From the NCBI GenBank assembly GCA_965203325.1, contig OZ241875.1:2304001-2368000 (forward strand): a stretch of 64,000 nt of DNA, read 5' to 3'. This document shows, in pieces, positions 1 through 64,000 of this stretch (position 1 is the first letter of the stretch; each line of letters begins with the position of its first letter). The position numbers were made by a program, and so were the translations under genes. Source of the DNA: a bacterium (lineage in GTDB: Bacteria > UBA8248). A model generated the notes under the pieces. The model was not told the DNA's origin. It worked only from the letters and a program-made list of their open reading frames with translations, and did no database searches.

Positions 1-247
1 CCCCATGGGCGCGCCCTTCGTACTCTATCCGCTCGTGGCCGGGCTTCTGCAGGGGGGTGCGGGCTTCGGGCCGATGATAACGATGCTCACCTCAGCAGCC
101 CTGATCGGCCCGGTGCGCGCGTTCGCGTATGAAATCCCCATCCTCGGATCGGAGTTCTTCATGTTCCGCGTAATGGCCGTGTTCTGGATTCCGCCCGTGG
201 CGGGCCTCGTCGCGCAAACGCTCGCGCGCGTCCTGAAAGGCGGCTAG
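1..247 (+). CDS. C-terminal part of a predicted membrane permease (5'-truncated by window edge)
   Basis: Hydrophobic ORF open from the window start; ...GAGFGPMITMLTS...RAFAYEIPILG resembles predicted small-permease families. Confidence 0.5.
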   Translation, partial: PMGAPFVLYPLVAGLLQGGAGFGPMITMLTSAALIGPVRAFAYEIPILGSEFFMFRVMAVFWIPPVAGLVAQTLARVLKGG

Positions 248-1143
248 GCGCTTCTTCGGGGGACTTCGATGGGCAGATCTTCCCTGTCGCCCCACTCCTT
301 CCAGGAGCCGAGATAGTTTCTGATCCTCGGGTAGCCCAGCAGCCGGTAGACGAGGTAGGCGTGCGCCGAGCGGTAGCCGCCCTGGCAGAGCGGCACCATT
401 TCCTTATCAGGCGTCAGGCCCCTCGGCTCGAGCAACCCCTCGAGTTCGGAGGCGGGCTTGAGCGATCCGTCCGCCGCGATGGCCTCGCTCCATTCGAGGT
501 GGACCGAACCCGGAACCGCCCCGCCGCGCGCCGCCCGGACGTTCTCTGCGAAATACTCGCCCTCCGAGCGCGTATCGTGAATCGCAACGTCCGTATCGCC
601 CAGATGATCCAGTATGTACTCCGCCGTGGCGATGCGCCCTTCTTCATACGGCTTCAAGCGGCTCGCGAACGCGGTTCTTAAAATGCGCTTGTGGCCTTCG
701 ACACCCGCCTCGTAGGGGCCTCCCGCCATCGGCCATGCGTCGCGCGTGAGGGGCAGCCCTGCGGCCTTCCAGGCGTCAATGCCGCCGTCCAGGACGTGCG
801 CGTCCTCGTGGCCGAGATATTCCAGGAACCAGAACCCGCGCGCCGAGCGGAAACCCGTGTTCTCCTGATAGAAGACCACCGTCTTGTCGTAGTCGACGCC
901 CCGTATCTCCATAAGATAGGCGAGCATCCAGGTGAAGGCGGCCAGCGCCTGGGGCCGGGTGTCGTTGAGCGAGATTCCGTAGAGATCCAGGTGCGCGGCG
1001 CCTTCGATGTGGCCCGCGCAAAACTCCGGCGCCTGACGGGTGTCGATGATGACGAGGTCGTCGCCCTTTCGTTCGCCGATGCGCTCTGCGAGTTGCGCGG
1101 GCGTGAGGGCGAGGCCCGGGTTCGCGCAGCCTTTCTCGCTCAC
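244..1143 (-). CDS. Tandem-domain rhodanese / sulfurtransferase (SseA/TST-like)
   Basis: GHIEGA, VLDGGIDAW, catalytic loop CQGGYRS, C-terminal YLGSWKEW signature. Confidence 0.9.
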   Translation of the reverse strand: MSEKGCANPGLALTPAQLAERIGERKGDDLVIIDTRQAPEFCAGHIEGAAHLDLYGISLNDTRPQALAAFTWMLAYLMEIRGVDYDKTVVFYQENTGFRSARGFWFLEYLGHEDAHVLDGGIDAWKAAGLPLTRDAWPMAGGPYEAGVEGHKRILRTAFASRLKPYEEGRIATAEYILDHLGDTDVAIHDTRSEGEYFAENVRAARGGAVPGSVHLEWSEAIAADGSLKPASELEGLLEPRGLTPDKEMVPLCQGGYRSAHAYLVYRLLGYPRIRNYLGSWKEWGDREDLPIEVPRRSA

Positions 1144-1154
1144 CGGAAAGCTCC

Positions 1155-1697
1155 TTACCGAAACTCGCGGGGGCTTAACGGTTCAAGCTGGTCCGTGAGC
1201 TCTCTCGTCGTGGGCGAGGCCTGCAGCGGACGCACGTACACCTTCGCCTTCCCCTCGGGGGTGACGAAGCGGTAGCTCAGCTTGGCGACCTGGCCGTAGT
1301 TGTACCATACGTGCGTGTTGCGCTCTCCGCCGGTGACCAGGAGCAGATGGATCATCTCGACCGCTCCGTCGGAGCGAGTGATAAGCTCGAGCCGGTCGAT
1401 CTCGCGGGCGAAGGTTTCGGATTTTCCCGTCGCCAGCGTGATGGTGACGATGAGGTCCAGGGGACGCTGCGGTTGCGCAGGCGCAAGGGGGGCCTGCGGC
1501 GGCATCGCGGGCGCGGGTGGTGACAGGGCCGGGGCCGCTTGAGGCTGGCCGGGAACAACTCCGGGCGAAGCGGGCTGCGCCTCGGGCGGCGTCAGCGGCG
1601 GCGGCGTCAGGCTCTGCGCCTGGGCGCCCGCCGCCAAAAGAACCACCCCGAGCACGGCGAACAACAATTTCGGGAACCTTGTCTTGATTAAAAACAT
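1155..1697 (-). CDS. Hypothetical exported protein with Pro-rich linker
   Basis: Signal-peptide-like N-terminus (..AAGAQA), P/Q/A-rich stretch, AGGAG-type RBS upstream. Confidence 0.6.
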   Translation of the reverse strand: MFLIKTRFPKLLFAVLGVVLLAAGAQAQSLTPPPLTPPEAQPASPGVVPGQPQAAPALSPPAPAMPPQAPLAPAQPQRPLDLIVTITLATGKSETFAREIDRLELITRSDGAVEMIHLLLVTGGERNTHVWYNYGQVAKLSYRFVTPEGKAKVYVRPLQASPTTRELTDQLEPLSPREFR

Positions 1698-1760
1698 GGT
1701 CTCTCCTTTTTCAGGGAGTCGCGCTTTGTATGTGTTCGAATGATGTGCGCCTATTATACC

Positions 1761-3377
1761 TCATTTCGCCGCATCCGCAGCGCACCGAAACCCATACGCC
1801 GGCAATCGGCGCCCGGGAACGTCGCCCGTTCTGTGCGATGAGACTAGCGCCCACCACCCGTTCACCCAGGATCCCCCCTTGAGCGTTCGGAGCGCGCGGC
1901 CGTTCTGCTTGATCGACCGGGCGCCATCGGGCGTATTCCTGAATTCATCCTCCACCCACTCCCAGACGTTTCCGGCCAAATCCTCCACCCCGTGAACGCT
2001 GGCGCCTTCGGGTCGCCTTCCCACGGCCTTGGGCCCTCCGGCGTCCGGGCTCAGGCCGAAAACGGCGTTCCTGTCGCGTTGCGTATTCCCCCACGGATAC
2101 CGCCTGCCCTTGCCCGCGCCCTGGGCGGCGTATTCCCATTCGGCCTCCGTGGGCAGCCGTTTCCCGGCCCAGGCGCAGTAGGCGCGCGCCTCCTGCCATG
2201 TAATCCCGACCACGGGCAGATGAGGTCCCGTGAAATGGACCTTGCGCCAAAACGGAGGTTCGGGGGCTTTTGTCGCCCGCACGAAATCCGCGTAAAGCGC
2301 GTTCGTCACCTCGAACTTGTCCAGACGGAAAGGCCCGACTTCGACGGGCCTGCCGCCGGTCGCCCTTGGAGGGGCTCTCCTGCGGCGCGATCTCCTGCGA
2401 GACCTTTTCGGGTAGGTGAACTCGGCCCCCATCATGAAGCGCCCGCCGGGAATCGGCACCATCCCCTCGAGAGAGGGCTTGCGGACGGGAGGCGGCGCGG
2501 CGTCTTCGGCGGGGCGCGGCAATGGCTTCAACGCCCCGGGGGCTGTTTCGGGGAGCGCGAGTTTTGCGGTTTCGGTTTCCGGTTCGGGCTTTCGCCGCGC
2601 TTCGGGCTCAGGTTTTGACTCCGCTTCCGGCGTCAACCCGGGTTCAGGCGCTGATGATACTTCCGGGACCGCTTCGGTTTCGGGCGAGGGTTCCCCGGCT
2701 TTTGCTTCCTCTTTCTTTCCCTTTTTCGTCGGAAGCCGGGGAGGGGGCAGGCCCTTGATGGCGCGCGCCTTGAGTTCATGCTCGATGTTGGCGAGTTCGG
2801 GCCATCTCGACTTATCGAGCGAGCCGAGCAGCGCCTTCGCCTCTTTCAGCCGCCCGTAGCGATACAGCAGATAGGCGAGACCGCGCCGCGCGCTGCCGCT
2901 CTCGGGATAACGCGCGTTCGCCCGCCGGAAAAAGAAAAAGGCCTCATCGGGGCGATTCGAGTCGTACAGGGTCCAGCCGAGCCCCGTGAGGGCGTGGAGA
3001 CGTTCGGGATCATGAACGAGCGCCTCGCGAAAGCTTTTCTCGGCGAACTTGTAATCCTCTTGCCGATAGGCCGATTCTCCCGTTGCGCTGAAAGTCTCGG
3101 CGCGGCTCGGCGGAGACGGCTCGGGCTCCGGCGGGGCCGCAACCTCCTCCGGAGAGGACGGTTTGCGCTCCGGCGGAAGCGCGGGGGCCACGGAAAGCGT
3201 TCGCTTTAAGGCTTGGACGGGGAGAGGGGCGTCTCGAGGCGTTCCCTGCTCAGGCGCAATCGCCTCCCGGGCGGACAGCTCTACGCCGTCACAGCCAAAA
3301 CCCAGGAATGCCAGCGCAACGAAACATGTCGAGAGCAAAGGCGGGAGCATCGCCCCTTCATTTCTTTCTCGCATCAC
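1761..3377 (-). CDS. Putative lipoprotein with TPR repeats and C-terminal FGE-sulfatase (SUMF1-like) domain
   Basis: Lipobox-like FLGFGC; TPR-like helices; FEVTNALY, RLPTEAEWEYAA, DLAGNVWEW, GFRCA motifs; start uncertain. Confidence 0.8.
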   Translation of the reverse strand: MMRERNEGAMLPPLLSTCFVALAFLGFGCDGVELSAREAIAPEQGTPRDAPLPVQALKRTLSVAPALPPERKPSSPEEVAAPPEPEPSPPSRAETFSATGESAYRQEDYKFAEKSFREALVHDPERLHALTGLGWTLYDSNRPDEAFFFFRRANARYPESGSARRGLAYLLYRYGRLKEAKALLGSLDKSRWPELANIEHELKARAIKGLPPPRLPTKKGKKEEAKAGEPSPETEAVPEVSSAPEPGLTPEAESKPEPEARRKPEPETETAKLALPETAPGALKPLPRPAEDAAPPPVRKPSLEGMVPIPGGRFMMGAEFTYPKRSRRRSRRRRAPPRATGGRPVEVGPFRLDKFEVTNALYADFVRATKAPEPPFWRKVHFTGPHLPVVGITWQEARAYCAWAGKRLPTEAEWEYAAQGAGKGRRYPWGNTQRDRNAVFGLSPDAGGPKAVGRRPEGASVHGVEDLAGNVWEWVEDEFRNTPDGARSIKQNGRALRTLKGGSWVNGWWALVSSHRTGDVPGRRLPAYGFRCAADAAK

Positions 3378-3388
3378 CCACCCAGTAT

Positions 3389-5818
<2,430 letters not shown>

Positions 5819-6128
5819 GCTCTCGAAAATCTCCTGCAGACGGCGTTATCTGGGGCCGTCCCAAAAGCTCCTGAAACCGGAGAGGGGCGAACCTGGGCGG
5901 GCGAAACACAAACACTGTCTTTTACCACAAAATGGGTGTGCCGGCAAACCAGGACAACCACTTGCGCAAACTTTACATGAGACGTAAGTGGCGTTTTTTC
6001 AAAAAGTTATGAGCTTCGGCCCTCTTTATTTCCAGCGATTGCCCAAGCGCTTTCATTCATGGACAATAAGGAGGCTCGGAAACGATGGTAAAATTCAGAT
6101 CCCGACCTGTTCTTGGGTGAGGAGAATT

Positions 6129-6587
6129 ATGCGACTCGCACTCTCGGCGCATTGCCGTATCTATCTGTTGGCGACCGTCGTTTTCCTTGCGTCGCTCCTC
6201 GCCGCTTCTATCATGGCTGAGAGCCATAAAGCCGGGAGCGGCGAGGCCCATTCATACGAAGTGGCAGACCTGATGGAGAAGCTCGACGCGGACTTCGGCG
6301 CGCTTGTGAAGGCCGCCCTCATCACCTCCGTTCAGGAACTCGTGAACGACACTCCTTACGCAACCATCGCAAAACACGCGGAATCAATGGTCACCACGGC
6401 GAAAGTCCTGCCCTCCGTTGAGGAATTCCAGGGGGACAACTCGATGCTCGCCCTCTCGCGCCAGCTCGAGGGCGCAGCCACTGCACTCGCCAGGGCGGCG
6501 AAGAGCAAAGATATCGCCGCGACCGCCAAGGCGTTGTTCGAGGTGCACGGCGCGTGTGTGCGCTGTCACGAAGAAGCGCGTTTCTAG
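6129..6587 (+). CDS. Class II cytochrome c (cytochrome c'-like)
   Basis: Signal peptide, helical body, single C-terminal CVRCH heme motif; GGAG RBS before ATG 6129. Confidence 0.75.
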   Translation: MRLALSAHCRIYLLATVVFLASLLAASIMAESHKAGSGEAHSYEVADLMEKLDADFGALVKAALITSVQELVNDTPYATIAKHAESMVTTAKVLPSVEEFQGDNSMLALSRQLEGAATALARAAKSKDIAATAKALFEVHGACVRCHEEARF

Positions 6588-6641
6588 TTCCGGGGAAATT
6601 CCGGACGTCACGGGTTTTGCGCGCGGGGTGGGGCTTGCGCG

Positions 6642-9149
<2,508 letters not shown>

Positions 9150-10265
9150 TCAATCTATCCTTTCAACCGTTGCGTCTCGAACCAGAAAAGTTCTTCCGTC
9201 AATCTCGTTTGCGCTCAAGCCGGGCTCCTCAGTCGACGTGATGAACGTTTGCGCTCCCAAGGAGCCGAGAAACAACAGCATCCTCTTTTTCCTGTCCACG
9301 TCGAGCTCGGAACCCAGATCGTCGAGTAAAACGACGGGGGGCTCCCCTCTCCTCTTCTTGTATTCCTCGGCGTTCGCCGACACCAGCAATATCGTAGTGA
9401 GCCGCTGTTCGCCCTGGGAAGCAACATCCTTCGCCCGGCGCCCCTCCCAAAACAGGTGGAAATCATCGAACCGGGGACCCCAAAGCGTCGCTTTTCTCCT
9501 TGCTTCCTCTCTCGCGAGCCTCCCGGCAGTCGCCTGCAGGCCCTCTCTTATATCCCCTTCCGCTTCCTCGTCTCCTCCCGGAAGACCATTGGCTTCATAT
9601 GCCACCGAAACCCTGGACCCCTGCGTTTCCCCAAACAAACTCTCCAGGTGATTCAGCCGGTTTTTCAGTGAATTTATGTATCTTTTCCTGCGGACGATAA
9701 TGCGGGCGGCCACCTCGATCAATCGCTCCTGCCACACCTGAATCATAGCAGATTCAGACTCGTTTCTCAAAAGATGATTCCTCTCCGAGAGCAGTTTCGC
9801 ATAGGCCCTGGAATCTTCGAGATGGGCCGGTTCGACGGCCGCGATCGCCTGATCGAAAAAACGTCTCCTCGCTCCGGGGCCCTCCTTGACTATCTGGGTC
9901 GTCTCGGGAAAAAAGACGATGACGTGGGAGCTATCGAGATAGGGCATCAAGCCCCGCAACTCCTGCCCGTCCTTCTTGTATTTTCTCTCACGTCCGCTTA
10001 CCGCAGCCTCAAGCCTTGTTTCCGCGCCGCCTTCGCCCCCGGAGAACACGCCGGACGCATACATTCCCCCTGCGCCGTGAAGCACCATCTTCTCCCTGGA
10101 TGCCCGCCGAAAAGAACGCAGATGCGAGAGGTAGTAAATGGCTTCCAGCAAGTTCGTCTTGCCCGATCCGTTGTTGCCGAAAATGTAGTTAAACCCAGGG
10201 TGTGGTTTGAACCCGAGCCTTGGGTAGTTCCTGAAGTTTTTAAGAGTGAGCTCGATGAGGCGCAA
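9150..10265 (-). CDS. recF: DNA replication/repair protein RecF
   Basis: FRNY, Walker A GNNGSGKTNLLEA, SQGEQR signature, LLDDLGSELD; synteny with gyrB. Confidence 0.95.
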   Translation of the reverse strand: MRLIELTLKNFRNYPRLGFKPHPGFNYIFGNNGSGKTNLLEAIYYLSHLRSFRRASREKMVLHGAGGMYASGVFSGGEGGAETRLEAAVSGRERKYKKDGQELRGLMPYLDSSHVIVFFPETTQIVKEGPGARRRFFDQAIAAVEPAHLEDSRAYAKLLSERNHLLRNESESAMIQVWQERLIEVAARIIVRRKRYINSLKNRLNHLESLFGETQGSRVSVAYEANGLPGGDEEAEGDIREGLQATAGRLAREEARRKATLWGPRFDDFHLFWEGRRAKDVASQGEQRLTTILLVSANAEEYKKRRGEPPVVLLDDLGSELDVDRKKRMLLFLGSLGAQTFITSTEEPGLSANEIDGRTFLVRDATVERID

Positions 10266-10498
10266 AGGATATCCTCAGATGCTAATTCTTTTAGAACTAT
10301 ATAATACTTAAATAGCAGTAGTAGCGGGAGCGGTGATATTGTGGAAAACCTCGCAAGATGTTCAAAAAAGAGCGCTTTCCCGGCCAGGGGGGTGTGGAAT
10401 TATTTGTGATTCGAGGCGAATGGCTGGGTGTTTCTTCTTTGGGCGCGAGGAATGCAGGGCAATTAACGTGGTTATCCACAATTCTTTCCACGGGTGTT
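10266..10498. promoter_or_regulatory. oriC part 2 (unwinding region): DnaA boxes, DnaA-trio-like repeats and AT-rich tract
   Basis: TTATCCACA 10472-10480; TGTGGAAAA 10340-10348; TGTGGAATT 10393-10401; TAG-CAG-TAG-TAG 10313-10324; AT-rich tract ~10283-10312. Confidence 0.8.
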
Positions 10499-11830
10499 TC
10501 AAGAGATATCTATCTTTTGCTCGAGTGTTTGGATGGTGGCGGAGAGAGACGGGTCTGTTTTGATCAGGCCCTCGATTTTTTTGGTGGAGTGAATCACCGT
10601 GGAGTGATCCTTCCCGCCGAAGCGGCGGCCGATTTCCGTGGTCGAGGCGCGCGTGAGTTTCCTCGCGAGGAACATGGCGATCTGCCGGGGAACGGCGAAA
10701 GAGCGCGAGCGGTTTTTCGATTTCAGGTCGGCGACCCGGACCTGGAAGTGCTCGGCGACGATTTTCTGGATGTTGTCTACCGAGGAATTGCGGGTGGGGT
10801 CGCGGATGATGCCTTGCAGTATCTCCTGCGCGATGGGAAGGTCGATCTCGATGTCGTGCAGGGAAGCGTAGATGTTGAGTCTGATGAGGCAGCCCTCGAG
10901 TTCGCGGACGTTGGAGCGAACCCTGTCGGCGATATAGTGGGCGACCTCCCTGTGGAGGACGAGATCTTGTTCGCTCGCTTTTTTCTGCAGGATGGCCACT
11001 TTGGTCTCGAAGTCCGGTGCGCCGATATCCGCCATCATGCCTGAGCTGAAGCGCGACCTGAGGCGATTCTCCAGCCCCGGCGTGTCTCCGGGTGTTTTAT
11101 CGCTCGTGATGACGACCTGTTTCCTTTCTCGTTGCAATGAATCGAAAGTGAAGAAGAACTCCTCCTGGGTGCGTTCCTTTCCGGCGATGAACTGTATGTC
11201 GTCTATCATCAGGACGTCTACTTGTCGGTATTTGCTCCTGAAGGCGGCCATCTGGTTTTGTCGAATCGAGGCAATGAGGTCGTTGATGAAGCTTTCCGAA
11301 GAAGTGTAGAAGATGCGCGTCCTCGGCTGTCGATCGAGAATGTGGTGGGCGATGGCGTGCATCAGATGGGTTTTTCCGAGCCCCACCCCGCCGTAGATGA
11401 AAAGCGGGAAGAGGGAGGCTCCCAGGCCGTCCGCCAGGCGGAGGCTGCAGGCATGGGCGAATTGGTTCGATCCTCCCACCACGAAGTTGTCGAAACGATA
11501 CTTGGGATTGAGAAAGGCCGGCTTCTCCGGGGGCTCTTTTTCTTTCTCGGCCGGGACCGGCGCGTCTGAGACGATAGTTCCGTTTGTCGGCGCGTCGCTC
11601 GCCGAGAGGGTGATCATCACGTTCGGCCCGGCCTCTTGTTCGAGGATGTCCTGGATGATTCCCCAGTAGCGTGAGCGCAGGGTCCCCGCCGTAAACGGAT
11701 CGGGGGCCTGAATCGCCAGCGTGTTCTCGCTCGAATTCAACTCTTCGATGCCGGCAAACCAGCGGGAGAACGTCTGGGGGGAAACCTCTTGCTCGATTTT
11801 TTCCGCGCAACGCTGCCAAAGAGTCGTCAT
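10499..11830 (-). CDS. dnaA: Chromosomal replication initiator DnaA
   Basis: LNPKYRFDNFVVG, YGGVGLGKTHL, IDDIQF, QEEFF, SNVRELEG, GGKDHSTVIH; start set at ATG 11830 (MTTLWQ) because the longer ORF runs through DnaA boxes. Confidence 0.97.
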   Translation of the reverse strand: MTTLWQRCAEKIEQEVSPQTFSRWFAGIEELNSSENTLAIQAPDPFTAGTLRSRYWGIIQDILEQEAGPNVMITLSASDAPTNGTIVSDAPVPAEKEKEPPEKPAFLNPKYRFDNFVVGGSNQFAHACSLRLADGLGASLFPLFIYGGVGLGKTHLMHAIAHHILDRQPRTRIFYTSSESFINDLIASIRQNQMAAFRSKYRQVDVLMIDDIQFIAGKERTQEEFFFTFDSLQRERKQVVITSDKTPGDTPGLENRLRSRFSSGMMADIGAPDFETKVAILQKKASEQDLVLHREVAHYIADRVRSNVRELEGCLIRLNIYASLHDIEIDLPIAQEILQGIIRDPTRNSSVDNIQKIVAEHFQVRVADLKSKNRSRSFAVPRQIAMFLARKLTRASTTEIGRRFGGKDHSTVIHSTKKIEGLIKTDPSLSATIQTLEQKIDIS

Positions 11831-11834
11831 AAGG

Positions 11835-11980
11835 AGAGCCAATCCACAAAATTCAAGGCGCGACGAGGGCTTTTTGCGCCGCGCAGGAACGGGTTTTTCC
11901 ACAGGGCGAGATAAAACTTGACCCGGGGGAGCACTTTTCCACAAAATGCCTCAAAAGGCAAGGGTTTTCCACAAAAAACA
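11835..11980. promoter_or_regulatory. oriC part 1 / dnaA promoter region with clustered DnaA boxes
   Basis: Three same-orientation TTTTCCACA at 11895-11903, 11935-11943 and 11965-11973, plus AATCCACA at 11841. Confidence 0.75.
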
Positions 11981-12096
11981 TGGCATTTTTCCGGCAAACG
12001 AGGATTTTTCTTCTTCGAAGGAGCAACGAACGGTACGCGAAGCCGGTCTCCCGTCCATTCGGGGCCGGTAAGTTCGAGCACCCCCGCAGGAGGTTC

Positions 12097-12125
12097 TTGA
12101 CAATCGGGATTTTGGTGGCTACTTT
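12097..12125 (+). promoter_or_regulatory. Sigma70-type promoter for the rpmH operon
   Basis: TTGACA (12097-12102), 17-bp spacer, TACTTT (12120-12125). Confidence 0.65.
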
Positions 12126-12210
12126 ACGCTCGGCTTCTTGGGGAAGCCTTTCTCAAGCGTTATATGTCGGGTTTAACGCTCGGCTTTTGGGCCGGCAGAC
12201 GGAGTAGTTG

Positions 12211-12351
12211 GTGAAACGAACTTACCAGCCGAACAGAAGAAAACGAGCGAAGACGCACGGGTTTCGCCGCCGGATGAAGACCACCGGCGGACGCGCAATC
12301 ATCAGGCGTCGACGGATTAAGGGCCGCAAGCGGCTCGGCGTTTCCGCCTAG
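12211..12351 (+). CDS. rpmH: 50S ribosomal protein L34 (absent from ORF track)
   Basis: GTG start; translates as [53 protein letters not shown]. Confidence 0.97.
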
Positions 12352-12395
12352 ACGGCGCGCCGGGCTTGCCGACCCTCGACCGGGAGGGCGCGGGC

Positions 12396-12743
12396 ATGGA
12401 TGAGGGCTTCCCGCCGGAGCGGCGAATCCGCAAGGGGAGCGACTTCGCCGCCGTTCTCAGAAAAGGACGCAAACGCAGGTGTCCGTACTTCACGCTGCAT
12501 ATCCTGCCGACTCCTTCTCGGGATTGCGCGCGCCTCGGCATCATCGCGTCGCGCCGGGTGGGCGGCGCCGTCCAGAGGAATCGCGCCAAACGGCTCCTCC
12601 GCGAGGTGTTTCGGCGTCACGGCTCACGGCTCCCCCCAGGAGTGGACCTTGTGGCCGTGGCGAGGAACTCGATCGCCAAGGCGAGGCTAGAGGATGTTGA
12701 AAGGGCGTTCCGCAACGCTTTCCACGGGAAGACGAATTCCTGA
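12396..12743 (+). CDS. rnpA: Ribonuclease P protein component
   Basis: RLGIIASRRVGGAVQRNRAKRLLRE (RNR motif); follows rpmH. Confidence 0.93.
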   Translation: MDEGFPPERRIRKGSDFAAVLRKGRKRRCPYFTLHILPTPSRDCARLGIIASRRVGGAVQRNRAKRLLREVFRRHGSRLPPGVDLVAVARNSIAKARLEDVERAFRNAFHGKTNS

Positions 12744-12981
12744 AAAAGAGATCGGCCCCGTCTCTCGGGCGATCCGTGTTCTGGCGATGGCTCTGATTCG
12801 GGGATATCAACTCGTTTTGTCTCCCGTGATGCCGGGCAGTTGCCGCTTTTCACCCTCTTGTTCTTGTTATGCGCTCGAGGCGTTCAGGCGCCACGCGCCC
12901 GCTCGGGCCTTGTGGCTCACCGTGCGCCGCATCGGGCGCTGCCATCCATTTCACCCCGGGGGAAACGATCCGGTTCCCTGA
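12694..12981 (+). CDS. yidD: Membrane protein insertion efficiency factor YidD (true start may be downstream)
   Basis: CRFSPSCSCYA...RIGRCHPFHPGGNDPVP. Confidence 0.92.
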   Translation: MLKGRSATLSTGRRIPEKEIGPVSRAIRVLAMALIRGYQLVLSPVMPGSCRFSPSCSCYALEAFRRHAPARALWLTVRRIGRCHPFHPGGNDPVP

Positions 12982-13007
12982 GGGGTCCGGCGGAGGCGCC
13001 TTACATC

Positions 13008-14651
13008 ATGGAAAGAAACGCGATTCTCGCCGCCGTCTTGTCGATGGCGATACTGATCGGCTGGCAATACCTCGTCGTGAAGCCCATGGAAGACGAGCAG
13101 GCCCAGAAGCAGAAGGTGGCCAAGGAGCGCGCGGCGGCACAGAACAGGGAACGAGGGAGCGCGGCGAGTACGCCGCTCAGGGCGCCCGCCTCCGTCGCCG
13201 GCCAGCCGTCCGCGCCCGCCGCTCCGTCTGCGCCGACGGAAGCCGCTCCCGGCCGGCGTGTTCGCGTGGACGTGGGCGACGCGGTGTATGAGTTGACCAA
13301 CCGGGGCGCGGGGTTTTTGTCCGCGCGACTCCTGAAATACAAACAGGGCGAAAAGAATTCTGTCCAGCTCGTACCTCCGGGCCGCCCGGACGTACGGCCC
13401 CTTTTCTTCTGGGGCGGAAAGACGGCGCAGCGGCTCAACGAGGCCTCCTACGAGGTCGAGGGCGGCGACCTCTCGCTCTCGAAGACGAATCCGGAAGGGA
13501 CGGTTCGCTTCGTCTACCGCGGCGCCGACGGCCTCTCGGCGGAGAAGGCGCTCACCTTCCGCCATAACGAATTCAACATCCGTACGAGGATTCGCGTCAC
13601 CCGCCCCTCCGGGGCCGAGGCGATGGGAATCGTCTGGGGGCCGCGCGTCGGCGGGAGCGACGGCAACACCTACGGCGGCGTCATCGAGGGCCCCATGAGC
13701 TTCGTGGGCGAAGAACTCGAATACGACTATCCCGAGGAGGCGAAACCCGTCACCCACGGTGAGAGCCTCAAGTGGACATCGCTCCAGTCGAAGCACTTCA
13801 TCGCGGCGCTCATCCCCCGAGGCGGGGCGGGCGGAGCGGAGATACGCCTTCTCTCCCAGACGGACGACTTAAGCGAATACGCCGCCATCGTTCCTTTCGC
13901 GCAGGGAAAGGACATCGATGCGGCCTTCGACGTCTACGTGGGGCCGAAGGCGTTGGACCACCTCGAAAAACTCAAGGTCAACCTCGAGGACTCCCTGGAC
14001 TACGGGATGTTTTCTTTCATCGCCAAGCCGCTCATGTCGATCCTGCGTTTTTTCCACGGGTTCGTGGGCAACTGGGGCGTGGCCATCATCCTGCTGACCA
14101 TCCTGGTGAAGATTATCTTCTACCCGCTCACCCACGTCAGCATGCGCAACATGAAGGAGATGCAAAAACTCCAGCCGCGCATCACGCAACTCCGCGAGAT
14201 ATATAAAGACGACAAGAACAGGCTGAACGAGCAGACCATGGCCTTGTATAAGGAGCACAAGGTCAACCCGATGATGGGCTGCCTGCCCATGCTGATACAG
14301 ATACCCGTCTTCTTCGGGTTGTACGAGGCGCTCCTGGTGTCGATAGAGTTGCGCAACGCGCCCTTTTTCGGCTGGGTGCAGGACCTCTCGGTGCAGGACC
14401 CCTATCACGTGTATACGATACTCATGGGCGCTTCGATGTTCCTGCAGCAGAAAATGACGCCCACCGCGGGCGACCCCACCCAGGCGAAGATGATGATGCT
14501 CATGCCCGTCGTCTTCACGGGCATGTTCATCTTCTATCCCGTGCCCGTGGGGCTGGTGATCTACTGGCTGGTGAACAACCTGCTCTCCATCGCTCAGCAA
14601 TTCTACGTGAACCGTTCCGTTCAGCCGCCCAAGCTGGCCGAGGAGAACTGA
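13008..14651 (+). CDS. yidC: Membrane protein insertase YidC
   Basis: N-terminal TM, periplasmic domain, GNWGVAIILLT, GCLPMLIQIPVF, LVIYWLVNN. Confidence 0.96.
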   Translation: MERNAILAAVLSMAILIGWQYLVVKPMEDEQAQKQKVAKERAAAQNRERGSAASTPLRAPASVAGQPSAPAAPSAPTEAAPGRRVRVDVGDAVYELTNRGAGFLSARLLKYKQGEKNSVQLVPPGRPDVRPLFFWGGKTAQRLNEASYEVEGGDLSLSKTNPEGTVRFVYRGADGLSAEKALTFRHNEFNIRTRIRVTRPSGAEAMGIVWGPRVGGSDGNTYGGVIEGPMSFVGEELEYDYPEEAKPVTHGESLKWTSLQSKHFIAALIPRGGAGGAEIRLLSQTDDLSEYAAIVPFAQGKDIDAAFDVYVGPKALDHLEKLKVNLEDSLDYGMFSFIAKPLMSILRFFHGFVGNWGVAIILLTILVKIIFYPLTHVSMRNMKEMQKLQPRITQLREIYKDDKNRLNEQTMALYKEHKVNPMMGCLPMLIQIPVFFGLYEALLVSIELRNAPFFGWVQDLSVQDPYHVYTILMGASMFLQQKMTPTAGDPTQAKMMMLMPVVFTGMFIFYPVPVGLVIYWLVNNLLSIAQQFYVNRSVQPPKLAEEN

Positions 14652-14658
14652 CGCGAAA

Positions 14659-15750
14659 ATGAATTTCAGCGGCGACGGCTGGGGCGACGGCGGCATGGAA
14701 GGCCCCGGCTTTCATCATTTTCCTCCCGGCGAGAACCCGGACCTGACCCCCTTTGCGGAGATGTCGGGCCGCGCGCTCAGGCGCGTCATCGAGCGCATGG
14801 ATCCCGAAATCCTCGTTCTGGCGCTTCGCGATGCCGATTCGCGGGTGGTCGAGCGTGTGCTCAGGAACGTATCTTCCAAGAACGCGGTCCATATGCGCGA
14901 GGAAATCAAGCGCGCAGGCTCCATGGAAAGCGAGCGAAGCGTCGAGGCCCGCCAGATGTTGATGCAGACCGCCTACGCCATGAAGAACCACGGCGACATT
15001 ACGTTCGACGGGCCTGCCGACGACTCCATCCCCCCGCTGGACCGGACGCTCGAAGAGGGGCTCGCCGCGTTTCACTCCTCAGGAGCCAAGGCCGAGCACG
15101 CCGTGTCGCTCATCGTCGTTCTGGCCGCGCGGGCGGAACAGCACGGGCTGCTCTCGCTGGAGCCGGCTCTTGAGCGGAGCCCGGACGGGATTTTCTCCAC
15201 CGGCCTTCGGATGCTGGTGGATCAGGCGCCCTGGGATGAGGCCGAGATGATTCTCGCCCGGCAAATCGAGTCCTCCCTCGCAGCGACGGAAAGGAACAAG
15301 GAGATCGCCATCGAGGGGGCGGTGGCGATTCTCGAGGGCGTGAGCGAGGATCGTGCGCGCGCGCGGCTCGTCGCCTTCCTGCCCGAGGGCGAGGCGGATT
15401 ACGAGCGCTTGCCGGGCGTCCGGTTTTCTCCCTCGGCCCAGGCGGCGGTCGACATCATCAGCCTGTGCGTGGAGCTCGCAGGCCTGGCGTCGCGCGATGA
15501 GGGCGGCGCGATAGCGGAGCGCCTCGAATGGATTCAGGAACCGCTCCTCAAGACGGGGCTCAAATGGGCGCTCGAGGGCGCCACGATAGATGACGTCGAG
15601 AGGCTCCTCAGCCGAAAGGGGCAGACGCGCCTCGACAGGGAGCGCAGGAAACTCGAATGCCTGGCGGAGGGTTTCATGCTCATCAGAGAGGGGCATCCTC
15701 TGGATTTCATACGAGAGGCGCTCGGCGGCTATATCGAGGACGAGGCTTGA
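14659..15750 (+). CDS. FliG C-terminal-like domain fused to two MotA cytoplasmic-like repeats; no TM segments
   Basis: LVLALRDA..VLRNVSSKNAVHMREEI..G..EARQ..HGDI aligns by eye with FliG_C; GLLSLE..FSTGLRMLVD and IEGAVAILEG..RLVAFL align with MotA; a second repeat follows. Confidence 0.7.
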   Translation: MNFSGDGWGDGGMEGPGFHHFPPGENPDLTPFAEMSGRALRRVIERMDPEILVLALRDADSRVVERVLRNVSSKNAVHMREEIKRAGSMESERSVEARQMLMQTAYAMKNHGDITFDGPADDSIPPLDRTLEEGLAAFHSSGAKAEHAVSLIVVLAARAEQHGLLSLEPALERSPDGIFSTGLRMLVDQAPWDEAEMILARQIESSLAATERNKEIAIEGAVAILEGVSEDRARARLVAFLPEGEADYERLPGVRFSPSAQAAVDIISLCVELAGLASRDEGGAIAERLEWIQEPLLKTGLKWALEGATIDDVERLLSRKGQTRLDRERRKLECLAEGFMLIREGHPLDFIREALGGYIEDEA

Positions 15751-16343
15751 GCAAGGGATCCTCTCGTGTGGAGTGGACGCTTCCCGTCCGAAACCGCCAT
15801 CTCCTGCTCACGAGGGGAAGGCGCCGGGCCATGCCGCCCGTCAAGACGCTGCGCGCCCTGGGCCTTGAGCGCGGCATGAGTTTCCTGGACATCGGCTGCG
15901 GACCCGGTTATTTCTCGGTTCCCGCCTGCAGGGTGGTGGGAAAGAATGGTCGCGTGTTCGCCTGCGACATCTCCCCGGTGATGATCAGGGAACTCAAATC
16001 GTCAGCCGAAGAGCGCGGCTACGCGAATCTTACGGCGAAGCGAAACCAGGGTTCGCGAATTCCCTTTCCGGATGCGTGCGCGGACTTTGCCCTCATCGCG
16101 TTCGTGCTCCACGGAGTGTCCGACGTCCAGCCCATGTTCGCCGAGTCAAGACGCGCGATGAGGAAGGGCGCCGCCATCACGCTCATCGACTGGCACAAGG
16201 AGCCCATGGACATGGGGCCGCCCCTCGAGGCGCGCTTTGAGCCCGAAGAACTCGTAAACGAGTTGCGCGATGCGGGCTTTCGCAAAGCCCGTTGGTGGGA
16301 TTTCGACGGCAACACCTATTTCGTCTCCGCAAAAGCGCCCTGA
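15747..16343 (+). CDS. Class I SAM-dependent methyltransferase
   Basis: LDIGCGPG motif I, ACDIS, IPFPDACAD; TTG start overlaps upstream stop. Confidence 0.8.
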   Translation: MSKGSSRVEWTLPVRNRHLLLTRGRRRAMPPVKTLRALGLERGMSFLDIGCGPGYFSVPACRVVGKNGRVFACDISPVMIRELKSSAEERGYANLTAKRNQGSRIPFPDACADFALIAFVLHGVSDVQPMFAESRRAMRKGAAITLIDWHKEPMDMGPPLEARFEPEELVNELRDAGFRKARWWDFDGNTYFVSAKAP

Positions 16344-16402
16344 CGGCTGTCAAGGTGGAGGCGTTGCGCTATAATCCGGCACTCATGGAGGCGGCGAGCA
16401 AG

Positions 16403-17164
16403 ATGGAAGACAAATCCTCGATTCAAGGACACGTGGCGCTCGTGACGGCGGGCGCGGTGGGCATCGGCGAGGCAATCGCCGAGCGCCTCGCGCATGAGGG
16501 CGCGCGCGTCGTGTTGTTGGATCTCGACCAGACGCAAGGCGAGGCGACCGCGCAGCGGATACGCGAGGCGGGGGGCGAGGCCCGCTTCGTCAATACCGAC
16601 GCCACCTCGGCGAGCGAGGTCAAAGCGGCCGTGGCCGAGGCGCTTCACGAGTGGGCGCGCATCGACATTCTGGTGAACTGCGCAGGCGGCTTCGTGGAGA
16701 ATCCGCTCATCGAAGATTTGGATGAGGCGCAGTGGCGCAGGGCCGTGGACTTGAATTTGAAAAGCGCCTACCTGTGCGCGCGCGAGGTGATGCCCGTCAT
16801 GAAGAAAAGACGCTATGGCCGCATCGTGAGCATCTCCTCCCAGTCGGGCCGCGACTCCGTTATCGAGACGGGCTTGGCCTACAGCGCCGCCAAGGCGGGC
16901 CTTTTCGGCTTTGGGAGGCGGCTGGCGGTGGAAGTCGCTCCCCACGGCGTCACGGTGAACACGGTGGCCCCGGGCGTGGTGCTCACCCCGAGGACGGCCG
17001 TGGTCCATAAGGACAGACTGCCCGAGATAATCGCGAAAATACCGGCGGGCCGCGTGGCGGACGCCGCGGACATCGCCGACGCCGTGTGGTATCTCGCCAG
17101 ACCCGAGGCGCGTTACGTCACGGGCGTGACGCTCGACGTCAACGGCGGCAGGTACGTTCACTAG
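16403..17164 (+). CDS. SDR-family oxidoreductase (paralog 1)
   Basis: TAGAVGIG, NCAG, YSAAK, VNTVAPG. Confidence 0.9.
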   Translation: MEDKSSIQGHVALVTAGAVGIGEAIAERLAHEGARVVLLDLDQTQGEATAQRIREAGGEARFVNTDATSASEVKAAVAEALHEWARIDILVNCAGGFVENPLIEDLDEAQWRRAVDLNLKSAYLCAREVMPVMKKRRYGRIVSISSQSGRDSVIETGLAYSAAKAGLFGFGRRLAVEVAPHGVTVNTVAPGVVLTPRTAVVHKDRLPEIIAKIPAGRVADAADIADAVWYLARPEARYVTGVTLDVNGGRYVH

Positions 17165-17177
17165 AAAGGACAATCGC

Positions 17178-17936
17178 GTGCATGAGCGATCCTCGATAAA
17201 AGATCACGTCGCCATCGTCACCGGCGCGACCGACGGCATCGGCCTGGCGACGGCGATACGCTTCGCGGACGAGGGCGCGAAGGTGGTGATTACGGGGCGC
17301 GACCCGGACCGCGGCTCGGCGGCCTTGGCCACGGTGAGCGCGCACGGCGACGCCATATTCGTCCAGGGCGACGCCGCCCGGAAAGAAGACGTCGACCTTC
17401 TCTTCGCCCGCACGCTCGGAACGTGGGGGCGCCTCGACATTCTGGTGAACTGCGCGGGCGGTTTCGTGGAGGTGCCCGATATCGAGGACCTCGACGAGGC
17501 GGAGTGGGAAAAGATCGTCGAATGGAACCTCACGAGTTGTTATCTCGCCACCCGGGCGGCGGCGGCTCCGATGAAAGAGAGAGGCTATGGCCGCATCGTG
17601 AACGTCTCGTCCATCTCCGCGCGCGACGCCCTGGCGAACGTATCCCTGGTCTACAGCGCCGCGAAATCCGCCATGCAGGGCTTCACGAGGAGACTCGCGG
17701 TGGAACTCGCTCCCCACGGCGTCACGGTGAACGCCGTGGCCCCGGGCGTGACGCTCACCAAGCGCTTTCGCCTGGTGCACCAGGAGCGCGTGCCGCAGAT
17801 AGTGGCGAACTTGCCGGTGGGCTTCGGCGGAGAGCCCGAGGACATCGCCGATGCGATCTGGTATTTCTCCACCCCCGGTTCGGGCTACGTCACGGGCGCG
17901 ACCATCGACGTGAACGGCGGCCAGTATGTGAACTAG
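17178..17936 (+). CDS. SDR-family oxidoreductase (paralog 2)
   Basis: TGATDGIG, NCAG, YSAAK, VNAVAPG. Confidence 0.9.
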   Translation: MHERSSIKDHVAIVTGATDGIGLATAIRFADEGAKVVITGRDPDRGSAALATVSAHGDAIFVQGDAARKEDVDLLFARTLGTWGRLDILVNCAGGFVEVPDIEDLDEAEWEKIVEWNLTSCYLATRAAAAPMKERGYGRIVNVSSISARDALANVSLVYSAAKSAMQGFTRRLAVELAPHGVTVNAVAPGVTLTKRFRLVHQERVPQIVANLPVGFGGEPEDIADAIWYFSTPGSGYVTGATIDVNGGQYVN

Positions 17937-18046
17937 CCGCCTTGAACGATTTCGGCCCGACGCGCGCCGATACCTCCGAAACAGGCGGATTCGTGGTATC
18001 ATCCCGAATCACGAGAGTTCCAAGCCGTCTAAACGCCAGAGGAGCC

Positions 18047-18451
18047 ATGCAAATGCGATATCTCCTGCTCATGTTTGGTTTGGCCTTGCTCGCCGCCGTC
18101 CTGGTTTTGCCGCAGGCCGCGCTCGCCTTGGAAGGGTGGAAGCCCTATGACACCAAGGCGTTCGCCCAGGCCCAAAAAGACGGAAAGACGATTTTCGTGG
18201 CCGTCCACACCGAGTGGTGAGGGACGTGCAGGCAGCAGGTGCCGCTGCTTCAGTCCCTGATTAAAGAGAAGAAGTTCGAAAACGCCGCCACGTTCGTGGT
18301 GGACTACGACACCCAGCGCGATTTCCTGAAAGAACACAGCGTTCGCTGGCAATCGACGATCATCGTCTTCAAGGGCGCACAGGAAAAGGGCCGCTCGACG
18401 GGCGACGTGGACATTGCGAGCATCCGGAGCCTCATGGCGCGCGCGCTGTAG
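18047..18451 (+). CDS. Exported thioredoxin-like protein, probable selenoprotein (W-U-G-T-C; in-frame TGA 18218-18220)
   Basis: AGAGGAG RBS, signal peptide, VAVHTEW-[TGA]-GTCRQQ continues in frame into ORF 18239..18451; hairpin directly 3' of TGA. Confidence 0.8.
18221..18257 (+). promoter_or_regulatory. Candidate bacterial SECIS hairpin
   Basis: GGGAC/GTCCC lower stem, AGGCAGC/GCTGCTT upper stem, AGGTGCC loop, starting immediately after the TGA. Confidence 0.6.
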
Positions 18452-18503
18452 AACGAACGGAACCGGCGAACGAGGGCCTGGCTTCCGCGGACCTTTCTCG
18501 TTT

Positions 18504-19559
18504 TCATCCGAGCGGCGAGACGGCCACCTCTCCGTCTCTTACGGCGACTTCCGTTCCGTAGGGAGCGGAGAATCTTTTCATCATATCCACGATCTCGCGG
18601 CCCTCACCGCGCCTCGGCGAGAGGGGTTTGGGCGCGCCGCCCACGCCGCAGCGGCAGGGGATGAGGTGAAGGTCGCTCAGCCCTTCTTTGTCCATGCGTC
18701 CGCCCAGCAGAAACGACTGAAGCGTCGCATCCGTGAAGAAAGGCTCGACTTCGTCGAAAATCAGATTCCCGCTGCAGTGGACGATGGGCCGGCCGTTGTA
18801 GAACTCGATGGCGGAGAGCACGTGCTGGTGTCCGCCGAAGACGGCGCACGCGCCCGCGTCGATCGCCGCTTTCCCGATCTCCCTTTGATGCTCGTGCACC
18901 TCGTGACGCATGCTCGCCCCCCAGTGCTGGTAGACGAAGACGAGGTCGACCTCGGTCTTGAGCCGGGCGACCTCTTCTTTCATCCGCGCGAGGTCTTCCG
19001 CCACCGCCCAGGAGTGGATGACGGGTTCGGAAGCCGGGTATTCGTCCAGGTTTCTGAGCGGCGTGTAGGACGTCCTGACGCGTAGGGGGTTCACGCCGGG
19101 CTCGTCCGCGTCGGCCGCGTGGCCCTGCGGCAACACGGACGAATAGGCGAGCAGGCCAACCCTCAGCCCGCCGCGATCGAGCACGACGGGGGCTCCCGCG
19201 TCTTCCAGGTCCATTCCCGCGCCCGTGAAAGGGATCCTCGCGCGGCGCAGCGTCACCATGGTTTCTTCGAGAGAGGGAACCCCGAAATCGAGCAGGTGGT
19301 TGTTCGCGATTCCCACCGCGTCGAAGCCGGCATCCACGAGTCCCGCCACCAGAGAGGGGTGTCCACGGTGCTTGGTCGCCTTTCCCTTCATGAGTTCGCC
19401 GCGCGTCGATAGCGCGTTCTCGAGATTCGCGAAAGAAAAATCGGCGCCGCGGAACAGTTTTCCCAGCTGGCCGAACATTCCCTTGGCGGAAGCCCTGTCG
19501 GGCGCGATGTCGCCGCCTGTGAGAAATGAAGCGGTGGAGTGAGGATTTTTTTTACTCAT
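18504..19559 (-). CDS. CapA-family metallophosphatase-fold protein
   Basis: GD, ANLE, ANNHLLDFG, HWG, GGHQH, SGNLIF motifs. Confidence 0.88.
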   Translation of the reverse strand: MSKKNPHSTASFLTGGDIAPDRASAKGMFGQLGKLFRGADFSFANLENALSTRGELMKGKATKHRGHPSLVAGLVDAGFDAVGIANNHLLDFGVPSLEETMVTLRRARIPFTGAGMDLEDAGAPVVLDRGGLRVGLLAYSSVLPQGHAADADEPGVNPLRVRTSYTPLRNLDEYPASEPVIHSWAVAEDLARMKEEVARLKTEVDLVFVYQHWGASMRHEVHEHQREIGKAAIDAGACAVFGGHQHVLSAIEFYNGRPIVHCSGNLIFDEVEPFFTDATLQSFLLGGRMDKEGLSDLHLIPCRCGVGGAPKPLSPRRGEGREIVDMMKRFSAPYGTEVAVRDGEVAVSPLG

Positions 19560-20610
19560 CGTCGGGTCCTCTTTGAAAACAGGCAGAAGATGATGCGGCG
19601 TGCGCCCTGGGGGCAACGCTTCTCAGTTCATCGGCGGCTTGCTCCGGAGCCACCTCGTTGATGTGCGCGCCAAGGCCGGTTTCGAGGGCAGCCTGCGGCG
19701 TGAGGCGCGGGAAAAGCTCGATGTGCCAGCGATGCGCCTTAAGGTTTTCCTCCATGCCATCCGCCGCGAGCAGAAAAGAGAGGTTGACGGGCGGATCGTG
19801 GAGAAGTTCCTTGTAGCGCCTTAAAGTCCGCGCCAGCGCGGCTCCGACGGCGACGAGCGTCTCGGGCGCGCTCCGGGTGAAGCAGCTTTCGGTCGGCCAG
19901 GGGGTGATATGGGCGAGATAGGGAAAGCGCGACGCCCACGGGCAGAAAACGGCGGCGCCCTCTTCGCCTGTTTCCACCATCCGCTCTCCGCCTTCGCGTT
20001 CAGCCTCGAGGAGGTGATCCAAAAGCGCGGCATTTCGTTCCTGATAGAATCCGGTTTCTATGTCCAGCTTCTTCTCGAAGGCTCCGGTGTGGACCGGGAG
20101 GCCGAGTATCTGAAAGTGCGAATGGAGGATGGATGCGCCCGCCTGCGCGCCGTGATTCTTGAAGGCGCAGACGAAGCGCACGCCCGGGGCGTCGGCGAGC
20201 GCACGCGCTCTTTCCTGCAGCAGGGCCAGAACGTCACCCGCGTGCGCTTCGCCCAAATCAGCCAAGCCCTTCGTGTGACGGGGAGAATCGATGAGCACCT
20301 CGTGGCGTCCTCCGCCGAGGAGTGACGAAAAGACGCCCTCGCTTGCACGCGCGGGCTCTCCGCTGCCGACGGCAGGGTATTTGTTCGCCACGCAGCGCGC
20401 GCGCCAGCCGGGCGCGTTCTCCTCGCCCTCGTCCCTGATGGCTCCGACCTCGGGCGGCGTCGCGCTCTCGTTGCCCGGACAGAAAGGACAAGCCGGGTCT
20501 TCTTCTGTGGGCGTGGCGTTCGCGTAATGCGCGGGATGGGGTCGCGCGCGCCTGTCGGGCGCGATGAGCGTCCATTCCCCGCGATGCGGGTCGTATCTCG
20601 ACTCGGGCAT
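19552..20610 (-). CDS. galT: Galactose-1-phosphate uridylyltransferase-like protein
   Basis: RRARP, CPFCPGNE, NKYPA, FKNHGAQAGASILHSHFQ, WHIELFPR. Confidence 0.85.
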   Translation of the reverse strand: MPESRYDPHRGEWTLIAPDRRARPHPAHYANATPTEEDPACPFCPGNESATPPEVGAIRDEGEENAPGWRARCVANKYPAVGSGEPARASEGVFSSLLGGGRHEVLIDSPRHTKGLADLGEAHAGDVLALLQERARALADAPGVRFVCAFKNHGAQAGASILHSHFQILGLPVHTGAFEKKLDIETGFYQERNAALLDHLLEAEREGGERMVETGEEGAAVFCPWASRFPYLAHITPWPTESCFTRSAPETLVAVGAALARTLRRYKELLHDPPVNLSFLLAADGMEENLKAHRWHIELFPRLTPQAALETGLGAHINEVAPEQAADELRSVAPRAHAASSSACFQRGPDDE

Positions 20611-20984
20611 GAGCGCCTCGTTTTTTGTGGATATAAACGCTTAAACAATGTAGCATGACAAATAATTATTGAAAGTAAAAAGGGGCGCTGGCGCAAAAAG
20701 GACGAAAATCCGACCGGTATGGTTTGGTTTTAGCCCTGTGCGTTTCTCTTGTTGGTGAGGGTTCACGCATGCCCCGGATTGGAGGCGGTTTGCGTTTTTG
20801 AGTTGGCCCGCATAAACTTTTGGATGATACAAAACCTGATCCGGCGGCTTTGGTAGCGCCGAAGATATAGCCTGAAAACGAACCCGCAGGGGCTTTGGGA
20901 GAGGGGCAGGACTCTCTCTTGCGCGAGGGCCCCGCTCTTTTCTTCGAATCGACCGGCACACACAACGAGAACAGGGGGTCAACC

Positions 20985-22022
20985 ATGAAATCCAGAGTTC
21001 TTCTTATCTTCGTTTTGACCATCGCCATAGGAACTGCGGCGCTCGTATCCCTCCCGAGCCGGGCAGATGCCGCCTGTAGCGTCCGCATCGGCGACCTGAA
21101 CTGGGACAGCGCGAACTTTCACGATCAGGTGACCGCCTTCATCCTGGAGCACGGCTACGGCTGCCGGGTGCGGCTCATCTACGGCGGCACGCTGCCGATC
21201 ATGACGGCCCACTACGAGGGCAAGAACGACATTATCATGGAGCTTTGGTACGACAACGTGAAGGCGCAGTACGACCCCGCCATGAAGAGCGGCAAGGTCA
21301 AGCAGGTGGGCATCAACACGCCCGACAGCATACAGGGCTGGTTCATACCGCGCTTCGTCCAGAAGGCGAATCCCGGCCTCAAGTCTGTCTTCGACCTGCC
21401 CAAGTACAAGCACCTCTTCAAGGACCCCGAAGAGCCCTCCAAGGGCCGGTTCGTGAACTGCATCCCCGGCTGGTCGTGCGAGGTCATCAACACGGTGAAG
21501 CTGCGCGCCTACGGGCTGGAAAAACACTTCACGAATTTCCGGCCTGGTTCAGGCGGCGCGCTCGCGGCGGCCATCAAGGGCGCGTATCTCAAGAAAAAAC
21601 CCGTGCTCGCCTATTACTGGGCGCCCACGCCGCTCCTGGGACAGCTCGACCTCGTCCAACTCGAAGAGCCCAAATGGAACGAGGCCGACTGGAACGTGGT
21701 GGTGAAGCACATGGACGCGCTCAAGAAGGGCGGAATGGAGGCCCTGGGGAATCCCAAGAAGGCGACAGCCTACCGGACGGCAGAGCTGCCGAAGTCGGTC
21801 ACCACGAAGTTCGCGGCCAAGCACCCGAAGATAGTGGCATTCATCGAGAAGTACACGCTACCATCCAAAGAAGTCTCGAAGATGCTGGCCTATCTCGAGA
21901 GCAAGGCCGGCGGCGACGCCAAGGCCACCGCTATCCATTTCCTGAAGACCAACAAGGTCTGGAAGAAGTGGGTTCCGGCCGACGTGGCGAAAAAGGTCGA
22001 GGCGGCGCTCAAATCGGCTTGA
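20985..22022 (+). CDS. Glycine betaine/proline-type ABC transporter substrate-binding protein (ProX-like)
   Basis: Signal peptide, DLNWDS, GRFVNCIPGWSCE, YYWAPT; upstream of permease and ATPase. Confidence 0.85.
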   Translation: MKSRVLLIFVLTIAIGTAALVSLPSRADAACSVRIGDLNWDSANFHDQVTAFILEHGYGCRVRLIYGGTLPIMTAHYEGKNDIIMELWYDNVKAQYDPAMKSGKVKQVGINTPDSIQGWFIPRFVQKANPGLKSVFDLPKYKHLFKDPEEPSKGRFVNCIPGWSCEVINTVKLRAYGLEKHFTNFRPGSGGALAAAIKGAYLKKKPVLAYYWAPTPLLGQLDLVQLEEPKWNEADWNVVVKHMDALKKGGMEALGNPKKATAYRTAELPKSVTTKFAAKHPKIVAFIEKYTLPSKEVSKMLAYLESKAGGDAKATAIHFLKTNKVWKKWVPADVAKKVEAALKSA

Positions 22023-22083
22023 TTCGCGCCAGCGCGATGCTTTTTTCTCGTGAAGCGGCGCCTGGTCCCGGGGAGGTCCGCCG

Positions 22084-22992
22084 ATGATGAAGTTTTTCCG
22101 CGGACTGTTCCCCGACTGGGCGGTCGAATGGCCCAAGAGCCTGAACCTGCCGCTCAACAAGTGGACCAACGATTTCGTCGAATGGCTGGTCTCCGAGTAC
22201 GGGATCGTCTTCGAGACCGCATCGGACGCCATTCTCGTTCTGCTGGTCGGCCTCGAACGCTTCCTGCGCGACCTCCCCTGGCTCGTCGTATTCCTGGGCG
22301 TGTGCGCGCTCACTTTCTTCTCCAGCGGGCGCAAATGGGGCCTGACCGCCCTGGTGGCCGCCTGTACGTTCTTCATCGGCCTCACCGATCCCAGGCTGTG
22401 GGATTTGTCGATGATGACCCTCTCGGTGATGCTGGTATCCACCCTCATCTGCATCGGCCTGGGCGTTCCGATCGGCATCGCGATATCGAGAAACGACCGG
22501 ATGCGCGATATGGTGCTGCCCGCGCTCGACCTCATGCAGACCATGCCGAGCTTCGTCTATCTCATTCCGGCGATCATGCTCTTCGGCCTCGGCGCTGTGC
22601 CCGCCGTCTTCGCCACGGTGATCTACGCCATCCCGCCGGTGGTCCGCCTGACCGACTTGGGCATCCGCCTGGTGGACAAGGACATCGTCGAAGCTTCCGA
22701 CGCCATGGGCGCGAGCCGGAGGCAGAAGCTCCTTCGCGTGCAGATACCGATGGCGCTGCCCAACATCATGCAGGGAGTCAACCAGACCACGATGATGGCG
22801 CTCGCGATGGTGGTGATCGCCTCGATGATCGGAACCCGGGGGCTCGGCACAGAGGTGCTCATCGGCCTCCAGCAGCTCAACGTCGGCCGCGCGCTCGAAG
22901 CCGGCGTGGCCATTGTGTTGCTCGCCATCGTGATGGACCGCGTCACCCAGGCCTACGGCGGGCGCTTCATCCGCACGAGCGGGAGGGTCTGA
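22084..22992 (+). CDS. ProW-like ABC permease
   Basis: LDLMQTMPSFVYLIP, EAA-like loop, GVNQTTMMALAMVVIASMIG. Confidence 0.92.
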   Translation: MMKFFRGLFPDWAVEWPKSLNLPLNKWTNDFVEWLVSEYGIVFETASDAILVLLVGLERFLRDLPWLVVFLGVCALTFFSSGRKWGLTALVAACTFFIGLTDPRLWDLSMMTLSVMLVSTLICIGLGVPIGIAISRNDRMRDMVLPALDLMQTMPSFVYLIPAIMLFGLGAVPAVFATVIYAIPPVVRLTDLGIRLVDKDIVEASDAMGASRRQKLLRVQIPMALPNIMQGVNQTTMMALAMVVIASMIGTRGLGTEVLIGLQQLNVGRALEAGVAIVLLAIVMDRVTQAYGGRFIRTSGRV

Positions 22993-22996
22993 GCCG

Positions 22997-24025
22997 ATGG
23001 CGCTGATCGAGGTGCGAAACGTCTACAAGATATTCGGAACGGGACGTGCGCTGGAGGCGGCGCTCGACCTGGCCCAGACGGGCGTCGAGAAGAACGACGT
23101 GCTGGTCGAAACCGGCTGTACGCTGGGACTCAAGGACGTGAGCCTCTCCGTCGAGCGCGGTGAGATATTCGTGGTCATGGGCCTTTCGGGTTCGGGGAAA
23201 TCGACCCTGATCCGCCACATCAACCGGCTGATCGACCCGACGACGGGCCGGATTCTCGTCGACGGGCGCGACGTTCTCGAATTCTCGCCCGAGGAGTTGC
23301 TCGCGTTCCGCCGGGGCGCCGCGAGTATGGTTTTTCAGCGCTTCGCGCTCTTTCCGCACATGACGGTGCTGGAGAACGTGGGCTACGGCCTCGAGGTCCA
23401 GGGGACCGAACACGCCGAGCAGCGCAGGCGCGCGATGCGGTGGATAGAGGACGTGGGCCTCACCGGTTACGAGAACGCCTATCCGGCACAACTCTCCGGC
23501 GGCATGCAGCAGCGCGTGGGCCTGGCGCGCGCCCTGTGCACGGACCCCGAAATACTGCTCATGGACGAGCCCTTCAGCGCCCTGGACCCGCTGATCCGCA
23601 AACAGATGCAGGAGCATCTCATCACCCTTCAGCGCGACCTCAAAAAAACCATCGTTTTCATCACCCACGATCTCGACGAGGCGCTCAAGCTGGGCGATCA
23701 CGTCGCCATCCTGAAAGACGGCGTGATCGACCAGATTGGCCGGCCGGAGGAGATTCTGCTCAACCCGGCCACCGACTACGTGCGCGAGTTCGTGCGCGAC
23801 GTGAAGCGGGGCCGCGTGGTGACGGCGGGCTCCATCATGACGCCGCCGTGCAGCGAGACCACGGGGCCTGTCGTCTCGCGCGACACCGTGCTGCAGGACA
23901 TGCTGCCCGGGTGCATCGAGAGTGATGCGCCCCTGCGAGTGGTGGACGATGCGGGCGCCGTCGTCGGCGCCGTCTCCCGCAAAACCCTCCTGCGCGGCCT
24001 GGCGGATCATTCCGGGAAGAGGTAG
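22997..24025 (+). CDS. ProV-like ABC ATPase
   Basis: GLSGSGKST, LSGGMQQRVGLARAL, MDEPFSALDPLIR. Confidence 0.93.
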   Translation: MALIEVRNVYKIFGTGRALEAALDLAQTGVEKNDVLVETGCTLGLKDVSLSVERGEIFVVMGLSGSGKSTLIRHINRLIDPTTGRILVDGRDVLEFSPEELLAFRRGAASMVFQRFALFPHMTVLENVGYGLEVQGTEHAEQRRRAMRWIEDVGLTGYENAYPAQLSGGMQQRVGLARALCTDPEILLMDEPFSALDPLIRKQMQEHLITLQRDLKKTIVFITHDLDEALKLGDHVAILKDGVIDQIGRPEEILLNPATDYVREFVRDVKRGRVVTAGSIMTPPCSETTGPVVSRDTVLQDMLPGCIESDAPLRVVDDAGAVVGAVSRKTLLRGLADHSGKR

Positions 24026-24100
24026 AGGAAGGCCTGCGCCTCCACTCGGCGCTTCGCTTCACCCCTGGACAATCCATTTTTCCATTTTCGAGGTTGACCT

Positions 24101-24427
24101 GTAAGGGCAGGCCACCGTGCCTGACCGACACGCTGGAAATGGACAACCACAGGGGGTAGAACATCCCGGAAGGGCATCGCAGGGCCGTTTCGTGAAGCGC
24201 CCCTTTTTTCGCAGAGGCCGTTCGCGAACGGCCCATGCAGTTCCTGTGTTGGCGATTCGCCAGACACATCTTCAACCGGGTTGGCGTTTTGGTAAGGACA
24301 GGTCGCGACCTGTCCCTGCAGCCTCTTCCTGATTGCCGGAATCACCCCCTTCGGGCCGCATTTATGCGGCCCCTACACAAAACCCTTGGGTGGCGACGGT
24401 TCTGTAGGGGTCGCATATATGCGACCC
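24101..24427. repeat. Cluster of about six GTAG-type REP-like palindromes
   Basis: e.g. GTAAGGACAGGTCGCGACCTGTCCCTGC 24292-24319, GGGCCGCATTTATGCGGCCCCTAC 24353-24376, GTAGGGGTCGCATATATGCGACCC 24404-24427. Confidence 0.75.
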
Positions 24428-24546
24428 ACCCCCATGCGCCAATGCCCGTGCCCCCTTGCAATCGAGCCGTAAATCCGCTTCATTACGGGCGAACGCGGCG
24501 CGCGATTGGACGCGCGCATCCTGAAGAGACAGAAACGGTGAAGTTG

Positions 24547-25971
24547 ATGAGCGGTTTTGCGAGGGAGACCATCGTCGCGCTCTCCACGGCCCCCGGGCGC
24601 GGGGCCATCGCGGTCGTCCGCCTGAGCGGAGCCAGGTCGCTCCCCATTCTCGAAGGACTCTTCGCGCCCCGAAAGGAGAGAAGCACGTTTCCCAAAGGGC
24701 GGCCCGTGCTCGGGCGCTTTGTGGATGAGGGACAGGCCTTCGATGAGGGCCTCGCGCTCTATCATCCGGGACCCGATTCCGTCACGGGAGAGGACGTTGT
24801 CGAGATGCACTGCCACGGCGGCCCGGCGGTCGTGGGGACCATCCTGCGCCTCGCCCGGGAGATGGGCGCCAGGCCGGCCGCAGAGGGCGAATTCACCCGG
24901 CGCGCCTTCCTGGAGGGGAAGATCGACCTGGTTCAGGCCGAAGCCGTGGCGGACCTCGTGGCCGCGCAGACCGAAAAGGCGGCGCGCGCGGCGCTCCATC
25001 ACCTGGAAGGACGCCTCTCGCAGGCCTTGGAAGGCGTATGGGAGAAAATCGTGGAGGCGGGCGCGCATATCGAGGCGGCAATCGATTTCCCCGATGAGTT
25101 CGAGCCGGGCGCAGGCCCCACGGTTTCCGGCGCTCCGATGGGAAGTGCTGAGCTCGCAGGCCTTTTCGCGCAGATAGAAGCCGCGCTCGGGCGGCTCGTC
25201 GAGAGCTACCGCTCCGGCAGGATCCTGAGAGAGGGCGCGCGCGCCGCCATCCTCGGGAGGCCCAACGCGGGAAAATCCACGCTTCTGAACGCGCTCCTGG
25301 GGGCGGATCGCGCCATTACGAGCGAGGTTCCGGGCACCACGCGCGACACCGTGGAGGAGGTCTGCGATTTCGGGGGCGCGCCGGTGCGGCTCATCGACAC
25401 GGCGGGCCTGCGCGATACGGGCGACCCGGTCGAGCTCGAAGGAACCGAGCGCGCCCGCAAGGCGGCGGAAGAGGCGGATATCGGCCTGATGGTGATGGAT
25501 TTGACGGCAGGGGATGACGAAATCATGTGGGCGGCGCGGGAGGCAAGTGCGCTTGACTGTGAAAACCTGTTTATTTTCAATAAGATGGACAAGTCCACCC
25601 GTGATGTGAAGGCGCGCGCCCTCGCGTTTTTGAACGAGTCGGCGCCGGGTGCCGGAGAGCCGCTCTTCATCTCCGCTCTTACGGGTGAGGGGTTGACGAA
25701 GTTGCGCGAGGAGGTGGCGCGTGTTTTGATGGATGAGGGTGGGCTTTCGGGTGCGGAATCCGTTCTCACGCGGGAGCGCCACCACGGCCAGATCGCGAAG
25801 TGCCTGGAAGCCGTGAGGAATGCCCGGGCGGGCGCCGAGGGCGAGCTTTCCCCCGAACTGGTGGCGGTTCACCTGAACGAGGCGCAGACGGCGCTCGCGG
25901 AACTCCTGGGCCGGGATTACGGAGAAGCGCTTCTGGACAGAATTTTTTCCACTTTTTGCATCGGAAAATGA
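24547..25971 (+). CDS. mnmE: tRNA modification GTPase MnmE (TrmE)
   Basis: ETIVALST, HCHGG, GRPNAGKST, PGTTRD, DTAGLR, NKMD, C-terminal FCIGK; start moved to ATG 24547. Confidence 0.97.
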   Translation: MSGFARETIVALSTAPGRGAIAVVRLSGARSLPILEGLFAPRKERSTFPKGRPVLGRFVDEGQAFDEGLALYHPGPDSVTGEDVVEMHCHGGPAVVGTILRLAREMGARPAAEGEFTRRAFLEGKIDLVQAEAVADLVAAQTEKAARAALHHLEGRLSQALEGVWEKIVEAGAHIEAAIDFPDEFEPGAGPTVSGAPMGSAELAGLFAQIEAALGRLVESYRSGRILREGARAAILGRPNAGKSTLLNALLGADRAITSEVPGTTRDTVEEVCDFGGAPVRLIDTAGLRDTGDPVELEGTERARKAAEEADIGLMVMDLTAGDDEIMWAAREASALDCENLFIFNKMDKSTRDVKARALAFLNESAPGAGEPLFISALTGEGLTKLREEVARVLMDEGGLSGAESVLTRERHHGQIAKCLEAVRNARAGAEGELSPELVAVHLNEAQTALAELLGRDYGEALLDRIFSTFCIGK

Positions 25972-26061
25972 AAATAATAAAATTTCGGCAGAATTAGGCG
26001 ATAAATTTAGATAAAAATAAGATAATTTAACGCTATTTTGTGAATTTCTGGAGGTTTTCCG

Positions 26062-27981
26062 TTGGCTGTTTCGTATGACGTAATCGTCGTGGGCGGCGGG
26101 CACGCCGGATGCGAGGCGGCGCTCGCCGCGGCGCGCATGGGCGCGCGCACCATGATGCTCACGATGAACCTCGACACCGTGGGCTTGATGTCGTGCAATC
26201 CGGCCATCGGCGGGCTGGCGAAGGGCGTCCTGGTGCGCGAGGTGGACGCGCTCGGCGGCGAGATGGCCCGCGCCATCGACGCCACGGGGATTCAGTTCCG
26301 GATGCTGAACACGAAAAAAGGCCCCGCCGTACAGGCCCTGCGCGCCCAGGCGGACAAGCAGCGCTACCGCGCGTATATGAAAAACACGGTCGAGAGCCAG
26401 GCGGGACTCGACCTCAAGCAGGGGATGGTGCAAAGGCTTCTCGTCGAGAACGGGGCGATAGCGGGCCTTCAGGATCATTTCGGGGAAACCTGGGAGGCGC
26501 GCGCGGTCGTGCTGACGCCGGGCACCTTCACGCGCGGTCTTCTCCACTACGGCGACAGGAAGGTCGAGGGCGGGCGCGCGGGCGAGGGTTCGGCGAACGA
26601 ACTCACGAAGCAACTCGTCTCCTTCGGCTTCGCCATCGGGCGTATGAAGACGGGGACGCCGCCCCGGCTGGACGCGAAATCCATTGATTTTCAAATGCTT
26701 GACGTGCAGCCCGGCGACGACCCGCCCCTTCCGTTCTCATACCGCACCGCGTCCATCGAACAGGAACAGATGCCGTGCTGGATCACCTACACGAACCCTG
26801 AGACGCATGAGGTCATCCGGCGGAACATCGAGCGCGCACCCATGTACAACGGCCAGATCGACGCGATCGGCGTGCGCTACTGCCCGAGCATCGAGGACAA
26901 AATAATGCGCTTCGAGGGCAAACGGGAGCACCAGATATTCCTGGAGCCCGAAGGGCGCGAGACTTGCGAGATCTACGTGAACGGGCTTTCCACCAGTCTG
27001 CCGGTGGACGTGCAAATCCGTATGTTAAGGACAATCAAAGGTTTAGAAAGAGCCGAGATGATGCGCCCGGGCTACGCCGTCGAGTACGACCACGTGGAGC
27101 CGACAGAGCTCGACGCCAGCCTGATGACGAAGAAGATGCCGGGGCTCTTCCACGCCGGCCAGATCAACGGGACGACGGGGTACGAGGAGGCCGCCGCCCA
27201 GGGGATCATGGCGGGGATCAACGCCACCCGCTACCTTCGCGGCAAAGAACCCGTCGTTTTGAGCCGCGAAGAAGCCTATATCGGTGTTCTCATCGACGAT
27301 CTCATCACCAAGGGAACGGCCGAGCCCTACCGGATGTTCACCAGCCGGGCCGAGCACAGGCTCCTGCTCCGCCACGACAACGCGGATTTCCGCCTGATGG
27401 AACTCGGCCGCAGGGTCGGCTCTCTGGACGAGGCCGCCTGGCGCGCCTTCGAGAAGAAGTCGAAACGGGCGCAGGAGGCCATCACCTATCTCGAAACCAC
27501 GACCGTGAACCCCAAGCCGGAGGTCCGAAACGCCATGGAGGCGGCGGGCTCCAGGCCGCTCAAGAAGCCGTCCGCACTTGCCGATATCCTGAGACGCCCC
27601 GAAGCGGGGCCGGCACTGGCGATTCGGGTCGATTCCGTCGATAAAGGCCGTTTTGGGGAGATTTGGGAGGCGCTGGACCGCGAATCGCGGCGCTACGTTC
27701 TGGCCGAGGTGAAATACAAGGAGTATTTCGAGCGGGAATACCAGCAGGTCCATCATCTGAGGATGGCCGACCGGGTGAAGATACCCGAGAACATCTCGTA
27801 TTCGGATGTGGGCCACCTGACGGCGGAAGTGCGCCAAAGGCTCGAGCAGATACGGCCCAAAACCCTCGGGCAGGCCAGCCGCATCTCGGGCGTGACGCCC
27901 GCCGCCGTCGCCGTGCTTGAGGTCTACATCCGTAAACAGAGCGGAAATTCGCGGGAGGAGGCCGCCTCGCCTGTTTCGTGA
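26062..27981 (+). CDS. mnmG: tRNA uridine modification enzyme MnmG (GidA)
   Basis: [51 protein letters not shown]. Confidence 0.98.
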
Positions 27982-28022
27982 TCCCACCCTGGAGAGTTTC
28001 TTCCGAAAACCATATTTTACCC

Positions 28023-28052
28023 GTAGGGGCGGACACACGGGTCTGCCCCTAC
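28023..28052. repeat. GTAG-type REP-like palindrome
   Basis: GTAGGGGCGGACACACGGGTCTGCCCCTAC. Confidence 0.75.
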
Positions 28053-28171
28053 GAAACCGTCGTCTCTCTTGTGTTAGAGACAGCCCCGAAATGGAACAGT
28101 CTTAACACATCAAAACCTCCGAAATTTCTCGGAACACAACCCCTGCCATTCGATTCACACGGCCCCCCCAT

Positions 28172-28187
28172 TGTTCCACGTGGAACA
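28172..28187. promoter_or_regulatory. parS centromere site 1
   Basis: Perfect palindrome TGTTCCACGTGGAACA matching the widespread parS consensus, upstream of parA. Confidence 0.92.
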
Positions 28188-28214
28188 TTCTCTCCCCGGA
28201 TTTGGCGGAAATTT

Positions 28215-28230
28215 TGTTCCACGTGAAACA
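28215..28230. promoter_or_regulatory. parS centromere site 2
   Basis: TGTTCCACGTGAAACA matches the TGTTNCACGTGAAACA consensus. Confidence 0.92.
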
Positions 28231-28306
28231 TCCGGTTGTAATTTCAGGGGTAGTGTGAGAATCTTTGTTTATCGCAAGCCGTTTTCACCCGCCCTGAAAC
28301 AACAAT

Positions 28307-29152
28307 ATGGATATCACACCCGGAGCGACCATCTCCCCGAGCGTTCCCGACGCAGGCGCCAATGAAGGCCCGTGCACGATCGTGGCCGTCGTGAACCAGA
28401 AAGGCGGCGTCGGCAAGACGACGACGGCCGTCAACCTCGCGGCCTGCCTCGCCGTAGCGGATCAGCCGACGCTGCTGGTCGACATGGACCCGCAATCGAA
28501 CGCGACGAGTAATTTCGGTTTATTTTCGCCTTCATCTTCACTCTACAGGGCGCTCGTGCTGGGCGAGTCGATAGACGATGAATCCCTGTATGACACTGAA
28601 ATTAAATGCTTAAGCGTTTTGCCCTCCTCCATCGACCTGGCGGGTGCGGAAGTGGAGATCGCGGATTTGCCGCAAAGAGAGAGCCGCTTGCGGAACGTCA
28701 TCGAACCGCTCCGGAGCCGGTTCCGTTATATCCTCATCGACTGCCCGCCCTCTCTGGGTTTTCTCACCTTGAACGGCTTACGGGCGGCGGACGAGGTGCT
28801 CATCCCCATTCAGGCGGAGTATTTCGCATTGGAGGGGCTGGCCCGGCTCATGAAGACGGTGGAGCGGATACGCGGCAGCGTTCATCCCGATCTCAGAATA
28901 GGCGGCATTCTGCTCACCATGTATGACTCGAGGACGAATCTCTCGCGTCAGGTGAACGAGGACTTGCGCTCCCATCTGCCGGAGTTGACCTACAGGGCCG
29001 TGATTCCCAGGAACGTGCGCCTCGCCGAGGCGCCGAGCCACGGGAAGCCGGTGATCACCTACGACATCTCCTCGCCGGGCGCACAGGCGTATCTCGCGCT
29101 GGCGGGCGAGTTCATCACGCGCTCGAAGGAAAGGATGAAAAACCGGACATGA
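28307..29152 (+). CDS. parA: Chromosome partitioning ATPase ParA/Soj
   Basis: NQKGGVGKTTT, DMDPQSN, IDCPPSLG, IPRNVRLAEAPSHG. Confidence 0.96.
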   Translation: MDITPGATISPSVPDAGANEGPCTIVAVVNQKGGVGKTTTAVNLAACLAVADQPTLLVDMDPQSNATSNFGLFSPSSSLYRALVLGESIDDESLYDTEIKCLSVLPSSIDLAGAEVEIADLPQRESRLRNVIEPLRSRFRYILIDCPPSLGFLTLNGLRAADEVLIPIQAEYFALEGLARLMKTVERIRGSVHPDLRIGGILLTMYDSRTNLSRQVNEDLRSHLPELTYRAVIPRNVRLAEAPSHGKPVITYDISSPGAQAYLALAGEFITRSKERMKNRT

Positions 29153-30075
29153 CGACCGTGAGAAAAAAAGTGCTCGGACGGGGCCTGGACGCGCTCCTGG
29201 CCTCCCATGATGCGCAAGAGCCCGCACCGGCGGTACTGGACCCTCCTGGAGGCGCCGCCGAAGACGGGGGCATTCTGATGCGGCTTTCTCCTGCCCGCCT
29301 CGCTCCCGGCGTTCACCAGCCGCGCGTCGATTTCGACGAGGAGGACCTGGCCGAACTGGCCGAATCCGTGAAGCGCCACGGGGTGATCCAGCCCCTTCTT
29401 GTCCGGCGCGCCCCGGGCGGGGGATACGAGATCGTGGCCGGGGAACGGCGCTGGCGGGCCGCGCGCCTGGCGGAAGTCGATGAGGTTCCCGCCATCCTGG
29501 TCGACGCGGGCGGGGATGAGGCGCTCGAGCTCGCCATCGTCGAGAACGTGCAGCGCGCGGACCTGAATCCCATGGAAGAGGCGGCCGCGTATGCGAGCAT
29601 GATGGAGCGCCTGGGTCTCACGCAGGAAGAGACCGCCTCCCGCGTGGGCAAGGACCGCTCCACCGTCGCGAACTACCTCCGCCTGCTCAATCTGCCCGCC
29701 TCCGTTCAGGAGAGCGTCGCCGCAGGACTCCTCACCATGGGGCACGCCAGGGCGCTCTTGTCCCTGCGCACGGACGAGGAGATGGCGAGCCACGCCAGCG
29801 CCGCCGTCGAGAAGAGGCTCTCCGTGCGCCAGCTGGAGACGCGCGTCAGGCGCGTGCTCGAAGGCGGGAGAGAGAATAGGGAAGCCCTGCCGCGGCCCGT
29901 TCCGCAGAACGGGCCCTCGGGGCCGCAGGCGCTTTATCTCAGGGAGGCGGCCGAGCGGCTCAGAAGCGCGCTGGGAACGAAAGTCGCGATTTCGGGAGAC
30001 GAGGAGAGCGGAAAGATAGAAATAGAGTATTATACGAGGGATACGCTTGAGGGGTTGCTCCAGCGGCTTTGTTAG
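29149..30075 (+). CDS. parB: Chromosome partitioning protein ParB/Spo0J
   Basis: LGRGLDALL, QPR, AGERRWRAA, ENVQRADLNPMEEA, HTH region. Confidence 0.96.
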   Translation: MTTVRKKVLGRGLDALLASHDAQEPAPAVLDPPGGAAEDGGILMRLSPARLAPGVHQPRVDFDEEDLAELAESVKRHGVIQPLLVRRAPGGGYEIVAGERRWRAARLAEVDEVPAILVDAGGDEALELAIVENVQRADLNPMEEAAAYASMMERLGLTQEETASRVGKDRSTVANYLRLLNLPASVQESVAAGLLTMGHARALLSLRTDEEMASHASAAVEKRLSVRQLETRVRRVLEGGRENREALPRPVPQNGPSGPQALYLREAAERLRSALGTKVAISGDEESGKIEIEYYTRDTLEGLLQRLC

Positions 30076-30114
30076 CCCTGGCTTTTCTATCGGGATTCAT
30101 GCGAGGATCGATGA

Positions 30115-30555
30115 ATGGCGAAAAACTATGAGAAAAGCATACGCGCTTTCCTGGGAGAAGGCACCGAGTTCAAGGGCGTCATTACCTTCGAGGGAACCGT
30201 GCGCGTGGACGGCGTCCTCGAAGGGGAGGTCATCACGGATGACACCTTCATCATCGGCACCGCGGCGAACGTGAAGGCCGAGGTCAAGGCCGGCGTCGTC
30301 ATCGTGATGGGCCGGATGGAGGGCAAGATAGAGGCCAAGGAAAAGTGCGAGATCAGAGTCGGCTCCCGCGTGAGCGGGGAGATTTTCACGCCGAGCATAT
30401 ACATCGAAGAAGGGGCTGTGTTCGAGGGGACCTGCCACATGACGGGCGACGGAAGGGGCTCGATAACGAGCGCCGAGGAAGCGAAGGAGGCTCCTGGGGC
30501 CGAGGAGGATTCAGGGGAGAGCGAATCCACGGCATCCGCTCCCGGGGCGGACTGA
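30115..30555 (+). CDS. Bactofilin (polymer-forming cytoskeletal protein)
   Basis: LGEGTEFKG..VRVDG..G..V.G.I..IEEGAVFEG.C beta-helix pattern; acidic tail. Confidence 0.88.
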   Translation: MAKNYEKSIRAFLGEGTEFKGVITFEGTVRVDGVLEGEVITDDTFIIGTAANVKAEVKAGVVIVMGRMEGKIEAKEKCEIRVGSRVSGEIFTPSIYIEEGAVFEGTCHMTGDGRGSITSAEEAKEAPGAEEDSGESESTASAPGAD

Positions 30556-30593
30556 GCGCGCGCTTCGGGACGATTCGGAGAAGGCGGCCGGCT

Positions 30594-30863
30594 ATGGAGA
30601 ATAATCGATCGGCTCTGGGCATATTCGCCGGGTTTGTTTTCTGGCTGGGCATCGCCTACTATTTCTATCAACGCGATTTCACGGGAGCGCTCTGGTTCGT
30701 CGCGGCCTTCGGGCTGGTGTACGGCGTCTATCGTTTGATTCTTCACCTTCTGGCCTCGAACCCGAAGCCTCGCCACATGCAGGATGAGGGCGTCGACCCG
30801 CCGCCCCGCTCGGATCTGCCCGACTATGATTTCGAGGATGCGAAGCCGAAAGATTTCGAGTGA
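30594..30863 (+). CDS. Small two-TM membrane protein
   Basis: Two hydrophobic segments and an acidic tail; GGAGAAGG upstream of ATG 30594. Confidence 0.55.
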   Translation: MENNRSALGIFAGFVFWLGIAYYFYQRDFTGALWFVAAFGLVYGVYRLILHLLASNPKPRHMQDEGVDPPPRSDLPDYDFEDAKPKDFE

Positions 30864-30963
30864 TGCGATCTGAGAATCGAATTTTCTCGTATAAGCGGCT
30901 CGGGCATTCGAGGAATTCTTCGAGCATCGGAAGAAAAGTTGTCTATGAAATCACTCCCCTTCA

Positions 30964-31223
30964 AGGGCTTGTTGAAAAACCCCCTGAGAGGGTGATGGCA
31001 ACCCCCTTGAAAGGGAAATCCCATAAAGGCAACCCCCCCTTGTCAGGGGGACAAGAAAAAGCAAAGCTCCCTCAGCCCGGCGGGGGCGCATCGCCTTTTT
31101 ATACCCCCCTGACAAGGGGGGGTAAGGGGGGTTGGTTTTCGACGGGGGAGGTCGGGGGTTCGCGCGAAAGCGGACTTCCCGCTAAAGGCAAAATCCCCCG
31201 AGAAGGATTTTTTCAACATCCCC
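30964..31223. mobile_element. MITE-like element with IS1182-type ends, inserted in an ACTCCCC-TCAA-GGGGAGT palindrome
   Basis: Left end AGGGCTTGTTGAAAAACCCC, right end GGATTTTTTCAACATCCCC; flanks CACTCCCCTTCA and CTCAAGGGGGGAGT; internal long inverted repeat. Confidence 0.7.
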
Positions 31224-31299
31224 CTCAAGGGGGGAGTAATATAAATTCTGATGGCGCTGGCCCTTCCCGGTTTTTTCCGGCGTGATCATTAAGGCCCAA

Positions 31300-31674
31300 A
31301 TGTCCCAGTTCGTCATATACGCCCACAGCGGCGAGCCCGAACGCATCCACCAGATAGCCACCCTCGCGGCGAGTGCCGCCGCGAACGGGGATGAGGTGCA
31401 CGTCATCCTCTTCTTCGATGCGCTCAGGCGGTTCGTGGATGACGAACTCGATACGGCGACCCCGGCGGGAGAGGGCGCGCGCGGCGCGCACTCGGCGGAG
31501 GAACTCATCGAGTCCGCCAGAAGGCTCGGCAAGCTCAGAGTCTACGCCTGCGCCGCGCAGCCCAAGCTCCTGGGTCTGGCGCCCGAAGACGTGGTCGACG
31601 TCGTGGACGAGGTAATCAGCTTGCCTGAGTTCATGCGGAAAACGAAAAATGCGGAGACCAAGCTCTTCATCTGA
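31300..31674 (+). CDS. DsrE/DsrF-like family protein
   Basis: AAANGDEVHVILFFDAL, RVYACA, C-terminal KLFI pattern. Confidence 0.7.
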   Translation: MSQFVIYAHSGEPERIHQIATLAASAAANGDEVHVILFFDALRRFVDDELDTATPAGEGARGAHSAEELIESARRLGKLRVYACAAQPKLLGLAPEDVVDVVDEVISLPEFMRKTKNAETKLFI

Positions 31675-31802
31675 GCCGGTTTTCCCGCGCCGGTTTCCTT
31701 ATATCCCTGATAATGTGCTAGACAAAGGTGAGCGTGCGGCGTTTCGCCCCGCGGTGCGCGGGACGTTATGAGTTTCTTATTCGATCTCGACAGGAAAATG
31801 AC

Positions 31803-32663
31803 ATGAAATTTCTGGCGGCGGCGGCCCAGATAGGGCCCAGGCTCGGGAATCTCGAAGCGAACCGTGAATTGCTGGCGGAGGAAGTGAGAAAAGCCGAGGC
31901 GGAAAACGTCGATCTCCTCATTTTTCCCGAACTCTCGCTCACCGGCTATTTCCTGAAGGACATGGTCCCCGAGGTGGCCATCAAGCGCAACACCGCGCCG
32001 ATGAGGGAAATCGCCGCCCTGAGCAAGAATCTCTCCCTGGTGGTGGGCTTCGTCGAGGAGTCGCGCAGGCACGGGTTCTTCAATTCGGCCGCCTATTTCG
32101 AAAACGGCGAACTTCTCCACGTGCACCGCAAGGTCTATCTGCCGACGTACGGATTGTTCGATGAGAACCGTTACGTGGGCCGGGGAGACAAGGTGCGCGC
32201 CTTCGATACCCGCTTCGGGCGCGCGGCCATCCTCATCTGCGAGGACGCCTGGCACCCGAGCCTGGCGGGGGTCGCCTCGCTCGACGGCGCGGATCTGCTC
32301 ATCGTTCCCTCGGCGAGTCCCGCACGCGGCGTCAGCAAGGCGAACGGCGAGGGCGGCCTCGCGATACAGCGCGTCTGGCGGTCCCTCACGAGAACCTACG
32401 CCGCGGCCTACAACCAGCATGTCGTCTTCAGCAACCGGGTGGGCTATGAGGACGGCATCAACTTCTGGGGGGGGTCCGAGATACTCGCGCCCAGCGGGGA
32501 GCCGCTCGCCCAGGCCGAGCGTGCCAGGGAACAATTGCTCGTCACGGAAGTGGACACGGCGAACGTGCGCCGCGCGCGCATCGCATCCCCCACGCTCCGG
32601 GATGAGGACCTGCACCTCACGCTGCGCGAACTCCGCCGCATCCAGCGCTCACGGGAGGCGTGA
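31803..32663 (+). CDS. Nitrilase-family protein, probable stand-alone glutaminase subunit of NAD synthetase
   Basis: FPELSLTGY (Glu), HRKVYLPTYGLFDENRY (Lys), ICEDAW (Cys); nadE nearby. Confidence 0.8.
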   Translation: MKFLAAAAQIGPRLGNLEANRELLAEEVRKAEAENVDLLIFPELSLTGYFLKDMVPEVAIKRNTAPMREIAALSKNLSLVVGFVEESRRHGFFNSAAYFENGELLHVHRKVYLPTYGLFDENRYVGRGDKVRAFDTRFGRAAILICEDAWHPSLAGVASLDGADLLIVPSASPARGVSKANGEGGLAIQRVWRSLTRTYAAAYNQHVVFSNRVGYEDGINFWGGSEILAPSGEPLAQAERAREQLLVTEVDTANVRRARIASPTLRDEDLHLTLRELRRIQRSREA

Positions 32664-32735
32664 GTTTTTCTTGGAGCGATGACTTGCCTGACAGGCTTGC
32701 CCCCGATTTTTGTGTTTGATCGTCTTTACGGTTTT

Positions 32736-33093
32736 GTAGGGGCGGACCCATGTGTCCGCCCAATCAGAATCGGGAGGACACGCGGGTCCTCCCCTACGGG
32801 TGCTCTCGTCCCCTGCCCGGAGCAAAGGCGCTTCCCATCCGGCTGGACTCCACAAACCCTTTCTGCTCGGGGTTGACCACCGCCGTCATTCCGGCGAAAG
32901 CCGGAATCCATTTTTACGCCTTTTGCCTTTCTTCAGGGTTCCCGCGCATCGGCGTGGAATGAAACGCCGCCGCGCCTTCACCCGCATCCGCAAATGGATT
33001 CCGGCTTTCGCCGGAATGACGAACAAAACCACACCAAAAGAGAGGTTTGCGCCTACGGTTCAAGGGTAGGGGCGGTTAGCGAACCGCCCCTAC
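32736..33093. repeat. Mosaic of GTAG-type and CGTC-type palindromic repeats
   Basis: GTAG pair 32736-32797; CGTCATTCCGGCGAAAGCCGGAATCCA 32884-32910 with exact inverted copy 32995-33021; GTAGGGGCGGTTAGCGAACCGCCCCTAC 33066-33093. Confidence 0.85.
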
Positions 33094-33104
33094 GGATTGA
33101 CCCC

Positions 33105-33884
33105 CTACACATCCCGCCATTCGGTCCTGGAGGGCAGCGCGCCGCCCCGGAAGTTGAACAGCACGGCGGGAGCGTCGCTCGCGTTGTGCACCGTGTGCCA
33201 CGCCCCGCCCGGCGTGTGGACGAGATCGCCCCCCGCCGCCTCGATGGTCTCGTCTTCGATGATGAAGTTCATGCGTCCTTCCAGCACGAGCGTCGCCTCA
33301 TCCATCGTCTCCTGATGCCGGTGGACGTGCGGCCTGCCGCCCGGAGGGAACGAGACGATCTGGCATTCGAGGTATTCGGTGGCGATGGCGCGCGCGAGGC
33401 CCTTTTCCTTCACTGAGCCTGCATCGAACGGCCCCGTGAGCCCGGCGACGTCGCCCTTGATGTAGGGAACGGGAGGCGCCAGGGGGTTTTCCACCGACTT
33501 GGGGTCGGGATTGGGGGGCGGGTCGCCTTCGGGCAGCAGAAAGCCGGAAGGCATCCGGCCGCCTCTGAAATTGAACTCTATCAACTCATCGCCGCTTATG
33601 TTCTTCATGTTGTGCATCGAACCGCGCGGGTTCAGGAGAACGTCGCCCTTCGCGACTTCGAAGGTCTGCCCGTTGTTGAGGATGAGCCCGCGACCGTTAT
33701 AGATGAGGTAGCCCTCGTCCATCTCCTTGTGGTGCGCGTGATAGGGGGGATAAGCGCCCGGCGGAAGGACGATGACCCGCACCTCCAGATTCGGCGTGTC
33801 GATGAGGATGGGCGAGCCTTTGCGCATCGCCTCCTCCTGGTCGTAGACCCATTTCAAGTCTTGGATGTTTCCCACGTAAGGCAT
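33105..33884 (-). CDS. Bicupin protein
   Basis: Two cupin domains: HAH..MDE..PRGSMH and HRH..MDE..PGGAWH. Confidence 0.8.
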   Translation of the reverse strand: MPYVGNIQDLKWVYDQEEAMRKGSPILIDTPNLEVRVIVLPPGAYPPYHAHHKEMDEGYLIYNGRGLILNNGQTFEVAKGDVLLNPRGSMHNMKNISGDELIEFNFRGGRMPSGFLLPEGDPPPNPDPKSVENPLAPPVPYIKGDVAGLTGPFDAGSVKEKGLARAIATEYLECQIVSFPPGGRPHVHRHQETMDEATLVLEGRMNFIIEDETIEAAGGDLVHTPGGAWHTVHNASDAPAVLFNFRGGALPSRTEWRDV

Positions 33885-34061
33885 AAGGACTCCAGATAAT
33901 CAGTGGATGGGGGAAAGGTAGCCTCTGGCATCCGGCGCGGTCAATGGCGCAAGGCCGTTGCGGAGCGCGTGCGCGGGAGGCATGATAGGGGCGGAGCTTC
34001 ACTGGAGGATTTCTCGCAGCGGAGAATCGGTTTGCTGGACGAAGGAATCATAGAAGACGCG

Positions 34062-34883
34062 ATGACGGAACTCGAACTCGACGGCGAACTTGCCGCCGGC
34101 CTGCTGGCGGGCTTCATTCGCGATGAGGTCTCGAAAGTGGGCGTGGAAAAGCTCGTCCTGGGCCTTTCGGGCGGGATCGACAGCGCGCTCTCCGCCTTTC
34201 TGGCCGCACGCGCCATGGGGCCCGAGAACGTGACGGGCGTCATCATGCCCTACCGACTCTCGAACCCCCAGAGCGAGGCCGATGCGCGCGCGGTGGCCGA
34301 GAAGAGCAACATCCGTATCGAAGTGGTGGACATCTCTCCCCAGGTGGACGCCTATTACGAGCGCTTTCCCGATGCGGACAACCTGCGCCGGGGCAACAAG
34401 ATGGCGCGCGAGCGGATGACGATTCTCTATGATCATTCGGCCTTCCTCGGCGCGCTGGTGGTGGGCACGAGCAACAAGACCGAACTCCTGCTCGGCTACG
34501 GGACGCTCTTCGGCGACATGGCGAGCGCGGTGAACCCCATCGGCGATCTGTTCAAGACGCAGGTGCGCCAGCTCTCGCGCCACGTCGGCGTGCCCGCGCA
34601 GGTGGTGGAGAAGGCCCCGAGTGCTGATTTGTGGGTGGGCCAGACCGACGAGCAGGAACTCGGCTACACCTACGAGGTGGCCGACGCCGTCCTGTACCGG
34701 ATGATCGACTGCCGCTACACGCGCGAGGAACTGCTCGGCGAGGGCTTCCCGCCCGAGCTCGTGGACGGCATCCAGCGGCTCGTGCAGCGCAGCCAGTACA
34801 AGCGGCGCCTGCCGCTCATCGCCAAGCTCAGCCAGCGCACCATCGACCGCGATTTCCGCTACGCCCGCGACTGGGGGTTGTAA
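34062..34883 (+). CDS. nadE: NAD+ synthetase (synthetase domain only)
   Basis: [40 protein letters not shown]. Confidence 0.95.
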
Positions 34884-35022
34884 CGCCGACGGCGCTTGAA
34901 GTCTCCTCCGATCTGTGGCAGTATAATCATCCGAACGTCGATTACTCCTGCAATATCTCAAACATGCGGCTCAAGACGCGTGGTTTTTTTGAACTCTGGA
35001 ACTGCAACGACAGGGGGGCGAA

Positions 35023-35481
35023 ATGGCAGCGTTAAGAGAAGGAGCGAAAGCCCCCGCCTTCGCCTTGAGGGATGAGAACGGCAAGGTGCACCGGCTCTCG
35101 AAATACAAGGGCCAGAAGGTTGTGCTCTACTTCTACCCCAAGGACAACACGCCCGGATGCACGGCGGAGGCGCGGGACTTCAACAAGGAACTGGGGAAGA
35201 TTCACAAGAAGAACGCGACCGTAATCGGCGTCAGCCCGGACAACGAGGTCAGCCACAAGAAGTTCTCCGAGCAACTGGAGCTCGACTTCACCCTGCTGGC
35301 GGACCCCGATGGCCTCATCTCGTCCAAGTACGGGGCTTACGGCGAGAAGACGCTGTTCGGCGAGAAGTTCAACGGCATCTACCGCACCACCTACATCATC
35401 GACGAGACGGGCGTCATCGAGAAGGTGTTCAAGGATGTGAAGGTGGCCGGCCACACGAAAGCCGTGCTGAAGGCGCTTTAG
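35023..35481 (+). CDS. bcp: Peroxiredoxin BCP/PrxQ (single Cys)
   Basis: LYFYPKDNTPGCTAEA, GVSPD, RTTYIID. Confidence 0.92.
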   Translation: MAALREGAKAPAFALRDENGKVHRLSKYKGQKVVLYFYPKDNTPGCTAEARDFNKELGKIHKKNATVIGVSPDNEVSHKKFSEQLELDFTLLADPDGLISSKYGAYGEKTLFGEKFNGIYRTTYIIDETGVIEKVFKDVKVAGHTKAVLKAL

Positions 35482-35498
35482 GAAACCCTGCATCCTCT

Positions 35499-35529
35499 CG
35501 CCCCGCTCCTCCCGAGCGGGGCGTTTTTT
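35499..35529 (+). terminator. Intrinsic terminator after bcp
   Basis: CGCCCCGCTC-ctccc-GAGCGGGGCG followed by TTTTTT. Confidence 0.75.
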
Positions 35530-35555
35530 CGTGGAACGGCCCTTGCCGGAGAATC

Positions 35556-35633
35556 GGGCACTTCACGAAGCGCCCCTACGACACCCTTCCGGAGAGGTCG
35601 CAGCACCGTCATTCCGGCGAAAGCCGGAATCCA
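35556..35633. repeat. GTAG-type and CGTC-type repeats
   Basis: GGGCACTTCACGAAGCGCCCCTAC 35556-35579; CGTCATTCCGGCGAAAGCCGGAATCCA 35607-35633, identical to 32884-32910. Confidence 0.8.
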
Positions 35634-36252
35634 TGCCGGGGGCGGCCGCTTCCGCCGCTACCAACCGTGCAGCCCAGAACGAGAGATGCCGATAGAACCA
35701 GAATGAAATGACGCACCATACCGAGATCCCGCCGTGTAAAATCAAAAAATGGTAAACCGACAATGAAATCGACAGCCGGAAAAGCTTGGACGAACCGCTC
35801 CGGCCTCCCCACCGGGTCTGTGCCGCAACTGCTATCATTGGTACGGAACATATGTTATTCATGGATATGTCGAGTTTCAACTCCATGCGCCGTGAGGCGC
35901 CGTGCCCGATCGATGAACAGGTCGGCGATGTCGGCCGCGCGCCGCATTTCCCCGCATTTGCGCGTATCGCGCGAGCCGGGCGTTTCGCTGCCCTGGCGCC
36001 CGAGGCTCTCCACCGGGCCGGGCATCCGGCTTGCGGGCGGAGGCGTTTCCGGGAAAGCGTCGAGACGGGAGCGGACGATGAGGCGCAGCGGCGTCGAACG
36101 AGGCTTTCCGGATGGGCTCCGCGCGCGAACGCGCTTTCGGAATTTCCGAAAAATTCGATAAAATCAGATAAATTCACGATGTTTTTCGATAAATAAGTGA
36201 AAATTTATGAATATCTAAGCAATTGAATTATATGTGGATAAGGGGTTTTTAG

Positions 36253-37917
36253 TTGAAAAAAGAGGCGAAAACAGACCTCGACGTTCTCATCGTCGGCGCG
36301 GGGGTCGCCGGGCTTTTCATGCTTTACCGGCTGCGCTCGCGCGGCTTTACGGCGCGCGTATACGAGGCGGGTGGCGACGTGGGCGGCACCTGGTACTGGA
36401 ACCGCTACCCGGGCGCGCGGTGCGACACGGAGAGCGTCCAGTATTCCTATCAGTTCTCCGAAGAACTCCAACAAGATTGGGAGTGGACGGAGCGCTACGC
36501 CGGCCAGCCCGAGATTCTGCGCTATGTCGAGCACGTGGCCGATCGCTTCGATTTGAGAAGGGACATCGTGTTCAACACGCGAATCGTCTCCGCCGTCTTC
36601 GATGAAGAGGCGAGTCACTGGGTCGTCGAGACAGACGGCGGCGAGCGAATCACGGCGAAGTTTTGCGTGATGGCCACGGGGTGTCTCTCCTCGCCCAATA
36701 TTCCCGCTTTCGAGGGCTTGGACGATTTTAACGGCCCCGTTTACCACACCGGTCTCTGGCCGCACGAGAAGGTGGATTTCTCGGGAAAGAGAGTGGGCGT
36801 TATCGGAACGGGTTCATCGGCGATGCAGTCCATCCCCATCATCGCGCGCGAGGCGGACGATGTTTTCGTTTTCCAGAGAACGGCGCACTACGCCGTGCCC
36901 GCGCACAACGGCCCCATCAGCGAGGAGCGGGTGCGCGAGGTGAAGGCGAATTACCCGGAGATCCGGGCGAGGGCCAAGAAGTCGGCCACGGGTTTCGATC
37001 AGACCTTTGGCGAGAAGGAGGCTTTGAAGGTCGGCGAAGAAGAACGCGAGCGCGAATTCGAGAAACGCTGGGCGCACGGGGGTCTGCCATTCCTCTCCGC
37101 CTTCACGGATTTGCGCTACAGCGAAGAGGCGAACCAGACGGCGGGCGAATTCGTGCGCAACAAGATTCGGGAAATCGTGAAGGATCCCGAAACAGCGGAG
37201 TTGCTTTGCCCCACAACCGTCATCGGCTGTAAGCGTCTTTGTGTGATAACGGAATATTTCGAAACCTTTAACCGCCCGAACGTACACCTGATCGACGTGA
37301 GTGAATCGCCCATCGAGAGGATAACGCCGGAAGGAGTGGTGACGGGGGGCCGAATGTATGACATCGACACCCTCATTCTGGCCACGGGGTTCGACGCCAT
37401 GACGGGGACCCTGCTCAGAATCGACATCCGTGGGCGCGGCGGACGCACCTTGCAGGATAAGTGGAAAGAAGGCCCCCGCACCTATCTCGGCCTCATGACG
37501 GCGGGTTTCCCGAACATGTTCACCATCACCGGTCCCGGAAGCCCCTCGGTGCTCACGAACATGCAGACTTCCATCGACCATCACGTCGAGTGGATAGGCG
37601 CGTGCCTCGTGTATTTGCGCGAAAACGAGAAGAAATCCATCGAAGCCACGGTGGAGGCGGAGGACGCCTGGGTGGCGCACAACAACGAGGAGACCGCCAA
37701 GACGATCCGCTACAAGTGCACCTCCTGGTATCTGGGCGCGAACATACCGGGCAAGCCGCGCGTGTTCATGCCCTACATCGCCGGGTTCGACGTCTATTCA
37801 AAAAAATGCGCAGAGATCGTGGCGGCGGGATACGAGGGGTTTCATCTGGTGCCTGAGCAGGAAGCCGTTCCTTACGGTTCGGGGCTGGCCGCACCCGAAG
37901 TGAGGGAGTCCGAATGA
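36253..37917 (+). CDS. Type I Baeyer-Villiger monooxygenase
   Basis: GAGVAG, GGTWYWNRYPGARCD, fingerprint FNGPVYHTGLWP, second Rossmann GTGSS, ATGFDA. Confidence 0.95.
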   Translation: MKKEAKTDLDVLIVGAGVAGLFMLYRLRSRGFTARVYEAGGDVGGTWYWNRYPGARCDTESVQYSYQFSEELQQDWEWTERYAGQPEILRYVEHVADRFDLRRDIVFNTRIVSAVFDEEASHWVVETDGGERITAKFCVMATGCLSSPNIPAFEGLDDFNGPVYHTGLWPHEKVDFSGKRVGVIGTGSSAMQSIPIIAREADDVFVFQRTAHYAVPAHNGPISEERVREVKANYPEIRARAKKSATGFDQTFGEKEALKVGEEEREREFEKRWAHGGLPFLSAFTDLRYSEEANQTAGEFVRNKIREIVKDPETAELLCPTTVIGCKRLCVITEYFETFNRPNVHLIDVSESPIERITPEGVVTGGRMYDIDTLILATGFDAMTGTLLRIDIRGRGGRTLQDKWKEGPRTYLGLMTAGFPNMFTITGPGSPSVLTNMQTSIDHHVEWIGACLVYLRENEKKSIEATVEAEDAWVAHNNEETAKTIRYKCTSWYLGANIPGKPRVFMPYIAGFDVYSKKCAEIVAAGYEGFHLVPEQEAVPYGSGLAAPEVRESE

Positions 37918-38816
37918 AGCTCAAAGGCATCATGGGAGCGCCTACGACGGCGTTCAAACCAGACGGCGGCGTCGATTATGACACCTTCGGAAGCCAGGTC
38001 GATTTCCTGATCAAGCAGGGCTTTCCCTTCATCGCCCATCCCATGCACATCGGCGAGTCCATCAATCTGAGTGAATACGAACGCAAGGAGTTGGCGCGTA
38101 TTCTGGTGGACACGGCCGCCGGCCGCGTTCCCGTATTCGTGAACGTGACCGCTTCGGGACCGGATAATTCCATCGACTTGGCGAGGCATTCCGAAGCTGT
38201 AGGCGCAACGGGAATCGTCGTGCTCTCGCCCTATCATTGGAGACCCGGGAACGAAGCCCATCTGGATTATTTCCACACCATGGGAAGGTGCGTGGAGGTC
38301 GCGATGATCGCCTACAACAACCCGAGTCTCCAGGTGACCATCTCCCACGACATGCTAGAAGAGATGCTCGAAAAACTCCCGAACTTACACGCCTTGAAAG
38401 ACGCCAGTTTCGACATGAACTATTTCACGGGCGCGTGCCGCATCGCCGCGGCCGCTCGATCAGATTTTTCCGTGTTTACCGGGATCGAATGGCTCCTTAC
38501 GTCGATTCCCGTCGGCGGCTCGGGGTCGTTCTCCAATTGCGGGGAAGTCGCTCCGAGGATGGTCCTCTCCCTGTTCGATGCCTGTATTTCCGGTGACTAC
38601 GAAAAGGCGCGCGCCCTGCAATACAAGATGGACATACTCTTGCACTTGCTGCAGACGAACTACCCGGCGACGGTGAAATACGCGCTGGAGCTCATGGGCC
38701 GGCCCGTCGGCGAGACGCGAAAACCCATCCTGCCCCTGGACGATGACGCCAAGATCCACACAAAAAAGACGCTCGAATCGCTCGGCGTTTTCGAGAACGA
38801 GCCGTCAGGCTGGTAG
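37914..38816 (+). CDS. DapA/NAL-superfamily aldolase-like protein
   Basis: GESINLS, AYNNP, Schiff-base ALKDAS; lacks the GTTGE of true DHDPS. Confidence 0.8.
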   Translation: MKLKGIMGAPTTAFKPDGGVDYDTFGSQVDFLIKQGFPFIAHPMHIGESINLSEYERKELARILVDTAAGRVPVFVNVTASGPDNSIDLARHSEAVGATGIVVLSPYHWRPGNEAHLDYFHTMGRCVEVAMIAYNNPSLQVTISHDMLEEMLEKLPNLHALKDASFDMNYFTGACRIAAAARSDFSVFTGIEWLLTSIPVGGSGSFSNCGEVAPRMVLSLFDACISGDYEKARALQYKMDILLHLLQTNYPATVKYALELMGRPVGETRKPILPLDDDAKIHTKKTLESLGVFENEPSGW

Positions 38817-38938
38817 GCTGGGGCGTTCGCGTTTCCGGCGTCATCTAGTCTTTATCCTGCATCGCCGGTGGGCGTTTTTTCGTGATGCGCCGCTGATTAT
38901 ATCCCTTGCCATTTCCAAGGAGCCATGTTTTGACCCGC

Positions 38939-40717
38939 ATGAATGGTGGCCAGATCATCGTCGATTATCTCATTCAGGAAGAAGTTCCCTACGTCTTCGG
39001 CCTGTGCGGTCACGGGAACATCAGTTTTCTGGACGCGCTCCATGAGCGCGCCGACGAGATCAAGACGCTCTCGGTGCGCCACGAGTCGCTCTCGGGCTTC
39101 ATGGCCGACGTATATTACAGGGTGGCGGGCAAGCCGGTGGCGACGTTCACCTCCTGCGGGCCGGGCTCGGCGAACATGCCGATTTCTCTCGCCAACGCCT
39201 TTTTCGACTCCGTCCCCTTTCTGGCCGTGACGGGCAACATCCCCACCAACCAGTTCAACCGGGGGGCGTTCCAGGAGACCTACCGCCACTACCAGGCGGA
39301 TTTTCCCTCGACCGTGCAGGCTTACTGCAAGCGGGTGTACCAGCCCACGCGGGCGGAGATGGTGCCGCAGTTCACCCGCCAGGCATGGAAGACGATGATG
39401 ACGGGCAGGCGCGGCCCCGTCGTGCTCGACGTGCCTTTCGACATCTTCAAGGAAGAGGCCGAGGTGGAGATGCCCCAGGCATCGGAGTGGAACGCGAACA
39501 TCTCCTGCCGCTGCGGGGCGGACCCCGAGGGTGTGAAAAGGGCTGTCGAAATGCTTTCCTCCGCCGAGCGGCCCGTGATTCTCGTGGGCCAGGGCGTGAA
39601 ATACGCGGGCGCAGCCGCGAAGATGGTGGCGCTCGCCGAGAAGCTGAAAATCCCGGTCGCGTGCTCATCAAGCGGGATGGGCGCCATCGACGCGAAACAT
39701 CCCCTTGCGCTGGGTCTCATCGCCAGAAACGGGACCTATCCGGCGAACCACGCCGCGCGCCAGGCGGACGTTCTGCTTGCGCTCGGCGTGCGCTTCGACG
39801 ATCGCACCTCGAGCAGCTGGCTGCCCGGCTATTCGTTCAACATCCCGCCGACCAGGCTGATTCACGTGGATATCGATCCCGAGGAGATCGCGCGGAACTA
39901 CCCGGTGGCCTTGGGATTGATGGCGGACGTGGACGTCTTTCTCGATCAGGTGAATGAGGCGCTCGGCGCGGAGGAGGACGCGGAAATTCCCGAAGCCCGG
40001 GAGGCTTGGCTCCGACGGATCGACGGCTGGCGGAACGAATGGGAGGAGTTCACGGCGCCCGGCTACCGCGAGGACACCGAGCCTATCCACCCCCAGCGGG
40101 CGGCTTATGAGATCGACAAGGCCTTACCCGATGACGCCGTTCTCATCAGCGACGTCGGCGTCCACCACAACTGGCTGATTCAGTGCTGCCGCCCCAAGGG
40201 GCCGCAATCGCTCATCGGCTCGATGGGTTTCGGCGCCATGGGCTTCGGCGTGGCGGGCGTACTCGGGGCCAAGCTGGCCGCACCGGAAAAACCCTGCGTT
40301 TCGGTATGCGGGGACGGCGCTTTCGCCATGCACCTGAGCGCCATCATGACAGCGGTGGAATACGACATCCCCGCCGTCTGGGTCGTCTGGAACAACTACG
40401 CATTCGCCTCCATACGTGGACTACAGCGCGGCTATCTGGGTGGCCGCGAACTCGCCACCGACTTTCAGGAACACGCCTCCGCTACGCCGTATAATCCCGA
40501 TTTCGCCGCCATGGCGGAATCGGCGGGCATCGCGGGCGTGCGGGTGGACAGGGCGGCCGATTTGAGCGAGGCCGTGGATGCGGCGGTAAAGGCCGGGCGC
40601 CCCTACGTGATCGACGCGAACATCCAGGGAGAGGAGAACCCCGGCGGCGCAGGCGCCTGGGAGTTGCCCGGCCTGGGGTATGGGGAGCCCGCCATCGGCG
40701 AGCGGACCATTTTATAG
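38939..40717 (+). CDS. ThDP-dependent enzyme (ALS-like family)
   Basis: GLCGHGN, VRHE, GPG, GDGAFAM...WNN ThDP motif. Confidence 0.9.
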   Translation: MNGGQIIVDYLIQEEVPYVFGLCGHGNISFLDALHERADEIKTLSVRHESLSGFMADVYYRVAGKPVATFTSCGPGSANMPISLANAFFDSVPFLAVTGNIPTNQFNRGAFQETYRHYQADFPSTVQAYCKRVYQPTRAEMVPQFTRQAWKTMMTGRRGPVVLDVPFDIFKEEAEVEMPQASEWNANISCRCGADPEGVKRAVEMLSSAERPVILVGQGVKYAGAAAKMVALAEKLKIPVACSSSGMGAIDAKHPLALGLIARNGTYPANHAARQADVLLALGVRFDDRTSSSWLPGYSFNIPPTRLIHVDIDPEEIARNYPVALGLMADVDVFLDQVNEALGAEEDAEIPEAREAWLRRIDGWRNEWEEFTAPGYREDTEPIHPQRAAYEIDKALPDDAVLISDVGVHHNWLIQCCRPKGPQSLIGSMGFGAMGFGVAGVLGAKLAAPEKPCVSVCGDGAFAMHLSAIMTAVEYDIPAVWVVWNNYAFASIRGLQRGYLGGRELATDFQEHASATPYNPDFAAMAESAGIAGVRVDRAADLSEAVDAAVKAGRPYVIDANIQGEENPGGAGAWELPGLGYGEPAIGERTIL

Positions 40718-40774
40718 ACGAAGACAGGGCGAGGCGCGTTTATCGAGAGCGTTGATCGCCGGAGGAGACGAAAG

Positions 40775-41395
40775 ATGAGCGATGAAGCGAGGCTGCGCGC
40801 GGCGGCGGACAAGCTGGAGATGATGGAGGTCGCCATGTTTTCCCACGTCTGCCGGGATACGGGCGACTGGGACGGCCTGCTGGATTGCTTCCACCCGGAT
40901 GCGGACATCACCACCTCCTGGTTCATGGGCAACGCGCACGCGTTCATCACCGAATCGCGCGACATGATGGGTGGCCATCACCCAGACGACACCCAGAAAC
41001 ACATCGCGGGCAACGTGCGCGTCCGCGTGGATGGGGAGCGCGGCGTTTGCGAGTATTACCTCACCCTCCACCAGAGGCGGACGATGGACGGCTACGATTT
41101 CGACTTCTCGACCTGGAGCAGCGTGGTGGATCTGTTCGAGCGCAGGGAGGGACGCTGGCGCGTCATCAAGCGCACGATGATTTACGAGAAAGACAGGATG
41201 GACCCCCACAAGCCCGGCGAGGTGCCCGTGTCTTATTTCCAGGAGATGGACCTGACGCCTTATCCCAAGGCGCTGCGCTATCACTGCTGGCGCAACGAGA
41301 AATTCAGCGGCAGCCCTCCGTCAGCGAACCTGGTGATGGAAGGAACCGAAAAGTCGCGGGCGATCCGGGAAGAAGCGCGCCGGTGGGTACCTTGA
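40775..41395 (+). CDS. NTF2/SnoaL-like protein
   Basis: RDTGDWDGLLDCFHPDA, H..GN, DLFERREGRWRVIKR. Confidence 0.75.
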   Translation: MSDEARLRAAADKLEMMEVAMFSHVCRDTGDWDGLLDCFHPDADITTSWFMGNAHAFITESRDMMGGHHPDDTQKHIAGNVRVRVDGERGVCEYYLTLHQRRTMDGYDFDFSTWSSVVDLFERREGRWRVIKRTMIYEKDRMDPHKPGEVPVSYFQEMDLTPYPKALRYHCWRNEKFSGSPPSANLVMEGTEKSRAIREEARRWVP

Positions 41396-41408
41396 TGCGG
41401 CGGGAAAT

Positions 41409-42563
41409 CTACATCAACTCCAGATAAATCCGCTTCATGTCTTCCGCATCTGCGGGCACGGGGTTCGTCGCCACTGTGGTGCTGGCGGCCGCCTCGTGCG
41501 CCATGCGATCGAGATACTCCTTCTCTGCGCCGATGGCCGCGAGCGATTCGGGGATGTCGATGTCGTCCGCCAGGGCGCGGACGCGCTCGACCGCGAGTTC
41601 CGCGTCGTGCCTATCGTCCGCTCCTTCGTCCGGGTTCGCCAGAAGCGGGGCCAGCCGGGCGTAGGTCTCGCGCATGGCGGGCAGGTTGAAGCGCATCACG
41701 GGGGCGAGGAGTATCCCGTTCGTGGTGCCGTGGTGTCCGCCGAAGAAGTTGAAGACCGGGTGCGTGAGTCCGTGCACGATGCCGAGCCCGGTGTTGGTGA
41801 AAGAAGCGCCCGCGAGGCAGGCCGCGAGCGCCAGGGGATCGGCGCTGCCGGGGTCTGCGGGATCGGCGACGAAGCGCCGCGCGTTCTGGCCGATCAGGCC
41901 GATTGCCTGGAAGCAGAGCGCCTGCGTCCAGGGGTTCGCGCGCGGGGAGCCGAGCGATTCCACAGCGTGGGTCAGGGCGTCCATGAGCGCGCCCGCGGCG
42001 AAGAATTTGGGCAAGGTCGCCAGAAGCGAAGAATCCACCACCGCCACGTCGGCGTAGAGCGCATCTGAGTGGATGCTCGATTTGGTGCCGCGTTCGATGT
42101 CGGTGATGATGGAGGCGCGCGTCACCTCGCTGCCCGTGCCCGCCGTGGTCGGAGCCGTGATGAAGGGCGGGATGGATTTCTCCACCGTGTCCGCGCCGTA
42201 GTAATCGCTAATCTTCCCGCCGTTCGCGAGGAGCGCCCCCATCGCCTTGGCGGTGTCGATGGCGCTCCCCCCGCCCACGGCGATTATCCCGGAACAATCG
42301 TTCGCCTCATAAAACGCCTGCGCGCGCGTGATGCTCGGGTCCGATGGGTTGGGCTCCACGTCTTCATACAAGCAGAATTCGACACCCGCCGCATCGAGGC
42401 CCTCCGTGACGGAATCGAGCACGCCGGCGCCGGAAAGTCCCGGGTCCGCGAGCAGCATGGGGCGTGTCATGTTCAGGCGCTTCGCTTCGGCGCCGACCGA
42501 GGCGGCCTCCCCTCTGCCGAAGCGCACGCGCGGCACGGCGGACATGCGGAAAGGATCGATCAT
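41409..42563 (-). CDS. Iron-containing alcohol dehydrogenase
   Basis: GGGSAIDTAK, PTTAGTGSE, DALTHAVE, GIVHGLTH, HHG. Confidence 0.92.
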   Translation of the reverse strand: MIDPFRMSAVPRVRFGRGEAASVGAEAKRLNMTRPMLLADPGLSGAGVLDSVTEGLDAAGVEFCLYEDVEPNPSDPSITRAQAFYEANDCSGIIAVGGGSAIDTAKAMGALLANGGKISDYYGADTVEKSIPPFITAPTTAGTGSEVTRASIITDIERGTKSSIHSDALYADVAVVDSSLLATLPKFFAAGALMDALTHAVESLGSPRANPWTQALCFQAIGLIGQNARRFVADPADPGSADPLALAACLAGASFTNTGLGIVHGLTHPVFNFFGGHHGTTNGILLAPVMRFNLPAMRETYARLAPLLANPDEGADDRHDAELAVERVRALADDIDIPESLAAIGAEKEYLDRMAHEAAASTTVATNPVPADAEDMKRIYLELM

Positions 42564-42609
42564 GGCTGTTTTCTCCCTCTGGAAATTTTATTCAGGCCGG
42601 CTCTGCGAA

Positions 42610-42975
42610 TCATTCTCCAACCGCTTCGCTTGCGAGCGCCTCTCGCGGCGGCCAGTCTTCGGATCTGTTCTTGAAAGAAAGATAGACCAGAACGTCATCG
42701 CCCGGATTTTTGAGTTCATGCTCCACGCCCAGGGGGATGTGAACCACCTCGCCAGGACCTAAGGTTTTCTCCTCCTCCCCGACGCGGAACCAGCCGACGC
42801 CCTCCAGAATGTGGATGATTTGCTCGCAGCCGTGACTGTGCGGACGGGTCGCCTTGCCGGGCGGCTGCTCTTGGCGCGTCAGGGTGGTGAACGCGCCCAG
42901 GATCATGCTGCCCTCCGAATCCGTGGTGGAGACGATGTTGCGCTTTTTCATGTCGTCCCAGCGGTAGAAGGGCAT
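42610..42975 (-). CDS. Cupin domain protein
   Basis: PHSH.CEQ..GEVVHIPLGVEH. Confidence 0.8.
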   Translation of the reverse strand: MPFYRWDDMKKRNIVSTTDSEGSMILGAFTTLTRQEQPPGKATRPHSHGCEQIIHILEGVGWFRVGEEEKTLGPGEVVHIPLGVEHELKNPGDDVLVYLSFKNRSEDWPPREALASEAVGE

Positions 42976-43008
42976 GGGGCGAATCCTCATATTTAGGGCG
43001 TCAGGTGT

Positions 43009-44052
43009 TCAGCCCTGGACGGATTCGGCGATTCTCGCTTGGAGAAGCTCGTAGTTCGGGCGGCCCATCTCGATTTCGCCGTCGTCTATCATCCGCGCGA
43101 TCTCGGTTACCGCGTCGTTGTAGGGGGTGGGGATGCCGAGTTCTCTCGCCCTGCGCGAGACGAGGCCGTTGATGTATTCCATCTCGCTCTTGCGGCCCTT
43201 GATGTGGTCCTGAATCGGGGCGGTGCGTGAACGGGGCCCCACATGGCCGAGCAGCGTCTTCATGGCCGTGACGAGCACCTGATCGTCAGAACCCGCGAAA
43301 TCATCCGAAGAGAGGCCGAACACCGGCTCCACCCCGTAGCCCAGGGCTTCGCCCACCGCCATCGCCTCTTTGCCGAGCCCGACCGAAAGGTCGATGACGC
43401 CCGGCAGCTCCTTCGTCTCCGCGTTCTTGAGACCCAGCAGCCCGAAGGGCCCCATCGTCATGCAGTTGGCGATGAGCTTCGTCCACTTGGTGCCTTCGAT
43501 GTTCGTGCTCAGTTCGGTGACGGCGACGTGGGAGAAGATGTCGCGCACCTCCTCCGCGCGCGGGGTGACCGAGCCGTCCAGTTCCCCCACGGCGAACCAG
43601 GTGCCCTTGCGGGGCGTGTTCCGCTGGATGAGGCCGGGCGTGAAAATCTCCGCCGAGAGTTCCACGCAGCAGCCTACCACGCGCTCGCGCCCGATGACCG
43701 ACGCGATCACCTCGTTGTTCATGCTGTTCTGCGCCCCGACGAATATGCCGTCGCTCTTCAGGTAGGGCTTGATGAGTTCGCACATCCAGCGGGTGTCGTA
43801 GGATTTGACGATGAGGAGGACGATGTCGAAAGACGTCCGGAGCGAGGCCAGTTCGCACAGATGGTGTGCGCGCAGGGGCGGCGTTTTGAGGTCCAGGTCC
43901 GGCATCTGGACGTGCAGGCCCTTCTCGCGCATCACTTCCACGTGCTCGGGCCATTGGTCGATGACGGTGACGTCGAGGCCGGCGTCGGTCAGGTCGGCGG
44001 ACACGCTGCCGCCGATGGCGCCTGCGCCGAGTACGGCGATCTTCTTGTTCAT
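43009..44052 (-). CDS. Ketopantoate reductase (ApbA/PanE)-like protein
   Basis: GAGAIGG, VKSYDT, QNS, KWTKLIAN, SEMEYING. Confidence 0.85.
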   Translation of the reverse strand: MNKKIAVLGAGAIGGSVSADLTDAGLDVTVIDQWPEHVEVMREKGLHVQMPDLDLKTPPLRAHHLCELASLRTSFDIVLLIVKSYDTRWMCELIKPYLKSDGIFVGAQNSMNNEVIASVIGRERVVGCCVELSAEIFTPGLIQRNTPRKGTWFAVGELDGSVTPRAEEVRDIFSHVAVTELSTNIEGTKWTKLIANCMTMGPFGLLGLKNAETKELPGVIDLSVGLGKEAMAVGEALGYGVEPVFGLSSDDFAGSDDQVLVTAMKTLLGHVGPRSRTAPIQDHIKGRKSEMEYINGLVSRRARELGIPTPYNDAVTEIARMIDDGEIEMGRPNYELLQARIAESVQG

Positions 44053-44123
44053 GCTGCACCTTGCCTTTCAGGGCTTGCGCCCCCAAGAGAATGGGAATGA
44101 CGATGCAAAATGGCGTTGCCCGG

Positions 44124-45299
44124 TTATAGATACTTCATGGCGCGGATCCGCTGCGCTTGGTTGGTGCCCGCCGAGTGGAGGAAGCTGATGACGTCGCGCA
44201 GGTATTTCTCCATCGGTGCGTCCGTCATGTAGCCCGTCCCGCCCCAGACTTCGAGCGCGCGCGTGGCGATGCGGAAACCGGCTTCTGAAGTATACGCCTT
44301 GGCCATGTAGCCGAGCTTGGGGTCGTAGTTATCGCGCATCGCCCGCCAGGCGGCGTAGTGGAGCATCCGGCGCGACGCTTCGTACTCGACGAAGCAGTCC
44401 GCCAGCATGAAGCCCACGCCCTGGTGTTCGATGATGGGTTTTCCGCCCTGGATTCTCGTCTTGGCGAATTCGAGCGCGTCTTCATAAGCGGCGCGGGCGG
44501 GGCCCAGGTTCGTGGCGGCGGATTCGATGACCGAACCGCGCGAAAAGGGACCCGAGCGGGCCGCCACGCCCCCGCCTATCGCCGTGACGCGGTATTCATC
44601 CGAAACGCGGCAGTTCTCGAAAATGAGTTCCGCATTCTGGGAGAGCTGCTGGCCCATCTTCTCGTGGATCTTGCCGATGGAAAAGCCATCCATGTCCGGC
44701 GTCACCATAAAGTAGGTGACGCCCTGCGATACGCCGACGGTGGGGTCCGTGCGGCAGACGAGCACGTAGAGCTTGGCGACCCCCCCGTTGCTGATGTAGT
44801 GCTTCTTACCGTTGATGATCCAGTCATCCCCGTCTCGCACCGCGCTCGTGCGCACACCGAGTTCGGGGCCTTCTTCGGGGATGAAGTTCTCGGAACCCAC
44901 CTCCGGCTCCGTCATCCCGACTGCGAGGTGGAAGCGGTGGTCCTCCAGAAACGCGGGCAGGAATTTCGCGCGCTGCGCATCGTTCCAGACGATGTCGAGG
45001 AAATGGATGATCTTCCAGGTCTGATCGAAGGTGACGGCCACGCCCAGATCCCCCCAGCCGATCTCCTCGCCCACGATGCAAAGCGTGAGTATGTCGGCCC
45101 CGCCGCCGCCTATTTCTTCGGGGATGGAAAGCGTCCTCAAGCCCAGCCTGCTCCCGGCCTCGAGAATATCCCAGGGGAACCGCTCGACGGGGTCGGTGAT
45201 CCGCTCGCGCTCGCGCACATGGGGCTTGAGTTCGTCTCTGGCGTAGTCGTGCGCCAGTTTCTGGAGTTCAAGCTGTCTTTCCGTGAGGGTGAAATCCAT
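44124..45299 (-). CDS. Acyl-CoA dehydrogenase-family protein (atypical active site)
   Basis: MTEPEVGS, INGKKHYISNG, RIQGGKPIIEHQ, WGGTGY; HSAGTN replaces IYEGTN. Confidence 0.85.
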   Translation of the reverse strand: MDFTLTERQLELQKLAHDYARDELKPHVRERERITDPVERFPWDILEAGSRLGLRTLSIPEEIGGGGADILTLCIVGEEIGWGDLGVAVTFDQTWKIIHFLDIVWNDAQRAKFLPAFLEDHRFHLAVGMTEPEVGSENFIPEEGPELGVRTSAVRDGDDWIINGKKHYISNGGVAKLYVLVCRTDPTVGVSQGVTYFMVTPDMDGFSIGKIHEKMGQQLSQNAELIFENCRVSDEYRVTAIGGGVAARSGPFSRGSVIESAATNLGPARAAYEDALEFAKTRIQGGKPIIEHQGVGFMLADCFVEYEASRRMLHYAAWRAMRDNYDPKLGYMAKAYTSEAGFRIATRALEVWGGTGYMTDAPMEKYLRDVISFLHSAGTNQAQRIRAMKYL

Positions 45300-45329
45300 C
45301 GCTCGCCTTTAAGGTTTAAGTGAAACGGC

Positions 45330-46364
45330 TCAGTCCATCACGATCGCCGCGCGGCCCGTAATCGCGCCCGCTTCCAGGCGTTCGTGCACTTTTTCGGCCT
45401 CTTCGAGCCGGTAGGTTTCCGTGACGAGGGGCCAGACCTCTCCGCGCGCGCAGAGTTCGAGAGATTCGATGATCTCCTGCTTGGTGAACGAGCGGCTGCC
45501 CATGACTTCCAGTTCCCCGTTCAGGAGGCTCCCGGCGGAGAGGCGAAACGGCTTGGGCGTGAAGCCGCCCAGCGTCACCAGGCGGCCGCCCTTGTCGAGG
45601 GCTTCGGCGGCGGCTTCGAGCGTGGTGTCCTGGGAGACGAAATCAATCGCCACGTTCACGCCCAGGCCGCCCGTGAGTTCGAGCAGCGCCTCGGTCACGT
45701 CGTCCTTCGAGGCGTCGACGGTGGCTTCCGCCCCGAGTTCCTTGCATTGGGCCAGTTTTTGCTCGGAAATGTCCACGGCGATGACGCGCGCGTTCGCCCA
45801 CCGGGCGAGCATCACCATGTGAATCCCCACGCCCCCGCCCGCCCCGATGACGGCGACGGTCTCCATCGGCTCGATCCGCGCGCGGCGCACCACCTTATAA
45901 GGGGTGACGATGGCGTCGCAGATGACGGCCACCTCGGCGGGATGCGCCTTGTAGTCCAGCCCGTCGGGAATATGAACGTAGTTCCGCGCGGGGAGATTGA
46001 TGTATTCGGCATAGCCGCCGTCGCGGTGCCTGCCGATGAAGCCGGCCATGTTGTCGCAAATGGGTTCCCTGTTCACCCGGCACCAGCGGCAGTGACCGCA
46101 CGTGAGGTAGCAGTGGAAGGTGACGATGTCGCCCGCCTTCACGTTCGATACCCCGCCGCCCGTCTCGACGATCTCGCCCACCACCTCGTGGCCGATGATC
46201 ATGGGGTAGTCGATCTCCGCGCGGCCCGCGCGCGCATGGTGGATCGTGAGGCCCGAGCCGCAGGCGATGACGCGGGCCACGGCCTCGCCCTCTCCGGGCG
46301 CGGGGTCGGGCACGTCTTCAAAAGAAAAGGGCGCCCCCTTTTCCCTCAACACCATGGCCTTCAT
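45330..46364 (-). CDS. Zinc-binding MDR alcohol dehydrogenase-like protein
   Basis: GHE, structural CGHCRWC..C, GAGGGVG. Confidence 0.88.
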   Translation of the reverse strand: MKAMVLREKGAPFSFEDVPDPAPGEGEAVARVIACGSGLTIHHARAGRAEIDYPMIIGHEVVGEIVETGGGVSNVKAGDIVTFHCYLTCGHCRWCRVNREPICDNMAGFIGRHRDGGYAEYINLPARNYVHIPDGLDYKAHPAEVAVICDAIVTPYKVVRRARIEPMETVAVIGAGGGVGIHMVMLARWANARVIAVDISEQKLAQCKELGAEATVDASKDDVTEALLELTGGLGVNVAIDFVSQDTTLEAAAEALDKGGRLVTLGGFTPKPFRLSAGSLLNGELEVMGSRSFTKQEIIESLELCARGEVWPLVTETYRLEEAEKVHERLEAGAITGRAAIVMD

Positions 46365-46540
46365 GAGAGTTTCCTCCCGGGAGAATCTCCGCGCGCGATG
46401 CGGAAACGCGAACATTTGTGATTGATGGCGGACAATATAGCGGGAATGTCGGGAAATGACTATAGGAAGGGGCTGGAATGACGAACGAAAGACGCAATCA
46501 CCGAATCCATCACCACGATTTCAAGCGGAGACATCGCATC

Positions 46541-46637
46541 GGGCGGGCACGGGGGCCCGCCCCTACGATAACGAAACCCGCAATCGCTCCTGCATTGGAC
46601 GAGTAAAATTCTCGCGAATCAGGGTTTTTCAACAATC
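46541..46637. repeat. GTAG-type palindrome plus isolated IS1182-type end
   Basis: GGGCGGGCACGGGGGCCCGCCCCTAC 46541-46566; GGGTTTTTCAACAATC 46622-46637. Confidence 0.6.
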
Positions 46638-47567
46638 TTCGATGGCGGCGAGGGATTTCGCCGCCCAGTCGCAGCCCACCTGGCTCGCCCACAGGTCCAT
46701 GAGGCGCTTGGTGACGGGGCCGGGCGCGCCGTTCGCCATCTTGGTTCCGTCGATAGAAGATACCGGGAGGATGCAGATGCTGTTCCCGGTATGGAAGGCC
46801 TCATCCGCGATCAGCAGGTCGTAGCGCGTCAGGTTGGTTTCGCGAACCGGGATGCCGAGTTCTTTCGCCATGTCGATGACGTGGGTGCGCGTGACGCCGA
46901 CCAGGCAGTTGTAATCCGTAGGCGTCAGGATTTCGCCGTCTCTCACGAAAAAGCAGTTGTAGCTCGACCCCTCGGCCACGAAGCCGCTCGTGTCGAGCAT
47001 GATGGGCCACGCGCCCGCTTCGGCGGCCTGGAAGTCGGCCTGCACGTGGTTCATCTTGTTGCCCACCTTGGCGCGCGGTTCGATGCACTCGGGCGGTATG
47101 CGGCGCACGCCGGTGACGACCGAGGGCACGCCCTCCCTGTAGCCGTGGGCGTAGCGCGTATAGTCCATCGGCAGGGTGAAGATGACCACCGTGTGCTCTC
47201 CGTGCGTGTGGGTGGCTGCGGAACTGACGCCGCCGCCGCGCGTTACCCAGTGGTTGATGCGGAATTCCTCCCCCTCGGCGTAAACGCCCCGGTTCCGCTC
47301 GATGAGGTCCATGGTGAGGGCTTCCATCTCGTCTGCGTTCATGCCGGGGTCGAGCCGCGCGTAGCGGCACGATAGATAGAGCCTGTCGATGTGCGCCCTC
47401 AGATGCCAGGGCTGGCCGCCGAAGGTGCGCGATGCGTCGTACACGCCGTCGCCGTAGAGGAAGCCGCGATCCAGAATGGACACGGTCGCTTCTGATTCCG
47501 GCACGAACCGGCCCTTTACGTAGGCGATTCTCTCAGTCAATTCCACATCCTCCATCGTTTTGTCCAT
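46629..47567 (-). CDS. Class IV aminotransferase (branched-chain/D-amino acid type)
   Basis: DRGFLYGDGVY, PRAKVGN (PLP Lys), EGSSYN, LVGVTR. Confidence 0.9.
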   Translation of the reverse strand: MDKTMEDVELTERIAYVKGRFVPESEATVSILDRGFLYGDGVYDASRTFGGQPWHLRAHIDRLYLSCRYARLDPGMNADEMEALTMDLIERNRGVYAEGEEFRINHWVTRGGGVSSAATHTHGEHTVVIFTLPMDYTRYAHGYREGVPSVVTGVRRIPPECIEPRAKVGNKMNHVQADFQAAEAGAWPIMLDTSGFVAEGSSYNCFFVRDGEILTPTDYNCLVGVTRTHVIDMAKELGIPVRETNLTRYDLLIADEAFHTGNSICILPVSSIDGTKMANGAPGPVTKRLMDLWASQVGCDWAAKSLAAIEDC

Positions 47568-47574
47568 GAGTCAT

Positions 47575-48723
47575 CTATAGCAGTCCCATCGCGGCGGAGC
47601 GCGCGGCATGGCTCATGCCAAACCCGTGGGAGAAAGCCACGAGGTCGCGCGTCAGCCGCTCCATCGGAGCTTCGGTCATGTAGCCTGCGCCTCCCCAGAC
47701 CTCCATCGAACGCCGCGCGACGCGCTCGCAAGATTCCGCCGCGAAGGCCTTTGCGAGAAAACTCCGCCAGGGTTCCGCGTCCTCGTCCTGCTCCGCCGCC
47801 CAGGCCGCCGCCTGCAGGCTTCTTCTGGCGGCGTCCAGTTCCATCAGGTTATCACAAAGCATGTAGCCCACCGTCTGATGCTCGATGATGGGTTTTCCCC
47901 CCTGTACGCGCTCGCGCGCGTGGTCGAGCGCATACTCATGTGATTTTCTCGACGTTCCGACCGCCGCAGCCGCCGGGAGGATGCGGACGGCGTGCGTAGC
48001 GTCGTTCCACTTCCCTTCCGCGCAATCGAGCGGATGGCCGAGCTTCACGTCTTCGAAGCGCAGGTCGACGTCCTGGCAGGAGCGCATTCCCATCGCGTCA
48101 TGGTAACGGGCGACCGTGATTCCTCCTCCCTCCCGGTTCTCCAGGAGAAATATACTTCGCTCGCTCTCATTCGTGGCGTCTGATTCGAGGAGAAAAATAC
48201 CGGCCGCCGCGCCGTTCTGCACGTGCCCTGCACCGCCATCAAGACGTAAGTCCTCGCCGTTTTTTTCGATGGATGCGTCCTGGCGCGCATCGGACGGATA
48301 CGGGCTTTTATCCTCGGTTGCAGCCGTTTCGCCGATTTTCAGGTGGGCCAGATGGAGCGGGCGATCTTGCGTGAAATTCTCCGCGAACGCCGCGAAGCCC
48401 GACTCGTCCCACAGCCGGGATACGGCGTTTGCGAGCGCCCAGTCCTGCGCGTAGATGACGCCGACGCCCAAATCCCCCCAGCCGATCTCCTCCGCCACGA
48501 AGCAGAGACTCAACAGGTCAGCACCCCCTCCGCCCTGGGCTTCCGGGATGGGGAGGGTACTCAGACCCAGGGTGCCGCCTTTTTCCAGAATGTCCGCGGG
48601 AAAGCGGTTTTCCGGGTTTTTTTCCTCATCGAGCGCATCCGTGCGCGGGGCGATTTCCTGCCGCGCGAAATCGCGCGCCAGACCCTGAAGCGCGAGAGTG
48701 GCCTCTGCGGGAGCGAAATCCAT
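47575..48723 (-). CDS. Divergent acyl-CoA dehydrogenase-family protein
   Basis: EEIGWGDLGV, RVQGGKPIIEHQ, WGGAGY; N-terminal FAD motifs eroded. Confidence 0.75.
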   Translation of the reverse strand: MDFAPAEATLALQGLARDFARQEIAPRTDALDEEKNPENRFPADILEKGGTLGLSTLPIPEAQGGGGADLLSLCFVAEEIGWGDLGVGVIYAQDWALANAVSRLWDESGFAAFAENFTQDRPLHLAHLKIGETAATEDKSPYPSDARQDASIEKNGEDLRLDGGAGHVQNGAAAGIFLLESDATNESERSIFLLENREGGGITVARYHDAMGMRSCQDVDLRFEDVKLGHPLDCAEGKWNDATHAVRILPAAAAVGTSRKSHEYALDHARERVQGGKPIIEHQTVGYMLCDNLMELDAARRSLQAAAWAAEQDEDAEPWRSFLAKAFAAESCERVARRSMEVWGGAGYMTEAPMERLTRDLVAFSHGFGMSHAARSAAMGLL

Positions 48724-48759
48724 GCGTCGAACCCTTATGAACGCGGGAAACGGCCCCGG

Positions 48760-49728
48760 CTAGTCGATGAGGCCCACGCTCTTCAAGTCCGAGGTCAGCT
48801 CCGCTTTCTCGTCCGCGCTCAGGGGGATCATCGGCGCGCGCGTGGGGCCGCCGTGCATACCCATCAGGTCCATCCAGTTCTTGAGCGCGGCGATGGGGAA
48901 CGCTCCCCGCGTCCAGGGCTCCCACAGCCACTTGTCGGCCACGCGGCGCATCGGGTTCATGGAGTCGCGCGCGGTCCAGGCTTCCTCGAGGTTCCCCTCG
49001 TCGATCAGGTCGGTGTATCTCTGCATGCCCAGGTTGCCGGTGCGCTGCATGAGGAACGGGTCGGGGCCGCTCATGAAGGTCTGCTGCTTGTGATAGGCCC
49101 GGCTGAAGAACCACTGGGTCTCCATCGGGTCGCTCACGACGATGTCCTCACCCACGGCTTCGCGCACCCCGTCGCAATGGGGTTTGGGCTGCGCGTTCTT
49201 GATGCAGCAGATGTTCTCGTTGTCGTCGACGATTTGCCGGACGAGGGCCGGCGTGAGGGAATAGCCCGTCGCCGCCGTGTTGAACAGGGACACGCCGATT
49301 TCCACGTTGCTGCAGAACTCCCGGAAGTACGCGCGGACGCGCTCGGGAATGCCCTGCGCGCCGAGATAGGGGTTCGCGAGAATCGCATAAGTCGCGCCCG
49401 CCTCAATCGCCGCGTTGGTCAGCTCGATGGCTTCTTTCGCCGAGGTGTGGCCGGTGTGCGCGATGATGGGCACGTCGCCCGCCTCGTCGCAGGCTATCTC
49501 CTGGCCGCGCAGGCGCTCTTCTTTCGTGAGGCACCAGAATTCGCCGATCAAGCCGCCGACGAAAAACCCCTTGATGTCGAGGTCGTCGATGTAATGGCGT
49601 ATGTCGGCCCGCAGGCCCGCCTCGTCGATGTTGTCGTTCTCATCGAAGGGGTAGGGAATGGCGGCCCAGATTCCCTGCATGTTCTCCTTGCAGTAGGCGC
49701 GTGCGTCCGATTTCTTGTATGCGGGCAT
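48760..49728 (-). CDS. DapA/NAL-superfamily aldolase-like protein
   Basis: GLIGEFWCLTKEER, IIAHTG, CIKNAQ (Lys). Confidence 0.8.
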   Translation of the reverse strand: MPAYKKSDARAYCKENMQGIWAAIPYPFDENDNIDEAGLRADIRHYIDDLDIKGFFVGGLIGEFWCLTKEERLRGQEIACDEAGDVPIIAHTGHTSAKEAIELTNAAIEAGATYAILANPYLGAQGIPERVRAYFREFCSNVEIGVSLFNTAATGYSLTPALVRQIVDDNENICCIKNAQPKPHCDGVREAVGEDIVVSDPMETQWFFSRAYHKQQTFMSGPDPFLMQRTGNLGMQRYTDLIDEGNLEEAWTARDSMNPMRRVADKWLWEPWTRGAFPIAALKNWMDLMGMHGGPTRAPMIPLSADEKAELTSDLKSVGLID

Positions 49729-49775
49729 TACAGTCTCCTTATCAGTTGTGTGACGAAAACCTCGTCAGCGTCAGT

Positions 49776-50954
49776 TTACCATTCATCCACGCCGGCGGGG
49801 GCGAGCAGCGGCGCGGCCTTGAGCTTGACCGCCTCGTTCGTACCGAAGCCGTGCAGGTAGCTCAGCACGTCGCGCCAGCATTTCTCGGGCGTCGGCCTGT
49901 CGTCGTGCCAGGTGGCGCCCGTCCTCCCCCAGATCTCCATCGCGGTGCGGCAGACCTTGATGCCGGCTTCAGAAGCGAACACTTTGGACATCAGGCGGCG
50001 CTTCGAATCGTCCGTCGGTTTTTCCGCATGCCACGCCGCAGAATACAGGTAGGTTCGCGCCGCCTCAATCAGCATATACATTTCCGTGAGCGCCATCTGC
50101 GCCCACTGCTCATTCGCCGCGCCGTTCTCCTGCGCCGCTGTCCGCGCGAGGTCGTAGGCCAAGCGCGAGGGGCCCATCACCGGGATGAGCGCGCCGCTCA
50201 CCATGCGCTTCAGGATAGAGAGGCCCCCGTTCCATTCGCCGAAGAGGTTGTGCGCGGGCACGCGGCAGTTTCTGAGGACGAGTTCGCCGTTTTGAAGAAG
50301 ACGCCTGCCGAGTTTCGAGTGCGCCTCCCCGATCTCGAAACCCTCGGTGTCGCGCGGCACGAGGAAACAGGTGAGTCCCTCGCTCATCTTCTTATCCGGT
50401 GCGGTGCGCGCGAAGATGAAGTAATACTTCGCCAGACCGCCGTTGCTTATGTAGTGCTTGGTGCCGTTCAGGATATAGAAATCGCCCTCCCGTTTCGCCG
50501 TCATTCGCGGGCCGGCGCCCGGTTCGTCGTGCATCAAGAAGGTGTCGGTCCCGCTCTGGGGTTCCGTGGTGGCGAGGGCGAGGAGCGCTCTCGGGTCGTT
50601 CATGAAGTCTTCGAGGTACAAGTCGCGCTGTTTTTGCGTGGTCTCGTTCGTGAGCAGTTGGGTGAACTTGTAGGTCTGATCCATCGAGACGGCGACGCCC
50701 AGGTCGCCGTAGGCGATCTCTTCGGCCACCATGGCCTGCACGAGATGGCGCGCGCCGAAGCCGCCGAACTTCTCGGGCACGGTGAGCGTTCGGAGTCCTG
50801 CAGCGTCGAGCTTGTCCGCGATATGCCAGGGGTAGGCCTCGCCGGGCGCGTAGTTCCTGTCCCTCGCCGCGGCGATGGGGAGTATGTCCTCACGCGCTAT
50901 TTGGCGCGCGCGGCGCACCATCTCTGATTCTTCAGAAGTCAGGTCCGGCATCAT
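49776..50954 (-). CDS. Acyl-CoA dehydrogenase-family protein (atypical active site)
   Basis: TTEPQSGTD, LNGTKHYISNG, KLGRR; HGFGTN replaces IYEGTN. Confidence 0.85.
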   Translation of the reverse strand: MMPDLTSEESEMVRRARQIAREDILPIAAARDRNYAPGEAYPWHIADKLDAAGLRTLTVPEKFGGFGARHLVQAMVAEEIAYGDLGVAVSMDQTYKFTQLLTNETTQKQRDLYLEDFMNDPRALLALATTEPQSGTDTFLMHDEPGAGPRMTAKREGDFYILNGTKHYISNGGLAKYYFIFARTAPDKKMSEGLTCFLVPRDTEGFEIGEAHSKLGRRLLQNGELVLRNCRVPAHNLFGEWNGGLSILKRMVSGALIPVMGPSRLAYDLARTAAQENGAANEQWAQMALTEMYMLIEAARTYLYSAAWHAEKPTDDSKRRLMSKVFASEAGIKVCRTAMEIWGRTGATWHDDRPTPEKCWRDVLSYLHGFGTNEAVKLKAAPLLAPAGVDEW

Positions 50955-51124
50955 GGCGGAGAAGGCATCCTTCTGGAAGCGAGGTAAGTCAACAGTGATT
51001 TGCCCGATCCCATAGGACTACTTGAGACGCTATGTTCTGTCAATCATATTGGGGTATACCGTGATGAGAGAAACCTAGAGTCCACAAGGCTTTAAGTTCT
51101 TATTAGATGATTGGGTGTGTGCGC

Positions 51125-52087
51125 ATGAAAATCGTGATTCCGGATGACTATGAGGGCAACTTCATGGACTCGCCCCACCTTGCGCGCTTGGAGAATCTGG
51201 GCGAGGTGGCCCATTTCACCGAGCGGCCACGAGATGAGGGGGAGATGGCGGAGCGCATCGCCGATGCGGAGGTCATCCTCACCGTGCGCTACCAGACGGA
51301 CTTCAAGAACACTGCATTACTCGACGTAGCGCGAAACTTAAATTTTATCTCAATCTGGGGCACGCGCCCCCGCGCGGTGGACATGAAGCGCGCGCATGAG
51401 CGGGGCGTATCCGTATCCGTGACGCCCGGCGCGGGGAGTCCCTCGGTGGCCGAGCACACGATGATGATGGTCTTGGGCCTCGCGAAGCGGCTCCCCTTCC
51501 AGGGAGCCGCCATGCGGTCGGGCGCGTGGGAGCGCGTGCGGGGCGTGGAGCTTCTGGGCAAGACGCTCTCCGTCATCGGCTTCGGGCACATCGGGAGCAA
51601 GGTCGTCCCCATGGCGCGGGGCTTCGGGATGGAGGTGCTCGCCTGGTCCAAGCACATGACGGCCGAGCGCGCCGCGAAAGAAGGAGCGCGCGCGGCCTCG
51701 CTCGATGATTGTATGCGCTGCGATTTCGTGACGATACAGCTTCACGTGACGCCCGAGACGAGGGGGCTCATCTCCCGCGAGCGCATCGCGGGGATGAAGT
51801 CCACGGCGTTTCTAATCAACACCTCGCGCGCGGCGCTCGTGGACATGGACGCCTTGCTCGAAGCGCTGCGGGAAAAAAGGATCGCCGGCGCGGGCCTCGA
51901 CGTGTTCGAGCCGGAGGAGCCTTTGCCGGGGGATTCGCCGTTCCGAACGCTCGACAACGTCATCCTCACCCCCCACGTCGCCGCGCATACCGAGGGAGCC
52001 GTGGAGCGCGAAGCGCGCATCGCGGTGGACAACGTGGAGGCTTATCTGCGGGGAAACCCGCAGAACCTGGTGTTCAAAGACGCCTAG
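51125..52087 (+). CDS. D-2-hydroxyacid dehydrogenase family protein
   Basis: SVAEH, GFGHIG, INTSRA, GAGLDVFEPEEP, LTPHVA. Confidence 0.92.
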   Translation: MKIVIPDDYEGNFMDSPHLARLENLGEVAHFTERPRDEGEMAERIADAEVILTVRYQTDFKNTALLDVARNLNFISIWGTRPRAVDMKRAHERGVSVSVTPGAGSPSVAEHTMMMVLGLAKRLPFQGAAMRSGAWERVRGVELLGKTLSVIGFGHIGSKVVPMARGFGMEVLAWSKHMTAERAAKEGARAASLDDCMRCDFVTIQLHVTPETRGLISRERIAGMKSTAFLINTSRAALVDMDALLEALREKRIAGAGLDVFEPEEPLPGDSPFRTLDNVILTPHVAAHTEGAVEREARIAVDNVEAYLRGNPQNLVFKDA

Positions 52088-52191
52088 CTTTTCACGCGAG
52101 AGGCGCTTTCAGCCATACGCGGAAATTAGAATGACTTATCGTAACGTGAAGAAAACTTAAGGTTTCATGCTTTTATCCAAAGAGAGGGAAA

Positions 52192-52914
52192 ATGATGAGC
52201 TATCGAATCGAGACGACGCAGGTCCAGGGCAGCGAGATGGAGATTTTCCTGTATGAGCCCGAGGGCGCAGGCCCTCATCCAGGGCTGGTGCTCTGCCAGC
52301 ACATACCGGGGCATCAGGGGATCGAGGGCGACCCCTTCACGCTCAAAGCAGCGGAGCGCTACCGGGCGAACGGCTACGCGGTGTCGGTTCCGTTTCTCTA
52401 CCACTGGTGGTCGAAAGAAGACGACATGCAGATAAAGCGCGATGAGTTCAACGACGCGCAGACGGCGCTCGACTTGAAAGCGGGTTTCGACGCCCTGGCG
52501 GCGCTCGACAGCGTGGACGCGGGCCGGGTCGGCATCGTCGGCCACTGCTGGGGCGGGCGCGTGAGCTGGCTGGGCGCGTGCACGGATTCGCGCTACGCGG
52601 CGTGCGCGGTCTTCTACGGCGGCGGCGTGAAGGAGGTGCGAGGCGCGGGAAACCCGCCCGCCATCGAGTTGACGGGCGACATCGCGTGTCCGGTCATCGG
52701 CATATTCGGCAACGAGGATCAGAACCCCTCGCCCGAAGACGTGGACGACTACGAGGCGGCGCTCAAGAGCTCGGGCGCCGAATACGTCTTCCACCGCTAC
52801 GACGGTGCGGGCCACGCCTTTCAGTGGGAGGACAACCCCGAGCGCTTCCGCGCTGAGCAGAGCGAGGACTCTTGGGAGAAGACCCTCGCGTTTTTCGCCG
52901 AGAAGCTGGGGTGA
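52192..52914 (+). CDS. Dienelactone hydrolase family protein
   Basis: GHCWGG nucleophile motif, FYGG, GNED, YDGAGHAF. Confidence 0.9.
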   Translation: MMSYRIETTQVQGSEMEIFLYEPEGAGPHPGLVLCQHIPGHQGIEGDPFTLKAAERYRANGYAVSVPFLYHWWSKEDDMQIKRDEFNDAQTALDLKAGFDALAALDSVDAGRVGIVGHCWGGRVSWLGACTDSRYAACAVFYGGGVKEVRGAGNPPAIELTGDIACPVIGIFGNEDQNPSPEDVDDYEAALKSSGAEYVFHRYDGAGHAFQWEDNPERFRAEQSEDSWEKTLAFFAEKLG

Positions 52915-52989
52915 GAGGGGAGATTTACTTAAGAAAAGCGTATGGCGGGGGAGTCATATTTTGGTCATTTTCAATCCAGAATCGGTTTC

Positions 52990-53433
52990 TTAGGTGTGTC
53001 TTTGGGTGGATGGGCAGATTTCATGATTCGGATCCCACCATAGAATTTTCATGATGTTCGCTTCCTGTACACACCAGACTCGATTTTTGCCAGTCAGCCG
53101 AAAAGACATGAGTTCATCGGTATCATCTTTGTGGATCTTTTCGAGACGATCCCGCGCAGGTTTCACGATATTAGCAATCTGGATCGGGTGACTCCCGCTT
53201 TGTATGATTTGGCTCCAGTTTTTCTTTTCGAATTCCTGGAGTTTCTCCATCACATTCTTATAAAGGTTTGGGTCCGACAGATTCGTCCACGCCCAATCGC
53301 CGCCGTGGTCGCTTTCGCTGAATCTCCATGTGAGAGGAGCGCCGTGGACGGTAGGTTGCTGCGCTTTTGACTGCTTTTTTGGTTGAGGTTCTTGAGCAAG
53401 TTTTGATTTCTTTTGACTTGATTTCCTGGTCAA
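52990..53433 (-). CDS. Putative toxin (possible RelE-like fold) paired with Panacea antitoxin
   Basis: TTG start 6 bp after antitoxin stop; SFRLTGKNRVW..LWWDPNH; lower GC than flanks. Confidence 0.6.
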   Translation of the reverse strand: MTRKSSQKKSKLAQEPQPKKQSKAQQPTVHGAPLTWRFSESDHGGDWAWTNLSDPNLYKNVMEKLQEFEKKNWSQIIQSGSHPIQIANIVKPARDRLEKIHKDDTDELMSFRLTGKNRVWCVQEANIMKILWWDPNHEICPSTQRHT

Positions 53434-53439
53434 CGGAAT

Positions 53440-53880
53440 TCAGAGGCTGGAGTAGTATTCAGCCATCGATGCGTTTGAAATACGCGCCTTTCCGCGTTGT
53501 CCGCTGAGAAGCCCTGCTTCTTCCCGGGCATCCCGCCAAGGGGCCTCCATATGGGTCAGCGCACTTAACCAATGAGATGTCTTGTCTCCATAAAAATCAA
53601 GAACGGCATCGACGGTTTCACGCTGCACGGCATCCAATTTTTCCGGGTCGCCGCCCGGAATACTCGACAAGAGGTATTGTCCCCGGTGCGCCTTGTAGAG
53701 ATTTCGAATGACCGGACCGTTCGCCCATGCCTCGATGCGATCGCGGAAGAGGGATTTGTCGTCCCAAACGAGAGACCAAGCCTGGGCGTAATACACCAGC
53801 TTCTGGAGTTTCATGGCCGGCATCTTGCCCTGCTTTCGCAGGATGTAAGCGGCCACGTCAACAGCGCGGACAGTCATCAT
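53440..53880 (-). CDS. Panacea-domain (DUF4065/GepA/SocA-like) antitoxin
   Basis: DVAAYIL, MKLQKLVYYAQAW, IEAWANGPV..LY, LSALTHMEAPW, YY. Confidence 0.9.
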   Translation of the reverse strand: MMTVRAVDVAAYILRKQGKMPAMKLQKLVYYAQAWSLVWDDKSLFRDRIEAWANGPVIRNLYKAHRGQYLLSSIPGGDPEKLDAVQRETVDAVLDFYGDKTSHWLSALTHMEAPWRDAREEAGLLSGQRGKARISNASMAEYYSSL

Positions 53881-54057
53881 CAAAATCCATCCCTGTTTTG
53901 ATTCCAGGCGCGTTAAGCAGCACTTGCGTAGATAACTCGAAATTTTTGCATGGGTCGAAACGACTGCGGATAGCTTTACCTCGTAACAATCATTCTGGCA
54001 TAAAAATAACAAAAGTCAAACACGATCGAAATTCACTCAACGCTATAGAGGCTCCCT

Positions 54058-55380
54058 CTAAAAATCGGACTCCAGTATCCACACGCCGGCGCCGAGGCGT
54101 TCGCTGATGTAGGCCCTGCCGTCCGCCGCCATGTAGACGTCATCCACCTGGACCTGCAGGAGTTCGTAGTCTCTCCCCCACAGGGGGCGGATGGGGTCGC
54201 GTTTGGGCGTTTCGGGCACGTAGTGGGCGACTTCCTTAGGATTCAGCGGGTCTTCGATGTCGAACACGCGAAGGCCGCCGTTGAACCACGTCATGTAGAC
54301 TTTGGTGTGGTCGATGAGGGAATCCGGGCGGTTCTCGTGGAGGTTGTGCGGGCCGGAGCGTCCGCCGCGCTCGGCGTAATCGCCCTCGGGGTGCGGGAAG
54401 GTGGAGAGCACTTTCGGGTTTTTCTCATCCGAAATGTCCATCACGCGAATTTGTTTTTTGATGTCTTCCATGTCCTCCGCCGTGCATTCATCCGACACGA
54501 TGCAGATGTTTCTGTCCAAAAGGGGCAGCACCGAATGCGTGGCCGAACTCTCCCCGGGCGGCCACTGGGTGTGGCTGATGAGGGCGGGGTTCGTGATGTC
54601 CGAGATGTCCAGGATGATGAAGCCAGAATCCCACCACGCGCCGTAGCACCTCTCGCCTACGTTCATGGACATGTGCACGCAGGCGCGTTTTTTCTTCACG
54701 CCCTCGGGCACTTCTCCTCCGAGCGGGATGTATTCGCCCTTGCGGTTTTTCTTGAAGCGGAACTGGCCCATCTGGTACCAGTCGCGCTCCTCGTCGTTCC
54801 GCATCCCCGGCATCGCCCAGCGGCCCACCTCTTTGGGGCGGGTGGGGTCTTTCAGGTCGATGATCTTCAGGAACTGATCGATATATTCATCGTCCCCGGC
54901 CGTCAGGAAGGCGTAGCGGCCGTCGCCGAACCAGAACCGGTGCACACCGCGCCCGCCCGTGTGGAAATACCCCAGCGGGCGGAGTTCGGGCAGGTTCGAG
55001 ACGTCGTAGATGTCGACCCCCGCCTTGAAGGGCTCGAAATCGGGGCCGCGTCCGCCGAACTGCTCGTTATTGACGACCATGATGTCGCCCACGATCTGGA
55101 GCTTGTTGTTGTGCGTGTTGCGCGGGGCGGGAATCTGGTTCACGAGTTTGGGTTTCCGGGGGTTCGAGGCGTCGATGACGCTCGTACCCGCACCCGACAT
55201 GCCCACGTGGCCGCAGAGAATGAAATCGTCCTTCACGAGAAGCTGCATGACGTCGCCCTTGTTGCGGCCGCCGAAATCGCAGTGGCCCAGGAGCTTGAAG
55301 CCGTTCGCTTCCTCGGGGGTCATTTCCTTGCCCGGTTTTCCGCGTCCCGGCGGAAGAGCCGGATCCGGCGTGCATTCCAT
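54058..55380 (-). CDS. LVIVD-repeat beta-propeller protein
   Basis: Repeats SVIDASNP, IYDVSN, IIDLKDP, ILDISDITNP, VMDISDEKNP, VFDIEDP; GVHR and GPHN motifs; AAGGAG RBS before ATG 55380. Confidence 0.85.
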   Translation of the reverse strand: MECTPDPALPPGRGKPGKEMTPEEANGFKLLGHCDFGGRNKGDVMQLLVKDDFILCGHVGMSGAGTSVIDASNPRKPKLVNQIPAPRNTHNNKLQIVGDIMVVNNEQFGGRGPDFEPFKAGVDIYDVSNLPELRPLGYFHTGGRGVHRFWFGDGRYAFLTAGDDEYIDQFLKIIDLKDPTRPKEVGRWAMPGMRNDEERDWYQMGQFRFKKNRKGEYIPLGGEVPEGVKKKRACVHMSMNVGERCYGAWWDSGFIILDISDITNPALISHTQWPPGESSATHSVLPLLDRNICIVSDECTAEDMEDIKKQIRVMDISDEKNPKVLSTFPHPEGDYAERGGRSGPHNLHENRPDSLIDHTKVYMTWFNGGLRVFDIEDPLNPKEVAHYVPETPKRDPIRPLWGRDYELLQVQVDDVYMAADGRAYISERLGAGVWILESDF

Positions 55381-55475
55381 ATCGGACTCCTTGTTCGATG
55401 AGATGGCGGGATTATAGCCGCACGGGGGGCGAATCGAACAGCGGCGGGCCATTTCTTTTCGCAGGCTCTTCATGT

Positions 55476-55696
55476 GGGGTTGTTGGAAAAGGCCTGATTT
55501 CTAAATTCATCGCAAGAAGCCGGACAGGGCTATCTTCCTGAAAGTGCAGCCAACCGTAGGGGCGGTTCGCGAACCGCCCCTACAGCGGGCGCGGTATTCG
55601 CTCGTCATGACGGCGTTGCATAGCCGTAGGGACAGGTCGCGACCTGTCCCTACAAAACCAGCAACTCTCCCTCGTTGGACTTCTTCAACAATCCCC
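55476..55696. mobile_element. MITE-like element with IS1182-type ends carrying two perfect GTAG palindromes
   Basis: GGGGTTGTTGGAAAAG ... CTTCTTCAACAATCCCC followed by TCAAGG; internal REPs 55556-55583 and 55626-55653. Confidence 0.6.
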
Positions 55697-55789
55697 TCAA
55701 GGAAAAGTCATTTCAAAAGCCTGTGTCGAATGAGAAATCCATTTCTGCTTGCGGGTGACTTTATCAACGGCCCCATGTAGGCTTCATTC

Positions 55790-56068
55790 ATGCCGAAATT
55801 ATCCCTGAACCGCTTGATCCACGACATCCAGCCTTTGGAGAAACGCGAGGCGTTCCTGTCGGATCCGCTCGAATTCGCGCGGGGATATGACGTCACGGAT
55901 GCGGAGCTTGCGGCGGTTCGTGATTCCGACGTGCGCGCGCTGTGGAGCTTCGGCGCGAACCCCTACCTGCTTCGGGTGCTGCAGTTTCGCGCAGGCATTT
56001 CGGATGAAGATTTCCGGGCGGCGCTGGCGGGTTTCTCCTATCCGCGCCCCGATGAGGGGGAGATATAG
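55790..56068 (+). CDS. LigA-like small subunit of extradiol dioxygenase
   Basis: LNRLIH..REAFLSDP..YDVTDAE..GANPYLL; directly upstream of LigB-like gene. Confidence 0.75.
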   Translation: MPKLSLNRLIHDIQPLEKREAFLSDPLEFARGYDVTDAELAAVRDSDVRALWSFGANPYLLRVLQFRAGISDEDFRAALAGFSYPRPDEGEI

Positions 56069-56069
56069 C

Positions 56070-56897
56070 GTGGCGGAGATCGTCGGGGCCTTCGCGGCCA
56101 GTCACACGCCTCTTTTTATTCTGAGGCACGATGCGCCCGCAGAAGACGTGAGGGAAGAGGTGTTCTCCTCTTACCGCCGGATGGCCCGAGAGATTGTCGA
56201 AAGAGGAGCCGAGGCGATGGTCCTGCTGGGAAACGATCACTTGCACGCCTTCTCCATGGACAGATACCCCGCCCTGGCTATCGGCGCGGGTCCCCGCTTC
56301 GGCCCGGTGGAGACCGAGCCTTTTCTGCCGTCTGACATATACGAGGGCGCCGAGGGGCTGGCCTCTCACATTACGCGCGGGCTGCTGGCGAACGGCTACG
56401 ACCCCTTGTTGTGCAGGGAACTCGCGCTCGATCATTCCTTCGTATCGCCCCTGGCGCTCATGGGCGATACGGGTCTGCCCATCGTGCCGATCCTGCAAAA
56501 TACGGTGGCCCCGCCCCTGCCGCCCGCCGCGCGCTCATACGAACTCGGCCTCTCGCTGAGGCGATTGCTGGAGGATTATGCCGGCTGCGAGCGCGTGGCC
56601 GTCGTGGCGACGGGCGCGCCCTCGCACTGGATCGGGACTCCCGAGCAGGGTGATATCGACGAGGCGTGGGACCGCGAGGTCATCGAGGTGCTATGCCGCG
56701 CCGACGCGAAGGGCCTCGCCGCGTGGCCGCAGGCCAAAATTGATGAGGGCGGAAACGGGGGCAACGAGATCAGGACCTGGATTTCCGCCGCGGCTCTCAG
56801 CGGAGACACCGAGGCGAATCTGTGGACTTACCGGATAGAGCCCCTGTGGTTTCTGGGGGTGACGGTCATCGAGTGGCCCGTCGGCCCGGCCCTCTAG
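56070..56897 (+). CDS. LigB-family (class III) extradiol ring-cleavage dioxygenase
   Basis: AASHTP, NDHLH, LDHS..PL, TGAPSHW, GGNEIRTW. Confidence 0.88.
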   Translation: MAEIVGAFAASHTPLFILRHDAPAEDVREEVFSSYRRMAREIVERGAEAMVLLGNDHLHAFSMDRYPALAIGAGPRFGPVETEPFLPSDIYEGAEGLASHITRGLLANGYDPLLCRELALDHSFVSPLALMGDTGLPIVPILQNTVAPPLPPAARSYELGLSLRRLLEDYAGCERVAVVATGAPSHWIGTPEQGDIDEAWDREVIEVLCRADAKGLAAWPQAKIDEGGNGGNEIRTWISAAALSGDTEANLWTYRIEPLWFLGVTVIEWPVGPAL

Positions 56898-56921
56898 AAG
56901 AAACCCTGGGAGGATGTAGGT

Positions 56922-57911
56922 ATGCCGAAAGCCGTTTTATTCGACGAATTGGGCGGTGCGGACGTGCTCCGCGTGGCGGAGGTCCCCGACCTCGAGGCGG
57001 GGGAGGGCGAGGTGCGCATCGAGGTCGAAGCGCTCGGGATCAACCGGGCGGAGATCATGTTCCGCGAGGGCGTCTACCACGTACAGCCGGAGTTCCCCTC
57101 CCGAATCGGCTATGAAGCGGCCGGGACGATTGACGCGGTAGGCCCCGGCGTGGAGGGCCTCGCGGTCGGGGATCGCGTGAGCACGATCCCGTGTTTCTCG
57201 ATGATAGAGCACGGGGTGTGCGGTGAGCAGGCGGTCGTGCCGGCGTTCGCCGCGGCCCGCTACCCGGATAGCCTCACGCCGGTCAAGGCTGCGGCCGTCT
57301 GGATGCAGTACATGACCGCGTACGGAGCGATCGTCGAATACGGGCGGGTGAAAAAAGGCGACAACGTCCTGATCACCGCGGCGAGCAGCAGTGTCGGCAT
57401 CGCGGCGATCCAGATTGTGAGATCGCTGGGTGCGCGGCCCATCGCCGCTACGCGCGGAGCGGGGAAGAAGGATTTTCTCCTGAACATCGGCGCTGCTCGC
57501 GTCGTCGTGACGGACGAGGAGGATTTGGCGGAGTCGGTGCTGGAGATTACGGACGGCGCGGGTGCGAACGTCATCTTCGACCCCGTCGTCGGGTCTTATC
57601 TCGCGAAGCTCGCCGAGGCGGCCGCCTACCACGGCATGATTTTCTGTTACGGCCACCTCTCGCCCGATGATTCGGTGATCCCCCTCTACCCGGCCATCCG
57701 GAAAGGCCTGACCTTCCGGGGCTACACGATCATGGAAATCTCCAGAGACCCAGGGTTGAGAGAGGAAGCGAAAAGGTTCATCTATGACGGCCTGGAATCG
57801 GGCGCGTTCAAGCCCGTCATCGCCAGGACGTTCCCGCTCGACGACATCGTGGGGGCGTACGAATACATGGAATCGAACGAGCAGATGGGTAAAATCGTCG
57901 TCGAGGTGTAG
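56922..57911 (+). CDS. Zn-independent MDR / quinone oxidoreductase-like protein (copy 1)
   Basis: GINRAE, GYEAAG, TAASSSVG, ESNEQMGKIVV. Confidence 0.9.
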   Translation: MPKAVLFDELGGADVLRVAEVPDLEAGEGEVRIEVEALGINRAEIMFREGVYHVQPEFPSRIGYEAAGTIDAVGPGVEGLAVGDRVSTIPCFSMIEHGVCGEQAVVPAFAAARYPDSLTPVKAAAVWMQYMTAYGAIVEYGRVKKGDNVLITAASSSVGIAAIQIVRSLGARPIAATRGAGKKDFLLNIGAARVVVTDEEDLAESVLEITDGAGANVIFDPVVGSYLAKLAEAAAYHGMIFCYGHLSPDDSVIPLYPAIRKGLTFRGYTIMEISRDPGLREEAKRFIYDGLESGAFKPVIARTFPLDDIVGAYEYMESNEQMGKIVVEV

Positions 57912-57937
57912 GCGGGTCTGTATGAGCGGATGTGGCC

Positions 57938-58156
57938 AGGGCTTGTTGAAAAAGTCTCTCTCCTCAGGGGATATAGGCAACCCCCCCTACCCCCCCTTGA
58001 CAGGGGGGTATGAAAAGGCGACGCCCGCCACCGGTAGAGGGGTTTTTGTTTTTTCTTGCCCCCCTGTCAAGGGGGGGTAGGGGGGGTTGGTTTTCAAGGC
58101 GAGAGCCTGCGCCTCCGCCCGGTTTCGGGTTTTGGCCGGAATGACGGCGGTGGTGA
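57938..58156. repeat. MITE-like remnant with long inverted repeat and a partial CGTC repeat
   Basis: AGGGCTTGTTGAAAAAG at 57938; arms 57981-58008 and 58059-58086; CCGGAATGACGGCGGTGG near 58136. Confidence 0.7.
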
Positions 58157-58221
58157 ATTCCGGGCAGGAATGTTCTGCAAGGGTTCGTTCCAATTCATAG
58201 ACAAGGATGGAGGATGAGGGA

Positions 58222-59211
58222 ATGCCGAAAGCGGTTTTGTTCGACGAGTTGGGCGGCGCGGACGTGCTCCGCGTGGCGGAAGTTCCTGATCTGGAGCCGG
58301 GTGAGGGCGAGGTGCGGGTCGCCGTGGAGACGATGGGGCTCAACCGGGCGGAGATTCTCTTCCGGGAGGGCCGCTACCACGACAAGCCGGTGTTCCCCTC
58401 CCGCATCGGTTACGAGGCCTGCGGGGCGATAGACGCCGTGGGGCCTGGCGTGGAGGGCCTCGCGGTCGGCGATCGCGTAAGCACGATTCCCTGCTTCTCG
58501 ATGGTGGAGCACGGCGTGTGCGGCGAGCAGGCGGTCGTGCCGGCGTTCGCCGCCGCCCGCTATCCCGATAACCTCTCGCCCGCCGAGGGCGCTTCCATCT
58601 GGATGCCGTATTTCACCGCATACGGCGCGCTCATCGAATTCGGGGGCGTGAAGGAGGGAGACACCGTCCTGCTCACGGCGGCGAGCAGCAGCGTCGGCGT
58701 CGCGGCTGTTCAGATTGCGAAATCAGTGGGCGCGCGGGTCATCGCCACGACGCGCGGGGCGGGCAAGAAGGATTTCATCCTCGGTACGGGCGCGGACCAC
58801 GTCGTCGTGACGGACGATGAGGATCTGGCCGGGCGGGTGATGGATATCACGGACGGCGCGGGCGCCGACGTCGTCTTCGACCCCGTCGTCGGGTCGACGC
58901 TGCCGAAACTCGCCGACGCGACCGCGTACCAGGGCTCGATTTTCCTCTATGGCCGCCTCTCGCCCGAGGCTGCGGAGATACCCCTGTTCCCGGCTCTCCG
59001 GAAAGGGCTGACCTTCCGGTGCTATACGATCATGGAGATCACGAAGTTCCCTGAAAAAAGGGAGCGGGGGAAGAAATTCATCTACGAGGGCCTCGAATCA
59101 GGCGCGCTCAGGCCTATCGTCGCCAGGACGTTCCCGCTCGACGACATGGTAGAGGCGCACAAGTACATGGAGTCGAACCAGCAGATGGGCAAAATCGTCG
59201 TCGAGACGTAA
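58222..59211 (+). CDS. Zn-independent MDR / quinone oxidoreductase-like protein (copy 2)
   Basis: Close tandem paralog of 56922..57911 with identical N-terminal MPKAVLFDELGGADVLRVAEVPDLE. Confidence 0.9.
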   Translation: MPKAVLFDELGGADVLRVAEVPDLEPGEGEVRVAVETMGLNRAEILFREGRYHDKPVFPSRIGYEACGAIDAVGPGVEGLAVGDRVSTIPCFSMVEHGVCGEQAVVPAFAAARYPDNLSPAEGASIWMPYFTAYGALIEFGGVKEGDTVLLTAASSSVGVAAVQIAKSVGARVIATTRGAGKKDFILGTGADHVVVTDDEDLAGRVMDITDGAGADVVFDPVVGSTLPKLADATAYQGSIFLYGRLSPEAAEIPLFPALRKGLTFRCYTIMEITKFPEKRERGKKFIYEGLESGALRPIVARTFPLDDMVEAHKYMESNQQMGKIVVET

Positions 59212-59374
59212 GCCGCGGGCCCTTGAAAAACCCCGCGCCGGGGGCATCGTTTTACCCCCCTCGTCAGGAGGGCTTTCTTTTTTCTCCCTCGTCGGTCGGT
59301 TTTGATCTCCCACCGGCGCGGCTGCGGACTTCGCCCTGAAACTGCATTTCTAACCGATGAGAGAGAAGAGAACC

Positions 59375-59512
59375 ACTCCCCCCTTGAGGGGGAGTCGCAG
59401 AAGCCGAGCGTTTTGTGCGAAGGCTGATGCGGTGGGGGGACATGCCACAGAAAAAACTCCCCCCACCGATTCGCTTGCGGGCTTGCGCCCTTAGCTCATC
59501 GACTCCCCCTCA
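59375..59512. repeat. Palindromic repeat element whose right arm is interrupted by the IS
   Basis: ACTCCCCCCTTGAGGGGGAGTC left arm; GACTCCCCCTCA right arm continues at 61037 as CTCAAGGGGGGAGT. Confidence 0.75.
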
Positions 59513-61036
59513 AGGGCCTGTTGAAAAACCCCTGGTTTTGTGATCGTATGGAGTTATCCCGACTCGCCCGAGATGGGAGTTCCCTCGATGCTGGATCGCA
59601 AGAGGCGCGAGCAGATGGACTTGTTCGTGGCCGGCCCGCTGGAGAAGTTGATTCCCGAAGATCACATATTGCGGCAGGTGGACCGCGTACTGGATTTGAG
59701 CTGGCTTCGCGAGGAAGTGGCGGAGTGCTATTGCGCGGACAATGGCCGTCCGGGCCTGGACCCCGAAGTGGTGGTTCGGTTGATGCTGGCGGGCCTGCTG
59801 CTGGGCTACGCCCACGACCGGCGTCTGTTGCGCGAGGCGCAGGCGCACCTGGCGATCCGGTGGTTCATCGGGTACAGGCTGGACGAGGAGTTGCCGGACC
59901 ATTCGAGCCTGACGCGGATTCGCCAGCGCTGGGGGGAGGAGCGCTTCAAGGAGGTATTGCGCCGCACGGTTCAGGCTTGCGTGGAGGCGAAGGTGGCGAC
60001 GGGAGAGGTGGTTCACATGGACGCCTCTTTGATACGTGCGGACGTGAGCTGGGAGAGTCTGGCGGAGCGCCACGCGGAGAAGGTGGTGCGGGAGAACGAT
60101 TCGGAGGATGAGACGGAGAAGAAGGGCAAAGGCCGGGGCGGGGGTTCGGGGTCTGTGAGCCGAACGGACCCGGACGCTCGCCTGGCGCGCAAGAGCGCTC
60201 GGGCGGGGTTCGAGCCGAGCTACAAGCACCACGCGGTGGTGGACGATGAGCGGGGCGTTGTCCTCGACGTTGCGGTGACGGAGGGGACGTTGAACGAGCG
60301 GGAGATGATGGAGCCGCAGTTGGATGCGGTTTGCGAGCTCACGGGGCGCGCGCCCGGGGTGGTGACGGCGGATTCGGGCTATGCGTACTCGAAGGTGTAC
60401 GGCGCATTGGAGCGTCGGGGGGTGGACGCGGTGATACCGGCGAAGAAGGAGCCTTCCCAGAGCCGGGTGCCGTTGCAGCTGTTCCGCTACGATGAGCGTC
60501 ACAAGGTGGTGAAGTGTCCGGGGGGCAAGACGCTGCGCCCCCGGAAGGAGACGGAGCGGGGTCGCTACTATGTATCGAGGACGCGCGATTGCGCGGGCTG
60601 CGCGCTCAAGGCCGATTGTCTGTCGAAGTCCCGCACGAGCAGGACGGTGCTGGTTCCGCATGAGTATCCGGCGCTGTTACGCGCGCGCCGTCGCCACACG
60701 CGCCGTGGGGAGGAGGAGGGTCGGCTGTGGCGCCGGCACATGGGTCGCTCGGAGGGCTATCACGGCGAGGCGAAGAGTTGGCACGGCCTGGCGCGGGCGG
60801 TGCGCCGGGGTCTTGCGAACATAAGGATCCAGGCCTACCTGACGGCGACTGCGGTGAACCTCAAGCGGCTCGCCGCCGCTGTTGCGGCGCGTTTATTCGC
60901 TCTGTGGAGGGCCTGCGCCGCCTTGAGACGCCGAATGCGCGTTCCTGGCGGCCTCACGCACCTCGCGGGCTTCCTCTCCGCCGCTGCGTGAGACGCCATA
61001 CCTCCCGCTTCAAAACGGGGTTTTTCAACAGCCCCT
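59513..61036 (+). mobile_element. IS1182-family insertion sequence, 1524 bp, 20-bp TIRs, 4-bp target duplication CTCA
   Basis: AGGGCCTGTTGAAAAACCCC (59513-59532) vs GGGGTTTTTCAACAGCCCCT (61017-61036), 19/20 match; CTCA at 59509-59512 and 61037-61040. Confidence 0.9.
59588..60991 (+). CDS. IS1182-family DDE transposase
   Basis: LIPEDH..GRPGLDP..PDHSSL, MDAS, TDPDA, ADSGY, C..C..K..C, E..GEAK..HGL..NLKRL. Confidence 0.92.
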   Translation: MLDRKRREQMDLFVAGPLEKLIPEDHILRQVDRVLDLSWLREEVAECYCADNGRPGLDPEVVVRLMLAGLLLGYAHDRRLLREAQAHLAIRWFIGYRLDEELPDHSSLTRIRQRWGEERFKEVLRRTVQACVEAKVATGEVVHMDASLIRADVSWESLAERHAEKVVRENDSEDETEKKGKGRGGGSGSVSRTDPDARLARKSARAGFEPSYKHHAVVDDERGVVLDVAVTEGTLNEREMMEPQLDAVCELTGRAPGVVTADSGYAYSKVYGALERRGVDAVIPAKKEPSQSRVPLQLFRYDERHKVVKCPGGKTLRPRKETERGRYYVSRTRDCAGCALKADCLSKSRTSRTVLVPHEYPALLRARRRHTRRGEEEGRLWRRHMGRSEGYHGEAKSWHGLARAVRRGLANIRIQAYLTATAVNLKRLAAAVAARLFALWRACAALRRRMRVPGGLTHLAGFLSAAA

Positions 61037-61183
61037 CTCAAGGGGGGAGTTGATTTGAAATTCTCGCCGGTCGGTTACTTACGACAAATCCAGAGTTCCG
61101 GGCTTTTTCAACAACCCCCTCAAGGGGGGGGTGAAATCCGATATGCTCCTTCTGTAGGCTTTTTCAACGCGCGCCGCGCCGGT

Positions 61184-62839
61184 CTAGCCGAACGGGCGGG
61201 CGTGGGAGTAGCCCATCTCCTCGCTCGTGATGAACTCGAGCAGCGCGGGCGTACCTTCTTCGGTCTTTCTTCTGGCTTCGAGGAAGGCCGCGCCGACTTC
61301 CGCCGGGTTCTCCACGCGCTTCGCCCAGCCGCCCAGCGCTCTGGCGATGTCGGCGTATTCGCCGCCCACGTCGCGCGTGCCGTATTTTTCGTGGGAGAGC
61401 GCCATGTGGTTGGTCTCCACCGCCATGGTGGAGTTCTTGAGCACCACCGTGCAGATGGGCAGGTTCTCGCGCACGGCGGTCTCGAAATCGAGCCCCGTCA
61501 TGCCGAACGCCGCATCGCCCATGAAGTTCACGCAGAATTTATCGGGCGCGGCGAGTTTCGCGCCCATCGCGAGGCCGAGCCCCGTGCCGAGCTGGTGCGA
61601 TTTCCCCCAGCCGAGATAAGACCTGGGCGTGTCGCAAAGGTACATGGGCAGCATCTCGTACCGCGGGTTTCCCGAATCGTGGGTGGCGATGGCCTCCGCC
61701 GCAGGGACGTTCCGCATCAGCTCCCCGATGACGCGGTAGGGGTTGATGGGTTTTTCATCCGAAGTGAGCTTGGGCGCCCATTCGTCCAGCCATGCCTTCC
61801 TCGCGTCCGCCACCTGCGCCTGCACCCCCTCGCGCCCGCTTCTGTCCACGCTCTTCATCCGCTCGGCGCAGCAGTCGATGAACTGGCGCAGCACGAGCTT
61901 CGCATCTCCGAGCACGGGGTGGTCGGCGGCGTAATTCTTGTTGATGTCGACCGGATCGTTCGTCGCGTGGATGATGGTCTTGCCGCCGGGGACGCGCGTG
62001 GCGAGGCCGTGGTCGGTGAGGCTCGTGCCGACGGCGAAGACTAGACCTGCGTCTCTTAAGAAATGATAGGCGGGGCCGCTCATGACGCTCGAGCCGACGC
62101 CCAAGGCGAGGGGATGGTTCGCTTCCGAGATCGCGCTCTTGCCCTCCATGGTGGTCAGGACGGGAATCTGGAGGAGTTCCGCCAGTTCTCGCAACTCATC
62201 GGTCGCCTCCGCGTAGAGAACGCCCGCGCCCGCGAGTATTACCGGACTTTCTGCTGCCAGCAGCGCTTCTGCGGCGCTCTCCACGTCCTTCGGGTCCGCC
62301 TGGGCGCGCGTTCGCTTCACGGGCGTGTAGCCCGCGAGCATATCCTCACTGACTTCCGCCCCCGCCACGTCTTCGGGCAACTCCACGAGCACGGGGCCGG
62401 GGCGTCCGTTCCGCATCGCGTGAAAGGCGCGGCGCATGGCGTCCGCCGCCCGTTCGGGCACGTTTATCTGCTCGGCCGATTTCGTCACCGAGGCGTAGGA
62501 GTCGACGGAACTGAACATGGGGAACACGCGGTCGCGCCCCCTGGCGTGGCCGAGAGGGAGCAGCAGCATGGGCGTGGAATCCGAATATGCGGTCGAGATG
62601 CCCGGAAAGGCGTTTTCCGCCCCCGGCCCGTACTGCATGGTGAAAACAGAAGGTGCTGCGCCGTTGGTGACGCGGGCGAAGCCGTCCGCGATGCCCACCC
62701 CCACGCGCTCCTGGCGGCAGACGATGGGCCGGATGCCGATAGCGGCGGCCGCTTCGATCTGGACGGTGGTGGGATAACACTTTAAGTGCCTCACCCCTTC
62801 GCGCTTCAGGATTCCGGCAATGACGTCGACGACGCGCAT
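61184..62839 (-). CDS. ThDP-dependent enzyme (ALS-like family)
   Basis: RQERVGVGIADG, QYGPGAEN, GDAAFGM...LKN. Confidence 0.9.
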   Translation of the reverse strand: MRVVDVIAGILKREGVRHLKCYPTTVQIEAAAAIGIRPIVCRQERVGVGIADGFARVTNGAAPSVFTMQYGPGAENAFPGISTAYSDSTPMLLLPLGHARGRDRVFPMFSSVDSYASVTKSAEQINVPERAADAMRRAFHAMRNGRPGPVLVELPEDVAGAEVSEDMLAGYTPVKRTRAQADPKDVESAAEALLAAESPVILAGAGVLYAEATDELRELAELLQIPVLTTMEGKSAISEANHPLALGVGSSVMSGPAYHFLRDAGLVFAVGTSLTDHGLATRVPGGKTIIHATNDPVDINKNYAADHPVLGDAKLVLRQFIDCCAERMKSVDRSGREGVQAQVADARKAWLDEWAPKLTSDEKPINPYRVIGELMRNVPAAEAIATHDSGNPRYEMLPMYLCDTPRSYLGWGKSHQLGTGLGLAMGAKLAAPDKFCVNFMGDAAFGMTGLDFETAVRENLPICTVVLKNSTMAVETNHMALSHEKYGTRDVGGEYADIARALGGWAKRVENPAEVGAAFLEARRKTEEGTPALLEFITSEEMGYSHARPFG

Positions 62840-63031
62840 GTGGCTTCTCCTATCGGTTCGGTGGATGTGCTTTTCGCGATGGAGGGAGTTTCTCACAAGT
62901 TTCGGTGTAAGGAAATTTCCGCGCACGGGAGCGCGCTCGGGCGCTTTTCGCTACAATGCGCGACCATCTTGAGAGAATTCATGGGGCGGGAGGCGTCGCT
63001 CCCGCATCTTTTCAGAAAAGGAAGCCCGGCC

Positions 63032-63799
63032 ATGACGAATCGAGAAGCAACCACGTATGAAGTCAAGAACCATGTCGCGTATCTCACCCTGAACCGGCCC
63101 GAGAAGAAAAACGCCATCAACTACGCCATGCGCAAGGAGGTGCAGGACGCCTACGTCGACATCAAGCACAACCCGGACGTCTGGGTGGCCGTCATCACGG
63201 CGGCGGGGGACGTTTTCTGCTCGGGCAAGGACATCGTGGAGAAGATGCCCGAGGATGACGGGCAGGTGATGTCGAACGACGAGCTTTATCTGTATCTCCG
63301 CTATCTCTACAAGCCCGTCATCTGCGCCATCAACGGCCCCTGCCTCGCCCAGGGGGCGGGCTTTGCGCTGAACTCGGACATACTGATTTTCTCCGAGCGC
63401 GGCTCCATGGGCTGGCCGCAGGTGCTCCGGGGGATATCCTCGGTGAGCGGCCCCGCCATGTGCGCGCACGCGATTCCCTGGACCCAGGCGATGAGCTACC
63501 TGATGCGCGGCAAGTTCATCCCCGCCGAGGAGTGCCTGCGTTTGGGGATAGCCACAGAGGTGGTGCCGCACGAGGAACTGCTGCCGACGGCTGTGCGCTA
63601 CGCGCACGAAATCCTCGAAGCCGCACCCATGGCGGTCTGCGCCATCAAGGAGGCGGCGCGCCGAGGCGAGGACCTGGGCTACCGGGACAGGGTCTACATG
63701 TCGCGCGACGTGGCGGACCGCATCCTGCACACCGAAGATTCCAAGGAGGGGATCCTCGCCTTCCGTGAGAAGAGAAAGCCCGAGTGGCGGGGCAGGTAG
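63032..63799 (+). CDS. Crotonase-superfamily (enoyl-CoA hydratase-like) protein
   Basis: LNRPEKKNA, FCSGKD, KPVICAING, DSKEGILAFREKRKPEWRG. Confidence 0.88.
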   Translation: MTNREATTYEVKNHVAYLTLNRPEKKNAINYAMRKEVQDAYVDIKHNPDVWVAVITAAGDVFCSGKDIVEKMPEDDGQVMSNDELYLYLRYLYKPVICAINGPCLAQGAGFALNSDILIFSERGSMGWPQVLRGISSVSGPAMCAHAIPWTQAMSYLMRGKFIPAEECLRLGIATEVVPHEELLPTAVRYAHEILEAAPMAVCAIKEAARRGEDLGYRDRVYMSRDVADRILHTEDSKEGILAFREKRKPEWRGR

Positions 63800-63862
63800 G
63801 CTGTAATTTCCCTTGTTTTCCTCAATACATACCAGGAACGAATGAAATGGAGATGAAAGCGA

Positions 63863-64000
63863 ATGAGCGATAAACCCGTCGTCTGGGTGGGGACCCCCTT
63901 TATCCTGAATTTCGATGACCCGATGGAGATGTTCCGGCCCCTTGTGGAAGCGGGGCTCGAGGTGCGCCTCGACGAGTGCCGGGGCTACATGCCCGAGGAA
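63863..64000 (+). CDS. N-terminus of an unidentified protein (3'-truncated by window edge)
   Basis: ATG with GGAG upstream, open to window end: MSDKPVVWVGTPFIL... Confidence 0.45.
   Translation, partial: MSDKPVVWVGTPFILNFDDPMEMFRPLVEAGLEVRLDECRGYMPEE

Follow-up and report, generated by a model that had tools for sequence, protein, structure and literature searches.

The window analysed, a stretch of 64,000 nucleotides, belongs to a bacterial genome of 4.39 Mb in one contig (95.5% complete), and a gene for a protein of 363 aa lies in it between yidC and the gene of a class-I methyltransferase (Table 1). As the sequence-only reading had stated, 7 nt separate the stop codon of yidC, ending at 14651, from the ATG of the gene at 14659. 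In the ORF list the methyltransferase overlapped the gene by 94 nt, which is a product of the longest-ORF rule, and at the related loci L026–L029 the methyltransferase match begins beyond the stop codon. A total of 32 homologs of the 363-aa protein were found, with identities of 45–99%, and its AF2 model reached a mean pLDDT of 87.3 and a pTM of 0.81. The highest Kyte-Doolittle mean over 19 residues was 1.46, with no window of at least 1.6, so that the protein is predicted to be soluble and devoid of transmembrane (TM) segments, as had been read from the letters.

Table 1. Features of the locus (positions in the window; residues of the 363-aa protein)
Feature	Positions	Strand	Basis
rpmH-rnpA-yidD-yidC, upstream operon context	12208..14651	+	ORFs; Pfam
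rpmH	12208-12351	+	ORF list
rnpA	12366-12743	+	ORF list
yidD	12694-12981	+	ORF list
yidC	about 13005-14651	+	Pfam 60KD_IMP and YidC_periplas
Whole CDS, predicted soluble FliG_C + 2x MotA-TGI protein	14659..15750	+	363 aa and stop; ORF list
Residues 1-27, Gly/acidic-rich N-terminal tail, predicted disordered	14659..14739	+	pLDDT 30-43 (residues 1-20)
Residues 28-116, FliG C-terminal (FliG_CC) domain	14740..15006	+	Pfam FliG_C E 1.6e-12; VIA Z 15.0
Residues 73-85, torque-helix equivalent (K74, E81, E82)	14875..14913	+	Model helix H73-85; ungapped alignment to Salmonella FliG 241-300
Residues 117-139, conserved linker and short helix	15007..15075	+	Alignment columns; pLDDT 87-92, mostly non-helical
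Residues 140-245, MotA cytoplasmic (TGI) repeat 1	15076..15393	+	phmmer; NCBIfam MotA models; TGI helices apparently joined directly to MotA C-tail-like helix
Residues 246-257, inter-repeat linker, most constrained segment of the protein	15394..15429	+	dN/dS 0.02
Residues 258-363, MotA cytoplasmic (TGI) repeat 2	15430..15747	+	BLASTP against repeat 1; phmmer; BLASTP to the lineage's MotA
Downstream class-I methyltransferase	15831..16343	+	Pfam Methyltransf_25/11

The FliG torque domain that had been proposed by eye at residues ~30–116 was recovered by both sequence and structure. Pfam FliG_C (PF01706) matched residues 34–115 with 48.1 bits (cut-off 23.3), and residues 28–116 of the model were superposed on the FliG chain 8wiw_3 with an rmsd of 1.4 Å over 91 residues, followed by 1lkv (Z 14.8). 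The Pfam match was limited to positions 26–107 of FliG_C, and therefore the start of the domain is missing. Moreover, the full-length FliG model TIGR00207 reached 31.8 bits versus a cut-off of 226.7, and no match to FliG_N (PF14842) or FliG_M (PF14841) was found in the protein by the Pfam scan at E ≤ 10; the same kind of scan matched all three FliG domains in the true FliG of the lineage (L033), to which BLASTP found no similarity. The residues equivalent to the charges of the torque helix were taken from an ungapped alignment to Salmonella FliG and counted over 19 family members. Thus, K264 corresponds to R57 (R in 16 of 19), R281 to K74 (nine K, nine R and one H, hence basic in 18 of 19, and in 12 of 12 cross-phylum relatives), D288 to E81 (kept in 15 of 19) and D289 to E82 (acidic in 17 of 19 and in 11 of 12 across phyla), while R297 falls on position 90, which is variable in the family and does not keep the arginine. 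The protein therefore shares with FliG (1lkv, 1qc7, 8umd, 8wiw) the FliG_CC fold and the signs of four of these charges, in agreement with the charge pattern first noticed by eye, but not the FliF-binding FliG_N, the FliM-binding FliG_M, nor a genome with the C-ring and export apparatus with which FliG works. A FliG-type helical domain able to work outside the flagellum is already known from MgtE, whose N-terminal domain is a FliG-related cytoplasmic regulatory domain of an Mg2+ channel. This domain (PF03448) matched residues 33–81 weakly (E 0.019, 16 bits, cut-off 25.9), the cytoplasmic domain of MgtE matched the structure with a Z of only 5.7, and MgtE has CBS and channel domains, both of which are lacking here.

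The remainder of the protein was compared with MotA, in which an expanded cytoplasmic torque-generating interface (TGI) has been defined between TM2 and TM3 (PMC12505986). NCBIfam MotA models aligned residues ~137–205 with MotA ~66–135 (best E 6.2e−11, far below the equivalog cut-offs), and phmmer against the PDB chains 6ysf and 8ucs paired residues 138–202 with MotA 70–134 and residues 205–245 with positions 214–252 of the same chain, skipping TM3–TM4. For the second repeat, residues 253–328 were matched to Bacillus subtilis MotA 64–140 by phmmer and residues 317–362 to positions 208–254 of the lineage's own MotA by BLASTP; the two repeats also matched each other by BLASTP (E 1e−07, 29% identity over 93 ungapped residues). 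Each repeat thus corresponds to the TM2–TM3 loop (about 70–135) plus the post-TM4 C-tail (about 214–252) of MotA/PomA (6ysf, 6ykm, 8ucs, 8brd), and the TM3–TM4 hairpin is absent, with each TGI copy apparently spliced directly to the C-tail helix, as the sequence-only reading had described. MotA/PomA have four TM helices, the channel domain PF01618 and MotB as a neighbour, none of which is found here: PF01618 had no match in the protein at E ≤ 10 in the Pfam scan, and the adjoining genes, yidC and the methyltransferase, are neither motB nor pomB. Furthermore, MotA forms a pentamer, whereas here the TGI is duplicated in tandem within one chain.

Structural comparison gave Z values of 14–14.7 between the repeats and MotA/PomA chains and of only ~5 to ExbB/TolQ. 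When repeat 1 was folded alone, the pLDDT dropped to 72.7 and the pTM to 0.49, its TGI helices scoring 54–68 versus 89–96 in the full chain, and the search of this model against 48,161 chains returned only generic helical matches (Z ≤ 5.7) because those helices were trimmed for low pLDDT; the claim of the splice between TGI and C-tail therefore rests on the sequence alignments. Since all-helical proteins often score middling Z values and the NCBIfam scores were low, a generic helical-repeat resemblance of an ORF unrelated to FliG or MotA was weighed, and it is extremely improbable: the Pfam FliG_C score was twice the gathering score, phmmer retrieved both FliG and MotA from the PDB by sequence only, exactly 10 of the 48,161 representative PDB chains had Z ≥ 8, all of them FliG or MotA/PomA with the next at 6.5, and a profile built from the TGI half only also retrieved canonical MotA proteins with 3–4 TM segments. 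It is nearly certain that the protein consists, in architecture and homology, of one FliG_C domain followed by two TM-less copies of the MotA TGI.

The register to Escherichia coli MotA was taken from a weak hhalign match (probability 3.4%, E 0.013), which is consistent with the register given by phmmer against C. sporogenes MotA. In this register, E168 of repeat 1 is the equivalent of MotA E98 and is glutamate in all 19 family members and in 9 of 12 cross-phylum relatives, while the equivalent in repeat 2 is glutamate in only 11 of 19. On the other hand, the R90 equivalent shows no conservation across the family, being arginine in 4 of 19 (repeat 1) and 6 of 19 (repeat 2) according to these weak alignments, and conserved arginines occur close to it, R158 two residues before and R279 one residue after, each in 18 of 19. 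An assignment of exactly one complementary charge per repeat was discarded, as the counts over the 19 members make it only approximate.

The TGI-only profile retrieved 569 representatives at E ≤ 0.001. FliG_C (Pfam) was present in 36 of the 50 best matches outside the family, in either domain order, and no TM window was found in 103 of the 147 profile matches listed. Some of these FliG_C and TGI relatives are fused to ECF-sigma, LRR, TPR or SpoIIE domains, others have the reverse order or up to four matched TGI stretches, and forms of about 360 aa are colinear with the protein at 18–24% identity. Examples of the family are P0052 from a Latescibacterota MAG and P0033 from Treponema sp. A search with one alignment yielded no confirmed relative in metagenome contigs, and a search with a second alignment yielded 34 loci, of which 28 matched the FliG_C part only and six over the full length; those examined among the 28 were ORFs of ~339 aa matched at their C-terminus and are therefore ordinary fliG genes. 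Five of the six full-length loci were annotated as distant homologs, the sixth (L037) being left out for having no single ORF covering the match. A FastTree phylogeny over 68 columns was built from 172 TGI units, after 10 of the 182 extracted units had been excluded because the TM count of their proteins was ambiguous. Canonical MotA units clustered in it (6 label changes versus 25–32 in 200 shuffles), but good support was limited to 10 of 169 branches, and soluble and membrane forms were not separated by any split. No published description of such a soluble family was found in the literature searched. Within this unnamed family, the clade studied here is a diverged branch that follows yidC and has linker motifs of its own, the cross-phylum relatives carrying the motif WPPG instead.

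The gene is inherited vertically in the genus and is under purifying selection, with an overall dN/dS of 0.16 (0.18 for FliG_C, 0.15 for repeat 1 and 0.12 for repeat 2). The N-terminal tail (residues 1–27) had a dN/dS of 0.25 and varies in length and sequence in the family alignment, and in all 25 intact loci the C-terminal half has the same length, 239 aa. Contigs of one sponge metatranscriptome library, 88–95% alike, covered yidC (13437–14659) and the stretches 14849–15105, 15176–15349 and 15393–15778 of the gene; they only hint at expression, as DNA may be present in the library and contigs cannot show transcription. Moreover, the PADLOC scan of the protein and seven relatives or neighbours detected no defence families.

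The strongest constraint fell on the linkers, with a dN/dS of 0.02 for residues 246–257 (174 pairs). Invariant positions include G112, P119, D122, P125, P126, F240, L241, P242, G244, D247, P252, P258 and S259, and G118 within the linker 117–139 is likewise invariant or nearly so. These values speak for an adaptor or scaffold in which the rotor–stator contact was abandoned, the helical domains forming a stable body and the non-helical linkers (112–128 and 240–259) binding a partner; the clade-specific linker motifs and the lack of conservation at the R90 equivalents point the same way. However, both the charges of the torque helix and the equivalent of E98 remain under conservation, and the joint presence of FliG_C and TGI in 36 of those 50 best distant matches argues that the pair works together, which leaves an adaptor unlikely, although it is the first of the alternatives to be considered.

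The position after yidC had suggested to the sequence-only reading a place where jag usually sits. Jag/KhpB is the usual neighbour of yidC in Bacillota and some other phyla, and Jag_N and R3H are absent from this genome; Jag_N was matched in only 3 of 14 control genomes, so that "usually" was an overstatement. An accessory factor of YidC, membrane-protein or ribosome biogenesis standing in for Jag/KhpB would fit the 7-nt spacing with no terminator between the genes, as well as the order rnpA-yidD-yidC-gene, which is kept in related loci as far as the contigs reach. The whole 12-kb region from recF and dnaA through rnpA, yidD, yidC and the gene to an SDR gene is, however, syntenic throughout the lineage, so that the adjacency weighs little, and at L024, L025 and L027 about 1.1 kb separates yidC from the homolog, occupied at L024 by Thioredoxin_4 and MauE/DoxX genes and at L027 by comparable ORFs. 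None of the five annotated distant homologs adjoins yidC, and the Pfam scan of the protein found neither Jag_N, KH or R3H nor any other RNA-binding or membrane-binding domain. The link with yidC is thus one of lineage synteny only, a replacement of jag lacks support, and a role alongside YidC or in membrane-protein and ribosome biogenesis is highly improbable.

As had been noted for the window, flagellar genes are missing, and this holds for the whole genome, where FHIPEP/FlhA, Flagellin_N and FliM gave no matches and a true FliG is absent; the only FliG_C match and the only TGI-like domain of the genome are those of the gene itself. The gene is retained in 20 of the genus's 22 other genomes (split in one, G024, which is locus L026) and was not found in G017 and G028 (93–94% complete), and FlhA and FliM are lacking in all 22. 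In contrast, six genomes of a sister genus (G011, G012, G013, G037, G041 and G047) carry the gene together with FlhA and FliM, and therefore the gene originated in a family with flagella and persisted after the flagellum was lost. Its function in this genus is probably independent of the flagellum. Of the two roles that the sequence-only reading had offered, the module repurposed outside flagella fits this distribution and the dN/dS of 0.16, while the motor brake or decoy is excluded in this genome because no motor is present, and could apply only to the six genomes of the sister genus.

A broader version of the latter role, namely a regulator of the flagellar motor (brake, clutch, decoy or assembly factor) whose TGI binds the FliG of the C-ring or whose FliG_C binds MotA, left over in a non-flagellated genus, was considered as well. 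The domains are exactly both faces of the torque contact, the six sister-genus genomes also have canonical FliG and MotA, and soluble stator- or rotor-binding proteins such as YcgR and FlgX have been reported. Nevertheless, retention of the gene in a genus with no motor, under the same selection, counts against it, as does the dissimilarity to the lineage's own FliG; the gene was never located in a flagellar cluster, following yidC even in the flagellated G037 (L024), and none of the five annotated distant homologs has flagellar neighbours. No PilZ family, the domain of the brakes YcgR, MotI and FlgX, was found in the protein by Pfam at E ≤ 10. Such a regulator is distinctly unlikely. Another candidate, a cytoplasmic partner of other 5:2 ion-driven motors of the TolQR/ExbBD type, reading or gating them through the FliG_C-like domain, finds three genes of the MotA_ExbB family in the genome, and at L002, the only one that was examined, a TolQ/ExbB-like gene precedes an ExbD/TolR-like gene. 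Yet the expanded TGI to which FliG_C binds is absent from TolQ/ExbB (PMC12505986), the structural Z to them was low as given above, and none of the three loci lies near the gene, making this candidate highly unlikely. On the best reading, the protein belongs, as a stand-alone form, to a large soluble FliG_C and TGI family and is no component of a flagellum in this genus.

In solved motors, one FliG_C is docked between two adjacent MotA domains, and the FliG_C:TGI ratio of the chain (1:2) equals that of the motors. The rotor–stator contact pairs are R90 with D288–D289 and E98 with R281 (PMC12505986), and in adjacent MotA copies R90 of one is opposite E98 of the other (bioRxiv 10.1101/2020.05.12.089201); the alignments suggest that the contact charges are kept in the family. 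The pTM of 0.81 implies, at the level of the model, a defined mutual arrangement of the three domains, the poorer model of repeat 1 folded alone also counts in favour of the reading below, and since the genome has no other FliG_C or TGI-like domain, any such contact would be formed within or between copies of this protein. We propose a flagellum-independent, self-contained FliG_C/TGI latch, with a probability of roughly 0.45; that the FliG_C–TGI contact is retained as its working principle is proposed more tentatively still, at less than even odds. In the proposed latch, the two TGI repeats would lie side by side in the manner of two neighbouring MotA subunits and form a single cleft, whose counterpart in the motor grips the torque helix of FliG_C. 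The FliG_C domain held in this cleft would come from the same chain (in cis) or from another copy (in trans), and a partner could read the open or closed, or monomeric or oligomeric, state of the compact latch, or its unusually conserved linkers. In VIA, residues 140–363 were superposed on one MotA chain (69–250) with an rmsd of about 5 Å, and therefore the repeats in the model may be end to end and not side by side.

The closest engineered counterpart is the MotA-linker-FliG_C fusion 8UCS, in which MotA cytoplasmic domains are likewise covalently tied to FliG_C (PMC11302681). This artificial construct is a membrane-embedded pentamer with a C-terminal FliG_C, whereas the present protein is natural and predicted to be soluble, with an N-terminal FliG_C and exactly two TGI units. 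Solving the FliG–MotA contact required this engineered fusion (PMC11302681), and a naturally occurring soluble protein that combines one FliG_C with two TGI copies could ease crystallography, NMR and mutational study of the torque contact.

The FliG–MotA contact is the torque-making site of the flagellar motor and, to our knowledge, has so far been seen in membrane complexes only. A wider and doubtful extension of the proposal is that the torque helix and the MotA TGI pair are an ancient portable latch used well beyond the flagellum, either on its own or coupled to sigma factors, phosphatases and LRR/TPR sensors. If that were true, the rotor–stator contact would be a single case of a regulatory module of general use, and proteins like this one would be a natural, soluble, single-chain torque-generating interface. 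For annotation, a FliG_C match alone does not indicate motility. Finally, the persistence of the gene under selection without flagella shows that motor parts were taken up for other work, the numerous relatives with a fused sigma factor or sensor domain likewise show their reuse, and both bear on the origin and spread of the parts of the motor.

The 363-residue product of the open reading frame (ORF) downstream of yidC combines a FliG C-terminal torque-helix domain (FliG_C) with two copies of the MotA torque-generating interface (TGI), the latter name being given in the available text of a 2025 mBio paper (PMC12505986) to the expanded cytoplasmic domain specific to flagellar stators. In a Pfam scan, residues 34-115 matched FliG_C (E 1.6e-12, 48.1 bits against a cut-off of 23.3), and no other family passed its threshold. 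Full-length NCBIfam models of MotA/MotP/PomA aligned residues ~137-205 with MotA positions ~66-135 (best E 6.2e-11), with scores far short of the equivalog cut-offs, as a fragment should give. Moreover, phmmer searches of PDB sequences matched FliG 1qc7 (E 8e-05) and MotA 6ysf/8ucs (E 4e-04). In the latter, MotA 70-134 was covered by residues 138-202, and 214-252 of that chain by residues 205-245; since these segments fall on either side of the TM3-TM4 hairpin, this hairpin is skipped. Residues 253-328 matched B. subtilis MotA 64-140 (E 0.099 when run alone). Judged by sequence, the two MotA-like copies are a true internal repeat, aligning by BLASTP at E 1e-07 with 29% identity over 93 ungapped residues. 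No hydrophobic window reached the transmembrane (TM) threshold (maximum 1.46). The sequence-only reading had described a soluble protein starting 7 bp after yidC, with a FliG torque domain and two MotA repeats from which TM3-TM4 had been removed; this description is correct and was confirmed in full.

An AlphaFold2 model of the full chain, built from a 19-row alignment, was all-helical (mean pLDDT 87.3, pTM 0.81), with helices 145-162, 164-173, 178-188, 192-226 and 230-238 in the first copy and 258-280, 283-291, 295-305, 310-344 and 348-360 in the second. The top Foldseek matches were MotA chains, headed by 8ucs_C of the MotAB-FliG complex, and FliG chains (probability 1.00). With VIA-align, residues 21-118 superposed on FliG_C with Z 15.0 (rmsd 1.4 A, 91 residues aligned) and residues 140-363 on MotA chains 69-250 with Z 14.7 (rmsd ~5.5 A, ~150 residues), while ExbB and TolQ reached Z ~5 at most. 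In a Foldseek-independent search of 48,161 representative chains, exactly 10 had Z >= 8, all of them FliG or MotA/PomA, the next value being 6.5. When repeat 1 was folded alone, its pLDDT was 72.7, with 54-68 for the TGI helices vs. 89-96 in the full chain.

Coordinates of the FliG_C-TGI gene, its parts and related features (L0xx, loci; G0xx, genomes of the phylum)
Feature	Location	Strand	Remark
Region of the probable replication origin	window 8000-12400
FliG_C-TGI ORF	window 14659..15750	+	363 aa
FliG_C	residues 28-116
First linker	residues 112-128; window 14992-15042		pLDDT 74-92
Repeat 1	residues 140-245
Second linker	residues 240-259; window 15376-15435		pLDDT 74-92; inter-repeat residues 246-257
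Repeat 2	residues 258-363
Tandem SDR (adh_short) paralogs	window 16292-17936		n=2
Thioredoxin_4 (DsbA-like) and MauE/DoxX genes	L024:2907-3717		between yidC and the FliG_C-TGI gene (Pfam)
ORFs comparable to that pair	L027:~5095-5963
Split FliG_C-TGI gene	L026:6055-7090 = G024:C4:1268187-1269276		two adjacent pieces
Complete FliG	L032:3029-4090 (locus L032 from G039:C1:2844000-2851000)	-	354 aa
Reg_prop neighbours of distant homologs	L035:2465-3175; L067:3719-5305

The gene closes the rpmH-rnpA-yidD-yidC operon, with dnaA and recF alongside; its start lies 7 nt from the yidC stop, and no terminator-like site was found in this interval. The only hint of transcription comes from contigs of a relative, from one RNA library. 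The replication origin probably lies within the window: cumulative GC skew is lowest at 8-10 kb, recF and dnaA are encoded on the minus strand, and rpmH-rnpA-yidD-yidC are plus-strand genes. The tandem SDR paralogs, 3′ of a methyltransferase gene and ~52% identical mutually, are kept in nearly all related loci.

A word-indexed protein search returned 32 relatives (45-99% identity) with source names including Nitrospinota and 'bacterium'. When each species was represented by a single genome, 26 loci were recovered, the MAG titles being Nitrospinota, Nitrospinaceae, Tectomicrobia or 'bacterium' and, once, a Methylococcaceae bin. The order recF, dnaA, rnpA, yidD, yidC, FliG_C-TGI gene, (methyltransferase), SDR, SDR was conserved wherever the contig reached, with ~1.1 kb between yidC and the FliG_C-TGI gene in three loci (L024, L025 and L027). 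The Thioredoxin_4 and MauE/DoxX pair appeared in more distant, flagellated relatives and is missing from that place in the window. The C-terminal half was exactly 239 residues long in 25/25 intact loci, and the gene was present in 20 of the 22 other genomes of the genus, being missing from G017 and G028. The sole broken copy in the 26 loci was that of L026, whose pieces cover profile positions 1-200 and 201-364, reflecting either a frameshift or a sequencing error. For the window and 19 loci of the genus (187 pairs with dS > 0.1), pairwise dN/dS was 0.16 overall, and 0.18 for FliG_C, 0.15 for repeat 1, 0.12 for repeat 2 and 0.02 for the 12-residue inter-repeat linker. That the gene is a real, conserved feature is well supported. 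It is not a recent fusion of local genes: BLASTP comparison with FliG of the lineage detected no similarity, and that with the lineage's MotA gave only 22% identity (E 9e-10).

No matches to FHIPEP/FlhA, Flagellin_N or FliM were found in the whole genome (4.39 Mb, single contig, 95.5% complete), extending the earlier remark that the window holds no flagellar genes. The ORF was the sole FliG_C match, and no second protein had a FliG_C or TGI-like domain; of three MotA_ExbB-family loci, the one inspected (L002) was TolQ/ExbB-like with an ExbD/TolR-like neighbour. Flagellar profiling covered 51 genomes of the phylum. FlhA or FliM appeared in 0/22 other genomes of the genus. Outside it, seven genomes had the full-length gene, six of them together with FlhA and FliM (G011, G012, G013, G037, G041 and G047) and one without them (G040). 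FlhA and FliM without the gene were found in G010, G036 and G008, and FliM only in G048. Sister genera carried canonical FliG with N, M and C domains (L033, G012) and canonical MotA (L034, G036). As the gene occurs both in flagellated sister genomes and in this non-flagellated genus, it originated in, or entered, a family with flagella and persisted after these were lost. Of the two roles initially suggested, a module repurposed outside flagella is therefore favoured for this genome, and a motor brake or decoy does not hold in it, as it has no flagellar genes. Separately, a genome of a sister genus (G039; one contig, 98% complete) encodes a complete FliG (FliG_N, FliG_M and FliG_C) despite lacking FlhA or FliM matches, beside a GFO/IDH/MocA oxidoreductase and a TctC-family receptor; the family therefore holds orphan rotor proteins of two kinds.

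In the available texts, the motor contact pairs are R90/D288-D289 and E98/R281 (PMC12505986), with R90 of one MotA opposite E98 of its neighbour (Deme et al., bioRxiv 10.1101/2020.05.12.089201). Equivalents were taken from an ungapped alignment to Salmonella FliG and, for repeat 1, from a weak hhalign match to E. coli MotA (probability 3.4%), whose register was that of phmmer with C. sporogenes MotA. Among 19 family members, the FliG equivalents were R57 for K264 (R in 16/19), K74 for R281 (K in nine, R in nine, H in one), E81 for D288 (15/19) and E82 for D289 (17/19), position 90 for R297 being variable. The E98 equivalent of repeat 1, E168, was invariant (19/19), and that of repeat 2, position 286, was E in 11/19. 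The R90 equivalents, position 160 and S278, were R in 4/19 and 6/19, respectively, with R in 18/19 both at R158, two residues ahead of the former, and at R279, one residue past the latter. In 12 proteins of the same architecture from several phyla, a basic residue stood at the R281 equivalent in 12/12 and an acidic one at the D289 equivalent in 11/12; the R90 equivalent was R in 9/12 for each repeat, and the E98 equivalent was E in 9/12 for repeat 1 and acidic in just 3/12 for repeat 2.

A TGI profile of the C-terminal 239 residues, without FliG_C columns, matched 569 proteins at E <= 0.001 (42 at E <= 1e-10) among 1.84 billion representatives. Of the 147 non-family matches listed, 103 had no TM window and 28 were canonical-MotA-like (>= 3 TM windows, <320 aa). 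FliG_C was present in 36 of the best 50 matches, 35 above the Pfam gathering score. It came first, before two repeats, in proteins of ~360 aa (P0041, P0047, P0052, P0057, P0060, P0061 and P0078), and last, behind up to four matched TGI stretches, in others of 600-1059 aa (including P0033-P0037 and P0039). Extra domains included ECF sigma (P0046, P0074), LRR (P0048, P0062), TPR (P0040, 1699 aa) and SpoIIE (P0068). The ~360-aa relatives were colinear with the protein at 18-24% identity, the nearest ESM Atlas clusters were from Thermodesulfobacteriota and Bacillota, and a TGI-unit tree did not separate single from multiple origins of the soluble units. Five relatives of ~370 aa, sharing the architecture but belonging to other lineages, had a hydrophobic, signal-peptide- or anchor-like N-terminus (alignment A4 columns 1-45; KD19 maxima: P0078 1.32, P0100 1.48, P0105 1.74, P0060 1.84, P0130 2.19), an odd start for copies of cytoplasmic motor surfaces. 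Equal longest-contig sizes within P0036/P0037, P0039/P0046 and P0045/P0055 (15321, 7908 and 2949) mean that each pair may be neighbouring paralogs on one contig. On Ga0115002_10000104, a 464-aa soluble TGI and FliG_C protein (L060) lies ~18 kb from a ~339-aa ORF (L057) that, from its C-terminal match, is probably fliG.

Five distant full-length homologs had unrelated neighbours: EPSP synthase and SHMT; a CHAT-NACHT-TPR protein; a sulfatase; a rhamnosidase adjoining a histidine kinase of the Reg_prop (two-component regulator propeller) type; and, for the last, DUF3418 and Reg_prop proteins. Neither yidC nor flagellar genes lay beside any of them (0/5). The Reg_prop neighbours (2/5), together with P0068, where Reg_prop and SpoIIE are fused to a TGI-like unit, hint faintly at a possible link to signal transduction.

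Full-text searches of open-access articles, covering their main texts, returned no description of soluble proteins joining FliG_C to TM-less MotA, and the available text of the MotAB evolution paper (PMC12505986) uses neither 'soluble' nor 'fusion'. FliG membership was ruled out by the absence of N and M domains and of flagellar context, and MotA membership by the absence of TM helices, channel domain and MotB. We regard the protein as a new arrangement of known domains.

In the motor, FliG_C is 'docked between adjacent MotA monomers', according to the available text on 8UCS, solved with FliG_C fused to MotA (Johnson et al., PMC11302681); the contact unit is therefore one FliG_C and two TGI domains, exactly the ratio in this chain. 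Because the genome has no other FliG_C or TGI-like domain, a retained contact could only be intramolecular or between copies. The conserved charges, the pTM and the lower confidence of repeat 1 alone fit a compact, mutually packed body. However, the R90 equivalents vary within the family, the single-chain superposition (rmsd ~5 A) allows end-to-end repeats, and the gene is split in one genome of the genus and missing from two. As the main alternative, the real working surfaces may be the two non-helical linkers, which are specific to this lineage and more conserved than the domains, with the lowest dN/dS between the repeats. The architecture, distribution and selection follow directly from the data above. 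On the docking reading, which is preferred, we infer that FliG_C would sit on its own TGI repeats or on those of another copy, and that the protein may serve as a self-contained FliG_C/TGI latch working without a flagellum.
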